Positions 1 through 64,000 of a stretch of 64,000 nucleotides of DNA are shown piece by piece. Both the position numbers and the translations under genes were made by a program. This DNA is from Shigella phage ESh28. The notes beneath the pieces are model-generated. The model was given only the letters and a program-made list of their open reading frames with translations. It had not been told where the DNA came from and did not search any database. The stretch lies in sequence record ON528738; one strand, given 5' to 3'. Numbering within the stretch: position 1 is the stretch's first letter; the number at the start of each line of letters is the position of its first letter.

Positions 1-38
1 TTAAACTGGGAAAATATCAACGAATTCTGTGGTGAATA

Positions 39-278
39 ATGAAATTTCGTTTGGTACAGCTCACAGCAATTAGTTCTTATTCCAACGAGAACATTTCATT
101 TGCTGTAGAGTATAAGAAGTATTTTTTCTCTAAATGGAAGCAGTATTATAAGTCAAACTGGGTTTGTATTGATAGACCACATAGTTGGAAATCTGATTTA
201 GAAAAATGCCAAAAATTACTTTCCACTCTTAAAGAACGTGGAACAACTCATATTAAAACTGTAATAGGTAGTAAATAA
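39..278 (+). CDS. hypothetical small protein (31.2-region ORF)
   Basis: 79-aa ATG ORF, bounded upstream by in-frame stop; no recognisable motif. Confidence 0.35.
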   Translation: MKFRLVQLTAISSYSNENISFAVEYKKYFFSKWKQYYKSNWVCIDRPHSWKSDLEKCQKLLSTLKERGTTHIKTVIGSK

Positions 279-587
279 ATGAAACTGACGACTGAACAAA
301 AAGTAGCAATTCGTGAAATTTTGAAAACTAAATTGTCCATGGGTGTTTCAAACGTAGTTTTTGAAAAGTCTGATGGTACTATTCGTACTATGAAAGGTAC
401 TCGTGACGCAGACTTTATGCCAACCATGCAAACTGGTAAATTGACTGAATCAACTCGGAAAGAATCTACTGACATGATTCCAGTATTTGATGTTGAACTT
501 GGTGCATGGCGAGGTTTTTCTATTGACAAATTGATTTCTGTTAATGGTATGAAAGTTGAGCATTTACTCCAATTTATTGGTAAATAA
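279..587 (+). CDS. hypothetical protein (31.1-like position)
   Basis: 102-aa ATG ORF immediately upstream of gene 31; same strand as early genes. Confidence 0.5.
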   Translation: MKLTTEQKVAIREILKTKLSMGVSNVVFEKSDGTIRTMKGTRDADFMPTMQTGKLTESTRKESTDMIPVFDVELGAWRGFSIDKLISVNGMKVEHLLQFIGK

Positions 588-588
588 A

Positions 589-613
589 TGCTTTAAGAAT
601 TATTTGTTATTAT
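589..613 (+). promoter_or_regulatory. middle-type promoter (MotA box TGCTTTA, 12-nt gap, -10 TATTAT) upstream of gene 31
   Basis: TGCTTTA at 589-595, TATTAT at 608-613; T4 middle promoter architecture. Confidence 0.5.
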
Positions 614-643
614 TAATTCATCTGTTAACAAAAAGGAAAAACG

Positions 644-979
644 ATGTCTGAAGTACAACAGCTACCAATTCGTGCTGTCGGTGAGTATGTTATTTTAGTT
701 TCTGAACCCGCACAAGCCGGTGATGAAGAAGTTACAGAATCAGGACTTATTATCGGTAAACGTGTTCAAGGTGAAGTTCCTGAACTGTGTGTAGTTCACT
801 CTGTCGGTCCTGATGTTCCTGAAGGTTTCTGCGAAGTTGGTGATTTGACTTCTCTTCCAGTTGGTCAAATTCGAAATGTTCCGCATCCTTTTGTAGCTCT
901 GGGTCTTAAGCAGCCAAAAGAAATTAAACAAAAATTCGTTACTTGTCACTATAAAGCTATTCCGTGTCTTTATAAGTGA
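644..979 (+). CDS. 31: co-chaperonin GroES-like, gp31
   Basis: 111-aa [22 protein letters not shown]..., matches recalled T4 gp31 length and sequence; SD AAGGA 8 nt upstream. Confidence 0.9.
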
Positions 980-987
980 TATAAATA
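980..987 (+). promoter_or_regulatory. late promoter TATAAATA
   Basis: exact TATAAATA immediately after gene 31 stop. Confidence 0.4.
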
Positions 988-1126
988 ATAATATGAATTG
1001 GGTGTCGGAATAATAAGTTAACCGAACAATTCTATGTGGTAGTCTACAACTGAGAGATCTGTCGAAAGAAGATGAAATTCAGAAGAACGTGACTACCGAG
1101 TTTTAATCTCTAACGAGAATTTTTAA

Positions 1127-1375
1127 ATGATTAAACAATTACAACACGCTCTTGAACTGCAACGAAACGCATGGAATAATGGTCACGAAAACTATGGCGC
1201 ATCTATTGATGTTGAAGCCGAAGCTCTTGAAATCCTGCGTTATTTCAAACATCTGAATCCTGCTCAAACTGCATTAGCTGCTGAGCTTCAGGAAAAAGAT
1301 GAACTTAAGTATGCTAAGCCTCTGGCTTCTGCTGCACGAAAAGCAGTTCGTCACTTTGTGGTAACACTGAAGTAA
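1127..1375 (+). CDS. rIII: lysis-inhibition accessory protein rIII
   Basis: 82-aa ORF, position between gene 31 and gene 30 cluster and length match T4 rIII. Confidence 0.8.
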   Translation: MIKQLQHALELQRNAWNNGHENYGASIDVEAEALEILRYFKHLNPAQTALAAELQEKDELKYAKPLASAARKAVRHFVVTLK

Positions 1376-1620
1376 TTTATTGGAGATTCACTGCCTTAGT
1401 GTGAGCTAAAATCGAGGAGCCATCGAACTGTCTGATTAATGATTTGCGAATCATTATAGTTTTAAGACCCCGGCAGTTTTACGGTGTACCTCTTGAATGT
1501 GAATGATGACGGGTTTATGGTTATCCTGGTCGTTAAATATCCAAAAACCTATGTTCCCCTTGAGGGCTTGCGCAGGCAATGCCAATAAGTCCTGCATTTT
1601 CATTTAAAAGAGAATTTATA

Positions 1621-1797
1621 ATGGCAAAACAAGCTAAAGCAAAGAAAGCAGTTGAAAAGAAAGTTGGTGATTCTAAACGCGCTGGCTACAAGCGTGGGTC
1701 GAACTCTCGTATCAATCAAACTGTTGAGAAGATCATGCGCCGAGCACGTGCGGTTCTTCGAGATGATGCTTCTCGTTTTGGTAAGCAGAAAGCATAA
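1621..1797 (+). CDS. small highly basic protein (30.9-like); alternative start at 1579
   Basis: MAKQAKAKKAVEKK... 58 aa from ATG 1621; track ORF extends to ATG 1579; followed by strong terminator. Confidence 0.45.
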   Translation: MAKQAKAKKAVEKKVGDSKRAGYKRGSNSRINQTVEKIMRRARAVLRDDASRFGKQKA

Positions 1798-1802
1798 GTT
1801 GA

Positions 1803-1830
1803 GGACTCCTTCGGGAGTCCTTTTTTATTT
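1803..1830 (+). terminator. rho-independent terminator (GGACTCC-TTCG-GGAGTCC + T-run)
   Basis: 7-bp GC stem, UUCG tetraloop, TTTTTTATTTT tail. Confidence 0.75.
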
Positions 1831-1850
1831 TCCAAAGATTGCATAAAGTT

Positions 1851-1880
1851 GTTTACAGTATGGTTCCTTTGTGATAGTAT
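1851..1880 (+). promoter_or_regulatory. early-type promoter (-35 GTTTAC, extended -10 TGnTAGTAT)
   Basis: GTTTAC 1851-1856, TAGTAT 1875-1880, 18-nt spacer. Confidence 0.55.
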
Positions 1881-1907
1881 TATCTTACACAAACAAAGGA
1901 GAATAAA

Positions 1908-2240
1908 ATGAAAACGATTAATCTGAACGCTGCAGTTAAAACTAAATGCTTCAATGGTAAATATGATGAAACTATGTGGTTCTTAATGGCAGTTGAAGGT
2001 GATATTATTGAAGTAGAAACAACAGAAGGTATGGGAACAGATTTCACCTTTACAATTCAAGTTCATAATTTCTTTACTGGTTGGATTTATGAATTGAATA
2101 CAGTAATCGTTGGAAAAATTGAACAAAATGAATTAGGTGAATGGTATTATGTTACAGCTCGCCAACGTGCCGAACGCTTAATTGAGAAGATGAAAAAAGT
2201 TGGTAAACTTGACATGCAGCATTGGAAAGTAGTAAAATAA
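1908..2240 (+). CDS. hypothetical protein (30.8-like)
   Basis: 110-aa ATG ORF with SD AAGGAG. Confidence 0.55.
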   Translation: MKTINLNAAVKTKCFNGKYDETMWFLMAVEGDIIEVETTEGMGTDFTFTIQVHNFFTGWIYELNTVIVGKIEQNELGEWYYVTARQRAERLIEKMKKVGKLDMQHWKVVK

Positions 2241-2242
2241 TT

Positions 2243-2271
2243 GTTTACTTTGGTACAGGATATGATATTAT
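2243..2271 (+). promoter_or_regulatory. early-type promoter (-35 GTTTAC, -10 TGaTATTAT)
   Basis: GTTTAC 2243-2248, TATTAT 2266-2271. Confidence 0.5.
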
Positions 2272-2308
2272 ATACCTGTACCGCAATTAAACATCTCGGA
2301 GAATAAAA

Positions 2309-2674
2309 ATGAACTACATCAACTTTGAGCGTAAATATGTTTCTAATGGTATTGCAGGTTCTATTGATACTATCTGCCTTTGGAAACATCAAAATGGATC
2401 AGTATGCGAAATTGAACAGTATATGACTCCTAACTACGTTTATATGCGATTTGAAAATGGCATCACGGTTTCAATCACAATGGAAGGTTCCAACTTCAAA
2501 ATCGCTCTGGATGATGATTTTCGTCAACGCGATTTAGGGACCCATCCTTGCTGGAATGGCGCTAATCGTAAGCTTCTGGTTAAAACTTGGATTCGTCATA
2601 TTTTGAGTAACAGAGCTAAACCTGAGCATCTTGAAGCAATCTTTGATGTAGTTCTCAACGAATTTGATATTTAA
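2309..2674 (+). CDS. hypothetical protein (30.7-like)
   Basis: 121-aa ATG ORF, SD GGAGA. Confidence 0.55.
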   Translation: MNYINFERKYVSNGIAGSIDTICLWKHQNGSVCEIEQYMTPNYVYMRFENGITVSITMEGSNFKIALDDDFRQRDLGTHPCWNGANRKLLVKTWIRHILSNRAKPEHLEAIFDVVLNEFDI

Positions 2675-2683
2675 AATAAAATG

Positions 2684-2699
2684 AGGGGCTTCGGCCCCT
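2684..2699 (+). terminator. GC hairpin AGGGGC-TTCG-GCCCCT (weak terminator or RNA-stability hairpin)
   Basis: 6-bp GC stem with UUCG loop, no T-run. Confidence 0.35.
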
Positions 2700-2715
2700 T
2701 ACTGAGGAAAATACT

Positions 2716-3003
2716 ATGTTTATGACTACTTATTTTGACACCCGCAAAAATTTCTGTGAAGTGGTTTTCTCTAAGGCGCCTAAAGACCTTCCTGCTCATT
2801 TGCAACCTACCAGTGAATCGATTAAAAACTATGTTAATGTAGTCTGCCCTTTAGAGTTCCGTACTGTAAATGGGCGCGATACTTTAGCTATCACTAAACT
2901 CAATCGTGAAATTGACATTGACCCTTCAATTGCGCGTGAAATTAATATTTCTGATATTGGCGGCGGTAATGTTAAATCACACGGCTTTCAGATGAGGTTC
3001 TGA
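2716..3003 (+). CDS. hypothetical protein
   Basis: 95-aa ATG ORF, SD GAGGA. Confidence 0.5.
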   Translation: MFMTTYFDTRKNFCEVVFSKAPKDLPAHLQPTSESIKNYVNVVCPLEFRTVNGRDTLAITKLNREIDIDPSIAREINISDIGGGNVKSHGFQMRF

Positions 3004-3200
3004 TGAAATTCTTTTTAGGTCAAACTGTTGAATTAAAGGGAGTTGGTATACCTGGATTAATTTCTAAGGTTCTACCTCCATTTAAATGGAGTGGTGTTCA
3101 AATAAAAGAGGCTTATATTGTTTCCTGGGTAGATGGAAATGAAGACCTTCGTATGGGTGATGAATTATCTCCTATTTACGGATTAAAGGAATTAGTATGA
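3003..3200 (+). CDS. hypothetical protein
   Basis: 65-aa ORF, ATG overlaps upstream stop (TGATG), SD GAGG. Confidence 0.45.
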   Translation: MKFFLGQTVELKGVGIPGLISKVLPPFKWSGVQIKEAYIVSWVDGNEDLRMGDELSPIYGLKELV

Positions 3201-3403
3201 ATATAATTAATAAGATTTTTGGAATTCAGTACATTAAGGTCACATATAAAGTAACAGATAAAAATCCATATACTGATGAACATGAAGAACCACAAGTTAA
3301 GTCTATTATATTAGAAAAGGACCCTAACTGGCCAGTTGAATTTCGTCTTCCTTGCTATGGTCATTGGGCTGATGTTGAAATTATAAGTATTGAAAATGCC
3401 TGA
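3197..3403 (+). CDS. hypothetical protein
   Basis: 68-aa ORF, ATGA-type overlap with upstream gene, SD AAGGA. Confidence 0.45.
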   Translation: MNIINKIFGIQYIKVTYKVTDKNPYTDEHEEPQVKSIILEKDPNWPVEFRLPCYGHWADVEIISIENA

Positions 3404-3854
3404 GTTAGAGATTAGAAGCAATTTTAGATGGCCATCGTGTGCATTAAGTAATTTCGCCCAATGGCCTTTTGTTATGGATGGTATCCAATTTGGAGGTCTT
3501 GAAGGATTTCTCCAAGGATGTAAGGTGAAAAATGTTGAACAGCAACGTCGTGTATTTGGGTTATCCGGGCTTGCCGCCCAACAAGCTGGAAGGTCTTATG
3601 CTAGAGCTCAGGACCGTGGGACCCTCTTCTGGCTCGGAGTTCCGTTTTCAAGATACTCTCCAGCGTGGAAAGAATTATACACAAATGCGTATTTTGAGGC
3701 AGCGATTCAAAACAAGGGCTTTCGTGATGCATTACTAGCCTCGAAAGGAAAAGTTTTGAAGCATAGCATGGCTAGTGGTCTAACAAAAGATGATACAATA
3801 CTAACCGAAGCTGAATTTATTGATGTGTTAAACCTATTAAGAGACTCTCTATGA
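3396..3854 (+). CDS. NADAR / YbiA-like (DUF1768) protein, putative ADP-ribose or N-glycoside hydrolase
   Basis: motif ALSNFAQWPFVMDGIQF...EGFLQG resembles YbiA/NADAR signature DFSNFAxWPIxxDG...EHYFQA (recalled); track ORF starts at TTG 3390, first ATG 3396; GC content visibly higher than flanks. Confidence 0.55.
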   Translation: MPELEIRSNFRWPSCALSNFAQWPFVMDGIQFGGLEGFLQGCKVKNVEQQRRVFGLSGLAAQQAGRSYARAQDRGTLFWLGVPFSRYSPAWKELYTNAYFEAAIQNKGFRDALLASKGKVLKHSMASGLTKDDTILTEAEFIDVLNLLRDSL

Positions 3855-4483
3855 AGCCTACTATTTTGACTGATATTGACGGGGTGTGTTTAAGCTGGCA
3901 ATCGGGCCTTCCTTATTTTGCCCAAAAATATAATCTTCCGTTGGAACATATTTTAAAAATGATTCAGGACGAAAAATTTATTTCTCCTGGTAAGCTCTTT
4001 AATTGCGATGAAGAACTTGGTGTTAAATTAATCGAAAAGTATAATCGTTCAGATTTTATTCGTTATTTGTCTCCATATAAAGATGCTCTATGTGTAATTA
4101 ACAAATTAAAAGAAGATTATAATTTTGTAGCTGTTACAGCATTGGGTGATTCTATTGACGCTCTGCTGAATCGTCAATTTAATTTGAATGCTCTTTTTCC
4201 TGGTGCCTTCTCAGAAGTATTGATGTGTGGTCATGATTCTTCAAAAGAAGAGTTGTTCAAAAAGGCAAAAGAGAAATATAACGTAATTTGTTATATTGAC
4301 GATCTCGCTCACCACTGCGATCACGCGAGTGAAATATTAAATGTTCCTGTTTATTGGATGGCTCGAGGAGAGCGTGACAATATTCCAAAAACTGCGCAGC
4401 GAGTTTATACATGGAATGATGTAGAGAATAAGCTTTTCCATCGAAGGAAAATAAAGAAAGTTTTGATAGTGAAAAAGTTATAA
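3851..4483 (+). CDS. HAD-superfamily phosphatase (5'-nucleotidase-like)
   Basis: N-terminal ILTDIDGV (DxDGV motif I), downstream VTALGDS and YIDD motifs; 210 aa; ATGA overlap with upstream gene. Confidence 0.6.
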   Translation: MKPTILTDIDGVCLSWQSGLPYFAQKYNLPLEHILKMIQDEKFISPGKLFNCDEELGVKLIEKYNRSDFIRYLSPYKDALCVINKLKEDYNFVAVTALGDSIDALLNRQFNLNALFPGAFSEVLMCGHDSSKEELFKKAKEKYNVICYIDDLAHHCDHASEILNVPVYWMARGERDNIPKTAQRVYTWNDVENKLFHRRKIKKVLIVKKL

Positions 4484-4500
4484 AAGATGTAATTGAGAAG

Positions 4501-4686
4501 ATGATTAAAAACGATTCTTTTCCTTGGAACACTACCTGGAGAACTCCTGGATTTAATCCTTATAATCTATATCATCCATATCAGACGCATCCGTTTCAGA
4601 CATGGAACTATATTAAACCCGGTGGCATAGAGTATTTGTATAATAGACCTACTAGTGGTGATAATATTTTCCAAGGAGCATTCTAA
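4501..4686 (+). CDS. hypothetical small protein
   Basis: 61-aa ATG ORF, SD GAGAAG. Confidence 0.35.
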   Translation: MIKNDSFPWNTTWRTPGFNPYNLYHPYQTHPFQTWNYIKPGGIEYLYNRPTSGDNIFQGAF

Positions 4687-4955
4687 TGTTTGTCGTTCAC
4701 ACTATTTATGAAAATGAAGGTAATACTACACGTGATTACGGTCACGTAAATCAATTTTTTAGATGCAATCCAGAATTTCGAGCTCAAAAAGACGAACGAA
4801 TTTTTAAAAAATGTGTAGAGCAAGGTTTCATTTACGTCAAGCACTGGATGCAAGGAAATAAAGTTAGAACCACGTACCACAAGTCTTTGACTGAGCTTAA
4901 TGATGAATTGATTTATAATAGAGCTGTAAACCAAACTCTAAAGGATGAACAATGA
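4686..4955 (+). CDS. hypothetical protein (30.1-like)
   Basis: 89-aa ATG ORF, coupled to gene 30 start. Confidence 0.45.
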   Translation: MFVVHTIYENEGNTTRDYGHVNQFFRCNPEFRAQKDERIFKKCVEQGFIYVKHWMQGNKVRTTYHKSLTELNDELIYNRAVNQTLKDEQ

Positions 4956-6415
4956 TTCTTAAAATTCTGAACGAAATAGCATCTATTGGTTCAACTAAGC
5001 AGAAGCAAGCAATTCTTGAAAAGAATAAAGATAATGAATTGCTTAAACGAGTATATCGTCTGACTTATTCTCGTGGGTTACAGTATTATATCAAGAAATG
5101 GCCTAAACCTGGTATTGCTACCCAGAGTTTTGGAATGTTGACTCTTACCGATATGCTTGACTTCATTGAATTCACGTTAGCTACTCGGAAATTGACCGGA
5201 AATGCGGCAATTGAGGAATTAACTGGATATATTGCTGACGGTAAAAAAGATGATGTTGAAGTTTTGCGTCGGGTGATGATGCGAGACCTTGAATGCGGTG
5301 CTTCAGTATCTATTGCAAACAAAGTTTGGCCAGGTTTAATTCCTGAACAACCTCAAATGCTGGCAAGTTCTTATGATGAAAAAGGCATTAATAAGAATAT
5401 CAAATTTCCAGCATTTGCCCAATTAAAAGCTGATGGAGCTCGATGCTTTGCTGAAGTCAGAGGTGATGAATTAGATGATGTTCGTCTTTTATCACGAGCT
5501 GGTAATGAATATCTAGGATTAGATCTTCTCAAGGAAGAGTTAATCAAAATGACTGCAGAAGCTCGCCAGATTCATCCAGAAGGTGTGTTAATTGATGGCG
5601 AATTGGTATACCATGAGCAAGTTGAAAAGGAACCAGAAGGCCTAGATTTTCTTTTTGATGCTTATCCTGAAATTAGTAAAGCTAAAGAATTCGCCGAAGT
5701 AGCTGAATCACGTACTACTTCTAATGGAATCGCTAATAAATCTTTAAAGGGAACCATTTCCGAAAAAGAAGCACAATGCATGAAGTTTCAGGTCTGGGAC
5801 TATGTTCCATTAGTAGAAATATATGGTCTTCCAGCATTTCGTTTAAAATATGATGTACGTTTTTCTAAACTAGAACAAATGACATCAGGCTATGATAAAG
5901 TAATTTTAATTGAAAACCAGGTAGTAAATAACCTAGATGAAGCTAAGGTAATTTATAAAAAGTATATTGACCAAGGTCTTGAAGGTATTATTCTCAAAAA
6001 TATCGATGGATTATGGGAAAATGCTCGTTCAAAAAATCTTTATAAATTTAAAGAAGTAATTGATGTTGATTTAAAAATTGTAGGAATTTATCCTCACCGT
6101 AAAGACCCTACTAAAGCGGGTGGATTTATTCTTGAGTCAGAGTGTGGAAAAATTAAAGTAAATGCTGGTTCAGGCTTAAAAGATAAAGCTGGTGTAAAAT
6201 CGCATGAACTTGACCGTACTCGCATTATGGAAAACCAAAATTATTATATTGGAAAAATTCTAGAGTGCGAATGCAACGGTTGGTTAAAATCTGATGGCCG
6301 CACTGATTACGTTAAATTATTTCTTCCGATTGCGATTCGTTTACGTGAAGATAAAACTAAAGCTAATACATTCGAGGATGTATTTGGCGATTTTCATGAG
6401 GTAACTGGTTTATGA
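4952..6415 (+). CDS. 30: ATP-dependent DNA ligase gp30
   Basis: 487-aa ORF MILKILNEIASIGSTKQKQAILEKN..., matches recalled T4 DNA ligase sequence and length. Confidence 0.95.
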   Translation: MILKILNEIASIGSTKQKQAILEKNKDNELLKRVYRLTYSRGLQYYIKKWPKPGIATQSFGMLTLTDMLDFIEFTLATRKLTGNAAIEELTGYIADGKKDDVEVLRRVMMRDLECGASVSIANKVWPGLIPEQPQMLASSYDEKGINKNIKFPAFAQLKADGARCFAEVRGDELDDVRLLSRAGNEYLGLDLLKEELIKMTAEARQIHPEGVLIDGELVYHEQVEKEPEGLDFLFDAYPEISKAKEFAEVAESRTTSNGIANKSLKGTISEKEAQCMKFQVWDYVPLVEIYGLPAFRLKYDVRFSKLEQMTSGYDKVILIENQVVNNLDEAKVIYKKYIDQGLEGIILKNIDGLWENARSKNLYKFKEVIDVDLKIVGIYPHRKDPTKAGGFILESECGKIKVNAGSGLKDKAGVKSHELDRTRIMENQNYYIGKILECECNGWLKSDGRTDYVKLFLPIAIRLREDKTKANTFEDVFGDFHEVTGL

Positions 6416-6600
6416 AAGCTTACTTAGAAACAATTGTCATTGCTCAAAAAGAAGGTGGAGATGTTTCTACTTCTGTATCACAAGTCATTCTCGAATTTGT
6501 AGATGCATATGCTTACAATAAATTTACAGAAACATTTGATGCCTATGAAAAAGGTCCAAAGTTTGAAATATACCGTACTCTCTTACCACTAGATTACTAA
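6412..6600 (+). CDS. hypothetical small protein
   Basis: 62-aa ORF, ATGA overlap with ligase stop, SD GAGGT. Confidence 0.45.
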   Translation: MKAYLETIVIAQKEGGDVSTSVSQVILEFVDAYAYNKFTETFDAYEKGPKFEIYRTLLPLDY

Positions 6601-6624
6601 AGGCCTTCGGGCCTTTAATTTTAT
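6600..6624 (+). terminator. hairpin AAGGCC-TTCG-GGCCTT + T-rich tail
   Basis: GC stem with UUCG loop followed by TTAATTTTA. Confidence 0.5.
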
Positions 6625-6629
6625 AAATA
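6622..6629 (+). promoter_or_regulatory. late promoter TATAAATA upstream of alt
   Basis: exact TATAAATA about 24 nt before alt start. Confidence 0.7.
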
Positions 6630-6652
6630 GAATAAACACTAGAGAGGATATG

Positions 6653-8746
6653 ATGGAACTCATTACAGAATTATTTGACGAAGATACTACTCTTCCGATT
6701 ACAAACTTAAATCCAAAGAAGAAAATACCACAAATTTTTTCAGTTCATGTTGATGACGCAATTGAACAACCAGGCTTTCGTTTATGTACCTATACATCTG
6801 GAGGTGATACTAATCGCGATTTAAAGATGGGCGATAAAATGATGCATATTGTTCCTTTTACATTAACTGCTAAAGGTTCAATTGCTAAATTAAAAGGTCT
6901 TGGTCCAAGCCCAATTAATTATATCAATTCAGTTTTTACTGTTGCAATGCAAACAATGCGCCAGTATAAAATTGATGCTTGTATGCTTCGTATTCTTAAG
7001 TCTAAAACTGCTGGCCAAGCTCGACAAATTCAAGTTATTGCTGATAGACTTATCCGTAGTCGTTCAGGTGGCAGATACGTCCTTCTTAAGGAACTCTGGG
7101 ATTATGATAAAAAGTATGCATATATTCTTATACATCGCAAAAATGTATCACTAGAAGACATTCCAGGAGTTCCGGAAATTAGTACCGAGCTCTTTACTAA
7201 AGTTGAATCGAAGGTCGGTGATGTTTATATCAATAAAGATACTGGGGCTCAAGTAACTAAAAATGAGGCAATTGCAGCATCTATTGCACAAGAAAATGAT
7301 AAACGTTCTGACCAAGCTGTAATCGTTAAAGTTAAAATTTCACGTAGAGCAATTGCGCAAAGTCAATCATTGGAATCTTCTAGATTTGAAAGTGAATTAT
7401 TCCAGAAGTATGAATCTACCGCAGCTAATTTCAATAAACCTGCTACAGCTCCTTTAATTCCTGAAGCAGAAGAAATGAAGCTTGGAATTAATTCATTAGC
7501 TTCTAAAACTAAGGCAGCAAAAATTATTGCTGAAGGAACTGCAGATGAACTTCATTATGACTATAAATTCTTTTCAAAAAGTGAGGTTAATGAAGTTTCT
7601 GAAAAAATTAAAGATGTAATTCTTAATGCGATTAAAAATGAACCAACTACTTCAATAAAATGTTTAGAGAAATACGCAGCAGCTGTTAATCAATTATTTG
7701 AAGAATATAAAGATAACTGGCTTGATAAACATAATAAAACTCGTAAAGGACAGACAGATGAAGTCTGGGAAGAAATAACTAAAAATTCCTGGAACGCAGC
7801 AAAAACTAAATTCCTCAAACGAATGATTTATAGCTTTTCTGGAATTGGTGCAGGTCCAATGATTGATATTACTATTGCCCGTGATGGTTCTAAATATACT
7901 CCATCACAAAAGCGCGGCATTAGAGAGTATTGTGGTTCAGGATATACTGACATCAATAATCTTCTTTTAGGACGCTACAATCCAGAACGATATGATGTAA
8001 TGAGTGAAAAAGAAATTGAATCTGCTATAAATAACTTAGATTCAGCTTTTGAAAATGGTGACCGTATACCAGAAGGCATTACAGTTTATCGTGCTCAAAG
8101 TATGACTGCTCCTATATATGAAGCGTTAGTTAAAAATAAAGTGTTCTACTTCAGAAATTTTGTATCTACTTCTTTAACTCCTATCATTTTTGGACGTTTT
8201 GGAATCACACATGCTGGTATTGGTCTTTTAGAACCAGAAGCTCGCAATGAATTAACAGTTGATAAAAATGAAGAAGGAATAACTATTAATCCAAACGAAA
8301 TAAGAGCGTATAAAGAAAATCCTGAATACGTTAAAGTTCAAATAGGATGGGCAATTGATGGAGCTCATAAAGTTAATGTTGTATATCCAGGAAGTCTCGG
8401 AATAGCAACAGAAGCTGAAGTTATTCTACCGCGTGGATTGATGGTCAAAGTTAATAAAATAACTGATGCTTCTAATAATGACGGAACAACATCTAATAAT
8501 ACAAAACTCATTCAAGCTGAAGTTATGACCACGGAAGAGCTCACCGAATCGGTAATCTATGACGGAGACCATTTAATGGAAACCGGTGAAGTAGTTGCAA
8601 TGACAGGTGATATTGAAATAGACGACAGAGTTGACTTTGCATCATTTGTTTCATCAAATGTTAAACAGAAAGTAGAATCATCTCTTGGAATTATTGCGTC
8701 TTGCATAGATATTACAAACATGCCTTACAAGTTCGTTCAAGGATAA
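6653..8746 (+). CDS. alt: Alt ADP-ribosyltransferase (capsid-packaged), copy 1
   Basis: MELITELFDEDTTLPITNL... matches recalled T4 Alt; YRAQ / FVSTSL / EAEVILPRG (R-S-ExE ART motifs); ATG 6650 also possible. Confidence 0.9.
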   Translation: MELITELFDEDTTLPITNLNPKKKIPQIFSVHVDDAIEQPGFRLCTYTSGGDTNRDLKMGDKMMHIVPFTLTAKGSIAKLKGLGPSPINYINSVFTVAMQTMRQYKIDACMLRILKSKTAGQARQIQVIADRLIRSRSGGRYVLLKELWDYDKKYAYILIHRKNVSLEDIPGVPEISTELFTKVESKVGDVYINKDTGAQVTKNEAIAASIAQENDKRSDQAVIVKVKISRRAIAQSQSLESSRFESELFQKYESTAANFNKPATAPLIPEAEEMKLGINSLASKTKAAKIIAEGTADELHYDYKFFSKSEVNEVSEKIKDVILNAIKNEPTTSIKCLEKYAAAVNQLFEEYKDNWLDKHNKTRKGQTDEVWEEITKNSWNAAKTKFLKRMIYSFSGIGAGPMIDITIARDGSKYTPSQKRGIREYCGSGYTDINNLLLGRYNPERYDVMSEKEIESAINNLDSAFENGDRIPEGITVYRAQSMTAPIYEALVKNKVFYFRNFVSTSLTPIIFGRFGITHAGIGLLEPEARNELTVDKNEEGITINPNEIRAYKENPEYVKVQIGWAIDGAHKVNVVYPGSLGIATEAEVILPRGLMVKVNKITDASNNDGTTSNNTKLIQAEVMTTEELTESVIYDGDHLMETGEVVAMTGDIEIDDRVDFASFVSSNVKQKVESSLGIIASCIDITNMPYKFVQG

Positions 8747-8749
8747 ATC

Positions 8750-10807
8750 ATGGAACTTATTACAGAATTATTTGACGGCGCTTCGGCGCCGGTTGTTAAC
8801 TTAAATCCTAAGCATAAAATACCACAAATTTTTGCTATTCAAGCCGGTGAAGAAAGCGTTCTTCCTGGATTTAGATTTTGTACATACACCTCTGGCGGTG
8901 ATACGAATAAAAACGTTAAGCCAGGCGACAAAATGATGCATATCGTAATGATAGGTGTTAATGAAAAATTATCATTAGTTAAGCTTAAAAACTTGGGTGG
9001 AAATCCAATTGGCGTCATTAATGCTGTTTTTGATACTGCTCTTCAAACAATGAAACAGTATAAAATTGATGCATGCCTATTCCGCGTACTAAAAAGTAAA
9101 ACAAATGGCGCTGCTCGTCAAATGCAAGTTATTGCTGACCGTTTAGTACGTACTAAAGGAGCAGGTCGATATGTTCTTTTAAAGGAAATCTGGGACTATG
9201 ATAAGAAATATGCATATATTATGGTTTACCGTAAAAATGCCAATTTAGAAGACATTCCAGGTGTACCTCCTATTTCAACTGAGTTATTCACAAAAGTTGA
9301 ATCGAAAGTCGGTGATGTTTATGTAGATGTTAAAACAGGTAATGCTGTTCCTAAAGCTGTTGCTGTTGCTGCTTCTATTGCTTTAGAAAATGATAAGCGC
9401 ACGGACCAAGCTGTTATTCAGAAAACTAAAATTAGTCGTCGATTAGCAGCACAAGCTCAATATTCTACTGTTGATGCTTCACTTCAGGGTGATAGCTTCG
9501 CTGCTAAGAAATATCAAGAGTTTGAATCTAAAGTTCCGGTGTATAAAGCAGAAGGACCAATGAACTCTGGCGTTATTCAAATTGGTTCAAACTTCAGCAA
9601 AGGAGCTATAGGCGGTATGAGAAGCGCTTCTCGTTTTAAATCTAGTGATTATGAACTCGAAAGCTTCCGAAATCATATTGCATTAGCCCATGCACGTTTA
9701 CGTGATCCATCTATCAAGTTACAGAGCGATATAACATATCAAGGTTCTCAAGAATATTTAAAGAATAAAGAATTCTTTGATTATAAGACTGATAAAATTT
9801 TAAGCGATCTTGCTGATATTAATATTTCTAATAGCTTTGATGTTATTAAGAAAATTATCAATGATTTGGTTAAAGGTTCTAAAGCTACGCCAGATGAAAA
9901 GACAGCTATTATTCAATTTGTCATGAATGGCATTTATAAATTGATTAATGAATCTGCTGCTCAGGCATATGAATACGCAAGCACTGAAGTAACTCCAAAA
10001 GGATTAACTCAAGCTGAATCTGATGTAATTGAAGATTATTGTGCAGATTCATATGTTGAAATGAACTCGTTCCTTTTGGGTAAACCAGATTCTACCCGTG
10101 AAGAATATATGGAACGAGCTATTAAACATATTGAGACGCTTGATTCTGCATTCGCTAAAGGTTCAGTTCTTCCTCCAGGAACTACACTTTACCGTGGACA
10201 AGAAGTTACCTTTAAAACTTTGCGTCATAACATTGAAAATAAAATGTTCTATTTCAAGAACTTCGTATCGACATCACTTAAACCAAATATATTCGGTGAG
10301 CATGGTAAAAACTATATGGCTCTAGATGATTCCGGCGCAGTATTTTCTGGCGAAGGAGAAGGTTCTGTTGATGCAGAAGATTTGATGCATATGGGTAGTC
10401 ATTCTACATATGCTAATGAAGATGCTGAAACTAGCGTGGGTATGGTAATTAAAGGAGCTGAGCGAATTAAAGTTATCGTTCCGGGTCATTTATCAGGATT
10501 TCCATCAGAAGCTGAAGTTATTCTACCGCGTGGAATTTTACTGAAGATTAATAAAGTAAGTACTTACTTTATGAAAGAAACTGCTTATAACAAGTATCTA
10601 ATCGAAGGTACAATCGTTCCTCCTTCTGAACAATTAGAGGAATCAGTATATGATGGCGACCATCTAATGGAAACTGGTGAAGTTCGTCCAATGACTGGAT
10701 TTAATCAATTCCTTGTCGAAGAATCAAAAGAAGAGGAAAACGAAGTTTCTCAAATCTTAGCTTCTTTGGTTAACATTAACGGAATGTCTAAAAAGTTCAA
10801 AATGTAG
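8750..10807 (+). CDS. Alt-like ADP-ribosyltransferase paralog, copy 2
   Basis: 685 aa; N-terminus MELITELFDG and C-terminal ART core (YRGQ, FVSTSL, EAEVILPRG, YDGDHLMETGEV) conserved with copy 1, central region divergent. Confidence 0.85.
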   Translation: MELITELFDGASAPVVNLNPKHKIPQIFAIQAGEESVLPGFRFCTYTSGGDTNKNVKPGDKMMHIVMIGVNEKLSLVKLKNLGGNPIGVINAVFDTALQTMKQYKIDACLFRVLKSKTNGAARQMQVIADRLVRTKGAGRYVLLKEIWDYDKKYAYIMVYRKNANLEDIPGVPPISTELFTKVESKVGDVYVDVKTGNAVPKAVAVAASIALENDKRTDQAVIQKTKISRRLAAQAQYSTVDASLQGDSFAAKKYQEFESKVPVYKAEGPMNSGVIQIGSNFSKGAIGGMRSASRFKSSDYELESFRNHIALAHARLRDPSIKLQSDITYQGSQEYLKNKEFFDYKTDKILSDLADINISNSFDVIKKIINDLVKGSKATPDEKTAIIQFVMNGIYKLINESAAQAYEYASTEVTPKGLTQAESDVIEDYCADSYVEMNSFLLGKPDSTREEYMERAIKHIETLDSAFAKGSVLPPGTTLYRGQEVTFKTLRHNIENKMFYFKNFVSTSLKPNIFGEHGKNYMALDDSGAVFSGEGEGSVDAEDLMHMGSHSTYANEDAETSVGMVIKGAERIKVIVPGHLSGFPSEAEVILPRGILLKINKVSTYFMKETAYNKYLIEGTIVPPSEQLEESVYDGDHLMETGEVRPMTGFNQFLVEESKEEENEVSQILASLVNINGMSKKFKM

Positions 10808-10836
10808 TTTACAAGTCCCTCATGTTGTGTTATAGT
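10807..10836 (+). promoter_or_regulatory. early-type promoter (-35 GTTTAC, extended -10 TGtTATAGT)
   Basis: GTTTAC 10807-10812, TATAGT 10831-10836. Confidence 0.55.
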
Positions 10837-10867
10837 AGTCTTACTGACATAACATGAGGAACACAAA

Positions 10868-11158
10868 ATGAAATCTTCTTTGCGCTTTTTAGGTCAAGAA
10901 CTCGTCGTTGAAGGCGTTATTCCCGCTGATAACGCTTTCAATGAAGCAGTTTACGATGAATTTATCAAAATTTTTGGAACAGATAAAAAGTTCGGAATTT
11001 TTCCTTCTGAAAATTTTTCAAAGCCAGAACAGACTGAAAGTATTTTTCAGGGTGTAGTAACAGGTAAATTTGAGTCAGAAGCTCCGGTAAAAATTGAGGT
11101 TTATATTGAAGAAACCTCTGTTGCTTCAGTTGCTGCTTTTATTTCATTCCGTAAATAA
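10868..11158 (+). CDS. hypothetical protein
   Basis: 96-aa ATG ORF, SD GAGGA. Confidence 0.5.
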   Translation: MKSSLRFLGQELVVEGVIPADNAFNEAVYDEFIKIFGTDKKFGIFPSENFSKPEQTESIFQGVVTGKFESEAPVKIEVYIEETSVASVAAFISFRK

Positions 11159-11195
11159 AAACATGGGGACCTTTCGGTCCCCATTGTTATATTGC
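11150..11195. terminator. bidirectional terminator (ATGGGGACC-TTTC-GGTCCCCAT with T-rich flanks on both strands)
   Basis: 9-bp stem at 11163-11184 between convergent ORFs (10868..11158 + and gene 54 -). Confidence 0.7.
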
Positions 11196-12152
11196 TCCTA
11201 ATATTTTACTTTGCGAGTTGACAATTCCTGTCATAGTATTAATATTTGAAATGCTTCCTGCAGTTCCCCCTAATCTACTAAGTCGTGAAAGCGAATTAGA
11301 TAGTCCAGTAACACCTCCACTATTTCCGAGAACGCTTTGAATACCATTTATAGTAGCAGATTCAAGCCATTCAAGGGCAGCTTGTCTATCAACTGCTCCA
11401 GCCTGCATGACTCTATAAGCGAAAGTAACATCAAATGTAGTTATTTGGTTATCTCCATCATATGATAACTCAGGAGCACTCACAGATATTGGAATACAGC
11501 CAGTGAACATCACCGCAGTATGTGGTAATCCATTGCGAGAATGAAGATTAACCTGAATATCTGCCTCGACATCTTGTGGTAAAGCACGCAATCCAGTTAC
11601 TGGGTCTTGAACAGCGTTAACCCAGTCTTGCATTGCACGATAGTTACAAGCTTCTGAATCCATTCTAAATGAAATAACCAAAGGGTCTAATTCTCTCCCA
11701 GTTATACGAATATTAGGAGAGTTGTAGTTCCAGTCAGTTTCATAGGATAATCTATTCTCTGGCATTTTTACAGAGTATATCATCAATCCAGATGAGTTAT
11801 ATGCCATGTTAAAGAAGTCAATTAAATATGTACCAACTGTAAATGAGCCTAATAAACTTTGAACTGTACGTTGACTCATGGCACCAATAAGATATTTACT
11901 AACCCCTGATTTTCTTATCAGTTTTTGTGTGCCAGCTGTAATTAGCGTGGTAATTCCCTGATTAATATCACCTTGAGTTAATCCTAGCCAATCTGAACTT
12001 AGGCCCAAGTTATTATAAGAAAAGTTGCTAATTGAACTTATCAACGAAGAGCTTTTAGTTGATGGAGTTGTTGCAAAAACGCAGCTAAACATATTATTAC
12101 GTTGGAAATCTGCGTTTATTGCTTGATTATTAAATTCCTCTAAAGAATACAT
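11187..12152 (-). CDS. 54: baseplate tail tube initiator gp54
   Basis: 321-aa ORF, length and gene order as T4 gene 54; ATG verified. Confidence 0.8.
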   Translation of the reverse strand: MYSLEEFNNQAINADFQRNNMFSCVFATTPSTKSSSLISSISNFSYNNLGLSSDWLGLTQGDINQGITTLITAGTQKLIRKSGVSKYLIGAMSQRTVQSLLGSFTVGTYLIDFFNMAYNSSGLMIYSVKMPENRLSYETDWNYNSPNIRITGRELDPLVISFRMDSEACNYRAMQDWVNAVQDPVTGLRALPQDVEADIQVNLHSRNGLPHTAVMFTGCIPISVSAPELSYDGDNQITTFDVTFAYRVMQAGAVDRQAALEWLESATINGIQSVLGNSGGVTGLSNSLSRLSRLGGTAGSISNINTMTGIVNSQSKILGAI

Positions 12153-13246
12153 TAAAAAGTCCCCGCATATAAAGAAGCACGATTTAACGTGATAATTTCT
12201 CTCATAGTAATCTCAAGAGTAAATGTACTAGGGAGGTTTGGAGCAATAGCTAATCCGTTAAAATTACCATTCGGAGTTTTATCAAATCTAATACTTTGAA
12301 TTTGACACGGTCCAAACACTTCTGTTTTTCCGTCAAATTTAGAAGTTGCGCCAAAGTTTTTAACCATCCAAATTGTCGGGTTTGAAACTACAAGAACGTT
12401 AGTTAAACTCGATGTCATTTTCTCAAATAACGTCTTATTTTTAACTGCATCTTCTGGAGTTAATGGCTCAATAAAAGTAGAGCGATACCACTCATCTAGA
12501 TATCCTTTTATTTCAGCAGCATATTGAGATTTACCCGTTTCACCATAAGAAAAATAGTTAAAATATTGATAGATATTAATAATAGCCATTAAATCTTCTG
12601 TGGAACGTGGAGTCAAATCCCATGTAAACACTTTAGTTCTATTTTCAGCGCCACCATACATACTTCTGGCTGTCGTATAAATCTGTTCATTATTATCAGC
12701 CATTATACCTTGTGTTATACTTTCCAGTGCCCCAAATACTGCAGTTGAAGCAATATTACTTAGCACACCAGTAGCAGTACCTCCGCCTCTACTGATAAGG
12801 CTTTCTTGAACATCGTTAAATCTATGCGATGATGTGTCAACATCAGATTTAGATCTCGGTAAAAGAATATTTGCAACAGGGGCTTTACTTATTGTTCCTG
12901 AATTATTATCTGATATTAATCCATTTGACAGTTTTGATACTGTATTACTGATAGTGTTTCTGGCTGTACGTAAAATACTCGAAGATGAAGAAGAGTAGTT
13001 AGATCTCATCGATCTAAGACTTCCAGAATCCCTAGATGACATATTGTATGCAGTAAATAATAATCCATTCTTATATAGATCTGTTACCTGGAAGTCCCCT
13101 GTAGTGTCATTACCACTAGCACGCCCAGTTGGAAACTGGGCTGTGTATGTTTTAGTTCCTACTTCTGATTTAGTACTCTGTCCGGCTGAAATTTTCTCAC
13201 CGGACTTTTTAATTAAATCAGCAGTTATTTCTTTAACAATTGCCAT
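12152..13246 (-). CDS. 48: baseplate tail tube cap gp48
   Basis: 364 aa equals T4 gp48 length; TAATG coupling to gene 54. Confidence 0.8.
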   Translation of the reverse strand: MAIVKEITADLIKKSGEKISAGQSTKSEVGTKTYTAQFPTGRASGNDTTGDFQVTDLYKNGLLFTAYNMSSRDSGSLRSMRSNYSSSSSSILRTARNTISNTVSKLSNGLISDNNSGTISKAPVANILLPRSKSDVDTSSHRFNDVQESLISRGGGTATGVLSNIASTAVFGALESITQGIMADNNEQIYTTARSMYGGAENRTKVFTWDLTPRSTEDLMAIINIYQYFNYFSYGETGKSQYAAEIKGYLDEWYRSTFIEPLTPEDAVKNKTLFEKMTSSLTNVLVVSNPTIWMVKNFGATSKFDGKTEVFGPCQIQSIRFDKTPNGNFNGLAIAPNLPSTFTLEITMREIITLNRASLYAGTF

Positions 13247-13254
13247 ATTATTCC

Positions 13255-15027
13255 TTAATTAACTCCAGTCGCGCCAAATACACCAGGAGCAGTTGTGCTC
13301 GTTACGGGTGTCATATTATGAACGACAGTATTTTTCTTAATAACATTATTAGTATTATTGATCGAAGGAGATGCTTGTTGAACAGGAGCTTGCTGTGCTT
13401 TGTTCTTTTCTATTACCTGGACTTGTTTTGCTTCTGGCGATTTAGCAGAAGTTTCAGGTTTGGCATTAGGCTGATTTTTCTTGAGCTCTTGATAAGTAGC
13501 ATCAATTTTAGAAAATCTAGCAGCAAGTTCTTTTTTAACTGCCGGTGAATTATTTAAATCCGGGTCATCCATCCGTTTTTTAAGGTCTTCATAGGCAGCT
13601 TCAACTGATTTAACTGTTGAGTCTTTACTCATATCAGCTGAATCAGCATATTTTTCAAAACGAATCATCGCGGCACGGGCTTCATTAGCCTTCATTAAAG
13701 CATTTTTTCTTTCTTCTGGTGAAAGCTGCTTTAATTTTTCTTCTTCTGCTGCGCGTTCTTCATCAGTTGTCAATGCTTCTTTATTATCAACACCACGAAT
13801 CCAGTTAGATGCACGAGTTTTCCAGTTCGCAATTTTGTCTAGTCCTTCTGCTATCGGACCAAGGTCTCCATTCATTCGTTTATCTTGATAATTCGCAACT
13901 TTTTCCTGGTCTTCTTTATTGAGAGATGCTCCAGTAGAATTTTGGAAATTTTCCAGTGCTCTTCCTTCTACTTCGTCAGCAGTATCTTTCATACCAGGAA
14001 TAACTCGAAGAATTGCTGCTGATAATTTAGCCATTCCAAGCTGAATAAGTTCTCCTAAATTATAAAGAACCTTTCCAAGCCCTTCTACAATAGCTACCGT
14101 CAAACCGCCCCAATCTCCCGCTTCCCAGAACTTTTTAATTTCATCAATAGATTCAAAGATGCTCTGTAATAAAGGACCCCAAGTTCCGGTTTCGCTTGAA
14201 AAAGTTTTAAAATCAGTGCTAAACAAATCCCAGGCTTTTGAAAATTTATCTGACCAATATTTAAAATGAACCATCAGTAGGTCTATTCCAATAACAACAG
14301 CCATTATTAATGCAACCATTTTAGCAGCTTCAATAGCAGCACTGACAGTATACTTAAATAGCATGCTTGATATTTTATCAGTAATTGAAATGGATTTCTT
14401 AAATCCAAAATCAACTGTCTTTGTTAATTTATCTAAAGCTTGAGATAATTTTAAGTTAAATGCGTCTTTTTTCTGTTTTTCTTCTGGAGATTCTTGTTTA
14501 GGTTCAACTGGCTGAGGGGTAGGGAAAAAATCAGCATCAGGATCATTATTAACTGCTTCAGGAGCTGGTAATAAAGGACCCACAGATTCAGCTGTATCAT
14601 CCTCAACAACTTTAACAGGAATAGCATTTTCGACTACTGCTAAACTCGTTCCAGTCTGTTGAATTCCAGCTGTCTGAATTTTTTGTTCTAATAAACTCGT
14701 TAATTTATCTAATTTGCTTCCGAGTGATTCACCGATTTCTTTATTAATATTGTTGCCAATTTCAACAGTCTCGGCAATTAACTCAGAACCTGCGGTAGTA
14801 TCACTCACTGCGCTTTCAACGTTATCAATTGCTCCAACTATTTCATTTGATTTTTCTTCAACAGTTTGAGCTATTAATTCAGAGGCAGCTTGAGCATCAT
14901 CCAATTTCGTAGATATATCGTTAAGTCCAGATAAAGTGTTGGAAGCGGATTTAGCCGCTTCCTGTGTTGGTTTATTATCTGAAATAACTTTTCTGCGCAT
15001 CGTTTGCATTTCTTGTGGCTTTTTCAT
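13255..15027 (-). CDS. 29: baseplate hub / tail length determinator gp29
   Basis: 590 aa equals T4 gp29 length; synteny. Confidence 0.8.
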   Translation of the reverse strand: MKKPQEMQTMRRKVISDNKPTQEAAKSASNTLSGLNDISTKLDDAQAASELIAQTVEEKSNEIVGAIDNVESAVSDTTAGSELIAETVEIGNNINKEIGESLGSKLDKLTSLLEQKIQTAGIQQTGTSLAVVENAIPVKVVEDDTAESVGPLLPAPEAVNNDPDADFFPTPQPVEPKQESPEEKQKKDAFNLKLSQALDKLTKTVDFGFKKSISITDKISSMLFKYTVSAAIEAAKMVALIMAVVIGIDLLMVHFKYWSDKFSKAWDLFSTDFKTFSSETGTWGPLLQSIFESIDEIKKFWEAGDWGGLTVAIVEGLGKVLYNLGELIQLGMAKLSAAILRVIPGMKDTADEVEGRALENFQNSTGASLNKEDQEKVANYQDKRMNGDLGPIAEGLDKIANWKTRASNWIRGVDNKEALTTDEERAAEEEKLKQLSPEERKNALMKANEARAAMIRFEKYADSADMSKDSTVKSVEAAYEDLKKRMDDPDLNNSPAVKKELAARFSKIDATYQELKKNQPNAKPETSAKSPEAKQVQVIEKNKAQQAPVQQASPSINNTNNVIKKNTVVHNMTPVTSTTAPGVFGATGVN

Positions 15028-15557
15028 TCAAATAATCCAATAATATTTCCAATTCCAGTTATTGGACCATTAGGGCCAGGAATTGCTAAAGTTGTAAAAA
15101 TATCGTTTGCCCATTTTAAAACGAATGCTGGCATCTCAAGAAAATTAATTTCTTTAACTTCATCGTTGACCTTAAGCAAGCATTTGGATAACATATCGCT
15201 CACCGTTAAAAATTGTTCAAATTTTCCAGGAGGTCTAAAATAAAATGTATTTCCTTGGTATTGAAATTCTAATCTTTGACACACATAAACATCATTAATG
15301 TCATAAGCATAACCATCTATTTCTTTACGAGATTTAATCTTTCCATTAAATTCCAATAAATGAATAGAAACGAAATCAACTTCTGCCGGTGATAAATTCG
15401 GACAAATAGAATCAATAAGAAGTTTTAAATTTTCATCAGGACCTTTAACATCTTTTAAAATGTTATAATGTTTAAGACCCATTTTAGGAATAGAAACTTC
15501 TTTATTGCTTATTGGAAGAACTACTTTCTTCAGTGGTAGTATCAGATTTAAATTCAT
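15024..15557 (-). CDS. 28: baseplate hub distal subunit gp28
   Basis: 177 aa equals T4 gp28; synteny. Confidence 0.8.
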
Positions 15558-16677
15558 TTTTAACCTTAACTGGGTCTATTGTTTCCAGTTTCGTTGCATT
15601 AGTGAACATATATAGATGAGTTATTGAATTATTATTGGATAATTCATGGATAACTTCATCAACGTAAAATTCTGTTTTAAATTGGTTTTTACTATCATTA
15701 AAAATAATTTTAACACCAGGAGTCAAGTTAAAATTACCGACAGTAGAACATTTAGCATAGCCATCATATTGCGCCATAGTTTGAAGACGAATAGCTTCTT
15801 CATATCCATTCCTATAAGTCATTTCAGAATAAGCACCTGACCTTGACACTACAATAGAGTTTTCTCCTTTTCCTGTAGTAATCATTGGCAATGAAGAATC
15901 TAAAAATGAATGCGCGTAGATAGTAGCGTTTTTCATTGGGTCACGTTTGTGAGGATTCGATTTAGTCAACCAAACGAAATCATATGCTAATGGGTATTTT
16001 AATTCTTGGATGAATTGACCTATTAAAGATGGCTCGCCGACAATCATTGGATATGGTTCTTGATTTATCATCATATCATAGTCCATCATGTTAACTCCCA
16101 TGATGTCTTGCCATACAAATACAAATTTGTCGCTTCCTACAGCTAGAGCAACTTCTCTTACATATGACAAATAGTTTTCAAATGTGCTAGTCCATGGAAT
16201 ATCAGGAACATAAGCATTTATAGCATTTATTGCTGGAGTTAATAACGTGCGATCCTGATAAATGACACCAAGCATTTCTTTTATAGATTCACCTGCATCA
16301 GGGAAAAATGGTCTACCAAATTTAAGATTTTCTATAGAATGAATAGTTCCCAATTCAATAGCAATGATGTTATCACCTTTTGAATCTACTGACACGGAAA
16401 AATGCTTACATCCATAAATTCGTGTTTTAACATTATTAATATCGTTTGCATTAGCTACAGAAATTTGAATTATTTCATTTCCATCCATTTTTGTGTGGAT
16501 ATTTTTAGAATCATAAAACTGCAGCATTCCTTCATTTCGTCCATAAAGAGAATCCCGCATAGTTAATGTGGTAATAGTAGCAGCTAATTCAACAAATCTA
16601 TTATTACTCCAAGCGTCGTAGCTATCAAATAATTTAACGCTGAGATTTGGATATCCGGGGCGTTGCAACATACTCAT
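15502..16677 (-). CDS. 27: baseplate hub subunit gp27
   Basis: 391 aa equals T4 gp27; synteny. Confidence 0.85.
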
Positions 16678-17426
16678 TATTGTTTATCCTTCTCAATCAG
16701 TTTTAATACGAATCCGCGCTCGGCAGGAATCATTTTCATTATTGAATTTAAGCTATAATTACTTTTTACAAGTGTGTGATTAATTTGATAAAAAGTAAAT
16801 ATTTCATCTGGGTTAACTAATAGCTTAAACACATCTACTATATCAGTGTATTTTTTAATGTACTTATTACAGCATGACATATGTAGAGTTAAATTAATAG
16901 GATTCATTGCATCGAGAATTTTTTCTAATGTTTCTATCTCGATGGCATCAACAAGTTCTATTTGACTTGATTCGCTAATTTCCTTCCAATCATACCATAT
17001 TTCATCTACTTGAACAGAATGAATATTTTCAGTAATCATCTTTGCTTTATTTTCATAAAACTCAGAAGGAAACTTTAATTTAATTTTAACATTAGCTACA
17101 TCAAAAACAGGTTCCTTTAATTCTTTTTGATATATTTCAAATGGAACTGTCTTTTCTTTTTTACATTTTGGACATACAAATGTGACCGGTACTTTTGTTT
17201 TACCTATTGACCCTACAAATACCTGCAAAAATATAAATGGCTGCCAAGTCTTCGGATAGTCTCCAAAATAATCGGCAATTAAATCAGCAATTATTTCTTT
17301 TTGTTCTTGTGGTGACCGATGTTCTATATCGTTTCGAACTAACAAAAAATCTCGATAATCTTCTACCGTAAATGGTTTAAAACGATGAACACCATCTGGT
17401 AATTTACAGCGAATAATGTTTGCCAT
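16677..17426 (-). CDS. 51: baseplate hub assembly catalyst gp51
   Basis: 249 aa equals T4 gp51; synteny. Confidence 0.8.
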
Positions 17427-17443
17427 AGATGCTCCTTTTATTC

Positions 17444-17451
17444 TATTTATA
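17444..17451 (-). promoter_or_regulatory. late promoter TATAAATA for gene 51 (minus strand)
   Basis: TATTTATA on plus strand is TATAAATA on minus, 18 nt upstream of gene 51 ATG. Confidence 0.7.
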
Positions 17452-17455
17452 AATA
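17448..17455 (+). promoter_or_regulatory. late promoter TATAAATA for gene 26 (plus strand)
   Basis: exact TATAAATA 22 nt upstream of gene 26 ATG; overlaps the divergent minus-strand late promoter. Confidence 0.7.
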
Positions 17456-17476
17456 TGATAAATAAAGGAGCTAAAT

Positions 17477-18103
17477 ATGTATGAATACAAATTTGATGTG
17501 AGAGTTGGTTCTAAAATAATCAATTGTCGCGCATTCACGCTTAAAGAATATCTAGAACTTATTACTGCCAAAAATAATGGTTCTGTAGAAGTAATTGTTA
17601 AAAAGCTAATCAAAGACTGCACAAATGCAAAAGATTTAAACCGCCAAGAATCAGAACTATTGTTGATTCATTTATGGGCACATTCTCTCGGCGAAGTTAA
17701 TCACGAAAACTCCTGGAAGTGCACCTGTGGAACTGAAATACCGACCCATATAAATCTATTACATACACAAATAGATGCACCAGAAGACCTCTGGTATACA
17801 CTGGGTGACATTAAAATTAAGTTCCATTACCCTAAAATTTTTGATGATAAAAACATAGCCAACATGATAGTATCATGTATAGAAACGATTCATGCTAACG
17901 GTGAAAGCATTCCAATTGAAGACTTAAATGAAAAAGAGTTGGAAGATTTATATTCTATCATCACAGAGTCAGATATTGTAGCTATAAAAGATATGCTTTT
18001 AAAGCCTACTGTTTATTTGGCTGTTCCAATTAAGTGTCCAGAGTGTGGAAAAACTCACGCTCATGTAATAAGAGGACTCAAAGAATTCTTTGAGCTATTG
18101 TAA
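17477..18103 (+). CDS. 26: baseplate hub subunit gp26
   Basis: 208 aa equals T4 gp26; SD AAGGAG. Confidence 0.8.
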
Positions 18104-18501
18104 TGGCAAATATTAATAAGCTTTATTCTGACATTGACCCAGAAATGAAAATGGATTGGGACAAAGATGTTTCAAGATCTCTTGGATTAAGGTCAATTAA
18201 AAATAGCCTTTTAGGAATTATTACAACCAGGAAAGGGTCAAGGCCATTTGACCCAGAATTTGGATGTGATTTATCTGATCAGCTTTTTGAGAATATGACT
18301 CCTCTTACTGCTGATACTGTTGAGCGTAACATTGAAAGCGCAGTAAGAAACTACGAGCCACGTATTGATAAATTAGCAGTTAATGTAATACCGGTTTATG
18401 ATGATTATACTCTGATAGTAGAAATACGCTTTTCAGTCATCGATAACCCTGATGATATTGAGCAGATAAAACTACAACTAGCTTCCAGTAACAGAGTATA
18501 A
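18103..18501 (+). CDS. 25: baseplate wedge / sheath initiator gp25
   Basis: 132 aa equals T4 gp25. Confidence 0.85.
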   Translation: MANINKLYSDIDPEMKMDWDKDVSRSLGLRSIKNSLLGIITTRKGSRPFDPEFGCDLSDQLFENMTPLTADTVERNIESAVRNYEPRIDKLAVNVIPVYDDYTLIVEIRFSVIDNPDDIEQIKLQLASSNRV

Positions 18502-18527
18502 TGCTTCACGTATAAACGTGGTATAAT
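18502..18527 (+). promoter_or_regulatory. middle-type promoter for uvsY (MotA box TGCTTCA, 13-nt gap, extended -10 TGgTATAAT)
   Basis: TGCTTCA 18502-18508, TATAAT 18522-18527. Confidence 0.55.
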
Positions 18528-18567
18528 GAATCTAAGTCCATCCAATAACAATTGAATAGAGAACAAT

Positions 18568-18981
18568 ATGAAATTAGAAGATCTTCAAGAAGAATTGAAG
18601 AAAGATGTGTTTATAGATTCGACTAAATTACAGTATGAAGCAGCTAATAATGTGATGTTATATAGTAAATGGCTTAATAAGCATTCAAGTATTAAAAAGG
18701 AAATGCTTAGAATTGAAGCACAGAAAAAAGTTGCTCTTAAAGCTAAATTAGACTACTACTCGGGACGAGGAGATGGTGATGAATTTAGTATGGATCGTTA
18801 CGAGAAATCAGAAATGAAAACAGTTCTATCAGCTGATAAGGATGTTTTAAAGGTTGATACCTCGCTGCAGTATTGGGGGATTTTATTAGATTTCTGTAGT
18901 GGAGCTCTTGATGCTATTAAATCACGTGGATTTGCTATTAAGCATATTCAAGACATGCGAGCATTTGAGGCTGGAAAATAA
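18568..18981 (+). CDS. uvsY: recombination mediator UvsY
   Basis: 137 aa equals T4 UvsY; synteny next to gene 25. Confidence 0.85.
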   Translation: MKLEDLQEELKKDVFIDSTKLQYEAANNVMLYSKWLNKHSSIKKEMLRIEAQKKVALKAKLDYYSGRGDGDEFSMDRYEKSEMKTVLSADKDVLKVDTSLQYWGILLDFCSGALDAIKSRGFAIKHIQDMRAFEAGK

Positions 18982-19205
18982 TGAGATATAGCATTGATGA
19001 TGCTTTTAATTATGAAGAAGAATTTGAAACGGAAATTCAATTCTTAATGAAAAAGCATAATCTTAAGCGTCAGGATATTCGTATCCTGGCCGACCACCCA
19101 TGCGGTGAAGATGTACTTTATATTAAAGGAAAATTTGCCGGATATCTAGATGAATATTTTTATTCTAAAGATATGGGCATTGATATGCATATGAGAGTTA
19201 TATAA
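18981..19205 (+). CDS. hypothetical protein (uvsY.-1-like)
   Basis: 74-aa ORF translationally coupled (ATAATG) to uvsY. Confidence 0.5.
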   Translation: MRYSIDDAFNYEEEFETEIQFLMKKHNLKRQDIRILADHPCGEDVLYIKGKFAGYLDEYFYSKDMGIDMHMRVI

Positions 19206-19208
19206 ATA
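19201..19208 (+). promoter_or_regulatory. late promoter TATAAATA
   Basis: exact TATAAATA 26 nt upstream of ORF 19234. Confidence 0.6.
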
Positions 19209-19233
19209 GATATATAATTTAGAGGAGACAATC

Positions 19234-19401
19234 ATGTCAGATAAGATTTGCGTTGTCTGTAAAACTCCAATCGATTCTGCATTGGTTGTTGAAACAGACA
19301 AAGGTCCTGTACATCCTGGGCCTTGTTATAATTACATTAAAGAACTACCAGTTTCAGAAAGTTCGGAAGAACAATTAAATGAAACACAACTTTTGCTATA
19401 G
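19234..19401 (+). CDS. small Cys-containing protein (uvsY.-2-like), 55 aa
   Basis: ATG with SD GAGGAG; MSDKICVVCKTP...HPGPCYNY; not in supplied track (below length cutoff). Confidence 0.4.
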   Translation: MSDKICVVCKTPIDSALVVETDKGPVHPGPCYNYIKELPVSESSEEQLNETQLLL

Positions 19402-19424
19402 TGTGACCTTTAGTCTATAGTTTT

Positions 19425-19453
19425 GGCCCTTCCTTTTTGGTTGGGCCTTTTTT
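19425..19453 (+). terminator. terminator hairpin GGCCC...GGGCC + TTTTTT
   Basis: GC stem followed by T6 run after ORF 19234..19401. Confidence 0.5.
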
Positions 19454-19456
19454 AAT

Positions 19457-19687
19457 TTAAAAGCTTTCTTCTACTTCATCGTCTGAATCTTCTAATTCAG
19501 CTCTTTTTCCTGCCAAAGCATCTCTGACTGAGATGTCATCAGTATCTTTTAATTCAGTTTCTTTAACTCTTTTCTTATAATAAGCTTCAAGTTCTTCTAG
19601 ACCTTCTATTGTTTGACAAGAGGCAATTTTACCCATAAATTCATCAATAGAAGCTTCATAAAGAAATTGTTTAAATTCTAGTAACAT
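19457..19687 (-). CDS. uvsW.1: UvsW.1 small protein
   Basis: track ORF starts at TTG 19699; ATG at 19687 with SD GGAGA gives 76 aa, the T4 UvsW.1 length. Confidence 0.6.
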   Translation of the reverse strand: MLLEFKQFLYEASIDEFMGKIASCQTIEGLEELEAYYKKRVKETELKDTDDISVRDALAGKRAELEDSDDEVEESF

Positions 19688-19712
19688 CTTTTTCTCCAAA
19701 GGGCCGAAGCCC

Positions 19713-21224
19713 TTATAAATTAACTGTTTTCATTACGTAATTAAATTTTTCATCTGCGTAGCGCTGAATACGATCAATGCCGTGTTTTAAAAGATAGTTC
19801 AAATGAACGTATTTCTTTTTCGTATTAGCAGATTTTGGCTTGACGCCTGCGTCATCTATAAGATCCCAGACTGTTGCGATTGTTTTAGAACCATGTTTAC
19901 GTAATACGCGACCTATTGTTTGCAATACAATAATTTTAGATTTAACACCGTGTGCTAAAACAACGTGATGCAGATTTTTAACTGAAATACCAGTAGAAAA
20001 TACACCATAACTAGCTACTATAATTATTCCTTTACCGTTTTCAGCTAAGGTTTTCATTATATTGCGGGTTTCGGTATCAACTTCCCCTGATACGTAATAA
20101 ACTTTATCGTATTCATTTTTAATTAAATCGAAAATAGCTTTACCGTGCGATACGTGTTTAAACATGACAAAAGCGTTTTCATCTTTTTGCGCAAGCTTAA
20201 TAGCTAATTTAGCGATCCATTTATTTCTTTTACTAAGCCCAGTAATAATTTTTATTTCTTCTTGATAAGTTTTTCCCTTTAATTTGGTAGTGAACTCATC
20301 AGGATAACGAAGAAAAATACTATTAATTTTTAGCTCAGTTACTTGTCCATCTTCCATTAACTTAGAAGTCGTTACTGGCTTAAATATTTCACCAAACATT
20401 CCAACATACTGCATGATATTGGCTTTGCCATCACGTAATGAACCAGACAAACCGAATTTGAACATGCAGTTATTTAAACCTGATATGATAGATGAAATAC
20501 TTTTTCCTGTAGCAAGATGGCATTCATCATTCATCATCATTCCAAACTGTGAGAACCATTCTTTTGGTTGTTTTACTACAGTTTGCCATGTACCAACAAC
20601 AACTGGTGCATCATTTTTATATTTATCATCTTTTGATGCTCCGCCACCAATTTTCTTTATCATTGCATGACTGAATAAACGATAGTCAACGAAGTCATCA
20701 GCCATCTGAGTTGTCAGAGCAGTTGTTGGAACAATGATAAGAATTTTACCTTCATAATTTTCCAAATAATATCGCGCAAGCAAAGCTTGAATTAACGATT
20801 TACCAGCGGATGTTGGAAGATTAAGAATTCTACGACGATTAACTAATCCTTCGAACACTGCATCTTTTTGATACCAGTGTGGTTCAATTCTTTTATTTCC
20901 TGAATAGATTTCTAATTTAGAAAGCCATTCATCAAAATCTTTTCTTGATAATTCTTCTTTTTCGTTAATTTGTGGGTCAATCCAGGCTTTATAGCCAAAG
21001 TTATCACAGAACTTTTTAATTTGCCCGACTAAGCCGAATGGAAGAAGACGATTATAATCTAACAGACGGATTCGTCCATCCCAGTGGCCATATCTGTACT
21101 TCGGATTAAAACGATACCCATCAGCTTCAAAGCTAAAGAAATCACGGAGTTCATGAAATGTACTTTCTTCACAATCAATTCTCACGTGACTAAAATCATA
21201 AAAATGTACTTTAATGTCAGTCAT
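19713..21224 (-). CDS. uvsW: UvsW DNA/RNA helicase
   Basis: 503 aa; Walker A LPTSAGKS and DExH-like MMMNDECH motifs; T4 length. Confidence 0.9.
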   Translation of the reverse strand: MTDIKVHFYDFSHVRIDCEESTFHELRDFFSFEADGYRFNPKYRYGHWDGRIRLLDYNRLLPFGLVGQIKKFCDNFGYKAWIDPQINEKEELSRKDFDEWLSKLEIYSGNKRIEPHWYQKDAVFEGLVNRRRILNLPTSAGKSLIQALLARYYLENYEGKILIIVPTTALTTQMADDFVDYRLFSHAMIKKIGGGASKDDKYKNDAPVVVGTWQTVVKQPKEWFSQFGMMMNDECHLATGKSISSIISGLNNCMFKFGLSGSLRDGKANIMQYVGMFGEIFKPVTTSKLMEDGQVTELKINSIFLRYPDEFTTKLKGKTYQEEIKIITGLSKRNKWIAKLAIKLAQKDENAFVMFKHVSHGKAIFDLIKNEYDKVYYVSGEVDTETRNIMKTLAENGKGIIIVASYGVFSTGISVKNLHHVVLAHGVKSKIIVLQTIGRVLRKHGSKTIATVWDLIDDAGVKPKSANTKKKYVHLNYLLKHGIDRIQRYADEKFNYVMKTVNL

Positions 21225-21253
21225 GTCTAAATACCATGTAATAAATATATCTA

Positions 21254-21261
21254 TATTTATA
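21254..21261 (-). promoter_or_regulatory. late promoter TATAAATA for uvsW (minus strand)
   Basis: TATTTATA on plus strand, about 30 nt upstream of uvsW ATG. Confidence 0.55.
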
Positions 21262-21274
21262 CTGAGGAAATATT

Positions 21275-21955
21275 ATGATAGATAAAGATTATATTGCAGA
21301 GCTGAAGGCTCTTGATGATAACAAAGAAGCTAAAGCTAAATTAGCTGAATATGCTGAACAGTTTGGTATAAAGGTCAAAAAGAATAAATCTTTTGATAAT
21401 ATCGTTGCTGATATTGAAGAAGCTCTCCAGAAGCTCGCTAGTGAACCTATGCCAGAGACTGATGGGTTATCTATTAAAGACTTAATCAATGCTGCTGATG
21501 CCGCAGAGGGATTAAAATATGACGATGAAGAAGTCAATCCAGAAGCAGCACTTTTGATTGATTCTCCGGTTAAATCTGACATTAAAATTGAAGTAGTAGA
21601 AACGGATAAAATTCCTGAAAATACCTCAGTTTTGATTGAAGATACTCCTTTTGTTGAAGAAAAATTCGAACAAGCTGTAGCTGAGATTATTGAATCTGAA
21701 AAGCCGTCTGTATTTACTCTTCCGGAAAACTTTAGTCCGAATCTTCAGCTGATTGGAAAAAATCCAGGATTCTGCACTGTTCCTTGGTGGATTTATCAAT
21801 GGATTGCTGAAACTCCTGATTGGAAATCTCACCCAACTAGTTTTGAACATGCGTCAGCACACCAAACTTTATTTAGCTTAATTTATTACATTAACCGCGA
21901 CGGATCAGTTCTAATTCGTGAAACACGCAATTCTTCTTTCGTAACATTAAAATAA
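21275..21955 (+). CDS. inh: Inh, inhibitor of prohead protease (capsid-associated)
   Basis: 226 aa equals T4 Inh; position upstream of hoc. Confidence 0.7.
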   Translation: MIDKDYIAELKALDDNKEAKAKLAEYAEQFGIKVKKNKSFDNIVADIEEALQKLASEPMPETDGLSIKDLINAADAAEGLKYDDEEVNPEAALLIDSPVKSDIKIEVVETDKIPENTSVLIEDTPFVEEKFEQAVAEIIESEKPSVFTLPENFSPNLQLIGKNPGFCTVPWWIYQWIAETPDWKSHPTSFEHASAHQTLFSLIYYINRDGSVLIRETRNSSFVTLK

Positions 21956-21964
21956 GGATAACTT

Positions 21965-23383
21965 ATGACTTTTACAGTTGATATAACTCCTAAAACACCA
22001 ACGGGGGTTATTGATGAAACCAAGCAGTTTACTGCTGCACCCAGTGGTCAAACTGAAGGTGGAACTATTACCTATGCTTGGAGTGTAGATAATGTTCCAC
22101 AGGATGGAGCTGAAGCAACCTTTAATTATGTATTAAAAGGACCTGCTGGTCAAAAGACTATTAAAGTGGTTGCAACAAATACAGTTCCAGAAGCTGAAGC
22201 TGAAACAGCTGAAATTAGTACAACTATCACAGTTCAAAATAAGACACAGACAACTACCTTAGCTGTAACTCCTAATAGTCCTCCAGAAGGAGTAATCGGA
22301 ACAGCTGTTGAATTTACTGCTGCTTTAGCTTCGCAGCCATCGGGCGCAACTGCTACGTATCAATGGTACGTTGACGATTCTCCTGTGGGCGAAGCAACTT
22401 CTGCTACATTCAATTATACTCCTACTACAAGCGGAGTTAAAAAAATTAAGTGTGTAGCTCAAGTAACTGCTGATGATTATAATGCACTGAGCGTTACTTC
22501 TAATGAAGTATCATTGACGGTTAATAAAAAGACGCAGACAACTACATTGGCAGTAACTCCTGCTAGTCCTTCAGCTGGAGTAATTGGAACCCCAGTTCAA
22601 TTTACTGCTGCCTTAGCTTCTCAACCGTCTGGAGCGTCTGCTACGTATCAATGGTATGTAGATGACTCTCAAGTTAGTGGAGAAACTAACTCTACATTTA
22701 ACTATACTCCAACTACAAATGGAGTCAAAAGAATTAAATGCGTAGCCCAAGTAACTGCTGATGATTATAATGCAAAAGAAGTTACTTCCAATGAAGTATC
22801 ATTGACAGTTAATAAGAAGACAATGAATCCACAGGTTACATTGACTCCTCCTTCTATTAATGTTCAGCAAGATGCTTCGGCTACATTTACGGCTAATGTT
22901 ACGGATGCTCCAGAAGAAGCACAAATTACTTACTCGTGGAAGAAAGATTCTTCTCCTGTAGAAGGGTCAACTAACGTATATACTGTCGATACCTCATCTG
23001 TTGGAAGTCAAACTATTGAAGTTACTGCTGTCGTTGCAGCAACTGATTATGATAGCAAAACAGTTAAAACAACAGGTCAAGTTCAAGTGACTGATAAAGT
23101 TGCTCCTGAACCAGAAGGTGAATTACCTTATGTTCATCCTCTTCCACATCGTACTTCAGCTTACATCTGGTGCGGTTGGTGGGTTATGGATGAAATCCAA
23201 AAAATGACTGAAGAAGGTAAAGATTGGAAAACTGAAGATCCAGATAGTAAGTACTACTTGCATCGTTACACTCTTCAGAAGATGATGAAAGATTATCCAG
23301 AAGTTGATGTCCAAGAATCGCGTAATGGATACATCATTCACAAAACTGCTTTAGAAACTGGTATCATCTATACCTATCCATAA
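21965..23383 (+). CDS. hoc: Hoc, highly immunogenic outer capsid protein, with extra Ig-like domain
   Basis: N-terminus MTFTVDITPKTPTGVIDETKQF and C-terminus ...IIHKTALETGIIYTYP match recalled T4 Hoc; 472 aa versus 376 aa in T4. Confidence 0.85.
   Translation: MTFTVDITPKTPTGVIDETKQFTAAPSGQTEGGTITYAWSVDNVPQDGAEATFNYVLKGPAGQKTIKVVATNTVPEAEAETAEISTTITVQNKTQTTTLAVTPNSPPEGVIGTAVEFTAALASQPSGATATYQWYVDDSPVGEATSATFNYTPTTSGVKKIKCVAQVTADDYNALSVTSNEVSLTVNKKTQTTTLAVTPASPSAGVIGTPVQFTAALASQPSGASATYQWYVDDSQVSGETNSTFNYTPTTNGVKRIKCVAQVTADDYNAKEVTSNEVSLTVNKKTMNPQVTLTPPSINVQQDASATFTANVTDAPEEAQITYSWKKDSSPVEGSTNVYTVDTSSVGSQTIEVTAVVAATDYDSKTVKTTGQVQVTDKVAPEPEGELPYVHPLPHRTSAYIWCGWWVMDEIQKMTEEGKDWKTEDPDSKYYLHRYTLQKMMKDYPEVDVQESRNGYIIHKTALETGIIYTYP
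22241..22816 (+). repeat. in-frame tandem duplication, 2 x 288 bp (2 x 96 aa Ig-like domain) inside hoc
   Basis: units 22241-22528 and 22529-22816 encode KTQTTTLAVTP...SLTVNK twice with near-identical sequence. Confidence 0.85.
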
Positions 23384-23387
23384 TCGT

Positions 23388-23414
23388 AGGGGCTTCGGCC
23401 CCTTTCTTCATTTT
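23388..23414 (+). terminator. terminator AGGGGC-TTCG-GCCCCT + T-rich tail after hoc
   Basis: GC stem, UUCG loop, TTCTTCATTTT. Confidence 0.65.
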
Positions 23415-23471
23415 GAAAGCACACAAAACACAATCAGAAAATGATGTATATAATGGCACCAACTCGATAAC

Positions 23472-23687
23472 ATGAGATTGATTATGAGAACTGAGGTTGT
23501 GGTGTTTACACTCCATGAGTCTGGAAAGTCATTCATTGAAATTGCTCGTGAATTGAACTTACAGGCAAAGGAAGTGGCTGTATTATGGGCTCGAGCTATG
23601 ACTGCTAAGAATAAATTTGAGACTCGAGAAAAAGTTGTCTATAGAAAAAGACATATCAATAAAAAGGTGAAAAATGGAACAGTATGA
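23472..23687 (+). CDS. hypothetical protein (24.3-like position)
   Basis: 71-aa ATG ORF, weak RBS. Confidence 0.35.
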   Translation: MRLIMRTEVVVFTLHESGKSFIEIARELNLQAKEVAVLWARAMTAKNKFETREKVVYRKRHINKKVKNGTV

Positions 23688-23952
23688 TCTTTATGAAAAT
23701 GAATCTTTTGCTAATCAATTACGTGAAAAAGCATTAAAAAGTAAACAGTTTAAGCTAGAGTGTTTTATTAAAGATTTTTCGGAACTTGCTAATAAAGCAG
23801 CTGAACAAGGTAAAACATATTTTAGTTATTATTGTACTGCTCGCGATAAATTGATTACTGAAGAAATTGGTGATTGGCTGAGAAAAGAAGGATTTAGCTT
23901 TAAAGTCAATAGTGATCAGCGTGATGGTGATTGGTTAGAAATTACATTTTGA
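23674..23952 (+). CDS. hypothetical protein (24.2-like position)
   Basis: 92-aa ATG ORF, SD AAGGTGA. Confidence 0.5.
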   Translation: MEQYDLYENESFANQLREKALKSKQFKLECFIKDFSELANKAAEQGKTYFSYYCTARDKLITEEIGDWLRKEGFSFKVNSDQRDGDWLEITF

Positions 23953-23961
23953 GGATTAATT

Positions 23962-24966
23962 ATGTTTAAAAAGTATAGCAGTCTTGAAAATCATTACAAT
24001 TCTAAATTCATTGAAAAACTTTATAGTTTAGGATTGACTGGTGGCGAATGGGTAGCTCGTGAAAAGATTCATGGCACAAATTTCTCATTAATTATTGAGC
24101 GTGATAAAGTAACTTGTGCTAAACGCACTGGTCCTATTCTTCCTGCTGAAGATTTCTTTGGGTATGAAATTATTTTGAAGAATTACGCTGATTCCATTAA
24201 AGCAGTACAAGATATTATGGAAACTTCAGCGGTTGTATCTTATCAAGTCTTCGGTGAATTCGCCGGACCTGGCATTCAGAAGAATGTCGATTATGGCGAT
24301 AAAGATTTTTATGTATTTGACATTATTGTTACTACAGAAAGTGGTGATGTGACTTATGTCGATGATTATATGATGGAATCATTCTGCAATACATTTAAAT
24401 TTAAAATGGCTCCACTTTTAGGTCGCGGTAAATTTGAAGAACTTATTAAATTGCCAAATGATTTAGATTCTGTCGTCCAGGATTATAATTTTACGGTAGA
24501 CCATGCTGGATTAGTTGATGCAAATAAATGCGTTTGGAATGCTGAAGTAAAAGGCGAAGTATTTACCGCTGAAGGATATGTATTGAAACCTTGTTATCCT
24601 TCTTGGATGCCTAATGGCAATCGCGTAGCTATCAAATGCAAGAACTCTAAATTTAGTGAAAAGAAAAAGTCTGATAAGCCTATTAAAGCTAAAGTTGAAC
24701 TGTCAGAAGCTGATAACAAATTGGTTGGAATTTTAGCTTGTTACGTTACACTGAACCGAGTAAATAACGTTATTTCTAAAATTGGTGAAATTGGTCCAAA
24801 AGATTTTGGAAAGGTGATGGGGCTAACTGTTCAAGATATTTTGGAAGAAACTTCTCGTGAAGGTATTACTCTAACTCAAGCGGATAATCCTTCTTTGATT
24901 AAGAAGGAATTAGTTAAAATGGTACAAGATGTACTTCGTCCGGCTTGGATTGAATTGGTAAGTTAA
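23962..24966 (+). CDS. rnlB: RNA ligase 2 (RnlB)
   Basis: 334 aa equals T4 Rnl2; motif KIHGTNFS (ligase motif I KxxG); synteny next to gene 24. Confidence 0.85.
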
Positions 24967-25000
24967 ATAAAAAGGGACCTTTCGGTCCCTTTGTTTTATT
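24963..25000. terminator. bidirectional terminator AGGGACC-TTTC-GGTCCCT flanked by T-runs on both strands
   Basis: between convergent rnlB (+) and gene 24 (-). Confidence 0.75.
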
Positions 25001-26279
25001 CATCAATGATAATTTTTGGTAGCTTAACACCTAATAAAACAGACAAATCTGAACGACCCGCCATTTTATCCATGTCTCCACCATCAATTACTCTTGCTTC
25101 TTTTTCATCTTTTGCTACAGTGTAAGGATTTGCAGATAAAGCATATCTAACTAATAAACCGATAGATGGCTGCAAACTTTCTGGATCAACTACAACTTTA
25201 AATGCACCTACATGTTCAGGGTCATCTAAGTCAAGACCTTCTGTATACGGGGCATAGAAAATTGATCCAACAATTTCTTTTTCACCAATATTTTCTACTA
25301 CGCCAACGATTACATAATCTAATGGACTGTTGGTATCGCAATAAAGCGGTAAACCATTAGCTAAGAACCCGTAGGCATTTTGTGAAAGATATTTATCATC
25401 TTCTGGTTTATGTTTTAACCAACCTGATGCAGCAAGAATCGCAGCGGCACGAGCTGAAGCAACACAGAACGTTGCTGTATAAGTTGATTCTTTTTGGATA
25501 TGTGAAACCATTTCACACACCATTCGGTATAATGAACGACCAGCTTCAGGTGCAGATGCATAACTCAAATCAATGAATCCAGTATCAGTAATTCCTGTAA
25601 CTTTATAGCGTTTTGACACTGTAATCAAAGACTGCAGAATATCTTTATTGATTTCATCTGCCATTTCGGTTGCAAGCAAATCTTCCAAGAAATTAGGAGC
25701 ATCGAATCCATTTGCTTCTAAATCTTGTGCTAATTCGACTGTGATGCCAGTTTTAAGTTTACGAGATTTAACTGCGGTTTGCCATTTATTAATCTGGAAT
25801 CTAGCATCCGCAATTTCGCTATCAGAGCTTTCAAATTTGCTTGTTACTGCAGCATCAGAAAATAGACGAACTTTTAAAAGAACAATTGCAATCTGAAGAG
25901 CTAATTCTAAATCGCTTTCTTCAATATCAGCAAATGGTGTATCTTCTAATACTTTATAAACGATATTATTATATTTGAATAAATCACCTTTATTGAGAGT
26001 TAATTTAGACTCTTCTGTTAATTCTGTGATTTGTTCTCGGTCTACATATCCAGCTTCGCCCGCATAAGTAGCACCAGTTTTAAATGTAAATTCGTTGTCT
26101 GGGTTAAGGTATTTGATACCATAAAAAGCAGCAACAGGTTGATTAGTTCTTTGCGTTGCTACAATGTCAGAATATATTAATTTAGTGGTAGCGCGAGTCA
26201 AAGCAACGAGATTTGGGCGACCGATTGAGTTGCTATTCGTTGTGGTTGATTCGCGCAGAAGTTCGTTGATTTTAGCCAT
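24996..26279 (-). CDS. 24: head vertex protein gp24
   Basis: 427 aa equals T4 gp24; paralogous to gp23. Confidence 0.9.
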   Translation of the reverse strand: MAKINELLRESTTTNSNSIGRPNLVALTRATTKLIYSDIVATQRTNQPVAAFYGIKYLNPDNEFTFKTGATYAGEAGYVDREQITELTEESKLTLNKGDLFKYNNIVYKVLEDTPFADIEESDLELALQIAIVLLKVRLFSDAAVTSKFESSDSEIADARFQINKWQTAVKSRKLKTGITVELAQDLEANGFDAPNFLEDLLATEMADEINKDILQSLITVSKRYKVTGITDTGFIDLSYASAPEAGRSLYRMVCEMVSHIQKESTYTATFCVASARAAAILAASGWLKHKPEDDKYLSQNAYGFLANGLPLYCDTNSPLDYVIVGVVENIGEKEIVGSIFYAPYTEGLDLDDPEHVGAFKVVVDPESLQPSIGLLVRYALSANPYTVAKDEKEARVIDGGDMDKMAGRSDLSVLLGVKLPKIIIDE

Positions 26280-26306
26280 TGCGCTTTCCTTTTGGTTTAT
26301 ATGATT

Positions 26307-26314
26307 TATTTATA
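26307..26314 (-). promoter_or_regulatory. late promoter TATAAATA for gene 24
   Basis: TATTTATA on plus strand 28 nt upstream of gene 24 ATG. Confidence 0.7.
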
Positions 26315-26348
26315 CCATAAAAACAACTAAAGGGACCCGAAGGTCCCT
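26315..26348 (-). terminator. terminator after gene 23 (GGGACC-TTCG-GGTCCC + T-run on minus strand)
   Basis: hairpin 26331-26348, minus-strand tail TTTAGTTGTTTTTATGG. Confidence 0.75.
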
Positions 26349-26362
26349 TAAATCGTCAAAGA

Positions 26363-27928
26363 TTAGATACCTTTAACATATACACGTCTAAAGTAAGCGT
26401 TTTTACCAAGGCTGTTCAGGATAGAAGGCATACCACTCTGAATGCGAGAAGCCGGAGCCTGAGCAGCGGATTCTGCAAATGGGTTGATACCGATACCGTA
26501 ACGAGTTTTGAATCCCATTACTGGTTGGAAGTTCTTCGGATCGGAACCACGCAGCGGAGTCAGAGCTACATATGGAGCATAGTAAATACCAGCATCCATT
26601 TCGTTCGGACCTTTATAACCTACAGTGAAATAATCCTGTTTAGCATACTGGTCGATATATACACGGTATTTACCACCCAGAACACCAGCAAATACTGACT
26701 TGGTAGTATCAGTGTTAAAGCCGGTAGCCAGACCCTGTGCAGCATAAGAAATGCCGGTATCAACTGAAGCCAGAACGTTAACTACGTTACGGGAAGCGAT
26801 AATGAAGTTACCTTCACCACGACCAGTCTGACGAGCAATTTCAACTGCTTCTTTGTCAATCTGGAACAACAGAGCTTTAAAGGATTCACCTGCCCAGCGA
26901 GCACCACGAATATCGATTGGGTCCTGGAAGTCAAATACACCAGCTTTAGAACCCGGAGTCAGGGTCATACCAGATTTACCAACCTGAGCTGAGTAGTTAA
27001 TCCAATCAACAACTTCACGGTTGATTTCCAGCATGATTTCTGTAGCCAGAATACCAGACAGTTCAGCATCAGCATCCATACCGTGAACAGCGCGGAGGTC
27101 CTGTGCTAATTCGATAGAGTAAGCAGCTTTCAGCTGGCGAGATTTAGCTTCGATAACTTGTTTATCGATACGGAAGCCCATTTCATTCCATGGGTTATCG
27201 GTAGAACCGTTGAAACCTTCCTGGAGTTCAGCGATAGAAGTAGCCATACCTTCAGCGATTTCTACCAGTACACCAGCTTCCATTTGTTTCTTAATTTCAG
27301 CATCTAATTTAGCTGCGTCAGATGCAGTAGAACTAATTGTTACTTGAGCAGAAGCCTGCAGATACACAGTACCAGTGTCCTGGAAGAAGTGAGTATAGAT
27401 ATCACCTACTGTGGTTTGTGTGCTAGCAGCCAGAGCTGTGAATTTCTTAGCAGCACCCTGACCAGAGAACATTGCATCTGGACCATACATTGGGTGGAAT
27501 GCTTCTTTAGCACCGGCAGCGATTGGGTCTTTACCGTATACTGCACGCAGTGCGAATACCTGACCGGTCGGGCTGTTCATCGGCTGAACACCACAAATAT
27601 CGAAAGCAATCAGGTTAGGAATAGCACGACGTACCATACCCATAACAGCTGGGCCAATCTGAGTTACTGCGCCAGAAGTCTGACCTGCAGCGATGTTGGT
27701 AGCATTGTAACCGTGGTCACCACCGATTTCAGCTTCTGTTAAGAAAGAACCGAATGCCTGGGCAATTTTTTCGTCTTTATATTCCGGAGCTGTCTGGAAA
27801 TCTTTTTCCTGGTTTTCAAAGATTTTAGCGATAATCGCTTGTTTGCTATTAGCAATTTCCGGTAAACCTTCACCTTCCAGTAATGGCTTCCATTTGTTCA
27901 AAAGTTCAGCTTTAGTTTTGATAGTCAT
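26363..27928 (-). CDS. 23: major capsid protein gp23
   Basis: 521 aa equals T4 gp23; N-terminus MTIKTKAELLNKWKPLLEGEG...; elevated GC typical of highly expressed T4 gene. Confidence 0.95.
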   Translation of the reverse strand: MTIKTKAELLNKWKPLLEGEGLPEIANSKQAIIAKIFENQEKDFQTAPEYKDEKIAQAFGSFLTEAEIGGDHGYNATNIAAGQTSGAVTQIGPAVMGMVRRAIPNLIAFDICGVQPMNSPTGQVFALRAVYGKDPIAAGAKEAFHPMYGPDAMFSGQGAAKKFTALAASTQTTVGDIYTHFFQDTGTVYLQASAQVTISSTASDAAKLDAEIKKQMEAGVLVEIAEGMATSIAELQEGFNGSTDNPWNEMGFRIDKQVIEAKSRQLKAAYSIELAQDLRAVHGMDADAELSGILATEIMLEINREVVDWINYSAQVGKSGMTLTPGSKAGVFDFQDPIDIRGARWAGESFKALLFQIDKEAVEIARQTGRGEGNFIIASRNVVNVLASVDTGISYAAQGLATGFNTDTTKSVFAGVLGGKYRVYIDQYAKQDYFTVGYKGPNEMDAGIYYAPYVALTPLRGSDPKNFQPVMGFKTRYGIGINPFAESAAQAPASRIQSGMPSILNSLGKNAYFRRVYVKGI

Positions 27929-27946
27929 TTGTGTTAACCTTTAAAA

Positions 27947-28756
27947 TTAGAAACGAGATGCGACTTTCGCATATACACTTACAATATCTTCTGCACCAGG
28001 TGCAGCTTTATCTTCTACAGCTTCAGTGACGAAATTCAGTCCGGCTGCTTCAGTATCAGGAGTATTTATACCCTCAGTAATAGTGCTTTCATCTTTATTA
28101 GATTTCTTCACCATTTCTACGATTGCACTCAATTTACTTGAGAATGCATCTGAATAATCCATACCTTCGACCAGAGCAGAGACTTTTTCTTTTTGAGACT
28201 CAGTCAGATCTTTAGTACTTTCGCTCAATGCCACTTCACGCTGCACATAATTGATATATGCGTCGCGCATATTGAGTTCTTCGAACAGACGAGCTGATTC
28301 TTCTTTATGTTCTTGCAGCTCTTCTTCCATTTCAGCTACAACATCAACTGATTCTTCTGGAACAACAACGTTGTGTTCAACAAAGAGCTCTTTTAATCCA
28401 CCAAGCATGGATTCAAACAGTTCGGCTTTGATACCTTTATCAACTGCTAATTTATTTTCAGCGAGCCATTCTTTCGCAAGATGGTCAATGAATTTAGAAG
28501 CTTGCTCAGCGATTTTCTTCTCAGCTTTTTCTTCGGCTTCTTCTTTATTTTTTTCTACTTCTTCTTCTGCTTTTTCAGCAATTTTAGCGATATGAGATTC
28601 AGCTAATTTAACGGCGTGCTGCTTGACGGTAGCTTCGAATACAGTGCCGAAAGTTTCTTTTGCTTCCGGAGAAATATTAACTGATTCGAAAATACTATCA
28701 AGAGCAACGGAAGCATCAATTTTCTGCGCTTCGGCAATCAGTTGTTCTTTAAGCAT
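27947..28756 (-). CDS. 22: prohead core scaffold protein gp22
   Basis: 269 aa equals T4 gp22; acidic coiled-coil composition. Confidence 0.85.
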   Translation of the reverse strand: MLKEQLIAEAQKIDASVALDSIFESVNISPEAKETFGTVFEATVKQHAVKLAESHIAKIAEKAEEEVEKNKEEAEEKAEKKIAEQASKFIDHLAKEWLAENKLAVDKGIKAELFESMLGGLKELFVEHNVVVPEESVDVVAEMEEELQEHKEESARLFEELNMRDAYINYVQREVALSESTKDLTESQKEKVSALVEGMDYSDAFSSKLSAIVEMVKKSNKDESTITEGINTPDTEAAGLNFVTEAVEDKAAPGAEDIVSVYAKVASRF

Positions 28757-28783
28757 TTTGTAGTCCTGTTGTTTAGATAATAA

Positions 28784-28791
28784 TATTTATA
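28784..28791 (-). promoter_or_regulatory. late promoter TATAAATA for gene 22
   Basis: TATTTATA on plus strand, overlaps 3' end of gene 21. Confidence 0.65.
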
Positions 28792-29425
28792 ACGCTTTTT
28801 TCATGGCCTCTGCGAGAGCCATATAGGCGTCATCGGCACTTGTATCGGCTTCCGCCGTCTGTGATTCGGTAATTTCCTTAGGAGTTACCCATGCATCTGG
28901 AGCACTTGGACCCCATACTGCATCAACACCTACAGTTAATTTGAATCCTTCGTTTACGATACGATAACCTTTATTTGTGTCAGTCAATGAACCTAATCCA
29001 CGAGAAGAAACTCCTGGAATCCATCCGGCACGAATATTAGCTGCTAATTTATCTCCAGGACCATGGTCACCTTCAATAACACGAGCTCGTCCGTATACGT
29101 CATTTCCTTTCCACCACATATCTTCTATAATGATAGCGGCTTGCATCGGGTCAACATTAGCGCGTGGAGGATGATTTAATTCTCCGAGAGCTTGTTTAGT
29201 TAAAACTTGCTCATTAATATAGTCTTTTACCGCTTTTTCTAATATACGTTTTGGATAAAGACGTTTATTTCTATTGACGACTTCCGCTTGCATGAATATT
29301 CCTTCGATGTATAAACCCGGTTTTAAACCTAAGTCTTTTCCATCATGAGATTCAAGCATTGGCACGCCATCAATAATTTCGCCAGGTTGACCCCAAGTTT
29401 CAATTAGTAATTGGGGTTCATTCAT
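28787..29425 (-). CDS. 21: prohead core protease gp21
   Basis: 212 aa equals T4 gp21. Confidence 0.9.
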   Translation of the reverse strand: MNEPQLLIETWGQPGEIIDGVPMLESHDGKDLGLKPGLYIEGIFMQAEVVNRNKRLYPKRILEKAVKDYINEQVLTKQALGELNHPPRANVDPMQAAIIIEDMWWKGNDVYGRARVIEGDHGPGDKLAANIRAGWIPGVSSRGLGSLTDTNKGYRIVNEGFKLTVGVDAVWGPSAPDAWVTPKEITESQTAEADTSADDAYMALAEAMKKAL

Positions 29426-29850
29426 TAGCTTAATCCTAATGCTTTACGGCGTTTAAGAGCTTTTTTACGCTTACGCTGAGCACGAGATTGACCTGCTGGA
29501 TTGGCAATCTTCGTTTTGGTAGCTTTACGAGCAATTTGTCTACGTTTTGCTTTAGACAGCCCAGTGGTTTGAAATGCATTTCGTTCGCGGGTTTTGCGAT
29601 CTTTAGTGCGAGTAATTTCACCACGGGCGGAAACATGTTTAACGATGAATTCATTTAACGGCATATTTTCATTAATAGAAGCTAATGCAACCGCTAAATC
29701 AGTTTCATCATCAAGCATATTCTCGACAATTGTATTTATATCGTCTTTATTTAAAGCAGAAGACAATTCGTCAAAGCGACCCTGTGCTTCAGGAATAAGT
29801 GCTTCGACATTCTCGAGAACTAATTCATGAGTTTCAGGGATCAGAAGCAT
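29425..29850 (-). CDS. 68: prohead core protein gp68
   Basis: 141 aa equals T4 gp68; basic C-terminus. Confidence 0.7.
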
Positions 29851-30097
29851 TATTCATCATCCTCGTCTTCGTCATCTTCGTCAGAGTCTTTGTCTTTTTT
29901 ATCGTCTTTATCATCACCATCTTCGTCTTCGTCATCATCCTCGTCTTCAGGTTCTTCACCTTCGATTAAGAAATTACGAGCGATAGCGATTTTTTCTTCT
30001 TTAATTAAATCAATCGTTCTTGCAGCCATGGCTTCAGCAAATAATTTACGAGCGGCTACGAGGTCGTTTGATTTAATAGCTTCAATTAAACCTTCCA

Positions 30098-30098
<1 letters not shown>
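29850..30098 (-). CDS. 67: prohead core protein gp67 (acidic C-terminus)
   Basis: 82 aa with poly-Asp/Glu tail; synteny. Confidence 0.7.
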
Positions 30099-31723
<1,625 letters not shown>

Positions 31724-31755
31724 TTAAGCAGGATGGGGATTTCTCCCCATTCATT

Positions 31756-32247
31756 TTATTCCCAATAATCGAGAGCGAGAGTTACTTCAAAGGTTTGGAT
31801 TTCATTGTTTGAATCCCAATCTAATTGAAGTTCACCCACGTTAGTAGGCCACAGGCCTTTAATTTCAACTTCTTTTGTTACAGTTTTAGCGTCACGAGCA
31901 TATTGGCGAACAACAGCGCTCTTTTTATACTCTGCTGGTTTTCCACCAGTAATTTCGTTCCCTTGCCCAGCAGCAATGCTTTGCCAATCAACAAACTTCT
32001 GACGAGCATCATGTGCCTCATCGTTCATTACTGTAACAGTCCAGTCATCGAATGTACGATCGCCTGCTACGTTAATTTTACGGTTCATAAAACCGACTGG
32101 AATTTTTTCTACAATACCAGCTGGTAAAGCAGTGGCTTTACATTGAAACGTAAAATTTTGTCCAAGATAAGAAATTTCTACTTGGAATAAGTTAGGTCGA
32201 GCAAAATCACCAGATTCAAACGCTCGTGTTACATCATCTACAAACAT
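31756..32247 (-). CDS. 19: tail tube protein gp19
   Basis: 163 aa equals T4 gp19. Confidence 0.9.
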   Translation of the reverse strand: MFVDDVTRAFESGDFARPNLFQVEISYLGQNFTFQCKATALPAGIVEKIPVGFMNRKINVAGDRTFDDWTVTVMNDEAHDARQKFVDWQSIAAGQGNEITGGKPAEYKKSAVVRQYARDAKTVTKEVEIKGLWPTNVGELQLDWDSNNEIQTFEVTLALDYWE

Positions 32248-32261
32248 ATTAGCCTCTGTAG

Positions 32262-32269
32262 TATTTATA
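32262..32269 (-). promoter_or_regulatory. late promoter TATAAATA for gene 19 (proximal)
   Basis: TATTTATA on plus strand 15 nt upstream of gene 19 ATG. Confidence 0.65.
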
Positions 32270-32320
32270 TCCCTATGTTTAACCTAGGGCATATAGAATT
32301 AAAGAATTAAGGATATAGTG

Positions 32321-32328
32321 TATTTATA
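32321..32328 (-). promoter_or_regulatory. late promoter TATAAATA (distal), follows hairpin 32330-32347
   Basis: TATTTATA on plus strand; adjacent GGCCTG-CCGAAA-CAGGCC hairpin. Confidence 0.55.
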
Positions 32329-32363
32329 TGGCCTGCCGAAACAGGCCTTTAGAATGCACCGTA

Positions 32364-34343
32364 TTAACCTGCAAGACCAGTTAACTCATCGAAATCTGCA
32401 CCAGTAGCAGTTGCTACGAAGTTCAAGGTAATGTAGTTAATGCTTCTAGCCGGTTGAATGTAGAATGTTGCAACAAACTCATTTCTATCAATTACTGACG
32501 GAGTGTTATTTGTTGTATCGCAAACTACACGATATTCATAAATTCCACCGAGAGCTTTAATTCCCTGTAAGTATTGGGCAGTTTCTGTGCGGAATGATGA
32601 ACGAGTAAACGCGTTGTTTAATTCGAACAAACGATATTTTGAACTACGTCCGATATTCGTTTTCAACATATTAAACAGACGACGAACGTTAATACGATCA
32701 AATGGAGAAGGAACAGAAGTAGCTGTTTTATCACCATACAATACGTAACCATCACCACCTGTACCAGTTACTGGGTTGATAGCTTCTTGATATAAACGGT
32801 CGCGCTGAGCTTGGCGAGTTTCAATAGCAAGTTTAATAACGTTAAGAATCTGACCACGATTATAACCAGCTGGAGACATCCAAGTCTGAGAAACGTTATC
32901 AGTTCTCGCGCATAAACCAGCAATGTCAGCTGCTAATGGAACCCAACGATTTACATCATTATATTTGTCATACTGATACTTGTAGTTACCATCAATTGCT
33001 GCATAGGTTGAACTGATATTAAAGTTATTATCAGTGTATGAACCTGCCGCAGTTCTCCAGTTAACTAAATTATCTACTGCACGAGTTACAGGAATTCCAA
33101 CAACAGTTTCACGCGGTGGTGAGCACAATACTAAGCAATCTTGGCGAGCATCTCCAATTGAAACGACGTGTTTTTGGACAGTAGATGCTGTTTCTAAAGA
33201 TTCACCGGCACAAGAACCCGCAATAAACAACTGAACGTCAACAGATTCGCGGTCAGCAAAGAAGTCCCAAGCTTCCATCAAATCTCCTGCTGTTACTTCA
33301 GCATTTGATGATAATCCACCAGACAGAGTTAAAATTCCAGAGAAGCCTTCTGGCCAGTTTTGCGCAGTTGCGAAAATATATTCTGAACCACCTTTTGCGA
33401 AAAAGTCATCAATATAGATGTTACTATCGTAAATATCTTTTTCACCTCGCTTTGTCGAAAGAACAACGCTTTGAACAATAGCATCATTGCGACGAACTAT
33501 AATAGCGTATTGTGAATCAGTTTGTGGTCCATATCCAAACACTGCTTTGGCAGTAGATGCACGAGTACCACCACCTGGATAAATTGGGAGTAATGCAGAA
33601 GCTCCTTTTGCATAGTCAGCTTTAGATACGATTTCAATTTCAATTTTATCGCCCAACTCGCCTGGATAAAGCGCTACTACTCCTGGAATTCCGTATTTTT
33701 CGAGATTTGCTTGAAAGTCAACCGCTGTCATAGCAGCTTCAGCATTTTCAATTTCAGCTAATAAAATACCAGAATCAGTAATAATTTTTCCAAGAGTTAT
33801 TACTGCAGCTAAACCAGAGGAAGACGAAGAAATTTCGGCAGTCCAGTTAGAACCTAGTGCTGGATATTCACCGACTTCTTTCGCTTTAGCGATAATTTTT
33901 GCAGTAGGAATATTAATTTTCTTAATTTTTCCATCTGCGTCTACTTCGGTAATTTTACCTTCAGTTTCAATATCATCTGAAACATACTTAACCGTGATTT
34001 TATCTCCAACCGCGTAGTTACTACCTGGGGTAGAAATAGTGTATTCAATATTACCGGCAATCGGAGATGAGTTTTTAGCGGTATCTCTATCAACAGCACG
34101 AACTACTCGTAAGTCATTTCCGTACTGCAAGAAATTCATCGCAGACATAAAATAGTCAGCAGTTTCAGCGGTTGGTTGACCAAAAGTATTAACTAAATCT
34201 ACTTCATTTGTAACCTGTTTAATCTGAAAAGCAGGACCCCACTGGAATTTACCGGCCAAAGCTGCTGTACCAGTAGAGTTATTAACCACGGTGCTTTGAA
34301 CCGTAGTTTCTTTGAGCTCAATGCCCGGAGATAATAAAGTCAT
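32364..34343 (-). CDS. 18: tail sheath protein gp18
   Basis: 659 aa equals T4 gp18. Confidence 0.95.
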   Translation of the reverse strand: MTLLSPGIELKETTVQSTVVNNSTGTAALAGKFQWGPAFQIKQVTNEVDLVNTFGQPTAETADYFMSAMNFLQYGNDLRVVRAVDRDTAKNSSPIAGNIEYTISTPGSNYAVGDKITVKYVSDDIETEGKITEVDADGKIKKINIPTAKIIAKAKEVGEYPALGSNWTAEISSSSSGLAAVITLGKIITDSGILLAEIENAEAAMTAVDFQANLEKYGIPGVVALYPGELGDKIEIEIVSKADYAKGASALLPIYPGGGTRASTAKAVFGYGPQTDSQYAIIVRRNDAIVQSVVLSTKRGEKDIYDSNIYIDDFFAKGGSEYIFATAQNWPEGFSGILTLSGGLSSNAEVTAGDLMEAWDFFADRESVDVQLFIAGSCAGESLETASTVQKHVVSIGDARQDCLVLCSPPRETVVGIPVTRAVDNLVNWRTAAGSYTDNNFNISSTYAAIDGNYKYQYDKYNDVNRWVPLAADIAGLCARTDNVSQTWMSPAGYNRGQILNVIKLAIETRQAQRDRLYQEAINPVTGTGGDGYVLYGDKTATSVPSPFDRINVRRLFNMLKTNIGRSSKYRLFELNNAFTRSSFRTETAQYLQGIKALGGIYEYRVVCDTTNNTPSVIDRNEFVATFYIQPARSINYITLNFVATATGADFDELTGLAG

Positions 34344-34371
34344 TTTTAATCCTCTTTAATATGCTTTAATA

Positions 34372-37512
<3,141 letters not shown>

Positions 37513-37553
37513 GATTTCTCCTAATCTGGGCTTTAATTAGTTTATAATATTTA

Positions 37554-39255
<1,702 letters not shown>

Positions 39256-39287
39256 TTAAAATCCTTTGGGGCCTTGCGGCCCCCATG

Positions 39288-40745
39288 TTATGCTGGTGAT
39301 AAAAAGGTAGAAAGTAGTACCCATTCGCCGTCTTTACGAACGTAAGCTTGGCCATCTTTTGGAGCTTCAGGAATATAACCTGCTTCTTGTAGAGCTTGAA
39401 CGCTGCTCTGTAAAGAGGATATATTGTCTTTAGCTGTATTTACTTCATGTGTGACTGCCGCAATGTTGGTTTCATTCGTTTTTACAGAATTAGTTAATCC
39501 TCGTTCTTCAACAGTTGATCCGTCAGGATTATTTCCATTTATAAGTGAAGTAAGTTCAATAACTTGACCTTTAATTCCTGTTCTATTATTTCCTATTTCA
39601 ACTTGTATATTTTGAACATTATTGTTTAAAACTGAAACTTCTCCTTCAAGCACTGAAACTTTATTTAATAGAGATCCAGAAGGAGACGGTTGTCCTCCGC
39701 TGGAGTCAGTTCCAACAATTTGATTTAACCACGAAACATTCGCTCTTAAACCAGACGAAGTGTTTTCACCAACAATTCCGTTTAAAGACTCAATAGAAGT
39801 TGTGTGATTTTTAATTTTTCCTTTAATGCTAGAAGGAATATCATCTGAACCTATAGAAGTTTCAATAGCCGTTAAGCGTTGTTTAACACCTTCACTCTGA
39901 TTTAATTCATTATTAATAGCTTCAATGCTACTTTTGTTATTATTAATTTCTGTTATTATAGAAACATTTTCTGGGTATCCAATAGAAGATTTAATTTCTG
40001 CTATATCAGAATTTATTAAAGTTTGTTTATCATCTATAGTGTTTAATCTATTATAAATATTTGGTCCAAAATCTACCGGTTTATTACCAAGTTCATCACG
40101 TAATTTACCAACTTCAACAGTTAATGATCCTACGTCAGATTCAGTAAATTTATTTTCTAATTCGCTTAAACGAATGCCCTGTGAAGATAATAATGTACTA
40201 TTTGTTATTATTCTGTGTTTCATTCCTGTGCTAGCATTACCAACAACAGGAAGACCGTTAATGTCTTGGCCAGAATATTGTCCTAATTCCTGTTTAATCC
40301 ACAATAAATCATTTCTAATTGTTCTATAAACAGAGTTTTCTTCATCATTAAATGGACCTATATCAGCAATAATTTTGTCAACTGTATTATTAGTTCCAGT
40401 TAATATATCAGTGTGTTCACTGGTAAGTGTCTTTAAATTCGATATGTCATTTTTATTAACACTGATCTGCGATAGTGCTTCTATATCTCCTGATACATCT
40501 AAAACTCCTTGAATTGTTTTAATATCTTTCTGTGATGTTTCAATGGCAGTTTTAAGAATTCCCACATTTTCATCAAGAACTTCGACGTTTTTAAACACGG
40601 AAACAATTGGTCTATTCATTGATCCATCATTTCCATACTTAGTACTAGCTCCTAATATTTCTTCACCATTTTTAATCCATGAAATACGTTCCTGACCTTC
40701 GTCAGGAGCGCTATCAACAAAAGGTAACTCTTTTAATTCAATCAT
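39288..40745 (-). CDS. wac: fibritin (whisker antigen control)
   Basis: 485 aa; coiled-coil heptad composition; C-terminal foldon-like [27 protein letters not shown]. Confidence 0.9.
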
Positions 40746-40754
40746 TTGTAATCC

Positions 40755-42305
40755 TTAGTAATGAATTTTAATAATATAGTTTAATGATATATTCCATGGT
40801 CTAGTTTCATAACCAATTAATCCTTCACGATTAAGTGTACCATGAGCATCTCTCGGTCCACCTAATTCAAATCCATCATTAGTGAAGTATGAAGCATTAT
40901 CCCAGTCGGAATATTTTCTAGTTCCAAGATATCCTTGATAAACTGACGCGCCAAATGGGCCTTCACTTCTGTTATATTCTCCCCAACCACCGGCGTGTTT
41001 ATGGTATGACATTTGTTGTGCCTGGACACCACCAACATGCATTCCGTCACATCCTACACCAAGTCTATCCTTTCCATAACCATCTTGTCCTCGTTGATTT
41101 AAAATATGACCGCCAGTACCGGCTCCTCTGACGAAAAGACCTCGCATATCAGGAATACCAGGATTGTTCCAATCACCACCAAATCTTGATCCAACTACGT
41201 TTCTATAATCAGGAAATTGGTCACCTGACACGGTTCCACCATGACACATAATCCAACCTGGAGGTGCTGAATCACCTGCAAACATCATAATAGTCCCAAC
41301 TGGAATTCTTTCGGACGCATATCTTTCAGTGGCAACAGGTTGATCGCCATTTTTCCACATTCCGCCGCGCGACCAAATTCCGTTTGCTGTAAGATGGTCT
41401 AAATTTAAAGAACCATTAATAGTTTGTCCACCACGAGTATTAATTACATCTGCGTTCCATGCTAATGCTCCAGAACTATCACCTTCAGGGGCAATACCGG
41501 CTTGCGTCGTTAATTTAACTACTCCGCGCATAGAACCAGTAGCTCCTCGACCATTTAGTGTTTCACCTGTTACTGCAACATCTCCCAAATTACTGTTAAT
41601 TTCCGATTGTGTTCCTAAACGTATAACACCCTTATATTCTTGTGTTGCAACAGAATTCATAAAGGTATACGGGGAAATTGCATATCCTTCGCGGAGAGTT
41701 CCTTGACGAGTTTGCGCAACAGTAGATAATTGAACTACACCTCTCACAGATTCTGATGCAGTATCTTCGGAAGGAGCTATTTGTGAAATTAATTTTATTG
41801 CAAGTTTTTGCGTTTTTAATGGAGTCATTGCCGTAGTATCATCTACTCCAGCTAAAGCTGCAGGTGTAGATGATATTTTAATAACCCCATTTGATGACTC
41901 AGACGAATATCTATTTTGGAACACATCGTCAGTATGGTATTTCAGTTTTTGCGGCGTTATTGATGAATTATTATCTGAGCCTTCTAATGTTTCTTCATTT
42001 GTTGAATAGCGCGTTAAACCATACTTAGTTTCAGTAGCATTTGGATACAATAATCTTGTTGCTAATGTAGCTGGTGTAACGATTTTAGAATTATTAGTTC
42101 CATCTAAAACCTCTTGCTCTGACGCAATCATTGCTATTCCTTTAACTTCCATAGTTGCATCAGGAATACCATTTACGCCGATATTACTTATTTTTGATAA
42201 TGCAGACTGCACTGTCGTGACAGTGTCAGGAAAATTCGATCCAGTAGGATCGAATTTAACATATTTTGATTCATTTGATACGTGCTGATATGTATTGTTA
42301 CTCAT
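40755..42305 (-). CDS. 12: short tail fibre gp12
   Basis: 516 aa; synteny wac-12-11. Confidence 0.85.
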
Positions 42306-42961
42306 GCTATTCTCTCAAAATAATAAAATACCGTAGGTTGTGTGTGACTATCTAGCGTGACAGTTTGCGCACCTAATAATTGCCAAGTTCCGTATCCAGG
42401 TTTAGAAGGAGAAATTATTTCTTGTTTGAAAGTAATTCCTTTATCAGAGTATTGTTCTAAGATATGTTCTTGGTTATCTAAATACTTAACTTGTATTTTA
42501 TTTCCTATGGTAGGATGGTCTTCAAATGAATCAATTGCAATAAATTTTGCAACCATTTCCTGTAGAGCTGTTCTAACGGCACTGGTAAATTCGATTGAAG
42601 TCATTCCATTAGTAGCTTTAACTGGAATACCAAACATGTTAACAATAACTGGATCACCTGGTTTGGCTGAAGTATCAGTAACGGTTCCTTCAAATGACCA
42701 ATAGTCTGTTTGTTGCACGCCAGTAGGAGATACGCCGCTTATATTAACTAATACAGCTCCAACCTGTTGCTCTGCCATATTTCTAACATCATTGATAGCA
42801 GATTCTACATTCGGGTCATAAAAGCCTTTTGCTATTTGTGAAATTGTTACAGCGCCTACTGGCTGATTATTCATAACCGAAATATCATTTTTCTTAGTTC
42901 TAAAACCAAGAAAATCTGCTAAGCGGGAAATAACTCCCGCTTTATTATTAAGTAAACTCAT
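42302..42961 (-). CDS. 11: baseplate wedge / short-fibre attachment gp11
   Basis: track ORF starts at TTG 42979; ATG at 42961 (TAATG coupling with gene 10) gives 219 aa, the T4 gp11 length. Confidence 0.85.
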
Positions 42962-44766
42962 TATGCAATCCTTATCCAACGGTATACAGTAATAGACGGT
43001 TGAATATTACTAATATTAGCAGGAGGAGTATGTGAAGAGTTTGTTGTTGCGTAGTCTTCACGATATTTTGTATATATAGGACCAGTTTCGTCTGGGTCAT
43101 ATTGACAACCTCCAATAATAACTGATCCGTTTTCATCTTCAATTAAAACTTTTTCATCAGTTTTAGTCGCAGGAAGATTTGCGTTCTCAAGTGCCACCGA
43201 TGTTGTTCCAACTGTTCCACCGGCAGTATGTGAAGGATTTCCGCTAGAATCTAAATCATTATTGTTTAAAGCAAAGTTTGGATCCGTAACATCATCATTC
43301 CATCCTACTAAAACTTGTCCTTTACCAAATAATTTCCATGAACCAAATCCCATATAAGTCACCGGATTATTTGGATTTATAGCATTTTCATAAATTGAAC
43401 CTACAGGATAAATGCTATCGAAAATAGATGATATTGAATTATACGTTCTAGTATAAGAATCAACTTTTTCAACATTTGGCCAACCGATTTTATCAAAATC
43501 TGTTAAGGCTACATCACCAGTAACTTCGGTAGATGATCCTTTGCTAACATAACGGTCATCTGTTAATTCAATAATGTCATCTTTTTCTAAAAGAGTTCCT
43601 AAATCATTATTGAACCACGTTATAACGATTATATCGCCTGATTCAAATTTTCTATCAAATAAAAGACTGATCGGTTTTCCATCTTCATATTCTATAGAAT
43701 AATCTGTGTTTGATTCTTTCCATTCGCCACCAAGAGATATACATCCTTCTTGCGTATCTGAATTAGCGCCTTCGCACAAAAACAGAGGATACCCAGCTGT
43801 TCCAGCCTGTTGCTGTAAAATTCCATTAAAACGAACCTCAAGAGAATTAGGATTAATGGGTTCGCCAGGAATTAATCCAAAAGCTGAAAATGGAATTGAT
43901 TTCATCGCCGATAAATCAGTAACATAAATGCTTCCTTCTAAAGAAGTCTTTGATGTTAGTTTTGAATCTAGCACTTTTATTTGGCGTCTTGTATATGAAC
44001 TTCTCCATTGTGATACACCATCCATAAACGTTTCAATTTGAACAGTGTCACCAACATTACAAGGCTGTCTTAATCTAATATTAAATCCATCAAGAGGAAT
44101 CAATTCTCCTTCATTTTCCCCAGGAGAGCCAAAGTCACTGTTTTCGCTAAATACATCACCGTAATACAATTCGTTACCACGATGTTTTACTCTGATGTTG
44201 TTGACATTATAACTAGTTCCATTAAAAACATCTAAAAAGTCTGTTTGTCCTTGAACTTCGACTAAAAATTCTTTACGAGCTACATTGCTAATGTCTGAAC
44301 TAATAATTTTGTCAATTTGTTTATTTTTGACATATTCCCAACGACCCGGAGCGCAATAAACTAGCTCTAAATCACTAAATTGAACGTTAATTTCAACCGA
44401 TGACGATGATCCTTTGATAGTATCACCAGAAGCGGCTACTAAAGTAACTGGATTAACATTCCATGTTGCAAATACATCCCTAGCTCTAATTACTTTATTA
44501 TAATCATTAACAGTTCCTTTAGGAAGTTGCAGTGTTACTCTTCCAGACGAAGTATTAATAGCGTATGATTTTCCCCATTCAGCTTTTAACGTTTGCCCAG
44601 ATGAAGCATTATAAGTTTTCCAGGCACCGGCTGAATATGGAACATTACCATCACCGAGTTCATAATAAAGCTCATCAAAGTTTTCATTTATTTTTATACC
44701 ACCTTTACGCAGGTAGTCACCGGTACCATCATCTACAACATTACCGATATTAATATTTTGTTTCAT
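42961..44766 (-). CDS. 10: baseplate wedge gp10
   Basis: 601 aa versus 602 in T4. Confidence 0.85.
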
Positions 44767-45632
44767 TATTGAGCCACCCCGATTTTCTGCGTAGCGATAA
44801 CTTTAACTGCTGCTCTCATACCGACAGTTGAAGAACTTATAGTCGCCGTTACATAATTTTCTTTAATACTAAATGCAATATTAGCGATTTCGTCTTCTTC
44901 GGTTTCATTCCCAACTCGCATGACAGCATATTCAGAAGAAATGACCTCTGAATTAACAGTATCCACAAGAATATTTATTTCTGCTGTTTTAATTTTTCTT
45001 CCATCTATCGATTGGCACGTAACTAACAATTTAGCCATATTGTATTCAGTACGATGAAATAGTGGAATATCAACTGATCCAGATGTAGAAATATTCCATG
45101 TACCTTCAGCTGGTGATTCCTTTTGTCCAAACATGCTTTCAATAGAATAATTCCAAACCGATGTAGAATTATCAGATGAAATACAGCGTAAAGTAACTTT
45201 ACTATATGGGCTAGTTACTACTAAATTACCTGAAACACCTTTAATTGAATCAATAGCTTGAATTGTCAAAGGATTAGTAACTGATATTGATCCATTAGAG
45301 TTAATGAATTCAACACAATCGCCGAGTTCGCCTCTTTCAATAATAACTTTAACACCTACAGTAGAGGTATCAATATCATGTCTAGTGCCAACTTTCACTG
45401 GAGTTGCGTACTCTGTAATAGAGTGTTTTTGATAATACCCAGTAGCATGGATAATTTGACCATCTGCTCCGGTGCCATTTGCTACTGCCATTTTACGTTG
45501 ATCGCCAAACGCATTATAAATTGCGTTAAAATCACTATTAATTTTATTACCACCGTCGAATAAGATATCACCAGTAGAAGCGTTACCAATTTCGCCGGTA
45601 TCAATCAATTTCTTTGGTTCTTGAATGAACAT
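44766..45632 (-). CDS. 9: baseplate wedge / long tail fibre socket gp9
   Basis: 288 aa equals T4 gp9. Confidence 0.85.
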   Translation of the reverse strand: MFIQEPKKLIDTGEIGNASTGDILFDGGNKINSDFNAIYNAFGDQRKMAVANGTGADGQIIHATGYYQKHSITEYATPVKVGTRHDIDTSTVGVKVIIERGELGDCVEFINSNGSISVTNPLTIQAIDSIKGVSGNLVVTSPYSKVTLRCISSDNSTSVWNYSIESMFGQKESPAEGTWNISTSGSVDIPLFHRTEYNMAKLLVTCQSIDGRKIKTAEINILVDTVNSEVISSEYAVMRVGNETEEDEIANIAFSIKENYVTATISSSTVGMRAAVKVIATQKIGVAQ

Positions 45633-45656
45633 AGCGGTTTCCTTATGAGTTTATAG

Positions 45657-45664
45657 TATTTATA
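45657..45664 (-). promoter_or_regulatory. late promoter TATAAATA for gene 9
   Basis: TATTTATA on plus strand upstream of gene 9. Confidence 0.7.
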
Positions 45665-45692
45665 AAGAAAAAGGGAGCCCATGGGCTCCCTT
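45665..45692 (-). terminator. terminator after gene 8 (GGGAGCC-CATG-GGCTCCC + T-run on minus strand)
   Basis: 7-bp GC stem, minus-strand tail CTTTTTCTTT. Confidence 0.75.
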
Positions 45693-45695
45693 AAT

Positions 45696-46700
45696 TTAAA
45701 ATGTAAACAGAATATTGATTTCTTCTGTTTGATCCATTGCCATGATAATAGGTGGCCTATTTTCCATATAAATCATTTCGCCCGAATGCCTCATTAAATC
45801 TTCCGGATCATAATAATCCTTTTCAGCTTTAACGTTTGGGTCATTTGGATGAACTTTAGCTTCAAGAGGATTGGTGATTATTGATATTTGTCTAAATCCT
45901 TTATTTCCCGGTAATGCAGCATCAGGAAAATAAACTGAATCTAAATATGCTTTAAAACGGATAGTATTTGCCTTAACACGGTAAATTAATCCAAAATCAT
46001 CTTGTTGCCAAGTGAGATTATCTTCATACCCCCATCTAGTTGGGTCTTCTTTTAATTCCTCAGGCCAAGGAACTACGATATATTCATTTGTGCATCTATT
46101 TATAGATACATCAGGCGGAATCTCAAAAAGATATTCCCAAACATATCCGTCTCCAGGTTCGATTGTTCCTTCCGCGTCTCCTCGACCTTCAGGAGGAGTC
46201 ATTGACCTAACAGAAGGAGTCCATTTTCCACCTAACTTAATACATTCATCCTTGTCAGTCAAAGATGTTATTGAGCATGTTCCTGTGTCAGGAACATCTA
46301 AACAACGATATACTAGCCATCCTGCGCCTGATTCAGTAGCATTGTAAGGAGCTGAGTTACATACTACAATATCGTTAATTCTAAATGTGTATGGATCCGG
46401 ATATCTAGTATCTCCCCAATCTCTACGAGGAATAACCGCATCAAGCATTGATGGAAGAACTTTTACTGTTCCCATCATATGCGTCCACATGTCAGTTACG
46501 CCTAATACAGAATCGGTTGGATAAGGTGGAGCAAAGCCCACCTCATTTTCATTTGATGACCACGGTTCTGATCTTCCAAATGTGATAAAGATAGTGTTTT
46601 TATCCGGACCACTCCCAATTGAATTATAAAAATTCAACATTTTTTCTGTTCTAAATTTTGAAGTAACTATCGCACGATAGATAACACTTGAATCATTCAT
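45696..46700 (-). CDS. 8: baseplate wedge gp8
   Basis: 334 aa equals T4 gp8. Confidence 0.85.
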   Translation of the reverse strand: MNDSSVIYRAIVTSKFRTEKMLNFYNSIGSGPDKNTIFITFGRSEPWSSNENEVGFAPPYPTDSVLGVTDMWTHMMGTVKVLPSMLDAVIPRRDWGDTRYPDPYTFRINDIVVCNSAPYNATESGAGWLVYRCLDVPDTGTCSITSLTDKDECIKLGGKWTPSVRSMTPPEGRGDAEGTIEPGDGYVWEYLFEIPPDVSINRCTNEYIVVPWPEELKEDPTRWGYEDNLTWQQDDFGLIYRVKANTIRFKAYLDSVYFPDAALPGNKGFRQISIITNPLEAKVHPNDPNVKAEKDYYDPEDLMRHSGEMIYMENRPPIIMAMDQTEEINILFTF

Positions 46701-49700
46701 CTATTTTAACCTGTGTTGGATTTTCAGGGTCTCTTGGATTTCCTATATTATCTTTTAGACGTTTATTAACTAAATCCCTAAACTGTGCAAATGTTGTTCC
46801 AGATGCGTCAAATAGAGGACTCATTAACTTGCGTCGTTCAGAAGGCAATTGACCTTGAAATATTGAATTACTATTTTCAGCATTATAGTCATCAGGAAGA
46901 GGATATTTTACACCAGCCATTGGGCCAGGTTCATAAATTGCTTCTCCTGTTACTGAATCATGTTCAATTTCGCCAGTTGGAGTTAATTTAGCTACTCTAT
47001 CAGCATATTCAGTAGGCAATCCAGAATCCCATTTGTAGTTTTTGTATTTATTAATTATAGTCTCTGTGTGTTTAAGAGTTAAACCAACATTAATAAACAT
47101 CGTTAAAAGGGTAATTGCTATAAATCCAAATCCTACTGGATGAACAAAACGAATAACGTCAGATTTCCAGCGAGAAGAAGGTAAATTGGATTTAATTTTC
47201 ATTACATAATATGATCGGCTTCTATTAATATAGTCTATATTATTTTGAAGCAAATCCTTTCCTTTAACACCACGAATAATTTCGCCTTCAAAACTCGGAA
47301 GTCTTTCTGCTTTAACTTCTTGACCAGCAATTAATCTTCCCAAAAGATTATGAATAGTTACGGTCCATTGCAATTTACCATTAGAATAACTTCTTTCTAT
47401 ATAAGTAACATTACATCTTCCTGTAGATGTATAAATCGTTTGTCCTACCAAATCTTCAGTTAAAGAATCAGATTGAACGATTATATCGTATTCAGTACCA
47501 GCACCAGATTCAATTTCAATTTCAACTTCTTCATTATAAAGAACTTTAAAAAGAAATTTGTATGATGCTTCAATTCCTTTAGTAGAATAAAAATCATAGC
47601 TACGTGATTCAAAAAATCTTGCAACAGCATCACGTTTGTCAGCATTTAAATAAATGTTTCTTTTATATATCTCTGACCACAAATATTCCCATGCATGCTC
47701 TTCTCGTGGATATTTGTTACGAATTAAATTTCGTAAATTGTTATACTGAGTTCCATATCCATCAGAAAGATATTGAATATATGCTTCGCAAAATGCCTCA
47801 AAATTCGAATCTTGTAGTAAATAAGAATCAGGCATCATTGTGCCAATCAATGGTCTTAAATCAGGGTCAGCTAATCCGTGCTCTTCTTCTGGTGCCCAAG
47901 GAGTTTCATGCTCTTGGTTTTGTAAAAATGCTTTTAAAAATATTCCAGTTGGCTTCCAAATTATTTCAACCGTGTCTCTCACTCGATAGTTAAAATCATA
48001 ATAAGAAATTATTTCACCAGAGGATTTATAAAAAAGCATCCCAGACGCATATTTTTTAAATCCCGTGAATTTAACGTTTGGCATTACTATAGTGCAATCG
48101 CCGTCATCCCAGTATTCATGAACTAATCTATCTGGCGATGTTTCTGGAAAATTTTCAATAACTTTAGTATATTTTAAATCTGCATAAACTACCACAGCCC
48201 TATTAGAGTTGTTTATCCAGCACCGTGTATTAGACTTTTTAGACCAGTTAAAGAATGGTTCTGCATAGTATTTCATTGGCTGAGGCGTAAAAGTTTCCCA
48301 ATCAGACTTTTCATCTGCTATAAATGCCATCATATGATAATGCTTATCAGCTAACCATTCACGAGGAAATTCATATTTAACGGCACCGATTAACTGATAT
48401 TTTGCTACAGTTTCAGGGTCATTAACAACGTTATCATTTAAAAATTTAAAATTACTCGAAGATAGAGAAACTAATTTACCATCAGTTGACATATTCGCAT
48501 ACCCAGGTTGAATACGTCTTCTTTCTTCTTCAGTGTTGCCAAAAACTCTTTTCCACGTTTTTGTGTCATGATTTAAAACATATATTCCTTTATCAGTAGA
48601 ATCAATTATTTTTGACGTTCTAGGATTAGCATTTAATGTTTCAACTTCACCGATAATAAGAGCAAAAACTTTATCACCAATAGAATCCATTTTATAGCAT
48701 ACTGCTTTAGGATTTCCAGTTATAGTCATTGTATCAGGTTCAAATAGCCTTTCCGAATATGTTGGAGATAATGGATCAGAATCTATAGGTGCATTACTCG
48801 TTTTTATGTATCTAACTTTGTCTCTGGCGACAACGTAAATGTAATCATCGGTGCAAGTAATAGCTTCAGCTATACGATACACGTTTGCAGGTAATGTAGC
48901 ATAAGTACCAAAGATTTCAACATCAAATCCCAAATGAAGTTGATCACCAAGTTTAGCGAATGTTATGTCCTGCGAACTAAATCTGACATCATCAGCTGAC
49001 CATCTAACATCAGTAGATTTGCGGCCATAGAAAATCTTGTCGTATCCTAGAACATATGTTGTGCTCGCAGATTGGTAATATACAGTCTTAGATAAAGGAT
49101 ATCCTACACGGTCATTGAAGAGCTTTACAGCTTTCCAGGTTTGACCTTTATCATTGGATACTTTAACTACAGGTTGATAACGCTCAAAAAGATATAGAAT
49201 CCCTTCTGATTCCATCAAATAAACTCGATTAATATCCTTACATACTTGCTGAATAGAACCTTGTATTTCATGATACTCATTTTCACCAATAATAAAATTA
49301 CTTATTGATGAAACATCAGCATATGATGGGCTGAATTGGAATGATTCATTCATCAATGCAGCCATTATAGTGTCATTATTAAAATTGACATAATTAGAAT
49401 TGTTAAGAGTAAATTTTTCCTGAATGAATTTATTAGCTAATTGCATTTCAATCATGTTTTGAAATGTATAAGCATTTGTAGCAAAAGTTTCAAACTCTTC
49501 GGTATAAATCCAATCAGACTGCTCAAAATCTTGTGCAGCTGTAGCTACTCTAATGATGTATGATGTTAGTGGATCAGCATCATCAAAAAAGAAACTATTG
49601 TTTGCTGTATATCCTAAATTAATCCAACGATATTGATCACTCGGGAGATTTTCCCCCGAGTCTGTTTTTGTCTCAGCGATTTCTACAAAATAGTAGAAAT

Positions 49701-49791
49701 TAGCACCAACGTCATCCCAGCGTACTTGCACCTGATTTGCGGATAACTTGGAAATTCTGAGACTAGTGACTGAAGGTGCTTTTACTGTCAT
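46693..49791 (-). CDS. 7: baseplate wedge gp7
   Basis: 1032 aa equals T4 gp7. Confidence 0.9.
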   Translation of the reverse strand: MTVKAPSVTSLRISKLSANQVQVRWDDVGANFYYFVEIAETKTDSGENLPSDQYRWINLGYTANNSFFFDDADPLTSYIIRVATAAQDFEQSDWIYTEEFETFATNAYTFQNMIEMQLANKFIQEKFTLNNSNYVNFNNDTIMAALMNESFQFSPSYADVSSISNFIIGENEYHEIQGSIQQVCKDINRVYLMESEGILYLFERYQPVVKVSNDKGQTWKAVKLFNDRVGYPLSKTVYYQSASTTYVLGYDKIFYGRKSTDVRWSADDVRFSSQDITFAKLGDQLHLGFDVEIFGTYATLPANVYRIAEAITCTDDYIYVVARDKVRYIKTSNAPIDSDPLSPTYSERLFEPDTMTITGNPKAVCYKMDSIGDKVFALIIGEVETLNANPRTSKIIDSTDKGIYVLNHDTKTWKRVFGNTEEERRRIQPGYANMSTDGKLVSLSSSNFKFLNDNVVNDPETVAKYQLIGAVKYEFPREWLADKHYHMMAFIADEKSDWETFTPQPMKYYAEPFFNWSKKSNTRCWINNSNRAVVVYADLKYTKVIENFPETSPDRLVHEYWDDGDCTIVMPNVKFTGFKKYASGMLFYKSSGEIISYYDFNYRVRDTVEIIWKPTGIFLKAFLQNQEHETPWAPEEEHGLADPDLRPLIGTMMPDSYLLQDSNFEAFCEAYIQYLSDGYGTQYNNLRNLIRNKYPREEHAWEYLWSEIYKRNIYLNADKRDAVARFFESRSYDFYSTKGIEASYKFLFKVLYNEEVEIEIESGAGTEYDIIVQSDSLTEDLVGQTIYTSTGRCNVTYIERSYSNGKLQWTVTIHNLLGRLIAGQEVKAERLPSFEGEIIRGVKGKDLLQNNIDYINRSRSYYVMKIKSNLPSSRWKSDVIRFVHPVGFGFIAITLLTMFINVGLTLKHTETIINKYKNYKWDSGLPTEYADRVAKLTPTGEIEHDSVTGEAIYEPGPMAGVKYPLPDDYNAENSNSIFQGQLPSERRKLMSPLFDASGTTFAQFRDLVNKRLKDNIGNPRDPENPTQVKIDE

Positions 49792-51770
49792 TGTGATATA
49801 GGCTCCAAATCGATAGTTAAGTATTGCGGACGTAAATCATTTTCAAATACAATCAGTGAACCATCACGGGTAAAGATAACATCATCGGTTGGGTCAGAAT
49901 ATAATTCAATAGTCTGAACTTCAAATTTTTCAGATGTTAAATTAATTTTAGCGATATTCCAATAAATCATGTCAGCTGGATAATTTATTTCACCGATAAC
50001 ATAGTATTTGTCGCGTCCATCAGAATTTGCTAATTTGTTAAAATCGTTGCCCGTATACGGCTGAATGTTTTCATTTTCAGTAACATCGCCAGAAGCAAAT
50101 GGACCAATAATAACTTTACCGATTCCTTTAGAATCTCGGTCTGTTGATACTATACGAACGTCATATAATACATCTTCTTCTAAACCAGTATCAGGATTTA
50201 CAACCTTTCGTCCAGAATTAAATGAAAACGTATTAGATTCCATAGAACGGTCTTTTATTTGATTATTGTATTTAATACCTGCTTCAGGCGTTTTATAGAA
50301 GTTTTGTACTTCACGAACAATTTGAATAGTCGCTGATGAACCAATGATAGAATGATCTGCATCATCTACGTAAGTTAACATCTTAGACTTGGCAAAAGAT
50401 GAGTTAAAAATTTCTACATCTTCGATATAATAGCGATCAATTTTATCAATTATTTGACCTTCAAGCCACTGTTCGGATTCTTGCAGCTTATTTAAAGCAT
50501 ATGTGACTTTTAAATTAGTCTTAATAAAAAGATAATTAGGAGAAATAATTGACGGTGTAATAGGCGCTAAATTATAATCTTTGAGATAATTTTTAATATC
50601 TTCACGCTGTACAGTAGTTAAATACAATCCTGATTTAGGTTTAGCAGCAATAAATGCATACCCAGGTTTAGTAGAATCAGTGAAAGTCTGAACAGCTTGA
50701 ATAATAGAACCGAATCTCTCTGAAACGAATGTATCATAGTCAGTCGCAGTTACGCAGCGTTGCTGGGTTTCGCGTTTAATAGTACCCAATTCGCGAATAC
50801 GCTCAATATCTTCTGGATCGCCACCGCCATCTGCCCCAACAAAATCTGGGTCATCATTTGGATTTTCGTTAATATTGATGACAGTTATATTTGTTAATGT
50901 ATCTGCGTATGAAAATCCGACTGCACCATTCGCATCTGCACCGTTAGTACTGATATACTCAATAACAATCGTAGAGTTCTGAGTAGGTTTAAGACCTCCA
51001 ATATAATTAGCAGTCAATGCTCCTTCTGCCGCATTAACGGAAATCTCACCTTCGCCAAAATAGAATTCAGTGTTTCCATCAATAGTTTCACGCATATAGT
51101 AAATCGTTGATGTAGAACCAGCATGAACCATTGACTTTCTTGTCCAGTTAATCCATTCTGCTCCATCAACATATAATTTAACCTGGTTTCTATCAATATT
51201 TTTATCATAAATGATAATAGGTGTTAATTTATCATAAATGATTTCAGTTCTTACTATACGTCCCTGGGCCAATTTTAAACGTGGAAAATATTGGTTATTT
51301 TTATCACGAATAGCAATAACGTCTTCGGTAGAAACGAAGTTATATGGATTAACAGAAGTATCCTTTGCATATGCTAAAAAGCGAGTACCGCGAGGAATAG
51401 TAATGTAATTCCTATTCAATGCGTCGGTGCATGTTAACATAATTTCAGTTTGAGCAGCTGATTTTGAAGTAGGTAAATATCCGTTATCTTGCGCAGCTTG
51501 AACAACTGAACTTCGTAAGTTAGCAGTACGCATAAAGCTTTCATACACAGCAGCATTACCAAACTGCTGAATGTACAATGTATTATAAGCCAAAAGGTCA
51601 CACAGAACGTTTAATCTTGAGCCTTCAAAATCATAATCCAAAAATTCATTTTGGCCATTAAGCCATTCAATGAGGTTTTGTTTTATTTCAGCAAACGTAC
51701 CCCCGACGAATATCTCGGGAATAGCATTTGCTGTTCTTGTTAATTGATAATTTACAGGGGTATTTGCCAT
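49788..51770 (-). CDS. 6: baseplate wedge gp6
   Basis: 660 aa equals T4 gp6. Confidence 0.9.
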   Translation of the reverse strand: MANTPVNYQLTRTANAIPEIFVGGTFAEIKQNLIEWLNGQNEFLDYDFEGSRLNVLCDLLAYNTLYIQQFGNAAVYESFMRTANLRSSVVQAAQDNGYLPTSKSAAQTEIMLTCTDALNRNYITIPRGTRFLAYAKDTSVNPYNFVSTEDVIAIRDKNNQYFPRLKLAQGRIVRTEIIYDKLTPIIIYDKNIDRNQVKLYVDGAEWINWTRKSMVHAGSTSTIYYMRETIDGNTEFYFGEGEISVNAAEGALTANYIGGLKPTQNSTIVIEYISTNGADANGAVGFSYADTLTNITVININENPNDDPDFVGADGGGDPEDIERIRELGTIKRETQQRCVTATDYDTFVSERFGSIIQAVQTFTDSTKPGYAFIAAKPKSGLYLTTVQREDIKNYLKDYNLAPITPSIISPNYLFIKTNLKVTYALNKLQESEQWLEGQIIDKIDRYYIEDVEIFNSSFAKSKMLTYVDDADHSIIGSSATIQIVREVQNFYKTPEAGIKYNNQIKDRSMESNTFSFNSGRKVVNPDTGLEEDVLYDVRIVSTDRDSKGIGKVIIGPFASGDVTENENIQPYTGNDFNKLANSDGRDKYYVIGEINYPADMIYWNIAKINLTSEKFEVQTIELYSDPTDDVIFTRDGSLIVFENDLRPQYLTIDLEPISQ

Positions 51771-51778
51771 TTTAAATC

Positions 51779-52072
51779 CTATTTAATGAATACTTTAGAT
51801 GATGCCTGAGCCACAGTATCACCACATGATATTGGATCAGCCATTTGAACAGCTTTCTTTCCAGTGACATATACCTTAGAAGTTCTAGGTTGTGTCACTC
51901 CGCCATGTGTTTCATATGGCTTTTTAATTTCTGTATGTTCTGTAATTGGATCGCCTGCTACTAGAACAGCAATTCCTCCAGTGAATACTTTACTTTGCGT
52001 AGCATTCACAACTGTTGGAGGCCACGCTTCATGGCCAGCAGTAACACACTTATCATAACTCAATCCTGACAT
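51779..52072 (-). CDS. 5.4: PAAR-like spike tip protein gp5.4
   Basis: 97 aa equals T4 gp5.4; position downstream of gene 5. Confidence 0.7.
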
Positions 52073-52627
52073 TTATGACCTCTCATATACATAGCTTCTT
52101 AATTTATTAGCCCAACGACTCCAATTTCCAACTATAGTTTTTGTGTAATTTTTAACTAGAGTTTTTCTTACTGGAGCAGGAGGATCCGTTGGTTCAGTAG
52201 TATCAGAAGATGACCTAGAATTACTGCCAGAACCTCCAGATTCACTTTGTTCTTGGTAGTCATATATTAATGTTACTTCGTAAGTGAATGTCTTCTGGAG
52301 ATTTTGAGGAGCTTTCCACAAATACAACTGAGTATCAGAATCAGTAGGAAGTTCTTCCCATGAAGCAGCAGTTTTAAATTCATCGCCTAAACGATATTTC
52401 AACGCGTCATTTCCAAATCCAAACACAGATTCATATGTTCCATATAAGCGATTTTCTTCTACTAAAACCCCAGGAGTTTCTTCGTAACTAGTTATATTTA
52501 TAGATACTAACGTTTCACCTGTTTCTAATTGAGCGGTAAAGGTGACGTCGATAGAAGAACCTTCCATGGATTCTCCTAAATCAGCGCTCATTGGAAGTAT
52601 ATTAGCCAATGTCAATCCTCGATCCAT
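52073..52627 (-). CDS. 5.1: hypothetical protein gp5.1
   Basis: track ORF starts at TTG 52630; ATG at 52627; about 184 aa. Confidence 0.6.
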
Positions 52628-54329
52628 CAATTGTGTATTGACCAGATGAAATAGAACTCATAGATGCCATTTTTTCTGTCCAATCACCACCAACGTCCCA
52701 ATCAACTGTCCCAGCAACTTTCCAAGAAAGATTTCCATTTACTGTATTAGTTTGATTTCCTTCAACTAAAGTAGTAGCATCTCCTTTAACTGTAATGTCA
52801 GCATTACCTTCAACTACAATAGTAACATTACCTTTAACTAGAATAGTTCCATTACCTTCAACCGTCTTAGTTTCATCGCCACGGACAAATATTGTATTGC
52901 TTCCATCTATCTGGTGAAGACGATTATCCATGTTGTAATAAATTTCTGATCCACCGACGTTAGTCTTTTTATCACCGGCTACCAAAAAATTACCATCAGC
53001 GTTGGTTATATCATACAAATTATCAACAGTTTTTCTTGTTCTTCTTCCTGACGGTGATACTTCTTCATAAGTTCCAGTTGGATGAACTAATCTGTATCGT
53101 TCTTGCCCAGGGGTATCATCAAATTCCTGAATATGTCCGCTTTCAGTTTCCATTGTATGCACATAAGGATATTCACCTTTATATGAAGAAACTGGTTCTT
53201 TGAATAAAATTCTCGAGTCATTTGGAATAGGAGGGTCAGCAGGGTCAGAAGATTTAGCTACAGTAGCAGCCATTGCTGATAGAGACCTAGCTGGGGTTTT
53301 CACTTCAACACCATATGATTCCAAATTTCCCGTAAGAATAATCATAGTAACACGGGATGCACGGCCTTTTGTTTGTTGATACCACAATGAATCACGACCG
53401 GCTTTATATGCTTTTTCCCAATCTCCGGCTAACATAGCAGTTAACATTGTGTTAAATTTAGCTACACCGCCAACACCCATCTGAAATGCCATATTTTCTA
53501 ACGCCATTTGACGAGAACGATTAACTGCTTGCCAAACTGGGCCAACTTTAGAATGTGATTTAATGTCACGTTGCATATCAGCTAAATCACGTTCAAATAA
53601 AGTTACCGCTTCTTCCATTGTAATAGAACCTGGATTTCCAGTAATTTCACGACCAACTTGTTTCGATAAAACTTTATTAATTTGGGTCATATCACGAACT
53701 GGCTGCTTCATGATAAGATGACCAATACCAATTGTCGGATATCCTTCGGTATCCCAATAAACTTTTAGTCTTAATCCTTCATCACGGCGAAGCATTTCAG
53801 CCATTGACATATTTGGATTATCATCAGTTGGAATTTCTGATAACGGTCTATCATCGGGATTTATCGCAGTGTCTAGATTGCTATCTTGGATAATATTAGA
53901 AGACGAATCATATCCTACTTCTCCGCCTTGGTTTAATACGTTAGTATCATTTCCTAGACGTCTAGGATACTGTCCAGTTGGGTCAGAAAATCCTTCAAGT
54001 CTATTAGGTTTTTCGCGAACTATTCCGCCATAAGTGCCAAGGACAATTCCGTTAGTTTTCCATTTGTCCAAAAAATGACCATAAACTCTAGTTCCTTCTA
54101 CTGGTCCAGTAACAGAACCTCCAATTCCAGACATTGCTGCAGAAGTTATCGGTTGAATAACTGACATCCATGGCAATTTATCGGTTGGAATACCCATTAC
54201 ATCGCCTTGTGCTCTTTGGGGTGGATGCAGACCAACCACACGAACACGAACACGACCTAATTTTAATGGGTCCATTCTATCTTCAACAACACCAACAAAC
54301 CAATTAAGGTTATTACTTATCATTTCCAT
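52602..54329 (-). CDS. 5: baseplate hub + tail lysozyme gp5
   Basis: 575 aa equals T4 gp5; C-terminal VxGxxxxx beta-helix repeats (VEGNGTILVKGNVTIVVEGNADITVKGDATTLVEGN). Confidence 0.9.
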   Translation of the reverse strand: MEMISNNLNWFVGVVEDRMDPLKLGRVRVRVVGLHPPQRAQGDVMGIPTDKLPWMSVIQPITSAAMSGIGGSVTGPVEGTRVYGHFLDKWKTNGIVLGTYGGIVREKPNRLEGFSDPTGQYPRRLGNDTNVLNQGGEVGYDSSSNIIQDSNLDTAINPDDRPLSEIPTDDNPNMSMAEMLRRDEGLRLKVYWDTEGYPTIGIGHLIMKQPVRDMTQINKVLSKQVGREITGNPGSITMEEAVTLFERDLADMQRDIKSHSKVGPVWQAVNRSRQMALENMAFQMGVGGVAKFNTMLTAMLAGDWEKAYKAGRDSLWYQQTKGRASRVTMIILTGNLESYGVEVKTPARSLSAMAATVAKSSDPADPPIPNDSRILFKEPVSSYKGEYPYVHTMETESGHIQEFDDTPGQERYRLVHPTGTYEEVSPSGRRTRKTVDNLYDITNADGNFLVAGDKKTNVGGSEIYYNMDNRLHQIDGSNTIFVRGDETKTVEGNGTILVKGNVTIVVEGNADITVKGDATTLVEGNQTNTVNGNLSWKVAGTVDWDVGGDWTEKMASMSSISSGQYTIDGSRIDIG

Positions 54330-54903
54330 AAGATTTCTCCATTATACGTATAAGGTCGTTCATAAATGAATTGATGTCTGATTTTGCTATTATTTTTATT
54401 TGACGAAGTTTTTCATTTTCAAGAACAGCAGCTTCATACGTATCGACCGCAGCAAGTGCTCCTTCGTATTGAGGATATTTTCTAGCTTTATCGCCTTTAT
54501 CATACCAAACATATGGATTATCATCGTATGATATTAAATTATAAAATTTTTCACCGTTCTCATTCACGTGATATACTATTTGGTCTCCACCTACATTTTT
54601 GTATTTTTGTATAGATGCTTGATAAGCAGCTTCTTGCGAAGTAATCCATCCATAATACGGGTCATAATTATCATTACACATCAATAAAACCCAATACAAC
54701 TGTGGATTTCCATATATAGCATTTGCTAATTCTTCCGGGCGTGGTGAACCTTTAATATAATAAGTACGTAAGCGGTATCCCGCAAGAGCGCGTTTAAAAT
54801 AGTCTTTATAGTTTCTAAAAATATCTGTCATAGGAATAGTCGGCGCGTTTTTATTCACCGTTTTGGCCGCATATTCAATCGGATCAAAAAATGTAAAGAG
54901 CAT
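54313..54903 (-). CDS. 53: baseplate wedge gp53
   Basis: 196 aa equals T4 gp53. Confidence 0.85.
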   Translation of the reverse strand: MLFTFFDPIEYAAKTVNKNAPTIPMTDIFRNYKDYFKRALAGYRLRTYYIKGSPRPEELANAIYGNPQLYWVLLMCNDNYDPYYGWITSQEAAYQASIQKYKNVGGDQIVYHVNENGEKFYNLISYDDNPYVWYDKGDKARKYPQYEGALAAVDTYEAAVLENEKLRQIKIIAKSDINSFMNDLIRIMEKSYGNDK

Positions 54904-54916
54904 GGGCCCTCCTGTT

Positions 54917-54924
54917 TATAAATA
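54917..54924 (+). promoter_or_regulatory. late promoter TATAAATA for gene 4
   Basis: exact TATAAATA 27 nt upstream of gene 4 ATG. Confidence 0.7.
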
Positions 54925-54931
54925 TATTATC

Positions 54932-54939
54932 TATTTATA
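54932..54939 (-). promoter_or_regulatory. late promoter TATAAATA for gene 53 (divergent)
   Basis: TATTTATA on plus strand upstream of gene 53. Confidence 0.65.
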
Positions 54940-54950
54940 AGGAGAATCCA

Positions 54951-55403
54951 ATGGCATATTCTGGAAAATGGGTTCCTAAAAATATATCAAAATATAGAGG
55001 TGACCCTAAAAAAATTACGTATAGATCAAATTGGGAAAAATTCTTTTTTGAATGGTTAGATAAAAATCCAGAAATTATTGCATGGGGTAGTGAAACAGCA
55101 GTAATTCCGTATTTTTGCAATGCAGAAGGCAAAAAGCGTAGATACTTCATGGATATTTGGATGAAAGATTCTTCTGGACAAGAATTTTTTATTGAAATAA
55201 AACCTAAAAAAGAAACACAACCACCAGTTAAACCAGCACATCTAACAACTGCAGCGAAGAAAAGATTTATGAATGAAATTTATACATATTCCGTTAATAC
55301 TGACAAATGGAAAGCAGCTCAATCTTTAGCTGAAAAGCGTGGAATAAAATTTAGAATTCTAACAGAAGATGGATTACGAGCTCTTGGCTTTAAGGGGGCA
55401 TAA
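54951..55403 (+). CDS. 4: head completion protein gp4
   Basis: 150 aa equals T4 gp4; SD AAGGAG. Confidence 0.85.
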
Positions 55404-56227
55404 TGGCTATTTTTCAAATAATTAATGAAAGCACTCCCCAAGTTCCAAAGGTTAAGCAATCATTAAACGAAAAGAAATGGATTCAGATAGGTCTTGAATA
55501 CAAAAAGGCCAAAGCAAAAGGAATGACAGGAAAACAATTTGCTGAAGAAAGAGGAATCAAATACTCTACGTTTACTTCAGCAATGTCAAAATATGCTTCA
55601 GGAATTAAAACGGCTGAAAAGATTCAAAAGCTTGAATCAAAACCAATGAATAAACTCAATAAGCAAGAAAGACAACTGCTTATGATAAATTCATTCAGAC
55701 AAACATTGCGTGATAAAATTCGTAATGAAGGTGCAGCAATTAATAATAAAACCAGAAAGTGGTTTGCCGAAACTATTAAGCAAGTAAAAGGACATAAAGT
55801 TGTTCGCCCGCAGCCGGGACGAATATATGCTTTTGCTTATGATGCTAAACACAAGGAAACTCTTCCTTATTGGGATAAATTTCCTTTGATAATTTACCTC
55901 GGTTTAGGTAAACACAATTTAATGTACGGATTGAACTTGCACTATATTCCACCTAAAGCTCGTCAGCAATTTCTAGAAGAGCTTTTAAAGCAATATGCAA
56001 ATACACCTACTATTACTAATAAAACGAAATTAAAAATTGATTGGAGTCAAGTGAAAGGATTTAGGGGTGCAGACCAAATGATTAAGGCATATATACCTGG
56101 TAATATTATGGGTAGCCTTGTTGAAATCGCCCCGAAAGACTGGGCGAACGTTGTGTTAATGCCACTTCAGCAGTTCGTTTCAAAAGGAAAACGTTTCTCT
56201 GCAAACAAAGTCTGGTCAAATATCTAA
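55403..56227 (+). CDS. 2: DNA end protector gp2
   Basis: 274 aa equals T4 gp2. Confidence 0.85.
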
Positions 56228-56333
56228 TTCTATTATCTTCCATTCTTTTCTGTTGTTTGTTCTAAATGGAATTGAATGGAAGGGACTTAGACCCATTATA
56301 CCACTAACAGTTATAAAGCATTATGAGGAATAT

Positions 56334-56864
56334 ATGTCGCAAGCTCTGCAACAAATTTTTAACCAAGCAAATACAACTAACTTTGTAGTATCAATACCAC
56401 ATAGTAATACTACATCTGCTTTTACTTTAAATGCTCAGTCAGTTCCTATTCCAGGAATTAGAATACCTGTTACTGATACCGTGACTGGGCCGTTTGGACT
56501 GGGCCGAGCACAACGTCCAGGTGTTACATTTGAGTATGATCCACTCATCGTGAGATTTATAGTTGATGAAGAACTTAAGTCGTGGATAGGAATGTATGAA
56601 TGGATGCTAGGAACTAGCAACTATCTTACAGGTGAAAATACTGCCCAAAAAACAGGTCCTGAGTACATTACGCTTTACATCTTAGATAATAGCAAAACTG
56701 AAATCGTGATGTCAATAAATTTTTATAAGCCTTGGGTTTCTGACCTATCTGAAGTAGAATTTAGCTATACGGAAGATTCAGACCCGGCGTTAGTATGTAC
56801 TGCAACGATTCCTTACACCTATTTTCAAGTAGAAAAAGATGGTAAAATTATAGCAGAAGTTTAA
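56334..56864 (+). CDS. 3: tail completion / sheath stabiliser gp3
   Basis: track ORF starts at TTG 56253; ATG at 56334 with SD GAGGAA gives 176 aa, the T4 gp3 length. Confidence 0.85.
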   Translation: MSQALQQIFNQANTTNFVVSIPHSNTTSAFTLNAQSVPIPGIRIPVTDTVTGPFGLGRAQRPGVTFEYDPLIVRFIVDEELKSWIGMYEWMLGTSNYLTGENTAQKTGPEYITLYILDNSKTEIVMSINFYKPWVSDLSEVEFSYTEDSDPALVCTATIPYTYFQVEKDGKIIAEV

Positions 56865-56913
56865 TGCTTCAGTTTTGTGTGTTATAATCTTAATTAAATT
56901 TGAGGAGAAACAC

Positions 56914-57638
56914 ATGAAACTAATCTTTTTAAGCGGTGTAAAGCGTAGTGGAAAAGATACTACTGCTGATTTTATCATGAGCAATTATTCTGCAGTTAAA
57001 TATCAACTTGCTGGTCCTATTAAGGATGCATTGGCTTATGCATGGGGAGTATTTGCAGCAAACACTGACTATCCTTGCTTAACTCGTAAAGAGTTTGAAG
57101 GAATTGACTATGATCGTGAGACTAATTTAAATCTGACTAAATTAGAAGTAATCACGATTATGGAACAAGCATTTTGCTATCTTAATGGTAAAAGCCCAAT
57201 TAAAGGTGTGTTTGTTTTTGATGACGAAGGACAAGAATCAGTTAATTCCGTAGCATTTAACAAGATTATTGACGTTATAAATAATATTGAAGATCAATGG
57301 TCAGTCCGTCGTCTGATGCAAGCCCTAGGTACGGATTTGATTGTTAATAACTTCGATCGCATGTACTGGGTAAAATTATTTGCTTTAGATTATCTTGATA
57401 AATTTAACTCAGGTTATGATTATTATATCGTTCCTGATACTCGTCAAGATCATGAAATGGATGCGGCTAGGGCGATGGGTGCTACAGTAATTCATGTAGT
57501 TCGTCCTGGTCAAAAATCCAATGATACACATATTACAGAAGCTGGATTGCCAATTCGTGATGGCGATTTAGTAATTACAAACGATGGTTCTCTTGAAGAA
57601 CTTTTTTCTAAAATTAAAAATACACTAAAGGTACTATA

Positions 57639-57639
<1 letters not shown>
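56914..57639 (+). CDS. 1: deoxynucleoside monophosphate kinase gp1
   Basis: track ORF starts at TTG 56875; ATG at 56914 with SD GAGGAG gives 241 aa; P-loop GVKRSGKDT. Confidence 0.9.
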
Positions 57640-58347
<708 letters not shown>

Positions 58348-58357
<10 letters not shown>

Positions 58358-58378
58358 CTGATGAGGTAGTGATACTAT
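58348..58378 (+). promoter_or_regulatory. early-type promoter (-35 GTTTAC, -10 TGaTACTAT)
   Basis: GTTTAC 58348-58353, TACTAT 58373-58378. Confidence 0.55.
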
Positions 58379-58408
58379 TACCTCATCAAAATTAATTAGG
58401 AAAATAAA

Positions 58409-58666
58409 ATGAAAACTTTCAAAGAGTTTGCTACAAAAACTACTATTACTGAATCTTCCCACGGTATGGAAGTAAAGCTTGGAATGGCTTTAGCTGAAGC
58501 TGAGCGTCTTTTCTCTCGTATTAAAGAACTTGCTGCTGCAGTCGATCCTTCGTCTTTTAAAGGAGACCAAACTAAAGTTAAAGCGCTTTTAGCATTATGC
58601 TCCGATGCGGGAGAAATCGCTAAAAATGGTTCTAAGATGAAGAAACGATTAGAAGATTTAAAATAA
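58409..58666 (+). CDS. internal-protein-like (IPI-type) capsid-injected protein with N-terminal capsid-targeting sequence
   Basis: 85 aa starting MKTFKEFATK...ITE, resembling the T4 IP targeting signal MKTYQEFIAE; position next to 57B as T4 ipI. Confidence 0.5.
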   Translation: MKTFKEFATKTTITESSHGMEVKLGMALAEAERLFSRIKELAAAVDPSSFKGDQTKVKALLALCSDAGEIAKNGSKMKKRLEDLK

Positions 58667-58687
58667 TTTCACAAAGTTGTTTACATA
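58651..58687 (+). repeat. 37-bp direct repeat (copy 2) spanning last codons of the IPI-like gene and an early promoter -35
   Basis: AGAAGATTTAAAATAATTTCACAAAGTTGTTTACATA. Confidence 0.8.
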
Positions 58688-58708
58688 GGGTTTTAGTTGT
58701 GATACTAT
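58679..58708 (+). promoter_or_regulatory. early-type promoter (-35 GTTTAC, -10 TGaTACTAT)
   Basis: GTTTAC 58679-58684, TACTAT 58703-58708. Confidence 0.55.
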
Positions 58709-58736
58709 TACCCTATCAACTACTGAGGAGAATAAA

Positions 58737-58922
58737 ATGAAACGTTGTGAATTAATTCGAAATGTTGCTATTGCAATTTCTGCTTCCGCTTTTAGTTTTT
58801 CAATGTTTGTTGGATTTATATGCGGATTATTAACTACAGCAGAAAATGTGTTTTCACTTGTAGTAGCATTTTTAATTGGTTTAATCGCTATTGTTATGGA
58901 TAAAATTTCTAAAGGTGAATAA
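58737..58922 (+). CDS. small membrane protein (two predicted TM helices)
   Basis: 61 aa, hydrophobic stretches AIAISASAFSFSMFVGFICGLL and FSLVVAFLIGLIAIV; SD GAGGAG. Confidence 0.45.
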   Translation: MKRCELIRNVAIAISASAFSFSMFVGFICGLLTTAENVFSLVVAFLIGLIAIVMDKISKGE

Positions 58923-59327
58923 ATGAATATTAACGAATATTATGTTTATGCTGGGGATTATGCAAATCCTTCTCATTTTGAAGGTAATTTAATACCTGAT
59001 AGAGTTTTTAATACTCCTTTTGAAGCGTGGAGTTGGGTTGAAAGTAAAAATGGATTTTCTTACCGTTATGTTGAAGTAACTGATTGGAAAGGAACTAAAT
59101 ATCCTAAAGAGCATTATTATATAGACCCATCTAAAGTAAATTTTCTTTTGTTCGCAGGCGATAATTACTATCCTTGCGGTGGATATGATGATTTGATTGC
59201 GTATGCTGAAACAGAAGATGAATTACGCCAAATTATTGAAGACAATAAATCAAAACGATTTGGCGATAGTTTCGACTGGTGGCAAATTGTAAATGCCAAT
59301 ACGCACACTATTGTCGATAAAGGTTAA
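58923..59327 (+). CDS. hypothetical protein
   Basis: 134-aa ATG ORF coupled to upstream stop. Confidence 0.5.
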   Translation: MNINEYYVYAGDYANPSHFEGNLIPDRVFNTPFEAWSWVESKNGFSYRYVEVTDWKGTKYPKEHYYIDPSKVNFLLFAGDNYYPCGGYDDLIAYAETEDELRQIIEDNKSKRFGDSFDWWQIVNANTHTIVDKG

Positions 59328-59329
59328 TA

Positions 59330-59620
59330 ATGATTCTTTATGCGAAAGTATCATCTATTGAAAATGGATATAAATATGATCAAGAAGCAGCTAAAGCCTT
59401 GATTGATGATTATGGCATTTTAACATATTTTGAAGTTGAAAAGGTTTACATTGACCGTTCATCTTCTCAAGTTAAATTAGTGAAGGAAGACAGTAAATTT
59501 AATACAGTAAATTTTGATTTCTTTATTGAAACAGAAAAAGGTCCTCTTGAATATGATATTTTCAAGAATCCTTTGGGTCTTGAATGTATTAAATATACTT
59601 ACATTAATGCAGCGTGGTGA
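59330..59620 (+). CDS. hypothetical protein
   Basis: 96-aa ATG ORF. Confidence 0.5.
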   Translation: MILYAKVSSIENGYKYDQEAAKALIDDYGILTYFEVEKVYIDRSSSQVKLVKEDSKFNTVNFDFFIETEKGPLEYDIFKNPLGLECIKYTYINAAW

Positions 59621-59622
59621 AA

Positions 59623-60138
59623 ATGAATATTTGTTTAGGTACTACAATTCCGCAGGGCTACGTAATTGATGTCACTACCTGGGAAAATGATGGTGACAAC
59701 TATAAAACCAAAACATTGTTTGGCGTAGAAGAGCATGAAATCTTACAATTTCAGTATCTTTTAAAGAAGTTTAAAAGCAGATATTCTAGTACTAAAATTG
59801 AGCGCTATTGTGGTAATGGTTTGTTCAGCGAGCAATCTCTTTTTATTTATGAATACTTGGTTGAAGGACTGTTCTCAGATCAGCTTTATCCAGAATTCAT
59901 TAAAAAGGTCTTTCGCATAGAAGTTGACCTTGGTAATAAATCTGAAGAAGATGAAGAACGTGTATTTGACTTATTCTTTGTGAATGGTAATAAAGTGCTT
60001 GAAGGACTTATTAATATTTTAGGTAATGCTTCTGAGTATTATGATTATGATTTTTTGCGTGTAGTTGAGAGTGTTAAATACTCTTATATAGAAGAAGAAA
60101 TTGTTTTGCCGACCGTTAAAATGTTTAATTTGCTTTAA
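59623..60138 (+). CDS. hypothetical protein
   Basis: track ORF starts at GTG 59614; first ATG 59623; about 171 aa. Confidence 0.5.
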   Translation: MNICLGTTIPQGYVIDVTTWENDGDNYKTKTLFGVEEHEILQFQYLLKKFKSRYSSTKIERYCGNGLFSEQSLFIYEYLVEGLFSDQLYPEFIKKVFRIEVDLGNKSEEDEERVFDLFFVNGNKVLEGLINILGNASEYYDYDFLRVVESVKYSYIEEEIVLPTVKMFNLL

Positions 60139-60155
60139 GAATTATTTGTTATTAT
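60131..60155 (+). promoter_or_regulatory. middle-type promoter (MotA box TGCTTTA, -10 TATTAT) upstream of tRNA cluster
   Basis: 28-bp block identical to the gene 31 promoter at 589-616. Confidence 0.5.
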
Positions 60156-60224
60156 TAACTCATATCGCACTGATTAATACCCTCTATCATCAAGGGTTCT
60201 TGCTTAAGAGCCTTTGTTAATAAT

Positions 60225-60297
60225 TGGGAATTAGCCAAGTTGGTAAGGCATAGCACTTTGACTGCTAGATGCAAAGGTTCGAGTCCTTTATTCCCAG
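60225..60297 (+). tRNA. tRNA-Gln (anticodon UUG)
   Basis: cloverleaf folded by eye: acceptor TGGGAAT/ATTCCCA, anticodon loop CTTTGAC, T-arm GGTTCGAGTCC. Confidence 0.85.
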
Positions 60298-60298
60298 C

Positions 60299-60385
60299 GC
60301 GAGAATGGTCAAATTGGTAAAGGCACAGCACTTAAAATGCTGCGGAATGATTTCCTTGTGGGTTCGAGTCCCACTTCTCGCACCA
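60299..60385 (+). tRNA. tRNA-Leu (anticodon UAA), type II with long variable arm
   Basis: acceptor GCGAGAA/TTCTCGC, anticodon loop CTTAAAA, T-arm GGTTCGAGTCC, CCA encoded. Confidence 0.85.
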
Positions 60386-60390
60386 AATTT

Positions 60391-60464
<74 letters not shown>

Positions 60465-60474
60465 ATTTAATTTA

Positions 60475-60548
60475 CTCCGTGTAGCTCAGTTTGGTAGAGC
60501 GTCTGCTTTGGGAGCAGAATGTCGCAGGTTCAAATCCTGCCGTGGAGA
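60475..60548 (+). tRNA. tRNA-Pro (anticodon UGG)
   Basis: D-arm GCTCAGTTTGGTAGAGC, anticodon stem-loop TCTGC-TTTGGGA-GCAGA, T-arm GCAGGTTCAAATCCTGC. Confidence 0.8.
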
Positions 60549-60550
60549 CT

Positions 60551-60640
60551 GGAGGCGTGGCAGAGTGGTTTAATGCACCGGTCTTGAAAACCGGCAGTCG
60601 CTCCGGCGACTCATAGGTTCAAATCCTATCGCCTCCGCCA
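60551..60640 (+). tRNA. tRNA-Ser (anticodon UGA), type II
   Basis: acceptor GGAGGCG/CGCCTCC, anticodon loop CTTGAAA, long variable arm, T-arm GGTTCAAATCC, CCA encoded. Confidence 0.85.
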
Positions 60641-60645
60641 GTTTT

Positions 60646-60721
60646 GCTGATTTAGCTCAGTAGGTAGAGCAACTCACTTGTAATGAGAAGGTCGGCGGTT
60701 CGATTCCGTCAATCAGCACCA
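60646..60721 (+). tRNA. tRNA-Thr (anticodon UGU)
   Basis: acceptor GCTGATT/AATCAGC, anticodon loop CTTGTAA, T-arm GGTTCGATTCC, CCA encoded. Confidence 0.85.
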
Positions 60722-60722
60722 A

Positions 60723-60797
60723 GGCCCTGTAGCTGGAAGGTTCAAGCAAGCGACTCATAATCGCCAGATGGTGGTTCAATTCCACCCAGGGCCACCA
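60723..60797 (+). tRNA. tRNA with CAU anticodon (Ile2-type by analogy with T4 tRNA-Ile, or Met)
   Basis: acceptor GGCCCTG/CAGGGCC, anticodon loop CTCATAA, T-arm GGTGGTTCAATTCCACC, CCA encoded. Confidence 0.75.
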
Positions 60798-60809
60798 AAT
60801 TATGAATTA

Positions 60810-60896
60810 GGGGAGTTATCCCGTAGAGGTAGCGGTGTGGACTGTAAATCCATTGTCATTGCGACTCGGGTGGTTCGACTCCATCACTCCCCACCA
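60810..60896 (+). tRNA. tRNA-Tyr (anticodon GUA), type II
   Basis: acceptor GGGGAGT/ACTCCCC, anticodon stem-loop TGGA-CTGTAAA-TCCA, long variable arm, T-arm GGTGGTTCGACTCCATC, CCA encoded. Confidence 0.7.
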
Positions 60897-60900
60897 ATTT

Positions 60901-60975
60901 GGATGTGTAGCTCAATGGCAGAGCGATCGCCTGTTAAGCGATTGGTTATAGGTTCGAATCCTATCACGTCCGCCA
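60901..60975 (+). tRNA. tRNA-Asn (anticodon GUU)
   Basis: acceptor GGATGTG/CACGTCC, D-arm GCTCAATGGCAGAGC, anticodon loop CTGTTAA, T-arm ATAGGTTCGAATCCTAT, CCA encoded. Confidence 0.8.
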
Positions 60976-60979
60976 AATC

Positions 60980-61055
60980 CGAGGCATAGCTCAGAAGGAA
61001 GAGCAAGGACCTTCTAAGTCCTAGGTCGTAGGTTCGATCCCTACTGCCTCGACCA
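60980..61055 (+). tRNA. tRNA-Arg (anticodon UCU)
   Basis: acceptor CGAGGCA/TGCCTCG, D-arm GCTCAGAAGGAAGAGC, anticodon loop CTTCTAA, T-arm GTAGGTTCGATCCCTAC, CCA encoded. Confidence 0.85.
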
Positions 61056-61371
61056 GACAAGAAGCCGGGTCGCTACCGGCAAGTCGTCGGACTGATGTTC
61101 CCTGGGTAAGGACTGGCATTAACAAATCTTTACGATCGGTTAATGCCCCCTTACATCACAGCAGAAACGGCGCACCGAATTATCGATTCGAGGAAATATC
61201 TTTGCCGTAAGCCGAGTAGCGTTTTTGACGGAACGTTCGGATATGGTCGAGATATGGCCTTTTAAAAATATTGAGTAGCGTCAACTACTTAATAACCGGG
61301 TTCGAATCCCGGCGTTTCGTACAAACACTTGCCTTAGCAGGTGGAACCCCGACAAGGTTGCCGCAAGGCTT
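61056..61371 (+). ncRNA. putative stable small RNA(s) downstream of tRNA-Arg (T4 species 1/2 RNA-like), with tRNA-like T-arm
   Basis: about 320 nt without convincing ORF; hairpins GCCGG...CCGGC (61063-61080), GGCATTAAC...GTTAATGCC (61115-61147), T-arm-like CCGGG-TTCGAAT-CCCGG (61296-61312); ends at the strong terminator. Confidence 0.35.
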
Positions 61372-61400
61372 AGCCCCGACCGAAAGGTTGGGGCTTTTTA
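61372..61400 (+). terminator. rho-independent terminator (AGCCCCGACC-GAAA-GGTTGGGGCT + TTTTT)
   Basis: 10-bp stem, GAAA loop, T5 tail. Confidence 0.8.
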
Positions 61401-61489
61401 GTTTGAATCGCATAGAGAATGCTGTTACGGATAATAACAAAGTAATAAATAATTAATAACCAACCGATAAATTATTTCAAGGATTTTAA

Positions 61490-62053
61490 ATGAAAACCTA
61501 TGCCGAATTTTTAACCGAAGCAGCAAAATTACCATCTGAAGCAGATCTTACTAAAGTATTCTTCCAATTGGACCCAAAAGACCGTGGCGATTTTCTTAAG
61601 TGGAAAGCTAAAGCTATTGAAATGTATAACATCGATAATAGTTCTTTTACGATGAGTCAAGAAAATAAATTCAATAAAGCATTTTTCAAAATTTCTAAGA
61701 AACTGGCATCAGGCGCTCAGGTTCCTAAATCTGCCTTAGCTACTCCTGAACGCGCACCCGTCAAAATTTCTAAGAATATGTTTGACACTAAAAAATATGT
61801 TAATGCTTTGAATAAAGCTCTTGATGCATTGGATGATGCAAAGAAGGCAGCCCGCGATCTTCAAGACGTGTACACCGATTTTGATCGTAAAACTAAAGGT
61901 TCTATTTCAAATAGTGAACGCAATAGTGTAAGTGTTTATTCAGATAGCCTTGATGTTCTTGGCGATGCGTATACTGAAATTAAAAATCGTATTAACACTG
62001 CATCTAAGCTAAAAGCTGCTGCCGAAGCTATAATAACTAAACTGGGTAAATAA
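61490..62053 (+). CDS. internal-protein-like (IPIII-type) capsid-injected protein with capsid-targeting sequence
   Basis: 187 aa starting MKTYAEFLTE-AAK, a near-consensus T4 IP targeting/cleavage signal; Lys/Ala-rich; SD AAGGA. Confidence 0.55.
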   Translation: MKTYAEFLTEAAKLPSEADLTKVFFQLDPKDRGDFLKWKAKAIEMYNIDNSSFTMSQENKFNKAFFKISKKLASGAQVPKSALATPERAPVKISKNMFDTKKYVNALNKALDALDDAKKAARDLQDVYTDFDRKTKGSISNSERNSVSVYSDSLDVLGDAYTEIKNRINTASKLKAAAEAIITKLGK

Positions 62054-62057
62054 TTTT

Positions 62058-62086
62058 AAATCCCTATCTAAATGATAGGGATTTTT
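62058..62086 (+). terminator. terminator hairpin AAATCCCTATC-TAAAT-GATAGGGATTT + TT
   Basis: 11-bp stem directly after IPIII-like stop. Confidence 0.55.
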
Positions 62087-62222
62087 GGTATCTAGGCCTT
62101 TCCAGGCCTCTCTAGACATCATTTAGTTTCTACCCTTTATAATATATTATCCTATCCTTTGATTTCCCCTCTCTGCCCTAGAATTCCCCAAAACCTTTAA
62201 AATTTTTTTTTTTCACAAAACT

Positions 62223-62252
62223 GTTTACAAGACTGTTCTTCCATGGTACTAT
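62223..62252 (+). promoter_or_regulatory. early-type promoter with upstream A/T tract (-35 GTTTAC, -10 TGgTACTAT)
   Basis: GTTTAC 62223-62228, TACTAT 62247-62252, T11 run at 62204-62214. Confidence 0.55.
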
Positions 62253-62295
62253 ACAACTATCAACTACTGATACAGAAAACAACTTGGAGAATGAA

Positions 62296-62559
62296 ATGGA
62301 TAATTACGGCGAACTGTTCAACTTCTTTATGAAATGTGTTTCAGAAGATTTCGGTCGTACGGTGAATGATATTAAAGTTATCGGTCCTGATCATCCAATG
62401 TTTGAAACTTACGCAGTAATGGGTAATGAAGACGGTCAGTGGTATACTGTAAAGGTTGTGATTAACATGTTCACTGCTGAAGGTTATGTTAAACTGTCTT
62501 CTAAAGTTTACCATGATAACGACGAAATCGCAGAAGAATATTTCAATAATATGAAATAA
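62296..62559 (+). CDS. hypothetical protein
   Basis: track ORF starts at TTG 62284, which lies in SD GGAGA; ATG at 62296 gives 87 aa. Confidence 0.5.
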   Translation: MDNYGELFNFFMKCVSEDFGRTVNDIKVIGPDHPMFETYAVMGNEDGQWYTVKVVINMFTAEGYVKLSSKVYHDNDEIAEEYFNNMK

Positions 62560-62661
62560 GTTTGCATAGGCTCATGATTGAGATATTATGAGCCTATAAT
62601 TTGATGATAGAATATAATAATTTTTACAGATTTTAAATCTTAATCAACCTAAGGAAATACT

Positions 62662-63255
62662 ATGAACACACTGAAGAAAATTGTTGAGTTTATTCGCACT
62701 AAACTTGGTTCTGCTATGGCTAAAAATCTATCTGTTGAAGAACAGTATACTGCTGCGGCAGCAAAACTACTTGATAAAATTAAAGACCTAAAAACTGCTT
62801 CTGTTAAATCTATTAATGAAGAAAAACGTATTCGTGAACTTATTGTCGAAAAGAATAAGCAGGCCGAATCAAAAGAGCGTGAAATTCGCAAGCTTCTTTC
62901 CGAAGGTCAAGATGTAACAATGCATGCTAAACTCGGTTTACTATATCGTCGAACAGCTGAGCAGTTGACTACTAAGGCTGACGGTTATGCTGAAATGCGA
63001 ATTGAAATCGCCAAGAAAGTAGTTGAGTTAGATGATGCTCGTCAAGAACTTGCGGTTAAATTGGAATATATCCGTGAAACTCGTGCAGCAAATGCCCTTG
63101 GAATTAGTACTGCTGATGATGTAGTTGAAATTGCAGCACTGACTAAGGTTGATATTGAAGATACCCTTGCTCGAGTTGAAACCTTTAACGGTAATATTTC
63201 TGGGGTTGAAACTACCTCTGCCGATGTTCAGGAATACATTAATTCTCTGAAATAA
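62662..63255 (+). CDS. hypothetical coiled-coil protein
   Basis: 197 aa, Lys/Glu/Ala-rich heptad-like composition; SD AAGGA. Confidence 0.5.
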
Positions 63256-63259
63256 TGAT

Positions 63260-63277
63260 AAGGGGCTTCGGCCCCTT
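63260..63277 (+). terminator. GC hairpin AAGGGGC-TTCG-GCCCCTT
   Basis: 7-bp stem with UUCG loop, weak T tail. Confidence 0.4.
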
Positions 63278-63296
63278 ATACTTGGAGTAAATAGGA

Positions 63297-63911
63297 ATGA
63301 AAATGAAAATGCAAAGTGATTTCAATTCAATGTTTGAAGAGTTCCAAAGACAGGTTGATGTTCCAGACCAATTACTAAATGCTCTTAAACGCATGGCAGA
63401 AGGACGTAATTACTATTGGGGGTCTTCATATGAAACTGATGAAAGCCTTTCCGGAAGATTTTCTAGAGGTAAAAAGTCTTTAATACGTCCTGGAATACTC
63501 ATTAACAGTATTGAATCAATTCATTCATTGACGTGTGATTTTGATGTTGAATTTACTGATTTCATTTCTCCTGAATGGACGGTTTGTTATTTAAACGACG
63601 ATTATGATTATCTTGGCGTTTATAGTTTAAGTGATGCATGGTTTAAACGTAATTTACAAAAATCAAATTTATTTTATATTGATACTACGGTAAAATTTCA
63701 GGGAAAGAAATATTTCTTTACTCTTATAGTTGACTCTGAAACAAAATATGAAAATAAGCGTATTCTTAGTAAAAAGAATATCTTAACTATTGTTGATGAT
63801 CTTTTTGATAAATTCGTAGAAAATCCCAATTTTGAAAGCGATTTATTATTAGAAAAATTTGTTAAGGAATGTAGAGAATATGTCAAAGCCATCACTATAC
63901 CTTCCAAGTAA
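63297..63911 (+). CDS. hypothetical protein
   Basis: 204-aa ATG ORF. Confidence 0.5.
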   Translation: MKMKMQSDFNSMFEEFQRQVDVPDQLLNALKRMAEGRNYYWGSSYETDESLSGRFSRGKKSLIRPGILINSIESIHSLTCDFDVEFTDFISPEWTVCYLNDDYDYLGVYSLSDAWFKRNLQKSNLFYIDTTVKFQGKKYFFTLIVDSETKYENKRILSKKNILTIVDDLFDKFVENPNFESDLLLEKFVKECREYVKAITIPSK

Positions 63912-64000
63912 ACCTGTGAAGTATGAACCAAAGCGTCAGCTAATTTCTACTGATGTGTTAATAGGTCCTGTGGTAGTTGTATCATTTGTGATTCTATTGA

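Follow-up and report, generated by a model that had tools for sequence, protein, structure and literature searches.

Shigella phage ESh28 encodes an orthologue of the T4 anti-DarT factor AdfN next to a frameshifted HAD-type phosphatase gene

INTRODUCTION

The product of phage T4 gene 30.3 has been described as AdfN, the "anti-DarT factor NADAR", and is both necessary and sufficient for the resistance of T4 and T2 to DarTG1 (Johannesman et al., bioRxiv 10.1101/2024.07.11.602962). Deletion of adfN in either phage lowers plaquing on hosts with DarTG1 by ∼4 logs, ectopic AdfN fully rescues RB69 and this rescue is lost in the E36A and K43A variants; moreover, purified AdfN strips ADP-ribose from DarT1-modified DNA, and the RB69 allele, which is devoid of the last 15 residues, is inactive (bioRxiv 10.1101/2024.07.11.602962). 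UniProt names the T4 protein (NADAR_BPT4) 'Anti-DarT factor NADAR'. In vitro, T4 gp30.3 hydrolyses guanosine-ADPr and not thymidine-ADPr, and guanosine-ADPr is also a substrate of Escherichia coli YbiA (Toxins 2024, PMC11125620). The ybiA gene belongs to the host and sits in an operon under LexA control, and its product has been linked to riboflavin-intermediate N-glycosidase activity. However, T4 NADAR does not rescue uninfected E. coli from DarT1 toxicity (PMC11125620), and its activity therefore appears to be context-dependent, which the AdfN preprint ascribes to the hydroxymethylated DNA of the T-even phages (bioRxiv 10.1101/2024.07.11.602962).

Here, we analysed a stretch of 64,000 nucleotides from Shigella phage ESh28 (record ON528738), referred to as the window. 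The original prediction, made from the letters of this stretch, was that a GC-rich NADAR/YbiA-like gene and an overlapping HAD-type phosphatase gene form a two-enzyme module. The counter-defence role of AdfN-type proteins was already published (2024-2025), and it is re-derived here from the raw sequence. The best overall explanation, which we hold with high confidence, is that gene 30.3 encodes an AdfN acting against DarT1, and that gene 30.2 encodes a HAD enzyme that is a neighbour of the ligase and not a partner of AdfN.

RESULTS

Gene 30.3 is the T4 adfN orthologue

The segment is Tequatrovirus (T4-like phage) DNA, 98-99% identical to Tequatrovirus genomes over positions 3000-5000, and it shares with them the T4-collinear order 31.2...30.4-30.3-30.2-30.1-30-alt. 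The features of the locus are listed in Table 1.

Table 1. Coordinates of the 30.3/30.2 region and of the alt genes in the window
Feature	Position	Strand	Description or basis
Gene 30.4	3197-3403		8-nt overlap with the start of 30.3
Gene 30.3 (adfN)	3396..3854	+	Full-length 152 aa, ATG start; predicted NADAR-fold DNA ADP-ribosylglycohydrolase
30.4/30.3 overlap, 8 nt	3396..3403	+	Gene coordinates
Gene 30.2, frameshift-truncated allele	3851..4483	+	210 aa; HAD core and helical cap
ATGA stop/start overlap 30.3/30.2, 4 nt	3851..3854	+	Direct sequence reading
Run of four T (1-nt deletion truncating 30.2)	4434..4437	+	Comparison with relatives
Leftover ORF, C-terminal tail of native gp30.2	4501..4686	+	61 aa; sequence match to full-length gp30.2 P0116
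Alt-like ADP-ribosyltransferase gene	6650-8746		PF03496 match
Alt-like ADP-ribosyltransferase gene	8750-10807		PF03496 match

The translation of gene 30.3 opens with MPELEIRSNFRWPSCALSNFAQWPFVMDGIQFGGLEGFLQGCKV... and matches the Pfam family Phage_30_3 (PF08010) with E=3.5e-70 and a score of 234.6 bits (cutoff 36). The protein itself gave no match to the Pfam NADAR family (PF08719). Among its relatives, 24 of the 52 members of the gp30.3 family match PF08719 (best E=1.5e-7), and the family profile matches YbiA (PDB 2b3w) with E=0.0037 over the SNFA...DG...E..Q..KF motif. Single-sequence searches of gp30.3 and gp30.2 against the PDB sequences returned only noise, NCBIfam gave no match for either protein, and the PHROGs matches were to families of unknown function, with a weak polynucleotide-kinase match for gp30.2 only.

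The AlphaFold2 model of gp30.3 (mean pLDDT 93.7) contains strands 3-6, 25-27, 30-32, 76-79, 82-85 and 120-123 with surrounding helices. Its top three Foldseek matches in the PDB are YbiA 2b3w (E=1.7e-5, TM 0.70) and the NADARs 8bau and 8bat; besides these three, no PDB match rose above noise or reached a probability of ≥0.97. The window protein keeps the catalytic residues E36 and K43 and the phage-clade H123, none of which varies among 52 homologues. In the model, H123 falls within the last strand (120-123), where phage NADARs are reported to carry His. Finally, the window protein is 97% identical to T4 gp30.3 across all 152 residues. The substitutions P2S, V53I, L114Q and M125I all fall outside the invariant columns of the 52-homologue alignment, and the C-terminus (...LNLLRDSL), which forms helix 138-151 in the model, is exactly the T4 ending. 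By its locus, near-identity, fold, catalytic residues and full length, gene 30.3 is the orthologue of T4 adfN.

Around the gene, the neighbours 30.4 and 30.2 have no Pfam match, and a scan for promoters and terminators gave no difference from shuffled sequence. No DarT gene adjoins 30.3, the nearest ADP-ribosyltransferases being the Alt-type PF03496 genes 2.8 kb downstream; 30.3 is therefore an orphan antitoxin-like gene and not part of a toxin-antitoxin system. An internal ORF (3532-3738, the "30.3'" of T4) was considered as part of the feature and rejected, because its conservation is below that of the main frame and the T4 version is longer.

GC content of gene 30.3

Gene 30.3 has a GC content of 42.5%, compared with a mean of 36.0% (sd 3.8) for the 79 ORFs, and a GC3 of 32.7%, compared with 24.5% (sd 6.2). 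It ranks fourth; two of the three ORFs above it are artefacts inside the tRNA cluster, which makes its true rank second of 77, and the sole real ORF with a higher value is a 521-aa ORF at 26363-27928. The best 300-nt interval within the gene reaches 46.7%, in the top 2% of all such intervals, and at gene length 30.3 falls in the top 5%; the flanking genes 30.4 and 30.2 stand at 30.9% and 34.3%. The GC excess seen originally is thus real but moderate, whereas the horizontal acquisition that it was taken to suggest is not proven by GC alone. As proof of a recent transfer we rejected it, because the gene stands no more than +1.7 sd above the mean, the share of GC3 in the excess is matched by that of GC1 and GC2 (amino-acid composition), and orthologues hold the same locus in deeply divergent T4-like phages.

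Proposed function of the ESh28 allele

The enzymatic activity and the anti-DarTG1 phenotype of the ESh28 allele can be inferred from those of the 97%-identical T4 protein, for which the reversal of DarT-type DNA ADP-ribosylation, originally offered as a conjecture, has been demonstrated experimentally. The gene 30.3 product would be a stand-alone N-glycosidase with the NADAR fold, produced at an early stage of infection. In a host with DarT1, this toxin would ADP-ribosylate guanines in the phage DNA and block its replication, and AdfN would hydrolyse the guanine-ribose bond, freeing ADP-ribose and restoring the template. AdfN would thereby act as an 'orphan antitoxin' that stands in for the host DarG1 (NADAR) antitoxin, without binding DarT1. 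Thymidine-linked ADP-ribose would be left in place, and DarTG2 would therefore not be countered.

In the HIDEN-SEQ transposon screen of T4 under DarTG1, gene 30.3 has a log2FC of -7.25. Insertions in 30.4 are mildly depleted (log2FC -1.79, padj 0.014), a pattern that fits polarity on 30.3 or a disturbed coupling to it.

Gene 30.2 encodes a HAD-type enzyme

The ORF that overlaps the end of gene 30.3 opens with MKPTILTDIDGVCL, a DxDGV motif, and had been called a HAD-type phosphatase. Taking DxDx(T/V) for motif I, S/T for motif II, K for motif III and DD/ExD for motif IV, we found all four HAD motifs in gp30.2 (D8-I-D10-G-V, T96, K132 and D150-D151), each of them upstream of the frameshift described below. 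Among 49 homologues, each of these residues shows either no variation or a conservation of at least 90%. Residues 1-196 make up an intact Rossmann-like HAD core fold with a helical cap. Motifs and fold agree with the prediction. At E≤1, no HAD HMM of Pfam or NCBIfam matched the 210-aa protein or full-length P0116, and PF00702 was reached by only 13 of 49 relatives (best E=3.5e-4). The 5'(3')-deoxyribonucleotidases appear to be the closest relatives of gp30.2, with other HAD phosphatases scoring almost equally. We regard gp30.2 as a phosphatase-type enzyme of the HAD superfamily, whose most likely activity is on small-molecule phosphomonoesters.

The length of 210 aa is not that of the native gene but a frameshift product, a point missed originally. 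Native 30.2 has 837 bp and encodes 278 aa in T4, RB51, ECML-363, CAM-21 and wV7. In the window, one T is missing from a T5 run (GCTTTTCC versus GCTTTTTCC), at a site where phage T4 itself has six T in another codon context. The frame shifts after residue 196, and the final 14 residues (HRRKIKKVLIVKKL) are read in the wrong frame. The leftover ORF downstream (MIKNDSFPWNTTWRTPGFNPYN...), in a frame different from that of the truncated 30.2, corresponds to residues ∼219-279 of full-length gp30.2 P0116. This tail is predicted to be disordered (pLDDT <50 for 228-279) and is absent from many relatives. All that the frameshift has removed is one helix and this disordered tail, which is labile in evolution; the catalytic core is kept.

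We then have to consider that the frameshift might be a homopolymer error of sequencing or assembly, the phage really encoding an intact 278-aa gp30.2. In favour of this, just one T has gone from a T5 run, and 30.2 is intact in all the closest genomes. In a megablast of the 66-nt site against the phage collection, the 40 records listed of the 184 matching all differ from the window by one position (98.5%), and none of the 184 is identical to it across the site or reaches 99%; in the records beyond those listed, a gap in the T run and a SNP are not separable. An exact-pattern count in IMG/VR found no match for the four-T version and only two for the T5 version, too few Tequatrovirus contigs for inference. 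However, proteins deposited separately for Shigella phage ESh28, Shigella phage Sf25 and Escherichia phage 232Ecol030PP carry the identical frameshifted tail. Moreover, gp30.2 shows further natural truncations and many naturally short orthologues (196-220 aa), and the loss of the tail therefore looks tolerated. An artefact is a serious possibility, although we consider a genuine deletion the likelier case.

DISCUSSION

Gene 30.2 is a neighbour of the DNA ligase gene

That 30.3 and 30.2 overlap, as first described, is correct, and the 30.2 ATG is preceded, at a distance of 7-12 nt, by an AAGAGA stretch that resembles a Shine-Dalgarno sequence. The question is whether this arrangement has a functional meaning. 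We regard as improbable the broader idea that the order NADAR, HAD and DNA ligase, which about half of the T4-like phages share, reflects a functional link in which gp30.2 is a second, so far unrecognised counter-defence or nucleotide-salvage enzyme. Under such a link, the phosphoester from which gp30.2 takes the phosphate might be a nucleotide or an ADP-ribose derivative arising from DNA de-ADP-ribosylation or ligation, or alternatively gp30.2 might counter a defence system not yet screened; the tail loss in the ESh28 lineage would then mark ongoing adaptation.

The stricter form, in which the coupled HAD enzyme processes the ADP-ribose-type product of the NADAR, or counter-defence needs both proteins, is very improbable. 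Besides the ATGA overlap, it draws on the finding that a gp30.3-type NADAR lies 0-1250 bp from the HAD gene in 37 of 78 T4-like HAD loci, always upstream and on the same strand, including loci of very divergent phages whose two proteins share no more than 40-50% identity with those of the window. However, stop/start overlaps are routine here, occurring also at 30.5/30.4, 30.4/30.3, 30.1/30 and 30/alt.1, as a rule along the cluster. The NADAR is absent within 6 kb in the other 41 HAD loci, and in at least 10 of these genomes it lies ∼57 kb away, amid unrelated small ORFs and with no adjoining HAD gene. Conversely, only 19 of 80 NADAR loci contain the HAD gene, whose constant neighbour is DNA ligase (72 of 78 loci). 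The genetic evidence points in the same direction: insertions in T4 30.2 (71 sites) are neutral under DarTG1 in HIDEN-SEQ (log2FC -0.12, p=0.61), in contrast to those in 30.3, and AdfN without a partner rescues RB69 and deribosylates DNA in vitro. In ESh28 itself, the 30.2 product is cut short. Being a pyrophosphate diester, free ADP-ribose would by established HAD chemistry not serve as a phosphomonoester substrate, which would also argue against a shared pathway. The two-enzyme module of the original prediction is thus not supported, and gene 30.2, which codes for a widely conserved HAD enzyme, is best seen as a gene conserved next to that of DNA ligase and not as one that works with AdfN.

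Other substrates of gp30.3

Alt-type enzymes modify protein arginines, and NADARs are not known to act on the ADP-ribosyl-arginine linkage. The two PF03496 genes predicted downstream of 30.3 are there (42% mutual identity), although their proximity is without demonstrated functional meaning. It is most improbable that the main substrates of gp30.3 are soluble ADP-ribose derivatives or other N-ribosides and not DNA, or that the protein reverses the phage Alt/Mod modifications. In favour of such a role are the two nearby alt paralogues, the failure of T4 NADAR to detoxify DarT1 in uninfected cells (PMC11125620), and a 2022 comparative-genomics survey, which suggested that phage NADARs prefer soluble ADPr derivatives and noted that T4-like NADAR genes are expressed early together with ARTs. 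As a main function it is already refuted by published data, since the removal of guanine-ADPr from DNA and the DarTG1-specific phenotype were established by direct genetics and biochemistry and alt insertions are neutral under DarTG1 in the T4 transposon screen. Immune signalling molecules and, as for YbiA, riboflavin-pathway intermediates would be examples of such other substrates.

Comparison with known systems

The apparent nearest relatives of gp30.2 belong to the NT5C family PF06941 (cdN/mdN 2jao and 2i7d; Staphylococcus epidermidis 3bwv), at 14-21% identity; compared with these, Tequatrovirus gp30.2 has an extra disordered tail, which is the part lost in the window. For gp30.3, the best structural match is E. 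coli YbiA (PF08719, NADAR/DUF1768), which has the N-terminal SNFA...DG...E..Q..KF motif in common with it at 16% identity, but whose residue at the last-strand position is Glu. The DarTG1 antitoxin DarG1, also a NADAR (for example Geobacter lovleyi, PDB 8bat; E. coli C7), has the same fold, and the same hydrolysis of guanine-ADPr in DNA would be expected of the window protein. However, the two are only ∼15% identical, the adjacent DarT gene of that system is absent from the window, and the third catalytic position is Asp in the DarG1-type (BC4488) NADARs, whereas it is His in the phage clade. T4 AdfN is far closer: it occupies the same site between 30.4 and 30.2, has the same E36/K43/H123 and the full-length C-terminal helix, and differs from the window allele by the four substitutions. 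Finally, RB69 gp30.3 is an orthologue at the same locus in which a 1-nt insertion drops the last 15 residues, that is, the terminal helix, leaving the phage DarTG1-sensitive. As the window allele is intact, unlike that of RB69, ESh28 is predicted to resist hosts carrying DarTG1.

Gene pair and locus

Over bases 3000-5000, the window shares 98-99% identity with many Tequatrovirus (T4-like) genomes, among them ECML-363, CAM-21, wV7, RB51 and RB14, and the gene order on the + strand (31.2, 31.1, 31, rIII, 30.9...30.4, 30.3, 30.2, 30.1, 30 (DNA ligase), alt.1, alt) is that of the annotated T4 and RB51 records. This identifies the overlapping ORFs of the original prediction as T4 genes 30.3 and 30.2. 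Both were read in the sequence as described: the first product contains the motif ALSNFAQWPFVMDGIQFGGLEGFLQGCK, the second starts with MKPTILTDIDGV, and the TGA stop of the former and the ATG of the latter share ATGA. The two Alt-type ADP-ribosyltransferase genes expected about 3 kb downstream are also present, 2.8 kb away, and their products share 42% identity. T4 has a single alt and two short remnants (alt.-1 and alt.-2), whereas RB51 carries the same two full genes as the window, the second annotated alt.-2. A functional link to the alt genes was not supported.

Features of the window and of the compared loci
Feature	Position	Description
rIII / 30.9 stretch	1136-1782	GC-rich
Gene 30.3 (adfN)	3396-3854 (+)	152 aa, NADAR fold
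Internal ORF "30.3'"	3532-3738	out of frame
Gene 30.2	3851-4483 (+)	210 aa, HAD fold
T run in gene 30.2	4434-4437	one T missing
Remnant of gene 30.2	4501-4686	orphaned C-terminal part
Alt-like paralogue 1	6650-8746	698 aa, full-length, PF03496
Alt-like paralogue 2	8750-10807	685 aa, full-length, PF03496; in tandem with paralogue 1
521-aa ORF	26363-27928	highest GC after removal of artefacts
tRNA cluster	60225-61055	Gln, Leu, Gly, Pro, Ser, Thr, Met/CAU, Tyr, Asn, Arg
Spurious GC-rich ORFs	60269-60484, 60768-60989	
gp30.2-type HAD gene	around locus position 6000-8200	loci L006-L083 (n=78)

Gene 30.3 encodes a NADAR

The gene 30.3 protein is 97% identical to T4 gp30.3 and matches PF08010 (Phage_30_3, E=3.5e-70). 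The Pfam NADAR model PF08719 was not matched by this protein itself and was matched by 24 of 52 gp30.3 homologues (best E=1.5e-7). The family profile found E. coli YbiA (2b3w) over the N-terminal motif (E=0.0037). An AlphaFold2 model (mean pLDDT 93.7) gave only three high-probability PDB matches, to YbiA and the NADARs of Phytophthora (8bau) and Geobacter lovleyi (8bat), all others being noise; 8bat is a DarG1 antitoxin (bioRxiv 10.1101/2024.07.11.602962). Thus, the PF08010, profile and fold matches bear out a NADAR/YbiA-like protein. In an alignment of the 52 homologues, the least similar at 36% identity, every sequence has S18, N19, F20, E36, G37, F38, Q40, K43, H123, T134 and T137. H123 is part of the final beta-strand of the model, and its position is held by Glu in YbiA-type proteins, Asp in DarT-linked NADARs and His in phage NADARs.

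The internal ORF is the counterpart of "30.3'" in the T4 annotation. It has 90% identity to that ORF, less than the 97% of the main frame, falls 7 aa short of it in length, and seems not to be under selection. The 152-aa gp30.3 was filed in a 90%-identity protein cluster represented by a 279-aa gp30.2, and some collection matches join PF08010 to domains of neighbouring genes (P0014-P0016, P0074, P0107), which suggests that fused or read-through gene calls connect neighbours in the clustering.

Base composition

The GC content of gene 30.3 had been taken as a sign of horizontal acquisition. An excess exists: GC is 42.5% and GC3 32.7%, against means of 36.0% (sd 3.8) and 24.5% (sd 6.2) for the 79 window ORFs, and the richest 300-nt window within it falls in the top 2% for the 64 kb. 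Of the three ORFs outranking it, two are artefacts inside the ten-tRNA cluster, itself among the most GC-rich stretches; without them, only the 521-aa ORF is ahead, a candidate for the major capsid protein in view of its length, which equals that of the T4 protein. However, the excess is modest and is poor evidence for acquisition. GC1 and GC2 are raised along with GC3, so amino-acid composition accounts for much of it, and the rIII / 30.9 stretch equals gene 30.3 in gene-length windows, so the rise is not unique in the early cluster. Moreover, gp30.3 orthologues are found at this locus even in T4-like phages that have diverged widely, and any transfer is therefore old. An ancient capture is plausible, since phage NADARs are nearest to DarG1-type antitoxins in a published phylogeny (bioRxiv 10.1101/2024.07.11.602962).

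Gene 30.2 and the question of a module

The gene 30.2 protein matched no Pfam or NCBIfam model. The predicted HAD-type enzyme is nonetheless supported by four HAD motifs conserved in 49 homologues (D8-x-D10-G-V, T96, K132, D150-D151) and by 103 Foldseek PDB matches to the gp30.2 model at E<=1e-3, HAD-superfamily throughout among the matches listed. The best PDB match of the family profile was cytosolic deoxyribonucleotidase 2jao (E=0.026), and 8 of the 49 relatives weakly matched PF06941 (NT5C).

The pair had been proposed to form a two-enzyme module, an idea that we tested by genomic context, T4 genetics and AdfN sufficiency (AdfN being the gene 30.3 protein). Among 78 viral contigs with a gp30.2-type HAD gene, 37 had a gp30.3-type NADAR gene within 6 kb, always upstream on the same strand (gaps 0-1250 bp), and 41 had none within that distance. 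In at least 10 of these 41 genomes, the NADAR gene lies ~57 kb off, amid unrelated small ORFs and with no adjoining HAD gene; conversely, of 80 loci with the NADAR gene, just 19 also have the gp30.2-type HAD gene. DNA ligase gene 30 lies directly downstream of the HAD gene in 72 of the 78 T4-like loci, and the phages concerned diverge widely. Given the distant or absent NADARs and the constant ligase neighbour, the adjacency reflects a conserved 31...30 block, with the NADAR gene as a variable occupant. The shared ATGA is not special, since stop/start overlaps also occur at 30.5/30.4, 30.4/30.3, 30.1/30 and 30/alt.1.

In the T4 transposon screen HIDEN-SEQ (bioRxiv 10.1101/2025.11.20.689424), 30.3 and 30.2 are both non-essential on K-12. 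Under DarTG1, a toxin-antitoxin defence, 30.2 insertions (71 sites) are neutral (log2FC -0.12, p=0.61) and 30.4 insertions mildly depleted (log2FC -1.79), which suggests polarity or coupling that acts towards 30.3 rather than away from it. Finally, AdfN alone suffices in vivo and in vitro (bioRxiv 10.1101/2024.07.11.602962; PMC11825919). Taken together, these results do not support a module. Judged from its profile matches and neighbours, gp30.2 is a probable ligase-linked HAD enzyme resembling NT5C. Our literature search found no paper mentioning gp30.2, a protein without known phenotype that is conserved beside the ligase in very divergent phages.

A probable frameshifted gene 30.2 allele

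The original prediction overlooked that gene 30.2 is frameshifted. In T4, RB51, ECML-363, CAM-21 and wV7 it spans 837 bp (278 aa), up to the 30.1 start; in the window, one T of a T5 run is missing, and the frame changes after residue 196, adding 14 foreign residues and orphaning the C-terminal part. The identical 210-aa product is in GenBank (Shigella phage ESh28), and the frameshifted tail recurs in Shigella phage Sf25 and Escherichia phage 232Ecol030PP proteins, which makes a real allele more probable than a sequencing error. The model of P0116, a full-length relative (94% identical), has a confident core (1-196), one helix (207-220) and a disordered tail (228-279). Since many orthologues are naturally 196-220 aa without a tail, and tail length varies across relatives, the frameshift would strip a dispensable-looking part and leave the catalytic domain. 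Independent truncations at 220-241 aa (among P0218, P0223, P0227 and P0115) mark the tail as evolutionarily labile, and Shigella phage CT01 has a 310-aa variant with an internal duplication of ~30 aa.

Comparison with characterized AdfN proteins

Schuller et al. 2023 (PMC11543638) showed that NADARs remove the ADP-ribose that DarT1 attaches to guanine. In vitro, T4 gp30.3 hydrolyses guanosine-ADPr and not thymidine-ADPr (Toxins 2024, PMC11125620); Methods 4.2 of that paper gives the construct as 'gp30.3; residues 1-208', against 152 aa in the T4 record. Johannesman, Carlson and LeRoux, who renamed the gene adfN, reported that its deletion makes T4 and T2 about 10^4-fold DarTG1-sensitive, that ectopic AdfN fully rescues RB69 unless it carries E36A or K43A, and that purified AdfN strips ADP-ribose from DarT1-modified DNA and does not bind DarT1 (bioRxiv 10.1101/2024.07.11.602962; PMC11825919). 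The depletion of 30.3 insertions under DarTG1 in HIDEN-SEQ (log2FC -7.25; bioRxiv 10.1101/2025.11.20.689424) confirms this role, and UniProt names the T4 protein "Anti-DarT factor NADAR". The suggested reversal of DarT modification was therefore right, but already demonstrated and named; only the truncated 30.2 allele and the description of gp30.2 as an NT5C-like, ligase-linked HAD enzyme are new here. The RB69 adfN allele is inactive, a frameshift costing it the last 15 residues (bioRxiv 10.1101/2024.07.11.602962; PMC11825919), whereas the window allele, in which catalytic E36 and K43, H123 and the whole terminal helix are kept, is expected to be active.

Follow-up and report, generated by a model that had tools for sequence, protein, structure and literature searches.

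Phage T4 injects into its host, together with its DNA, an arginine mono-ADP-ribosyltransferase packaged in the capsid, Alt (gpAlt, NP_049811), of which about 40 copies are carried per head (PMC9958956, PMC9026906). The protein is cleaved by the prohead protease gp21 after ITE-6 and LTE-619 to yield a mature form of 68.2 kDa (PMC5694885), and the mass that we computed for the mature protein, 68.2 kDa, agrees with this figure. T4 Alt is promiscuous, with at least 27 targets, and its substrates include Arg265 of the RNA polymerase alpha subunit and MazF (PMC8120803). Mutation of the second glutamate of the ExE motif abolishes activity (PMC11404850, in whose numbering it is Alt E577A). Two open reading frames of T4, alt.-1 and alt.-2, have already been named paralogous duplications of alt, and a full-length duplicate has been described in phage 44RR (Nolan et al., 2006, PMC1524935). 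What is understood of ADP-ribosyltransferases injected by phages rests almost entirely on T4, which at this locus represents a minority, reduced state: in most T-even phages a second Alt paralogue is present and strongly conserved. A search of the open-access full-text literature found no virion proteomics, biochemistry or functional report on this second copy, and no report of its substrates. Here, we describe the gene pair of Shigella phage ESh28 (ON528738), analyzed in a stretch of 64,000 nucleotides (the window), and discuss what its second member may do.

Organization of the alt gene pair

The window carries two adjacent Alt-family genes, copy 1 and copy 2, encoding 697 and 685 amino acids (Table 1). 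As originally predicted, both are intact, and their coordinates match the list of open reading frames, in which copy 1 has 698 codons from the first ATG (6650) and 697 from the second in-frame ATG (6653). The two proteins align over their full length with 42% identity (BLASTP, E = 2e-160), far beyond chance. Identity is unevenly distributed, being 68% in the N-terminal domain (residues 1–235), 18% in the centre (residues 236–415), 36% in the catalytic (ART) domain and 48% in the C-terminal tail. All the motifs on which a common N-terminal module and a common ART core had been predicted (MELITELFD, PGFRxCTYTSGGDTN, KMMHIV, YRxQ, FVSTSL, EAEVILPRG and YDGDHLMETGEV) are found in both proteins. 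The predicted divergence of the central regions is equally evident, and it extends to the substrate-facing part of the ART domain: the centre and the insert between STS and ExE are the least conserved parts, with 3–30% identity. Gene conversion between the two copies was considered and rejected, as no long conversion tracts are seen; the longest exact tract common to both lies in the ExE region and spans 29 nt.

Table 1. Features of the alt locus in the window
Feature	Position	Strand	Remark
Terminator-like hairpin AAAGGCCTTCGGGCCTTT	6598..6617	+	3′ of alt.1; separates the alt genes from transcription of ligase/alt.1 upstream
T4-type late promoter box TATAAATA	6622..6629	+	24 nt upstream of copy 1 start
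Shine-Dalgarno GAGG of copy 1	6644-6647	+	
Copy 1 = alt, 697 aa	6653..8746	+	Positional orthologue of T4 alt
Copy 1 N-domain	6653-7357	+	
Copy 1 centre	7358-7888	+	
Copy 1 ART domain	7889-8548	+	
Copy 1 catalytic residues	R480 8090-8092; S505-T-S 8165-8173; E587-A-E589 8411-8419	+	
Copy 1 C-terminal propeptide	8549-8743	+	
Shine-Dalgarno AGGA of copy 2	8740..8743	+	Within the final codons of copy 1
Copy 2 = full-length alt.-2, 685 aa	8750..10807	+	
Copy 2 N-domain	8750-9454	+	
9-nt direct repeat CTAAAAAGT, left copy	9089..9097	+	Bounds 1699 bp missing in T4
Copy 2 helical centre	9455-9994	+	
Copy 2 ART domain	9995-10642	+	
Copy 2 catalytic residues	R482 10193-10195; S507-T-S 10268-10276; E587-A-E589 10508-10516	+	
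Copy 2 C-terminal propeptide	10643-10804	+	
9-nt direct repeat CTAAAAAGT, right copy	10788..10796	+	Single repeat copy left at the T4 deletion junction
Early-type promoter-like site of alt.-3	10808-10836	+	
alt.-3, 96 aa, DUF5498	10868..11158	+	Downstream neighbour; context, outside the ART pair
Bidirectional terminator 3′ of alt.-3	11163-11184		

Matches to the late promoter box occur 23 times in the whole window against 9.65 expected, and the box TATAAATA is the only one directly upstream of either alt gene; from knowledge of T4, it probably acts as a late promoter. The stop codon of copy 1 (TAA, 8744–8746) is separated by 3 nt from the ATG of copy 2, and neither a promoter nor a terminator was found between the genes. 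The short gap and this absence together suggest one bicistronic late transcript, on which the two genes would be read as a single message from TATAAATA at 6622–6629 and ribosomes would start copy 2 at the AGGA site. Copy 2 lacks a late box, and its late expression would need read-through from copy 1. A terminator upstream of alt is reported to be kept in five of six T4-like genomes (Nolan et al., 2006, PMC1524935). The downstream neighbour, alt.-3, is in T4 the CmdTAC escape locus (PMC11618068).

The second gene among T-even phages and its remnant in T4

How exceptional is the pair? It had been read as a novel duplication relative to a T4 with a single alt, a reading that did not survive comparison with other genomes. 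Most T-even phages, T2 and RB32 for example, normally have two intact, conserved Alt genes, and these are already annotated; as a finding of a genome scan the pair is ordinary and not new. RB32 annotates the full-length gene as alt.-2, and the RefSeq name of both genes is "Alt-like RNA polymerase ADP-ribosyltransferase". Copy 2 is present in about 400 GenBank Tequatrovirus records, T2 among them: DNA of its centre and ART domain (at least 90% identity) was found in 401 phage records, against 91 with a T4-type remnant, and its 235-residue N-domain at 99% identity or more in 376. Copy 2 is the RB32/T2 gene, lying at the same position with the same length of 685 residues, and it differs from both genes by a dN of only 0.0025–0.0044, from which an amino acid identity of about 99% is estimated.

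T4 itself retains the beginning of copy 2. Its alt.-1 and alt.-2 ORFs are 96% identical in DNA to the first 348 nt of copy 2 and occupy the same genomic position; compared with the full-length gene, T4 lacks 1699 bp, deleted between direct repeats of 9 nt (CTAAAAAGT), and has a 1-nt frameshift. Whereas the GenBank note of T4 speaks of a duplication of "the first part of alt", the comparison made here identifies alt.-1/alt.-2 as the deletion remnant of a complete paralogue, most of which T4 has lost. Because alt.-1/alt.-2 is this remnant, copy 2 is essentially a known alt.-x ORF found at the same position in T4. Its loss from T4 and from about 90 further records shows that copy 2 is dispensable at least on laboratory hosts.

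Among six phages compared, both ORFs are intact and of the same lengths throughout, with dN/dS values of 0.03–0.08 for copy 1 and 0.01–0.05 for copy 2. Every segment of copy 2 remains below 0.12, the maximum occurring in the short C-terminal propeptide with very few substitutions, and the ART domain has a dN/dS of 0.01–0.04. Both copies are thus under strong purifying selection. The suggestion that the pair reflects diversifying adaptation is not borne out within the lineage, and because each copy is so tightly conserved there (0.01–0.08), the divergence between them must be old.

A different kind of variation is apparent when copy 1 is compared with T4 Alt. The proteins are about 100% identical over residues 1–240 and from residue 620 to the end, and DNA identity falls to 27–80% over nt 721–1860 between flanks of 95–100%, so that a differing module comprising the centre and the ART domain lies between near-identical flanks. 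At least three module types can be distinguished in Tequatrovirus: the T4-Alt type, the type of T2 and copy 1, and the alt.-2 type. Metagenome contigs, among them those of ERZ27282683, SRR24155011 and SRR19633722, contain single hybrid alt genes with crossovers in the N-terminal domain, in which a sole catalytic module, of the copy-2 type, follows the late promoter and the 5′ end of copy 1; such natural hybrids indicate that the copy-2 module can be the only Alt enzyme of a phage. When complete phage genomes were searched for the hybrid architecture, by a matching that merges the two pieces of a two-copy genome into one place, the top matches were all two-copy genomes. The locus shares with polymorphic toxin cassettes a conserved N-terminal module followed by sharply bounded, exchangeable C-terminal modules, but it has no cognate immunity gene beside the toxin modules; the only small neighbouring ORFs, alt.1 and alt.-3, are conserved whatever the alt allele. 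As a tentative proposal, for which we see a reasonable chance short of an even one, the alt locus may encode injected effectors of modular build, in which a head-targeting N-domain and a C-terminal propeptide frame exchangeable centre-plus-ART modules that are reshuffled, duplicated or deleted by phage recombination. The alt.-2 module would then have a host target set distinct from that of classical Alt, possibly including anti-defence targets (cf. MazF for T4 Alt), and T4 would be without an effector injected by most related phages.

Catalytic domain and possible roles of copy 2

Both copies are members of the T4 Alt family (PHROG 802; PF26846 and PF03496), as is established by full-length homology, catalytic residues and the ART fold of a model. 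Aligned end to end with T4 Alt, copy 1 shows 70% identity and copy 2 shows 41% (E = 2e-158 for copy 2). Both match Pfam PF03496 ADPrib_exo_Tox (1.5e-37 for copy 1; 5.8e-20 for copy 2) and, end to end, PHROG 802 "Alt-like RNA polymerase ADP-ribosyltransferase" (9e-273; 6e-257), and a precomputed domain list gives PF26846 and PF03496 for the closest database proteins of copy 2 (97–99% identical) and for the hybrid proteins. No NCBIfam model matches copy 1, copy 2 or T4 Alt, and Pfam searches with the isolated N-domains and centres gave matches at noise level throughout. The predicted retention of the R-S-ExE triad in both copies was confirmed by alignment with T4 Alt, ModA and ModB, where these residues are invariant in the same columns; a loss of the catalytic Arg or Glu from copy 2 was specifically checked, and both are present (R482, E587-A-E589). 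The AlphaFold model of copy 2 has a mean pLDDT of 76.6, with moderate confidence in the STS-to-ExE insert, and Foldseek finds its ART domain similar to Vis, C3bot, CDTa, iota, VIP2 and Certhrax, at E values of 5e-8 to 1e-5. Sequence searches of the PDB gave no match at E ≤ 0.01 for copy 2 and weak partial matches to CDTa and iota toxin for copy 1, and found no solved Alt structure.

From these features we infer the packaging, cleavage, injection, activity, arginine specificity and targets of copy 2, as well as the co-transcription of the pair. The locus is probably the ancestral two-gene alt cluster of Tequatrovirus, whose two products would be arginine-specific ADP-ribosyltransferases that are packaged in the capsid, injected, and differ in substrate range. 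In each product a basic, conserved N-terminal domain (Pfam Tevenvirinae_ADPRT) is followed by a helical centre and an R-S-ExE ART domain of the C3/VIP2 type, and an acidic propeptide forms the C-terminus. Homologous [LI]xE gp21 motifs are present in both proteins, and both products would enter the prohead core and be trimmed, as T4 Alt is: at the N-terminus after ITE-6, and at the C-terminus after LTE-632 in copy 1 and LEE-631 in copy 2, to predicted mature masses of about 70 and 69 kDa. Injected with the DNA, they would mono-ADP-ribosylate arginines of host proteins, at the expense of NAD+, in the first seconds of infection. Because the centre and the STS-to-ExE insert are the least conserved parts, and the insert adjoins the substrate-recognition (ARTT) loop, the host proteins modified by one copy most likely differ from those modified by the other, though the two sets may overlap.

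The promiscuity of T4 Alt (PMC8120803) leaves room for substantial redundancy between the copies. A packaged and active copy 2 might act on essentially the same targets as copy 1, such as Arg265 of RNA polymerase alpha, and be kept for dose or backup; the two proteins are alike in architecture, catalytic residues and cleavage motifs, and T4-type phages tolerate the loss of copy 2. However, redundancy fits poorly with identities of 36% in the ART domain and 18% in the centre when each copy is under strong purifying selection, and it is the STS-to-ExE segment that is least conserved, so we regard it as unlikely. Could copy 2 instead act late in the producing cell, as an active but non-packaged enzyme modifying host or phage proteins? 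Its position behind a late promoter would suit such a role, but conservation extends to the MELITE propeptide at the N-terminus, the complete N-domain (68% identity with that of copy 1) and the C-terminal gp21 site and propeptide. Such features are difficult to account for in a protein that is neither directed to the head nor processed, which makes this role quite improbable.

That decay of copy 2 can occur is proved by T4, and its Pfam score is weaker than that of copy 1, as might be expected if it were a structural core protein devoid of activity or a duplicate undergoing decay. Against this stand the intact R-S-ExE residues, the ART fold of the model, the dN/dS of the ART domain and an ORF of identical length in all six genomes. 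Readings of copy 2 as a pseudogene or dead enzyme were rejected on its dN/dS and catalytic residues, and we give them hardly any credence. The preferred reading, two injected enzymes with different substrate ranges, has a wider consequence: if copy 2 enters the capsid and modifies targets distinct from those of copy 1, the T4-based picture of immediate-early host takeover is incomplete, and the alt locus could account for part of the differences in host range or defence evasion that separate T4 from T2-/T6-like phages.

Comparison with known ADP-ribosyltransferases

The R / STS / ExE active site and the ART fold are common to the window proteins and to the C3-like, VIP2/iota/CDTa and Vis toxins, at 15–20% sequence identity. 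In the R-S-E toxin clade, ExE predicts arginine specificity. The insert between STS and ExE is about 70 residues long in the window proteins, compared with about 40 in these toxins. Delivery also differs: the window proteins presumably travel in the phage head, whereas toxins of the C3/VIP2/iota type depend on secretion or on the B component of a binary toxin. ModA and ModB of T4 share with both copies the R-S-ExE columns, but their identity of 17–19% is confined to catalytic columns, and they are early, non-packaged proteins of about 200 residues lacking the N-domain and the propeptides; membership of the copies in this separate family is ruled out by the low identity and the different architecture. 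ModB has also been shown to use NAD-capped RNA as a substrate (RNAylation). Among the closest described systems is T4 Alt itself, whose gene lies in the same slot as the window pair (ligase–alt.1–alt–...–alt.-3–gp54) and, like copy 1, has a late promoter box upstream. Both copies resemble T4 Alt in their four-part architecture, R-S-ExE residues and gp21 motifs, ITE-6 at the N-terminus and LxE at the C-terminus.

Copy 2 and its remnant in T4

The slot occupied in the window by copy 1 and copy 2 holds alt (682 aa), alt.-1 (61 aa), alt.-2 (67 aa) and then alt.-3 in T4 (NC_000866), whereas the annotation of RB32 shows the window's arrangement, alt and behind it a full-length alt.-2 described as 'similar to alt', and phage T2 has an identical 697 + 685 aa pair. 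On this basis copy 1 is alt and copy 2 a full-length alt.-2. How, then, did the two short genes of T4 arise? The T4 GenBank note traces them to 'an old duplication of the first part of gene alt'. However, the T4 DNA running from the 3′ end of alt as far as alt.-3 aligns to the window in two blocks, 8701-9097 at 96% and 10788-11203 at 95%, which overlap by the 9-nt CTAAAAAGT. This sequence is found twice in the window. T4 has thus lost 1699 bp of copy 2 by deletion between short direct repeats, and the loss of 1 nt from an A-run (about window 8909) caused the frameshift that splits alt.-1 from alt.-2. Both short genes (2066-2451 of L001, the T4 locus) are leftovers of copy 2 rather than a partial duplication, and the single-alt state of T4 is derived, by loss, and not ancestral. 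The original prediction took the pair to be newly duplicated with respect to T4; it is the other way round, the copy having been lost in T4.

Six phages were compared (the window, RB32, T2, SholemSchwarzbard, ADUt and KMB23). In each of them both ORFs are intact, and their lengths do not vary; at a synonymous divergence of up to 0.35, pairwise dN/dS lies at 0.03-0.08 in copy 1 and at 0.01-0.05 in copy 2. The copy 2 protein is therefore under strong purifying selection, its poorly conserved centre included: all four segments have dN/dS below 0.12, the highest being that of the short C-propeptide, with very few substitutions, and the others at most 0.10. A decaying duplicate is thereby ruled out in this lineage. 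The centre/ADP-ribosyltransferase (ART) DNA of copy 2 occurs at ≥90% identity in 401 phage records, and the T4-type remnant junction in 91.

Two Alt-type proteins and their predicted fate

The two copies are 42% identical end to end (E = 2e-160, protein alignment), and every motif named in the original prediction is found in both. They match PF03496 and, over their full length, PHROG 802 'Alt-like RNA polymerase ADP-ribosyltransferase'. Identity is 68% in the N-domain (aa 1-235), 18% in the centre (aa 236-415), 36% in the ART domain and 48% in the C-terminal tail. In an AlphaFold model of copy 2 (23 input sequences, mean pLDDT 76.6), an alpha/beta N-domain covers about aa 1-225, the centre is all-helical and spans 230-415, the ART domain spans 420-625, and the C-terminus is disordered. 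The R-S-ExE set claimed for both copies was borne out: R480, S505-T-S and E587-x-E589 of copy 1 and R482, S507-T-S and E587-x-E589 of copy 2 align with T4 Alt, ModA and ModB in a five-way alignment with invariant R, S, E and E columns. These columns agree with ModA residues R72, S109 and E165 (PMC8120803) and with the inactivating Alt mutation 'E577A' (PMC11404850) as the second Glu of ExE, although this residue is E576 by count on NP_049811.

T4 Alt is a prohead-core protein present in about 40 copies per head (PMC9958956, PMC9026906), and it loses 6 residues at the N-terminus and 63 at the C-terminus when the prohead protease gp21 cleaves behind ITE-6 and LTE-619, which leaves 68.2 kDa (PMC5694885), a figure that our mass calculation reproduced. 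At homologous positions, gp21-type motifs are found in copy 1 (ITE-6 and LTE-632) and copy 2 (ITE-6 and LEE-631), with predicted mature masses of 70.1 and 69.1 kDa, respectively. Computed isoelectric points are 9.4-9.6 for the basic N-domains and 4.1-4.6 for the acidic C-propeptides. YDGDHLMETGEV, previously assigned to the ART core, actually lies within the C-terminal propeptide, the part removed in T4. The conserved YDGDHLMETGE belongs to this acidic propeptide (window 8549-8743 and 10643-10804), not to the ART core; it follows the gp21 site that corresponds to LTE-619 of T4, and within it LME is another match to the gp21 consensus.

Apart from the structure of the genes, their homology, their fold and the selection on them, whatever we say of the pair we infer. 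Both products would be synthesised late and built into the prohead core; once gp21 had trimmed both ends, they would be injected along with the DNA. In the R-S-E clade an ExE motif denotes arginine specificity, and its presence suggests that both would be arginine-specific mono-ADP-ribosyltransferases. Within the ART domain, conservation is lowest (3-30% identity) in the STS-to-ExE segment, which adjoins the substrate-recognition (ARTT) loop; since this segment and the helical centre (18%) are so divergent, our best guess is that the copies differ in substrate range. Searches of the open-access literature turned up no experiments on this second, strongly conserved Alt paralogue.

Layout and expression signals of the locus

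The window is a genome segment of a T4-like (Tequatrovirus) phage. alt.1, with a 4-nt overlap at the ligase stop codon, is kept across all alt-locus architectures examined. Two in-frame ATGs stand side by side at the copy 1 start (window 6650-6655), 2 nt and 5 nt from the GAGG Shine-Dalgarno; because of this spacing the second, yielding MELITE as in the T4 annotation, is the likelier start. Copy 2 begins 3 nt after the copy 1 stop, its AGGA Shine-Dalgarno lies within the 3′ end of copy 1, and neither a promoter nor a terminator separates the two, so the pair is most simply viewed as a putative single late bicistronic unit. Copy 1 also contains a second exact TATAAATA (8026-8033), some 720 nt before copy 2 begins. 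About 0.6 exact matches are expected per 4 kb, and this one may be either fortuitous or an internal late promoter that would serve copy 2. In the region 10808-11184, an early-type promoter-like site of its own (GTTTACA, 17 nt, TATAGT, with TG) precedes alt.-3, and a bidirectional terminator lies downstream of the gene. T4 mutations escaping the CmdTAC defence system are C-terminal extensions of Alt.-3 (PMC11618068).

Features of the alt locus (window coordinates) and of hybrid alt genes (contig coordinates)
Feature	Position	Strand	Remark
DNA ligase gene 30	4952-6415	+	
alt.1	6412-6600	+	62 aa, Pfam Phage_blade PF24647
Hairpin terminator	6598-6617		upstream of late-promoter box
T4 late-promoter box TATAAATA	6622-6629		after terminator, before GAGG Shine-Dalgarno and copy 1 ATG at 6653
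Copy 1 ORF	6653-8746	+	697 aa
Copy 2 ORF	8750-10807	+	685 aa
CTAAAAAGT direct repeat	9089-9097 and 10788-10796		
alt.-3	10868-11158	+	96 aa, DUF5498
gp54 and gp48	past alt.-3	-	
Hybrid alt	L009 4001-6061		ENA ERZ27282683 k99_7153
Hybrid alt	L008 5001-7055		Logan SRR24155011
Hybrid alt	L007 5001-7061		Logan SRR19633722

Probable module exchange, hybrid genes and known relatives

Compared with T4 alt DNA, copy 1 is 95-100% identical over nt 1-720 and mostly so from nt 1861 onwards (80% in a single window of 60 nt), and only 27-80% identical over nt 721-1860 (window 7373-8512), with sharp boundaries; the adjacent ligase and alt.1 are 96.3% identical to T4. This pattern looks like effector-module exchange, in which the centre-plus-ART module of copy 1 was swapped between conserved flanks. 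The window-type central allele of copy 1 occurs in 342 phage records and the T4-type in 175, the latter combined with a full copy 2 in phages such as G9062, and the genus has at least three types of this module. The Alt N-domain was found at 1819 places in 1201 records across Straboviridae.

Single hybrid genes on three contigs, with a copy-2 centre/ART and a copy-1-like 5′ part, encode three database proteins (P0003, P0005 and P0007). The order ligase, alt.1, one alt gene, alt.-3 and gp54 is seen in L008 (65-kb Logan) and L009 (110-kb MEGAHIT k99), while L007 (7-kb Logan) stops just past the hybrid. Informative sites place one clean crossover in each hybrid gene, at about nt 135, 545 or 695, and the two T2 copies have exact tracts in common, one of 30 nt at nt 547 and one of 27 nt at nt 639. 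They look like unequal recombination products of the tandem N-domains; an assembly artefact may be the source of the Logan hybrids and is unlikely for the k99 contig.

The pair is real, but it had been known and annotated before. The whole stretch of 4.8 kb shares 97-97.6% identity with numerous phages in GenBank, including FriedrichMiescher, wV7, RB3 and RB32; as a query it matched 545 records, 336 of them with ≥80% coverage, and in many genomes both genes carry the RefSeq label 'Alt-like RNA polymerase ADP-ribosyltransferase'. Alt.-1 and alt.-2 have been described as paralogous duplications of alt, and phage 44RR as carrying a full-length alt duplicate (Nolan et al., 2006; PMC1524935).

Follow-up and report, generated by a model that had tools for sequence, protein, structure and literature searches.

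The hoc gene of Shigella phage ESh28 encodes a five-domain protein in which the second Ig-like domain, D2, is present as two tandem units, here called A and B. The window, the whole 64,000-nucleotide stretch of record ON528738 that was analysed, is a Tequatrovirus (T4-like) segment with about 97% identity across 24 kb to vB_EcoM_OE5505 and PYps32T. The two units very probably go back to an old tandem duplication, or to an old stacking of allelic forms, in a module whose copy number varies by recombination, and the window carries a mosaic version of the gene. Neither the extra domain nor its origin from a repeat is new. The two-unit gene belongs, as an unremarkable case, to a common class of five-domain Hoc alleles and is already known, because it is annotated in GenBank: record AY101183 (hoc of phage RB30) marks five domains and carries the repeat_region note 'intragenic repeat led to appearance of additional immunoglobulin-like domain'. 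The record of phage moskry annotates repeat regions at hoc too. A search of the accessible literature found no paper describing RB30 Hoc, and the prior record is the AY101183 annotation. With the feature on record beforehand, the discovery is a minor one. What is added is a modest advance, namely a view of the population, with A and B as old unit types, one to three copies, chimeric contraction products and domain-scale mosaicism.

The hoc open reading frame occupies 21965-23383 on the plus strand, with its stop codon at 23381-23383, and encodes 472 residues, compared with 1131 bp and 376 residues in T4. The assignment draws on the open reading frame list, nucleotide identity, alignment to T4 Hoc structures in the PDB, and synteny. 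At the nucleotide level the gene is 95% identical to hoc as annotated in Tequatrovirus phages (top whole-gene match 95.4%), and it lies between inh (21275-21955) and a 24.3 homologue, the same order as in T4. The longer order typical of the Hoc-family locus, uvsW / inh (hoc.1) / hoc / 24.3 / 24.2 / rnlB, is also seen in the window, whose open reading frames agree with T4 and other phages. An earlier reading of the letters alone had named the gene as hoc and counted one more Ig-like domain than in T4, and it was right on both points. Five bases past the stop codon, at 23388-23403 on the plus strand, is a terminator-like hairpin, GGGGC-UUCG-GCCCC, with a T-rich tail after it; the equivalent site is an annotated terminator in phages G10400 and G8.

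Tandem Repeats Finder reported a sole array within hoc, at 22229-22822, with a period of 288 nt, 2.1 copies and 80% matches. A second repeat finder returned a matching 288-nt pair, also at 80%. Unit A (22241-22528) and unit B (22529-22816) follow one another in frame from codon 93 with zero indels between them, and each encodes 96 amino acids of the form KTQTTTLAVTP...VSLTVNK. They are identical at 232/288 nucleotides (80.6%) and 80/96 residues (83.3%), and the 56 nucleotide differences are distributed 10/10/36 over codon positions 1, 2 and 3. In 10,000 shuffles the identity reached at most 36%, against 80.6% in register for the real units. The longest perfect in-register runs measure 27, 19 and 17 nt. 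The sequence-only reading had the coordinates, the 288-bp period, the frame and the 96-residue unit length correct, but its description of the copies as near-identical does not survive these figures. The self-comparison it had named as a refuting test does not go against it, with A and B 83% identical in amino acids and either unit only about 40% identical to D1 or D3. These identities place the D2 duplication after D1, D2 and D3 had separated from one another.

Hoc forms a linear fibre built from Ig-like domains, approximately 180 A long in T4, with a C-terminal anchor at hexamer centres; its C-terminal domain is responsible for capsid binding, and homologues carry 1-10 Ig-like domains (Fokine et al. 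2023, PMC10385173). The window protein fits this architecture. It aligns over its full length to T4 Hoc chains in the PDB (e.g. 5vf3_Z, E 7.7e-219), and HMMER pairs window residues 189-472 with T4 Hoc 93-376, such that T4 D2 pairs with unit B. Pfam matches above the gathering score are PKD, PKD_4 and BiPBP_C, with weaker Ig_2/Ig_3/I-set matches; together they cover both units and D3. In an AlphaFold2 model with a mean pLDDT of 84.7, residues 1-378 score about 90 or higher and fold into four beta-sandwich domains. All are encoded on the plus strand: D1 (residues 1-92, 21965-22240, pLDDT about 85-93), unit A (residues 93-188), unit B (residues 189-284, with the best Pfam PKD stretch at 197-253) and D3 (residues 285-378, 22817-23098, with Ig_3/I-set matches at 289-356). 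The same seven-strand pattern recurs in A and B at an offset of 96 residues, and Foldseek matches are strings of Ig domains from adhesion molecules. The linker and C-terminal capsid-binding domain follow (residues 379-472, 23099-23380). This part is near-identical to T4 Hoc residues 283-376 and almost invariant across 30 homologues; its AlphaFold2 model, with pLDDT 41-65, was excluded from interpretation. Because of this near-identity the protein is predicted to bind gp23 hexamers, probably with one monomer at the centre of each. Across 164 units, mean entropy is 0.60 in loops and 0.25 in strands. Of the differences between A and B, 10/16 fall in loops, which is not a significant enrichment (Fisher p = 0.17).

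The divergence between the units is considerable. By the Nei-Gojobori method, A and B of the window differ with a dS of about 0.75, a dN of 0.11, a dN/dS of about 0.15 and a pS of 0.47, and purifying selection has maintained both. In all 11 two-copy alleles compared at the DNA level, A-B nucleotide identity is 76-81%, the window having the highest value. The A-B dS across alleles is 0.75-1.1, against a deepest flanking-domain dS of 0.43-0.54. Mean orthologous dS among alleles is 0.47 for A-A, 0.29 for B-B and 0.19-0.28 for D1, D3 and the C-terminal domain. Protein comparisons covered 30 two-copy proteins, i.e. the window and 29 representatives of clusters made at 90% identity, with units split by position (a split at the KTQTTTL motif misses variants). 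Among them A-B identity peaks at 85%, and A units are closer to A units of other phages (88%) than to their own B neighbour (80%). The D2 units are also the most diverse stretch of hoc, with dN 0.06-0.09 versus 0.007 in the C-terminal domain, the least diverse segment (dN/dS 0.03). Taken together, these values make the D2 duplication old when it is set against the diversification of the sequenced Tequatrovirus hoc alleles. Recombination is pervasive, and dS therefore converts poorly to event ages.

Each unit has its nearest relatives in other phages. In an NJ tree of 41 units, first units form one clade and second units another, and A and B of the window were sisters in 0/200 bootstraps. The tree is a DNA-level one drawn from 23 alleles. 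Strict monophyly of A, B or single-copy units received 0% bootstrap support each in this NJ tree, because chimeric and single-copy units interleave, and units were therefore typed by diagnostic sites. At sixteen nucleotide sites A and B units carry different fixed bases; the first unit of the window is A-type at 14/16 and the second B-type at 15/16. Unit B is 98.3% identical (283/288 nt) to unit B of RB30/RB27, and unit A shares 94.1% of its nucleotides with the single RB32 unit and 92.7% with unit A of PP01. The partner unit within the window ranks only 22nd and 26th of 39 relatives by identity. Orthologues of A and B are present in RB30, RB27, PP01 and many others, and the window gene fits the RB30-type class, a 1419-bp coding sequence in which two tandem, in-frame D2 units of 288 bp separate D1 from D3. 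By diagnostic sites and tree placement alike, the orthologue of the first unit is RB30 unit A and that of the second is RB30 unit B. Compared with the D2 domains of Klebsiella phages and of other T4-like Hoc proteins, A and B score alike, with 27-33 identical residues each, and these outgroups leave the ancestral copy number in Tequatrovirus, one or two, unpolarised.

The D2 module occurs across the genus in one copy (T4), two or three, and alleles of 283 residues that lack D3 exist as well. Hoc proteins of 568-570 residues (Escherichia phages UGKSEcP1/UGKSEcP2 and ENA metagenome contigs) have three tandem D2-type units with 73-79% mutual nucleotide identity. Three such alleles were compared at the DNA level (L039, L040 and L042, each 301-2007). 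Each array starts with an A-type unit, and the unit in the middle is B-type in UGKSEcP1 (14/16 sites) and B-leaning in the metagenomic alleles (11-12/16). The third unit, 77-79% identical to the other two, is mixed in UGKSEcP1 and ENA_P0002 (6-7 A-type and 6-7 B-type sites) and B-type in ENA_P0004. Single-copy alleles are heterogeneous: the unit is B-type at 16/16 sites in T4 and IMGVR_L004 and A-type at 16/16 in IMGVR_L006. The single unit of EO1 is A-type up to about unit nt 144-150 and B-type beyond. That of RB32 equals window unit A over nt 49-218, is A-type at all informative sites over nt 57-213 and is B-type over nt 219-261; the RB32 D1 has 0/276 mismatches to the window, and its D3 lies 1-2 nt from that of RB27/RB30. 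By its site pattern, the RB32 unit is what an unequal crossover between A and B in a two-copy allele should leave behind, with 288 bp deleted. Because the breakpoints of RB32 and EO1 differ, at least two independent contractions are implied.

The sequence-only reading had also called the repeat an unstable recombination substrate. The footprints in RB32 and EO1 uphold this in a weak, evolutionary sense only. Contraction in a lysate is expected to be rare, far below that of a fresh perfect duplication, because the longest perfect homology between the units is 27 nt. T4 recombination is reported (Singer et al. 1982) to become efficient at about 50 bp of homology.

The single T4 unit is itself composite. 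It is B-type for roughly its first three quarters and has an A-like 3' tail (unit nt 247-279; protein ...DYDALSV...). This order is opposite to that of a simple A x B contraction product, and the T4 unit may derive from a unit that spanned a B/A junction in an expanded array, or may reflect gene conversion. Other unusual forms were noted. EP01 (401-1252 in L038) and PNJ-9 have a 283-residue Hoc without D3, made up of D1, one D2 and the C-terminal domain and joined as ...SLTVN|DKVA...; the EP01 protein agrees with the published 'variant Hoc' of PhiPNJ-9. The metagenomic P0072 (567 residues, 53% overall identity) resembles Tequatrovirus Hoc in its D1, its single D2 unit and its C-terminal domain, but three strongly diverged Ig-like domains replace D3 and the extra units, which suggests import from a more distant Hoc.

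The window gene is, by its segment-by-segment matches, a domain-scale mosaic allele. Its D1 is identical to that of RB32 (276/276 nt), its D3 to that of ESh29 (282/282), and its unit B has 5/288 mismatches to that of RB30. The neighbouring domains of RB32, ESh29 and RB30 differ from the window by 8-12%; the D1 of RB30, for example, has 33/276 mismatches (88% identity).

A different starting point for the array is somewhat improbable, though it deserves weight. Here A and B would have diverged as single-copy alleles and been placed in tandem afterwards, by unequal crossover at the linker in a mixed infection; the A-B divergence would then be older than the tandem arrangement and would not date the tandem state. 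The pure single-copy A-type (IMGVR_L006) and B-type (T4, IMGVR_L004) alleles are what such a history would supply, and the window gene demonstrates exchange of whole domains between alleles. The excess of A-B dS (0.75-1.1) over the flanking maximum (0.43-0.54) is likewise expected for maintained allelic classes with homogenised flanks. Single units are, however, equally explicable as contraction products, demonstrably so in RB32 and EO1, and a linker crossover in a two-copy allele would also yield a 'pure' single unit. The A-A dS of 0.47 and B-B dS of 0.29 among two-copy alleles further indicate that the tandem state itself is old, and no outgroup polarises the copy-number states.

The sequence-only reading had proposed a recent, lineage-specific, in-frame tandem duplication that left near-identical, collapse-prone copies. 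The units are indeed adjacent, in frame and without indels, and at 83% amino acid identity they stand well apart from the approximately 40% of other Hoc domain pairs. Recency is nonetheless rejected as highly improbable. The copies are only 80.6% identical in nucleotides at a dS of 0.75. They are not mutual closest relatives, grouping instead with their counterparts in other phages. Orthologues of both are carried by RB30, RB27, PP01 and others, among them the old isolates RB30 and RB27, and about 36% of sampled records share the arrangement. Descent of the other two-unit genomes from the window phage in recent times is excluded by hoc divergence of 5-12%. An assembly or sequencing artefact that wrongly expanded the repeat has practically negligible probability: short-read data can mis-assemble tandem repeats, but these units differ at 56/288 positions, and thus reads place unambiguously, and the 1419-bp architecture recurs in many independently sequenced genomes, including the Sanger-era RB30 record.

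The preferred reading, an old array remodelled by recombination, can be set out as a series of steps. (i) A 288-bp D2 module would have been duplicated in tandem, or two allelic forms stacked, long ago. (ii) Units A and B would afterwards have been held under purifying selection. (iii) Homologous and unequal recombination between co-infecting phages probably adds, deletes and swaps whole domains, and it is for this reason that D2 copy number would be one, two or three across the genus. (iv) The homology for these exchanges would be supplied by the conserved linker (...TVNK|KTQTTT...) and by conserved beta-strand segments. (v) The outcome would be a Hoc fibre that exceeds that of T4 by about one Ig domain and has a second D2 surface that includes an SLT motif.

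The two-unit form is widespread. Matches to hoc were found in 656 phage records, and in a sample of 60 evenly spaced records the 1419-bp form accounted for 21-22/60, the 1131-bp form for 31/60 and an 852-bp form for 2/60. A second sample of records gave a similar length split. The two-unit 1419-bp form thus makes up about 36% of sampled Tequatrovirus records, and hosts of the phages that carry it include Escherichia, Shigella and Yersinia. The sequence-only reading had suggested a comparison of Hoc lengths among relatives, and the outcome goes against a feature confined to the window. Lengths of 468-472 residues are common, with 30 of the best 120 protein clusters in this class, 81 at 376-378 residues and nine at 567-570. 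Public records also disagree on the name of two-unit hoc genes, which appear as 'baseplate wedge subunit', 'capsid vertex protein', 'capsid whiskers protein', 'PKD domain protein' or 'endonuclease [Shigella sonnei]'; examples are MN648445 FP43, MT682709 SP1 and P0025. In UFV phages hoc is broken into several coding sequences.

Several known systems offer points of comparison. The closest is the RB30-type Hoc (AY101183; also RB27 and PP01), which has the same 1419 bp and 472 residues and two D2 units of A and B type in the same position. The window allele is a different mosaic, with a D1 only 88% identical to that of RB30 (and the same as that of RB32) and the D3 of ESh29. T4 Hoc (PDB 5vf3, 8t1x; PMC10385173) shares the locus, D1, D3, the C-terminal domain and the Ig-like fibre architecture, but it has a single D2-type unit and hence one Ig-like domain fewer. 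The Hoc proteins of UGKSEcP1/UGKSEcP2 resemble the window in their tandem D2 module and differ in carrying a third unit. The 283-residue Hoc of PhiPNJ-9/EP01 (PMC11853027) is also a whole-domain length variant, and the SLT motif of its D2 is found in both window units; its length reflects loss of D3, whereas that of the window reflects gain of D2. Klebsiella phage Marfa (MN044033) has reached a 471-472-residue Hoc, polymorphic among relatives, by an independent tandem Ig-like duplication. There a D3-type domain was duplicated, in a lineage only about 50% identical. In Marfa hoc (1501-2916 in L008; also L007), the D3-type copies share 74 and 54 identical residues of about 94, and one-copy (374-377 residues) and shorter Hoc forms exist among the Klebsiella relatives. 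This parallel copy-number polymorphism points the same way as that of D2 in Tequatrovirus.

The region upstream of hoc varies as well. The window has only 50 bp (21225-21274) between uvsW (19713-21224, minus strand) and inh, and no segE. T4 has the homing endonuclease gene segE at this site, approximately 700 bp from hoc. RB30 and RB52 are also without segE, and in them SegE targets the uvsW-inh intergenic region; when it homes into RB30, the flanks are co-converted (PMC2330249). The state of this junction was considered as a predictor of hoc copy number and rejected, there being no association in the 60-record sample. Contiguous uvsW-inh junctions accompanied 13 two-copy, 13 one-copy and one three-copy hoc, and interrupted junctions, scored as such whatever the insert, accompanied six two-copy and eight one-copy hoc.

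Hoc is a capsid fibre implicated in mucus adherence and a widely used display scaffold. In PhiPNJ-9, residues S183/L184/T185 of Hoc D2 contact fucosylated MUC2 (Fu et al., J Virol, PMC11853027). In PhiPNJ-6, MUC2 is bound by D1 (E29/G33) and not by D2 (PMC11150434). The window protein has the SLT motif in both units, at residues 183-185 (S183-T185, 22511-22519 on the plus strand) in A and 279-281 (S279-T281, 22799-22807, plus strand) in B, and its D1 has E31 and G33 (QTEGG). Because the motif occurs twice, a doubled valency of MUC2 contact is possible. The window fibre is probably longer than that of T4 by about one Ig domain, and an effect of the extra domain on mucus adhesion would be plausible. 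Its consequence for adhesion is uncertain because PhiPNJ-6 uses D1 rather than D2 for MUC2.

About a third of T4-like coliphages have a five-domain Hoc and some a six-domain one, built of old D2 paralogues that are each conserved separately, and this bears on the choice and comparison of therapeutic phages. The prevalence of the five-domain form also affects how adhesion experiments that use the four-domain T4 protein alone are to be read, and recognition of multi-unit Hoc guards against annotation errors. A broader interpretation, offered tentatively, is that Hoc D2 is a cassette system, in which a few ancient unit types (A, B and a third, found in three-unit alleles) are kept by selection. 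Homologous and unequal recombination in mixed infections would stack and delete them and exchange them together with the other domains, giving different combinations of fibre length and glycan-binding valency tuned to niche. If this is true, the variation would be like that of adhesin or antigen repertoires and would go beyond neutral length polymorphism.

Follow-up and report, generated by a model that had tools for sequence, protein, structure and literature searches.

Orthologs of the T4 species 1 and 2 RNAs at the distal end of the tRNA operon of Shigella phage ESh28: covariation models of a putative tRNA-shaped RNA and of a rod with a hypervariable tip

Two RNAs of the bacteriophage T4 tRNA cluster that are not tRNAs, rnaC (species 1) and rnaD (species 2), were sequenced in the 1970s. 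Both are annotated in the T4 reference genome (NC_000866), where, read along the transcribed strand, tRNA-Arg (71247-71173) is followed by rnaD (71171-71053) and then by rnaC (71046-70908). The T4 tRNA operon gives one primary transcript of ~1.75 kb, mainly from a middle promoter just upstream of the cluster, and eight tRNAs and both the species I and the species II RNA derive from this transcript, which terminates past the species I gene (PMC2330249). In T2L, RB1 and RB3, segB is absent and tRNA-Asn is present (PMC2330249). RNAC of T4 has been seen on a Northern blot in a 2022 omics paper (PMC9697503), and a 2010 review, the same omics paper and a 2025 evolution paper all describe the function of RNAC and RNAD as unknown. 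Our literature search on both RNAs, aimed at experimental evidence of function and at secondary structures already in print, found only statements of unknown function.

The window analyzed here is a stretch of 64,000 nucleotides from Shigella phage ESh28 (ON528738), in which ARAGORN and Rfam place ten tRNAs on the + strand at 60225-61055 (Gln, Leu, Gly, Pro, Ser, Thr, Met/Ile(CAU), Tyr, Asn, and Arg), the 3' end of tRNA-Arg(UCU) being at 61055. This gene order agrees with the arrangement reported for T2L, RB1 and RB3 (PMC2330249). The following stretch, 61056-61400, can be matched to T4 base by base through rnaD, rnaC, the trailer, and the terminator (Table 1). rnaC carries a single substitution relative to T4 rnaC (99.3% identity over 143 nt); it has the same neighbors, rnaD upstream and trailer plus terminator downstream, lies on the same strand as the tRNAs, and shows no structural difference. 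As in T4, rnaD starts 1 nt after tRNA-Arg and is located between that gene and rnaC, and its 5' and 3' cores are identical to those of T4; its overall identity to T4 is only 86-87% because its central hairpin belongs to another variant. The two phages also differ in that T4 rnaD ends in CACCA and the rnaD of the window in CACCG, and in that the upstream tRNA-Arg of T4 is markedly different in sequence. Each RNA is present in one copy in the window, where we looked for second copies and found none, and rnaC is the final gene of the operon, with the operon terminator next. This terminator has 10 bp, of which 7 are G-C pairs, a GAAA loop and a following TTTTT; it forms part of a trailer fold of -36.5 kcal/mol, and its position agrees with the terminator annotated in GenBank records.

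A blastn comparison with 50,697 phage records returned 799 that match the stretch, nearly all of them from Tequatrovirus. rnaC was found in 750 records and is at least 99% identical in 419; rnaD was found in 734, with identities ranging from 73 to 100%, and the copy in the window is 100% identical to that of Shigella phage ESh31 and other Tequatrovirus records. The records of the Tequatrovirus phages Aplg8 and GiZh label the same stretch as rnaC, rnaD, and terminator. Alignment and gene order together show 61056-61400 to be the distal end of a T4-type tRNA operon, made up of ten tRNAs, rnaD, a 6-nt spacer, rnaC, a 50-nt trailer and the terminator. Judged by sequence, the element is already known: it consists of orthologs of T4 RNAs C and D and is not a new kind of element.

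Table 1. Positions of the RNA features in the distal part of the tRNA operon (window numbering)
Feature	Position	Strand	Basis or remark
rnaD, T4 species 2 RNA ortholog, 120 nt	61057..61176	+	aligns to NC_000866 71053-71171; predicted 5' hairpin and long irregular rod
rnaD hairpin H1, GCCGG-GUCGCUA-CCGGC	61064..61080	+	two compensatory pairs
rnaD rod	61083..61175	+	P2, P3, P3b, P4; covariation
rnaD P2, 7-bp stem to the 3' end	61083-61089 with 61168-61175	+	covariation model
rnaD P3	61096-61099 with 61160-61163	+	covariation model
rnaD P3b	61103-61105 with 61156-61158	+	covariation model
rnaD P4, hypervariable terminal hairpin	61106-61154	+	alignment of variants
Spacer GAAUUA between rnaD and rnaC, 6 nt	61177..61182	+	T4 annotation
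rnaC, T4 species 1 RNA ortholog, 139 nt	61183..61321	+	99.3% to NC_000866 70908-71046; predicted tRNA-like four-way junction
rnaC acceptor 5' strand CGAUUCG, pairs with CGUUUCG at 61313-61319	61184..61190	+	covariation; two U.U mismatches
rnaC long arm, 69 nt, where a D arm would be: three stems above an AGG/CCU base, then an apical 6-bp stem	61191..61259	+	covariation
rnaC apical loop UUGACG of the long arm	61225-61230	+	predicted kissing partner of CGUCAA
rnaC 10-bp hairpin, in the place of an anticodon arm	61269..61294	+	7 of 10 pairs compensatory
rnaC 6-nt hairpin loop CGUCAA	61279-61284	+	predicted kissing partner of UUGACG
rnaC T arm CCGGG-UUCGAAU-CCCGG	61296..61312	+	stem paired in 100% of cells, 2 compensatory pairs
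rnaC acceptor 3' strand CGUUUCG and tail U-A-C-A-A	61313..61324	+	tail conserved; T4 annotation stops the RNA at 61321
Trailer hairpin CACUUGC-CUUA-GCAGGUG	61326..61343	+	folding; kept in loci without rnaC
Intrinsic terminator of the tRNA operon, AGCCCCGACC-GAAA-GGUUGGGGCU then UUUUU	61372..61400	+	stem 61372-61395

A preliminary description of the window had called this stretch non-coding and structured, and both halves of that statement hold, as the frames of the small ORFs are not kept (see below) and the minimum free energy of the stretch lies far below that of dinucleotide shuffles (z = -6.0, with none of 100 shuffles folding as well). The separate parts also fold more stably than their shuffles, with z values of -3.1 for 61057-61177, -4.9 for 61183-61324, and -4.3 for 61322-61400. 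The length is 345 nt and not the "about 320" that had been given. We found the CCGGG-TTCGAAT-CCCGG hairpin at 61296-61312 and, as described, a strong terminator 60 nt past this T arm, formed by the 10-bp stem at 61372-61395 and TTTTT. The positional match to the species 1 and 2 RNAs of T4 had been noted as well; the suggested alignment to T4 rnaC and rnaD now extends it to the sequences themselves. An accompanying hedge, that the stretch might hold a distinct tRNA-derived RNA, can be dropped because the T-arm motif belongs to rnaC itself.

Two small ORFs, of 40 aa (61143-61265) and 61 aa (61271-61456), overlap the stretch and could be taken to encode small proteins. In PHROG, they match two families whose function is unknown, phrog_24262 (E = 6e-33) and phrog_28391 (E = 2e-32), and "hypothetical protein" is annotated over the stretch in many GenBank records. 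Because of these PHROG matches, we judged the conservation of both frames over 28 distinct homologs. In T4 itself, an in-frame TGA interrupts the 40-aa frame, which also meets stop codons in the lineages of Gelderlandvirus and Marfavirus; its start codon falls within the hypervariable rnaD hairpin, a segment that other variants replace. The 61-aa ORF does exist and does cross the terminator, as the preliminary description had it; 1-nt indels in L030 and L052, and lineage-specific indels in other sequences, throw its frame out of register. A conserved coding frame, which by that description would count against its own reading, was not found, as the frames are broken in T4 and in other lineages, and the substitutions within the ORF stretch fall as compensatory pairs in stems. 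That these ORFs encode proteins is extremely improbable, and the two PHROG families are most simply seen as collections of automatic ORF calls on the RNA genes of near-identical genomes.

For the structure of rnaC, we collected homologs from phage records and from pattern scans of IMG/VR and metagenome contigs, giving an alignment (A3) of 28 distinct sequences from eight lineages: Tequatro-, Kanagawa-, Kagamiyama-, Winkler-, Teguna-, Gelderland-, and Marfavirus and one further group. RNAalifold and manual reading both yield a four-way junction. Under the full model, 91.9% of cells are paired, compared with 38-47% when the pairing partners are slid, and 27 of its 53 pairs show compensatory changes; none of 500 shuffles attains the observed values. 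A 7-bp acceptor stem (columns 2-8 with 134-140) adjoins a 5-bp T stem (columns 117-133), with compensatory changes. The third pair of the acceptor is A-U in 13 and G-C in 15 of the 28 sequences, and its two central U.U mismatches, present in 26 of 28, are replaced by U-A and C-G in the Tegunavirus copies. In the long arm, 15 of the 22 pairs above the AGG/CCU base are compensatory, including five of the six pairs of the apical stem; the lineages of Gelderlandvirus and Marfavirus keep the apical stem-loop, with most of the arm otherwise replaced in sequence. A conserved A-rich linker joins this arm to the 10-bp hairpin. The AGG/CCU base and a GAGGA junction are invariant and the tail reads U-(A/U/C)-C-A-A in all 28 homologs (UACAA in the window, UCCAA in the Marfavirus lineage), an invariance that is at some positions partly by construction because the homolog search patterns fixed those positions.

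The apical loop of the long arm and the loop of the 10-bp hairpin are complementary over 6 bp (UUGACG/CGUCAA), and this helix is paired in 100% of cells of A3. It reads UUGAUG/CAUCAA in Tegunavirus (two sequences) and UUGGCG/CGCCAA in the Marfavirus lineage (five sequences), which amounts to two independent compensatory events, from only two lineages; the search pattern behind the Marfavirus variants left both loops unconstrained. Loop-loop kissing complexes are known from HIV TAR-TAR* and ColE1 RNA I/II. The predicted contact in rnaC resembles these in that two hairpin loops would form six consecutive Watson-Crick pairs, but unlike them it would be intramolecular, joining two arms of one four-way junction, and it is supported by covariation. 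Such a kissing helix would lock the body of rnaC into a compact fold. Together, the covariation data show rnaC to have the predicted architecture of a tRNA-shaped four-way junction, its body putatively held by an intramolecular loop-loop contact.

The resemblance to a canonical tRNA (RF00005) extends to the 7-bp acceptor continuous with a 5-bp T stem, the 7-nt UUCGAAU loop, the four-way junction, the U-N-C-A-A tail, and the place and spacing within a tRNA array. In contrast to a tRNA, rnaC has neither D arm (the 69-nt arm stands in its place) nor variable loop nor encoded CCA, and instead of a 7-nt anticodon loop on a 5-bp stem its third arm is a 10-bp stem capped by a 6-nt loop. rnaC would have no anticodon because this third-arm loop is engaged in the kissing contact. 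In the window, CCA is encoded at neither 3' end, where CCG follows rnaD and UACAA follows rnaC. The T loop UUCGAAU is UGCAUGC or UGCAUUC in Kanagawavirus and Winklervirus, so recognition of this loop cannot be essential.

rnaC could still be, or contain, an unusual true tRNA, either a 94-nt tRNA-Lys(UUU), as ARAGORN calls it (ttt) on the rnaC copy of phage G4507, or a class II/Sec-like molecule built on an internal acceptor ACGGAACG/CGUUUCGU and a CUUUUAA loop. This loop is identical to the anticodon loop of E. coli tRNA-Lys; another record annotates "tRNA-OTHER" over rnaC, and an Rfam tRNA-Sec alignment spans 61228-61320. ARAGORN, however, makes no such call in the window, and the tRNA-Sec match (RF01852) reaches 17 bits where the threshold is 47 (E = 1.4). 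The internal acceptor shows zero compensatory changes, and in 14 of 28 sequences one of its pairs is broken. Nor can it coexist with the kissing helix or with the apical stem, five of whose six pairs are compensatory. The UUUU is also not conserved, being CUCUU, CUUAC, CUUCU, or CUUUG in other genera. We consider a true tRNA highly improbable. Because its T loop is replaced in two genera, it has no anticodon-type loop and, in the window, no encoded CCA, and the internal tRNA fold is without covariation, rnaC is best regarded as a putative tRNA-shaped RNA but not a tRNA.

The tRNA-Lys annotation of rnaC in G4507 is contradicted by this comparison. We also rejected the idea of a PrrC decoy acting through the tRNA-Lys anticodon loop CUUUUAA, as the motif is not conserved outside Tequatrovirus.

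The tRNA-like domain of tmRNA offers a second comparison, since it shares with rnaC an end-closed acceptor beside a T arm and a large non-tRNA insertion. Unlike tmRNA, rnaC lacks both a tag frame and a P2 helix that leads to pseudoknots. A possible tag frame before the T arm, GCG UCA ACU NNN NNN UAA, was rejected, as its bases form the 10-bp hairpin with seven compensatory pairs. No tmRNA is called by ARAGORN in 61056-61400, and the Rfam tmRNA and tmRNA_permuted models reach 7.4 and 10.1 bits there, against 47. The same stretch likewise holds no tRNA (RF00005) at the gathering score of at least 29 bits, and neither ARAGORN nor Rfam at gathering thresholds makes a call of any kind in it; at E<=10, Rfam returns only sub-threshold matches, among them tRNA-Sec, tmRNA_permuted and terminator-like sRNA tails. 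Rfam has no family for rnaC or for rnaD. Annotation pipelines mis-call the stretch, as hypothetical proteins that now make up two PHROG families and as a 94-nt tRNA-Lys.

rnaD was modeled on a separate alignment (A4) of 28 distinct sequences, in which 97.1% of cells are paired, compared with 34-51% when the partners are slid, and eight pairs are compensatory. The 7-nt loop of hairpin H1, GUCGCUA, is invariant in 28 of 28 homologs, here too partly by construction wherever a search pattern fixed a position; compensatory pairs in its stem are A-U/G-C at the base and a change from C-G to A-U in the copy from Vequintavirinae. Within the rod, a purine-rich internal loop is invariant and the pair 61096-61163 is U-A in 17, A-U in seven, and G-C in one of the sequences. 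The flanking cores are 95% identical, whereas the terminal hairpin is 60% identical on average with a minimum of 24%, and it occurs in at least four unrelated sequence types. These features show rnaD to be, as predicted from covariation, a 5' hairpin with an invariant loop followed by a rod with a conserved base and a hypervariable tip. The register of the middle helix favored by the single-sequence minimum free energy fold (C36-G108 etc.) has no covariation and breaks in 8-11 sequences, and we prefer the U40-A107 register. A reading of rnaD as a tRNA-like minihelix, a 5-bp hairpin on a 7-bp stem, was rejected: the helix lengths fit, but the strand connectivity is reversed, and in place of the 3' CCA of T4 other copies have CCG, CAG, CCT, or TCC. 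A convergent adaptive SNP arose in rnaD, on ECOR34.

Outside Tequatrovirus, rnaC keeps company with tRNA genes. In six of the seven other lineages, it stands directly after or between tRNAs at tRNA-like spacing, the usual order being CCA, 5-6 A/U-rich nt, rnaC, 3-8 nt, and the next tRNA; the A/U-rich spacer between the upstream CCA and rnaC was seen in five of these lineages. In Tegunavirus, we found no tRNA upstream of rnaC, which is preceded by an annotated CDS. Dhakavirus-like loci lack rnaC cleanly, the 3' end of rnaD being joined straight to the trailer, and in the Vequintavirinae phage A5-4 (rV5-like), an rnaD homolog directly follows tRNA-Tyr. Among 5,426 E. coli genomes, blastn gave no match to either RNA, and the rnaC pattern, in a scan of 185,579 genomes of bacteria and archaea, turned up a single chance match, from a Bacillus, without a profile match. 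We rejected a host origin of rnaC and rnaD on this showing, given no E. coli match and the single chance pattern match in Bacillus. By their distribution, rnaC and rnaD are separate modules, restricted to phages, that travel alongside tRNA genes.

The literature on T4 and the anatomy of the locus suggest that both RNAs would be transcribed within the long tRNA precursor and freed by the tRNA-processing machinery. A stacked acceptor and T arm is the minimal substrate of RNase P, as known from RNase P model substrates. rnaC has a U or A at -1, and with its 7-bp acceptor and 5-bp T arm it would have the form of such a substrate; on that ground, we infer that its ends are generated as tRNA ends are. 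The 5' end of rnaD, 1 nt past the CCA of tRNA-Arg, probably results from the cut that frees the tRNA-Arg 3' end.

Regarding function, recent papers describe the RNAs as "small regulatory RNAs" or as "thought to play regulatory roles" (PMC9697503, PMC12685909), by which rnaC, rnaD, or both would be trans-acting base-pairing sRNAs that control phage or host mRNAs. The invariant 7-nt rnaD loop GUCGCUA and the conserved A-rich linker of rnaC could serve as seeds. The best-conserved loops of rnaC, however, pair with each other, both RNAs are almost fully structured, and neither has a known target as a base-pairing sRNA. Moreover, both RNAs in their mature form lack a 3'-terminal terminator hairpin and U tail, as the hairpin lies in the trailer that is removed according to the T4 annotation. 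A terminator hairpin followed by a U tail is the usual handle for Hfq. We regard base-pairing regulation as unlikely.

Alternatively, the RNAs could have no trans function at all and be cis structural modules, or stable by-products, that aid the processing, stability, or termination of the operon transcript. They lie at the 3' end of the operon just ahead of the terminator, and rnaC can be cleanly lost while rnaD, trailer, and terminator remain. Deletions of the whole tRNA region of T4 are viable on laboratory hosts, where the region is dispensable. Against this stand the near-identity of rnaC (at least 99% in the 419 records) and the retention of its fold over eight lineages with many compensatory changes, its position in the middle of tRNA arrays and not beside the terminator in other genera, the independent movement of rnaD into another phage subfamily, and the convergent adaptive SNP in rnaD. 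A purely cis role seems to us unlikely.

Our own best guess, which is a tentative one drawn from fold and gene position, is that rnaC may be a stable mimic of tRNA, one that ties up or diverts a protein recognizing tRNAs, and that the tip of rnaD is a candidate host-specific contact. We prefer a mimic over an antisense RNA because the conserved loops of rnaC pair internally, its ends are tRNA-like, and its place is in tRNA arrays. Candidate targets would be a host nuclease or defense factor, or an enzyme of tRNA maturation. For rnaD, a host-specific contact is suggested because its core is conserved, its tip is hypervariable, and the convergent SNP appeared on ECOR34. Considered as a whole, our reading of the locus is one in which we have high confidence, although its part on function, taken by itself, is in our view less likely than not.

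The function of rnaC and rnaD is a 50-year-old question, and their independent movement among the tRNA arrays of different phage groups provides a handle on it. The comparison contributes covariation-based folds for both RNAs, a kissing loop in rnaC that can be tested, and a map of invariant and hypervariable parts; together with the annotation errors, the folds and the kissing loop are useful by-products of rediscovering known RNAs. More speculatively, and with the odds in our view well against it, rnaC as a decoy for tRNA-processing or tRNA-targeting proteins and rnaD as a mobile module that diversifies its tip could both be RNA counter-defense genes housed in tRNA arrays. If so, an inert rnaC locked by its kissing loops would shield phage translation from a tRNA-directed host defense or toxin, and an rnaD tip under host-driven diversification would set the efficiency of the phage on particular hosts, as the ECOR34 SNP hints.

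The tRNA array of the window comprises ten tRNA genes, among them tRNA-Tyr and tRNA-Asn, which are missing from T4, and the segB homing-endonuclease gene is absent from it. This is the T2L/RB1/RB3-type arrangement, in which the preferred SegB cleavage site lies inside the tRNA-Asn gene (PMC2330249). The tRNA-Arg(UCU) of the window is markedly unlike T4 tRNA-Arg in our alignment of the window with T4 (A1). ARAGORN called one gene of the array tRNA-Met(CAT), whereas T4 has an annotated tRNA-Ile at the matching relative position, immediately 3' of tRNA-Thr, and the counterpart in the annotated Tequatrovirus record GiZh is named tRNA-Ile with a CAU anticodon. Given these labels, the gene is probably a lysidine-dependent tRNA-Ile. 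Directly before the array we spotted, by eye only, a MotA-box-like TTGCTTA followed ~11 nt on by TAATAAT. The two motifs could form the middle promoter, which published work puts immediately 5' of the cluster, but the distance from them to the 5' end of the tRNA seems insufficient.

Features of the window discussed here
Feature	Position	Annotation	Context
TTGCTTA/TAATAAT	60200-60224	MotA-box-like	Abuts tRNA-Gln start
tRNA array	60225-61055
tRNA	60723-60797	tRNA-Met(CAT), ARAGORN
tRNA-Arg(UCU)	60980-61055
Two small ORFs	61143-61265; 61271-61456	phrog_24262 and phrog_28391, unknown function	Overlap rnaD and rnaC
rnaC acceptor 3' strand and tail	61313-61324
Decayed terminator copy in trailer	61346-61360
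Terminator	61373-61394
187-aa ORF region	61490-62084	phrog_2280, unknown function	3' of terminator
Hairpin, 11 bp	62058-62084

Beyond the array, rnaC, the ortholog of T4 species 1 RNA, carries a U-(A/U/C)-C-A-A tail 3' of its acceptor stem in all 28 distinct homologs, and the annotated rnaC end in T4 falls two bases before that of this tail. In the Marfavirus lineage the tail reads UCCAA, that is, a discriminator and CCA are encoded. Part of rnaC has entered public records as a tRNA, labeled "tRNA-OTHER" in MK373779 and a 94-nt tRNA-Lys(ttt) in phage G4507 (L052 566-659). ARAGORN reproduced the tRNA-Lys(ttt) call on the G4507 copy and made none on the window; the fold itself is contradicted by covariation. 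Across homologs, the two small ORFs showed no frame conservation, with an in-frame stop in T4, and their PHROG protein families appear to have been built out of spurious ORF calls overlapping the two RNAs.

In the Dhakavirus-like loci (L043, L045-L050) rnaC is exactly missing, leaving a clean gap of ~145 nt across which the rnaD 3' end (...GCGCACCGAA) is fused to the retained trailer (CACTTGCCTA...). In the window, the trailer contains a decayed copy of the terminator 5' half (ACCCCGAC-AAGGUUG versus GCCCCGACCGAAAGGUUGGGGC), and its CCCCGAC, lying upstream, could in principle form an alternative structure by pairing with GUUGGGG on the terminator 3' side. The 187-aa ORF that follows the terminator differs from the corresponding neighbor in T4, e.8. 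The 11-bp hairpin at 62058-62084 looks like a minus-strand terminator.

A homolog of rnaD, the ortholog of T4 species 2 RNA, is present outside the T4-like family, in the rV5-like Escherichia phage A5-4 (Vequintavirinae; L051 399-519), where it lies 2 nt 3' of a tRNA-Tyr and shows compensatory changes in the 5' hairpin H1 and the middle helix. Phages A7_1 and W70, whose genomes (137-145 kb) are similar in size to that of A5-4, also match rnaD in its 5' part. Taken together, these matches imply that the rnaD module has moved by horizontal transfer.

Follow-up and report, generated by a model that had tools for sequence, protein, structure and literature searches.

The internal proteins of T4 and the other T-even phages are a diverse set of defence proteins united by their targeting sequence alone (Rao and Black, PMC3012670). 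The first 10 residues of IPIII suffice for incorporation into the head, and mutagenesis has assigned the targeting information to residues 4 and 7 and the processing information to residues 8 and 10 (PMC9026906, a review of Black's work). The 10-residue tag by itself packages foreign proteins in T4 (PMC3012670, PMC9026906). The polymorphic members of the class (Ip1, Ip2, Ip4-Ip12 and others; Repoila et al. 1994 and Comeau et al. 2007, cited from later papers) are unrelated small basic proteins with the leader in common; they are encoded in shuffled cassettes with regulatory stem-loop borders, and their presence varies among close relatives. Two loci for these genes have been described, one adjoining 57B and the other adjoining e (57B-tRNA.4 and e-denV). 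An early promoter of the form GTTTAC...TAnnnT precedes T4 ipI, ipII and ipIII, and an obvious inverted repeat is present at the upstream promoter region of ipIII and ipII.

Injected internal proteins act as first responders of the phage, and every one examined, from 2007 on and for the most part in 2025, proved to be a specific inhibitor of a type IV restriction enzyme. Ip1 inhibits the GmrSD of CT596, Ip2 the GmrSD/BrxU of ECOR21 and Ip3 the GmrS1/GmrSD2 pair of ECOR17, each of the three targeting a distinct GmrSD (PMC12373910). The tag-bearing protein Bas37_0260 (MKTYQEFIAE|TADV...) inhibits McrBC and is conditionally required on E. coli K-12 according to the transposon study HIDEN-SEQ (Humolli et al. 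2025; bioRxiv 10.1101/2025.11.20.689424). The class can therefore be regarded as a catalogue of probes for unknown defences and of host-range determinants of therapeutic phages.

We analyzed a stretch of 64,000 nucleotides from Shigella phage ESh28 (record ON528738), hereafter called the window. It derives from an RB14-like Tequatrovirus close to RB14, pSs-1 and sb3, and its part from 59000 to 64000 is matched by 217 phage records over at least 80% of the length at about 95-96% identity. The gene order, which is that of RB14, is 57B, Ip5, tRNA.4-tRNA.2, the tRNA cluster, ORF187, e.8, e.6 and e.5. The ipI locus is occupied by a gene for an Ip5-type internal protein (58409..58666, + strand; leader MKTFKEFATKTTITE|S), preceded by the GTTTAC...TAnnnT early promoter; its RB14 homologue is annotated as Ip5 internal head protein. 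ORF187, the object of this study, occupies 61490..62053 (+), has an ATG start and encodes 187 aa, opening in translation with MKTYAEFLTEAAKLPSEADL or, at greater length, MKTYAEFLTEAAK. A sequence-only reading of this DNA had proposed at this place a 187-aa IPIII-like protein encoded downstream of the tRNA cluster, and both the frame and its setting are as described there: ten tRNA genes lie at 60225-61055, homologues of T4 rnaD and rnaC follow right after the last tRNA (61056 to ~61320), and ORF187 comes next. An Rfam scan of 60000-62400 returned only tRNAs and no family match for the rnaC/rnaD region.

Comparison with T4 by BLASTN and MAFFT delimits the cassette that contains ORF187. Positions 61010-61402 and 62062-62598 of the window are contiguous in T4, from which a 687-bp cassette (61400..62086, +) made up of promoter motif, ribosome-binding site, ORF and terminator is absent. 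In T4 the rnaC hairpin and its TTTTT lead directly into GGTATCTAAGCC, whereas in the window 687 bp are interposed, starting exactly behind the T-run of the rnaC terminator and ending with a hairpin and TTTTT of their own, after which GGTATCTAGGCC follows. The left edge is thus formed by an intrinsic terminator with hairpin and T-run, located by a terminator scan at 61372..61399 (+), 3' of the rnaC homologue, whose RNA fold has an energy of -20.4 kcal/mol (z = -3.8). The terminator at the right end, also a hairpin with a T-run, was recognized by terminator scan and RNA folding at 62058..62086 (+), with -15.7 kcal/mol and z = -4.5; none of 200 shuffled sequences folded equally well.

Copies of the cassette in RB14, RB69 and Bas35/37/46 share about 94-96% identity with it, and its locus exists in four states. 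It is empty in T4, contains only a 157-aa gene in fD1, only the 187-aa gene in the window and in RB14, and both genes in Bas37 and sb3. In Bas37 (Escherichia phage KarlGJung) the rnaC hairpin is found twice, on either side of the 157-aa gene, and the 187-aa cassette comes next. Variable occupancy combined with near-identical copies across Tequatrovirus and Mosigvirus is a pattern typical of anti-defence cassettes. Modular shuffling is known in the hyperplastic regions of T4-type phages (PMC2839356); the present locus resembles it, except that the repeated element is here a terminator and not an early-promoter stem-loop. Since ORF187 lies between rnaC and e.8, outside both classical ip loci, the rnaC-e.8 interval would be a third, previously unlisted internal-protein locus, with two paralogous cassettes.

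The 90-nt spacer upstream of ORF187 contains AATAAATA at 61444..61451 (+), 38 nt before the ATG, which matches the T4 late promoter TATAAATA in 7/8 positions; a Shine-Dalgarno sequence, AAGGA, can be read at 61479..61483 (+), 6 nt upstream of the start codon. The octamer AATAAATA is under-represented in the window (6 copies vs 14 expected), and two of its other copies precede the late virion genes inh and gene 15, at distances of 27 and 35 nt. Distant homologues of ORF187 have GATAAATA at a similar distance upstream. From this arrangement we infer that AATAAATA acts as the promoter of ORF187. Neither a GTTTAC-type early promoter nor an inverted repeat was found upstream of ORF187; with a late motif, no early promoter and a terminator on each flank, late-only and insulated expression can reasonably be supposed. 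In this respect IPIII is different, as ipIII adjoins e and has the early promoter and stem-loop, while ORF187 is inserted between rnaC and e.8. The different locus and the lack of early promoter and stem-loop were counted against an internal-protein reading of ORF187. The classical locus and the early promoter/stem-loop are, however, a habitual feature of the class and not its functional definition.

The N-terminus of ORF187 is the element that connects it to the internal proteins. Codons 1-10 (61490..61519, +) encode MKTYAEFLTE, predicted to be a capsid-targeting sequence with the gp21 motif L-T-E|A, and the whole leader, MKTYAEFLTE|AAK, has 8/10 identity to the T4 IPII/IPIII leader MKTYQEFIAE|A. 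For this comparison ipIII, ipII and ipI were translated from NC_000866; the T4 signal given in the sequence-only reading is correct, ipIII beginning with MKTYQEFIAE|AS... and ipII with MKTYQEFIAE|AR.... The alignment with IPII/IPIII that had been suggested as a check gives a BLASTP match over residues 1-12 with 8/12 identity and no other match. At positions 4, 7, 8 and 10 ORF187 has Y, F, L and E where IPIII has Y, F, I and E, and the targeting-critical Y4 and F7 are the same as in IPII and IPIII. The cleavage motif of gp21 is (L/I)xE, with L and I interchangeable. L8-T9-E10|A11 is the sole [LIV]xE site of the ORF187 protein, and IPII and IPIII likewise have a single one. Moreover E10 is invariant in the 12 aligned members of the ORF187 family, whose identity goes down to 19%. 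Among the ORFs of 60 aa or more in the window, just two start with MK[TS][YF]x[EQ]F, namely ORF187 and the Ip5 gene at 58409, against a chance expectation of 0.0004 such starts per window, and the leader match is therefore far above chance.

The proteins expected to recognize and remove this leader are nearly those of T4. By tblastn with the T4 proteins, the gp21 prohead protease, the expected leader-removing enzyme, is encoded at 28790..29425 (-) with 99.5% identity to T4 over 212 aa, and the gp22 scaffolding core protein, presumably the structure that binds the leader, at 27950..28756 (-) with 98.9% identity over 269 aa; for gp67 and gp68 the parts that align agree fully with T4 (100% identity). 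The proposal of a capsid-targeting and gp21-cleavage signal thus agrees with everything that the sequence can tell about it, that is, the critical residues, gp21 and gp22, and the invariant E10. The predicted mature protein (61520..62053 including the stop codon, +) would begin at Ala11 with AAKLPSEADLTK and comprise 177 aa, with a mass of 19.6 kDa, a pI of 9.54 and a net charge of +9.

Beyond the leader, the resemblance to IPIII is one of chemistry. IPIII (Ip3, NP_049735) and ORF187 are alike in leader, cleavage position, length (193 and 187 aa), pI (9.54 and 9.43), charged residues (34 and 33 K+R, 25 D+E in both) and Lys/Ala richness; the body of ORF187 is indeed Lys/Ala-rich, as the sequence-only reading had it, with 14.4% Lys and 12.8% Ala. 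BLASTP against IPIII gives no similarity past residue 12, and hhalign of the ORF187 family profile against IPIII reaches a probability of 19% in the leader region alone. The description "IPIII-like" consequently stands for size, pI, charge and Lys/Ala content but fails for homology: sharing bulk properties without similarity beyond residue 12, the protein is IPIII-like by chemistry, not by ancestry, and homology to IPIII or IPII was rejected.

The absence of a recognisable domain was also borne out, as no Pfam or NCBIfam family scored above threshold; the protein matches a single family, PHROG 2280 ("unknown function"), with E = 2.8e-53 and residues 1-181 of ORF187 aligned to profile positions 1-178 of 178. 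AlphaFold2, run on the 12-sequence family alignment, gave a model with pLDDT 78 that predicts a helical N-terminal domain (residues ~17-73), a Pro/Ala/Lys linker (~74-98) and a helical hairpin or bundle (~101-186). In this model the linker is disordered. The two-domain layout is confirmed by the copy of phage CT01, from which linker residues 67-91 are cleanly deleted. Fold searches with the model returned only generic coiled-coil hairpins, with no pointer to a target, and a PDB sequence-profile search had no match below E = 0.15. The fold neither backs nor contradicts an anti-restriction role.

ORF187 is present at 95% identity or more in 164 phage records (tblastn) of both Tequatrovirus and Mosigvirus, isolated as Escherichia, Shigella, Yersinia, Salmonella and Citrobacter phages. 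When 1.84 billion representatives were searched exhaustively with HMMER, only 6 matched the family, which is confined to T4-like phages. Distant homologues of about 204-213 aa occur in P0013 and in Kanagawavirus CIP9 (gp254, 208 aa); they too are encoded downstream of a tRNA cluster and retain the N-terminal domain and the leader (MITFNEFLNE|S, MLNFNEFLLE|S), and relatives with only 19-30% body identity still have the leader with its E10.

A second branch of the family is the 157-aa paralog, bas37_0244 of Bas37, which is the same gene as fD1 g140 and RB32ORF132c. Its leader is MKSYTQFLNE|A, it belongs to PHROG 2280 (E = 2e-60), and in Bas37 it lies just upstream of bas37_0243. Leader type, the helical/linker/helical layout, locus and terminator repeat are shared with ORF187; on the other hand the identity is only ~28%, and the paralog, absent from the window, is more widespread (512 phage records vs 164). 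LC-MS/MS of fD1 virions scored g140 as particle-associated, in a permissive proteome in which 113-137 of 277 gene products were scored.

Taken together with the T4-type head-loading tag at its N-terminus, these data make it fairly likely that ORF187 is an unrecognised T-even internal protein, made late, packaged, cut by gp21, injected, and most likely directed against a host defence. Its packaging is probable, judging from the sequence. We infer late-only transcription, packaging, cleavage, injection and the target as the steps of a single pathway. ORF187 would be transcribed late from its own promoter, in a cassette closed by a terminator on either side. Guided by the 10-residue leader, the precursor would enter the prohead's gp22/gp21 scaffolding core, where gp21 would cut after Glu10 (L-T-E|A). 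The 177-residue mature protein, basic and predicted to be all-helical, would stay with the DNA inside the head and be injected alongside it. In the new host it would most likely disable a first-line defence; by analogy with every characterized member of the class, the target would be a nuclease acting on modified T-even DNA, a GmrSD-like or McrBC-like type IV restriction enzyme. An injected anti-defence role is our best guess because type IV restriction enzymes are the targets of all four tagged internal proteins that have been characterized, and on this analogy an inhibitor of a modified-DNA nuclease is the most probable function.

ORF187 is best assigned to the known class of polymorphic internal proteins of T-even phages, as a new member that still lacks a name. 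It fits that class in being a small basic protein unrelated to the others except for the leader; its family differs in occupying a third locus, in having duplicated terminators as borders and in lacking a name. Bas37_0260 is comparable in bearing the tag and in coming from a phage that carries an ortholog of ORF187, but it has 77 aa, lies at the ipI locus and is needed only when McrBC is present.

That ortholog, bas37_0243, is 98.9% identical to ORF187 and behaves unexpectedly in HIDEN-SEQ. It is called "Essential", with 1 of 48 TA sites hit (Extended Data Table 7), while the other listed genes of bas37_0236-0245 and 0256-0263 are all non-essential (bioRxiv 10.1101/2025.11.20.689424). The main text of that preprint does not mention bas37_0243. 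The gene is depleted already in the reference library, and the selection host, DH-E03-226, is a restriction-deleted MG1655 (bioRxiv 10.1101/2025.11.20.689424). By contrast T4 ipI, ipII and ipIII are non-essential and freely disrupted in the same study, ipIII taking transposons at 42/46 sites (bioRxiv 10.1101/2025.11.20.689424), and even the neighbouring paralog bas37_0244 takes them at 29/34 sites. The host being E. coli K-12, one would not expect such a call for an anti-restriction passenger that the phage can do without.

Several trivial causes were considered. A promoterless marker silenced in a late-only cassette was rejected, as the transposon has the strong promoter BBa_J23119. In fact, the HIDEN-SEQ transposon brings its own strong sigma-70 promoter, without a terminator, and the late gene soc tolerates insertions (bioRxiv 10.1101/2025.11.20.689424), so that marker expression cannot explain the call. 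Polar effects are an unlikely cause, given that 0242, 0244 and 0245 on its flanks take insertions. HIDEN-SEQ has acknowledged false essentials among known dispensable T4 genes (bioRxiv 10.1101/2025.11.20.689424), and since three of the mis-called genes are late virion-associated accessory genes, the class to which ORF187 would belong, the call for bas37_0243 may be specific to the method. A deletion in the Bas37 working stock may also be its source. Broken copies in RB69 and a few other phages argue against universal essentiality, although sequencing error is possible: the RB69 homologue is split by a 1-nt deletion into RB69ORF149c/148c, the ORFs of OE5505 and G29 are split as well, and that of ZJUN4 is truncated.

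If the call is real, the protein may neutralise an unrecognised chromosomal defence of K-12 that acts on T-even phages other than T4 and that would act even with McrA, McrBC, Mrr and EcoKI deleted. T4 dmd is essential in HIDEN-SEQ only because K-12 expresses RnlAB (bioRxiv 10.1101/2025.11.20.689424), and this precedent makes a need for the ORF187 family against a K-12-encoded system a live reading. Alternatively, phages that lack IPII and IPIII may require the protein as a component of the head core. Both possibilities would make rnaC-e.8 a third locus for injected proteins, and a real essentiality would overturn the view that internal proteins are dispensable on laboratory hosts, revealing either a hidden K-12 defence or a structural role. 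We nevertheless consider it doubtful that the 187-aa protein is the first capsid-targeted, injected T-even protein to be indispensable on ordinary E. coli K-12.

The second of these possibilities corresponds to the strongest rival of the injected anti-defence protein, namely that ORF187 is packaged but has a mainly structural or morphogenetic task, as an analogue of IPIII that shapes the head with the gp22 core or neutralises DNA charge and is indispensable where ipII, ipIII and Ip4 are absent, for example in Bas37. Size, pI, charge and Lys/Ala content nearly those of IPIII would fit such a task, and so would the lack of an ip gene between e and denV in Bas37 and the standing of bas37_0243 as the only Essential call among the listed genes. 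IPIII-minus and triple-IP-minus mutants of T4 show aberrant head assembly in the form of polyheads, and gp22 and the internal proteins co-purify (PMC9026906). However, HIDEN-SEQ called known dispensable T4 genes essential, broken or short copies persist in RB69, OE5505, G29 and ZJUN4 unless they reflect sequencing errors, and T4, whose core genes are 99% identical, is entirely without ORF187. The T4 triple-IP mutant is viable. Such a mutant was made and examined (PMC9026906). Furthermore IPIII, found by tblastn in 261 records at a locus other than that of ORF187, occurs together with ORF187 in at least six phages (Shfl2, ECML-134, P922, VIPECOOM03, PhAPEC2 and phiE142), so that replacement of IPIII by ORF187 was rejected. 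On balance a mainly structural role appears unlikely.

A further alternative is that ORF187 is a late cytoplasmic protein that stays unpackaged and acts in the producing cell, its tag being a recombination relic or a convergent helix. The position outside the classical ip loci and the different promoter architecture agree with this, and an essential phenotype would fit an intracellular function more easily. A relic, however, would decay, whereas the leader including E10 is kept at 19-30% body identity; and the detection of the 157-aa paralog in fD1 particles is a point for packaging of the family. Given that the tag alone packages foreign proteins in T4 (PMC3012670, PMC9026906) and that gp21 and gp22 are 99% identical, it is hard to see how ORF187 could escape packaging, and we regard a cytoplasmic role as quite improbable. 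Finally, that ORF187 is a chance ORF or a decaying pseudogene, as the few records with frameshifted or truncated copies might suggest, is hardly credible for a full-length ORF at least 95% identical in ~160 phage records of two genera, with its own RBS and terminator, distant homologues of the same architecture and a strongly transposon-intolerant ortholog in Bas37.

The injected anti-defence protein remains the preferred reading, and the family has so far passed without a name. A search of the literature (leader string, phage proteomes, the fPS-65/fPS-90 paper and the Silas 2025 supplements) returned no mention of ORF187, and among the matches listed its copies are "hypothetical protein", "Phage protein" or unannotated. 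The RB14 copy, RB14ncORF136c, is hypothetical in the same annotation that names Ip4, Ip5 and ipI; its omission from the named ip genes by the RB14 annotators counts against the internal-protein reading. The ORF187 family adds to the class an unlisted locus with two paralogous cassettes (164 and 512 phages) devoid of functional annotation, and with ORF187 it supplies a concrete candidate whose target can be hunted. Looking for the leader beyond the two classical loci yields further members of the internal proteins.

The 187-aa ORF (ORF187, putative internal head protein) has a 157-aa paralog, likewise of PHROG 2280, which is absent from the window and can directly precede the 187-aa gene on its upstream side, where a second, duplicate rnaC terminator flanks the paralog. 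In Bas37 it is bas37_0244 (positions 902-1375 of the Bas37 stretch), with the leader MKSYTQFLNE|A, and in phage fD1 it is g140 (7943-8416 of the fD1 stretch, minus strand), which was scored as particle-associated in fD1 virions. The paralog occurs in 512 phage records. The rnaC-e.8 interval, which is found in four occupancy states, thus behaves like a third internal-protein locus. At the classical ipI locus the window carries an Ip5-type internal protein gene (58409-58666, plus strand; MKTFKEFATKTTITE|S), and the GTTTAC early promoter region that precedes T4 ipI also precedes this gene.

The 187-aa gene itself varies in structure. In Shigella phage CT01 (401-889 of its stretch) linker residues 67-91, between KISK repeats, are deleted in-frame; in phage F26 (401-1314) the 3' end of the gene is partly duplicated in tandem; and in RB69 (about 11615-11625) the loss of 1 nt at codon 122 breaks the reading frame, leaving two ORFs, 149c and 148c.

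The ortholog of window 61490-62053 in Bas37 (MZ501089) is bas37_0243, at 141028-141591. In the HIDEN-SEQ transposon-insertion screen this gene was called 'Essential', with insertions in 1 of 48 TA sites, and every listed neighbour was called non-essential; the main text of the preprint makes no mention of bas37_0243 (bioRxiv 10.1101/2025.11.20.689424). In one clinical-isolate comparison of the same screen, insertions in bas37_0240, the counterpart of the window's e.6 homologue (62662-63255, plus strand), dropped from a mean of 634.7 reads to one of 6.1 (log2FC -6.49, q = 0); the primers of the preprint include a set for a 0239/0240 knockout, and neither bas37_0239 nor bas37_0240 is discussed in its main text (bioRxiv 10.1101/2025.11.20.689424). 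The e.6 gene may act against host defences and be needed only under certain conditions.

The octamer AATAAATA is rarer than chance in the window (6 observed vs 14 expected), and TATAAATA is commoner (23 vs 14). Half of the six AATAAATA copies, at 21240 (plus strand), 37555 (minus strand) and 61444 (plus strand), precede inh, gene 15 and ORF187, respectively, by 27-38 nt, and their positions suggest that the octamer serves as a variant late promoter.

The Hoc homologue (21965-23380, plus strand) was located by tblastn with T4 Hoc in two overlapping alignments of 78% and 71% identity; it is apparently longer than T4 Hoc, which suggests an additional Ig-like repeat. The tRNA cluster (60225-61055) holds ten genes, Tyr and Asn among them, and lacks the segB homing-endonuclease gene, whereas T4 has eight tRNAs with segB sitting before tRNA-Arg. 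Its CAT-anticodon tRNA is 'Met' according to ARAGORN but tRNA-Ile in the RB14 and T4 annotation.
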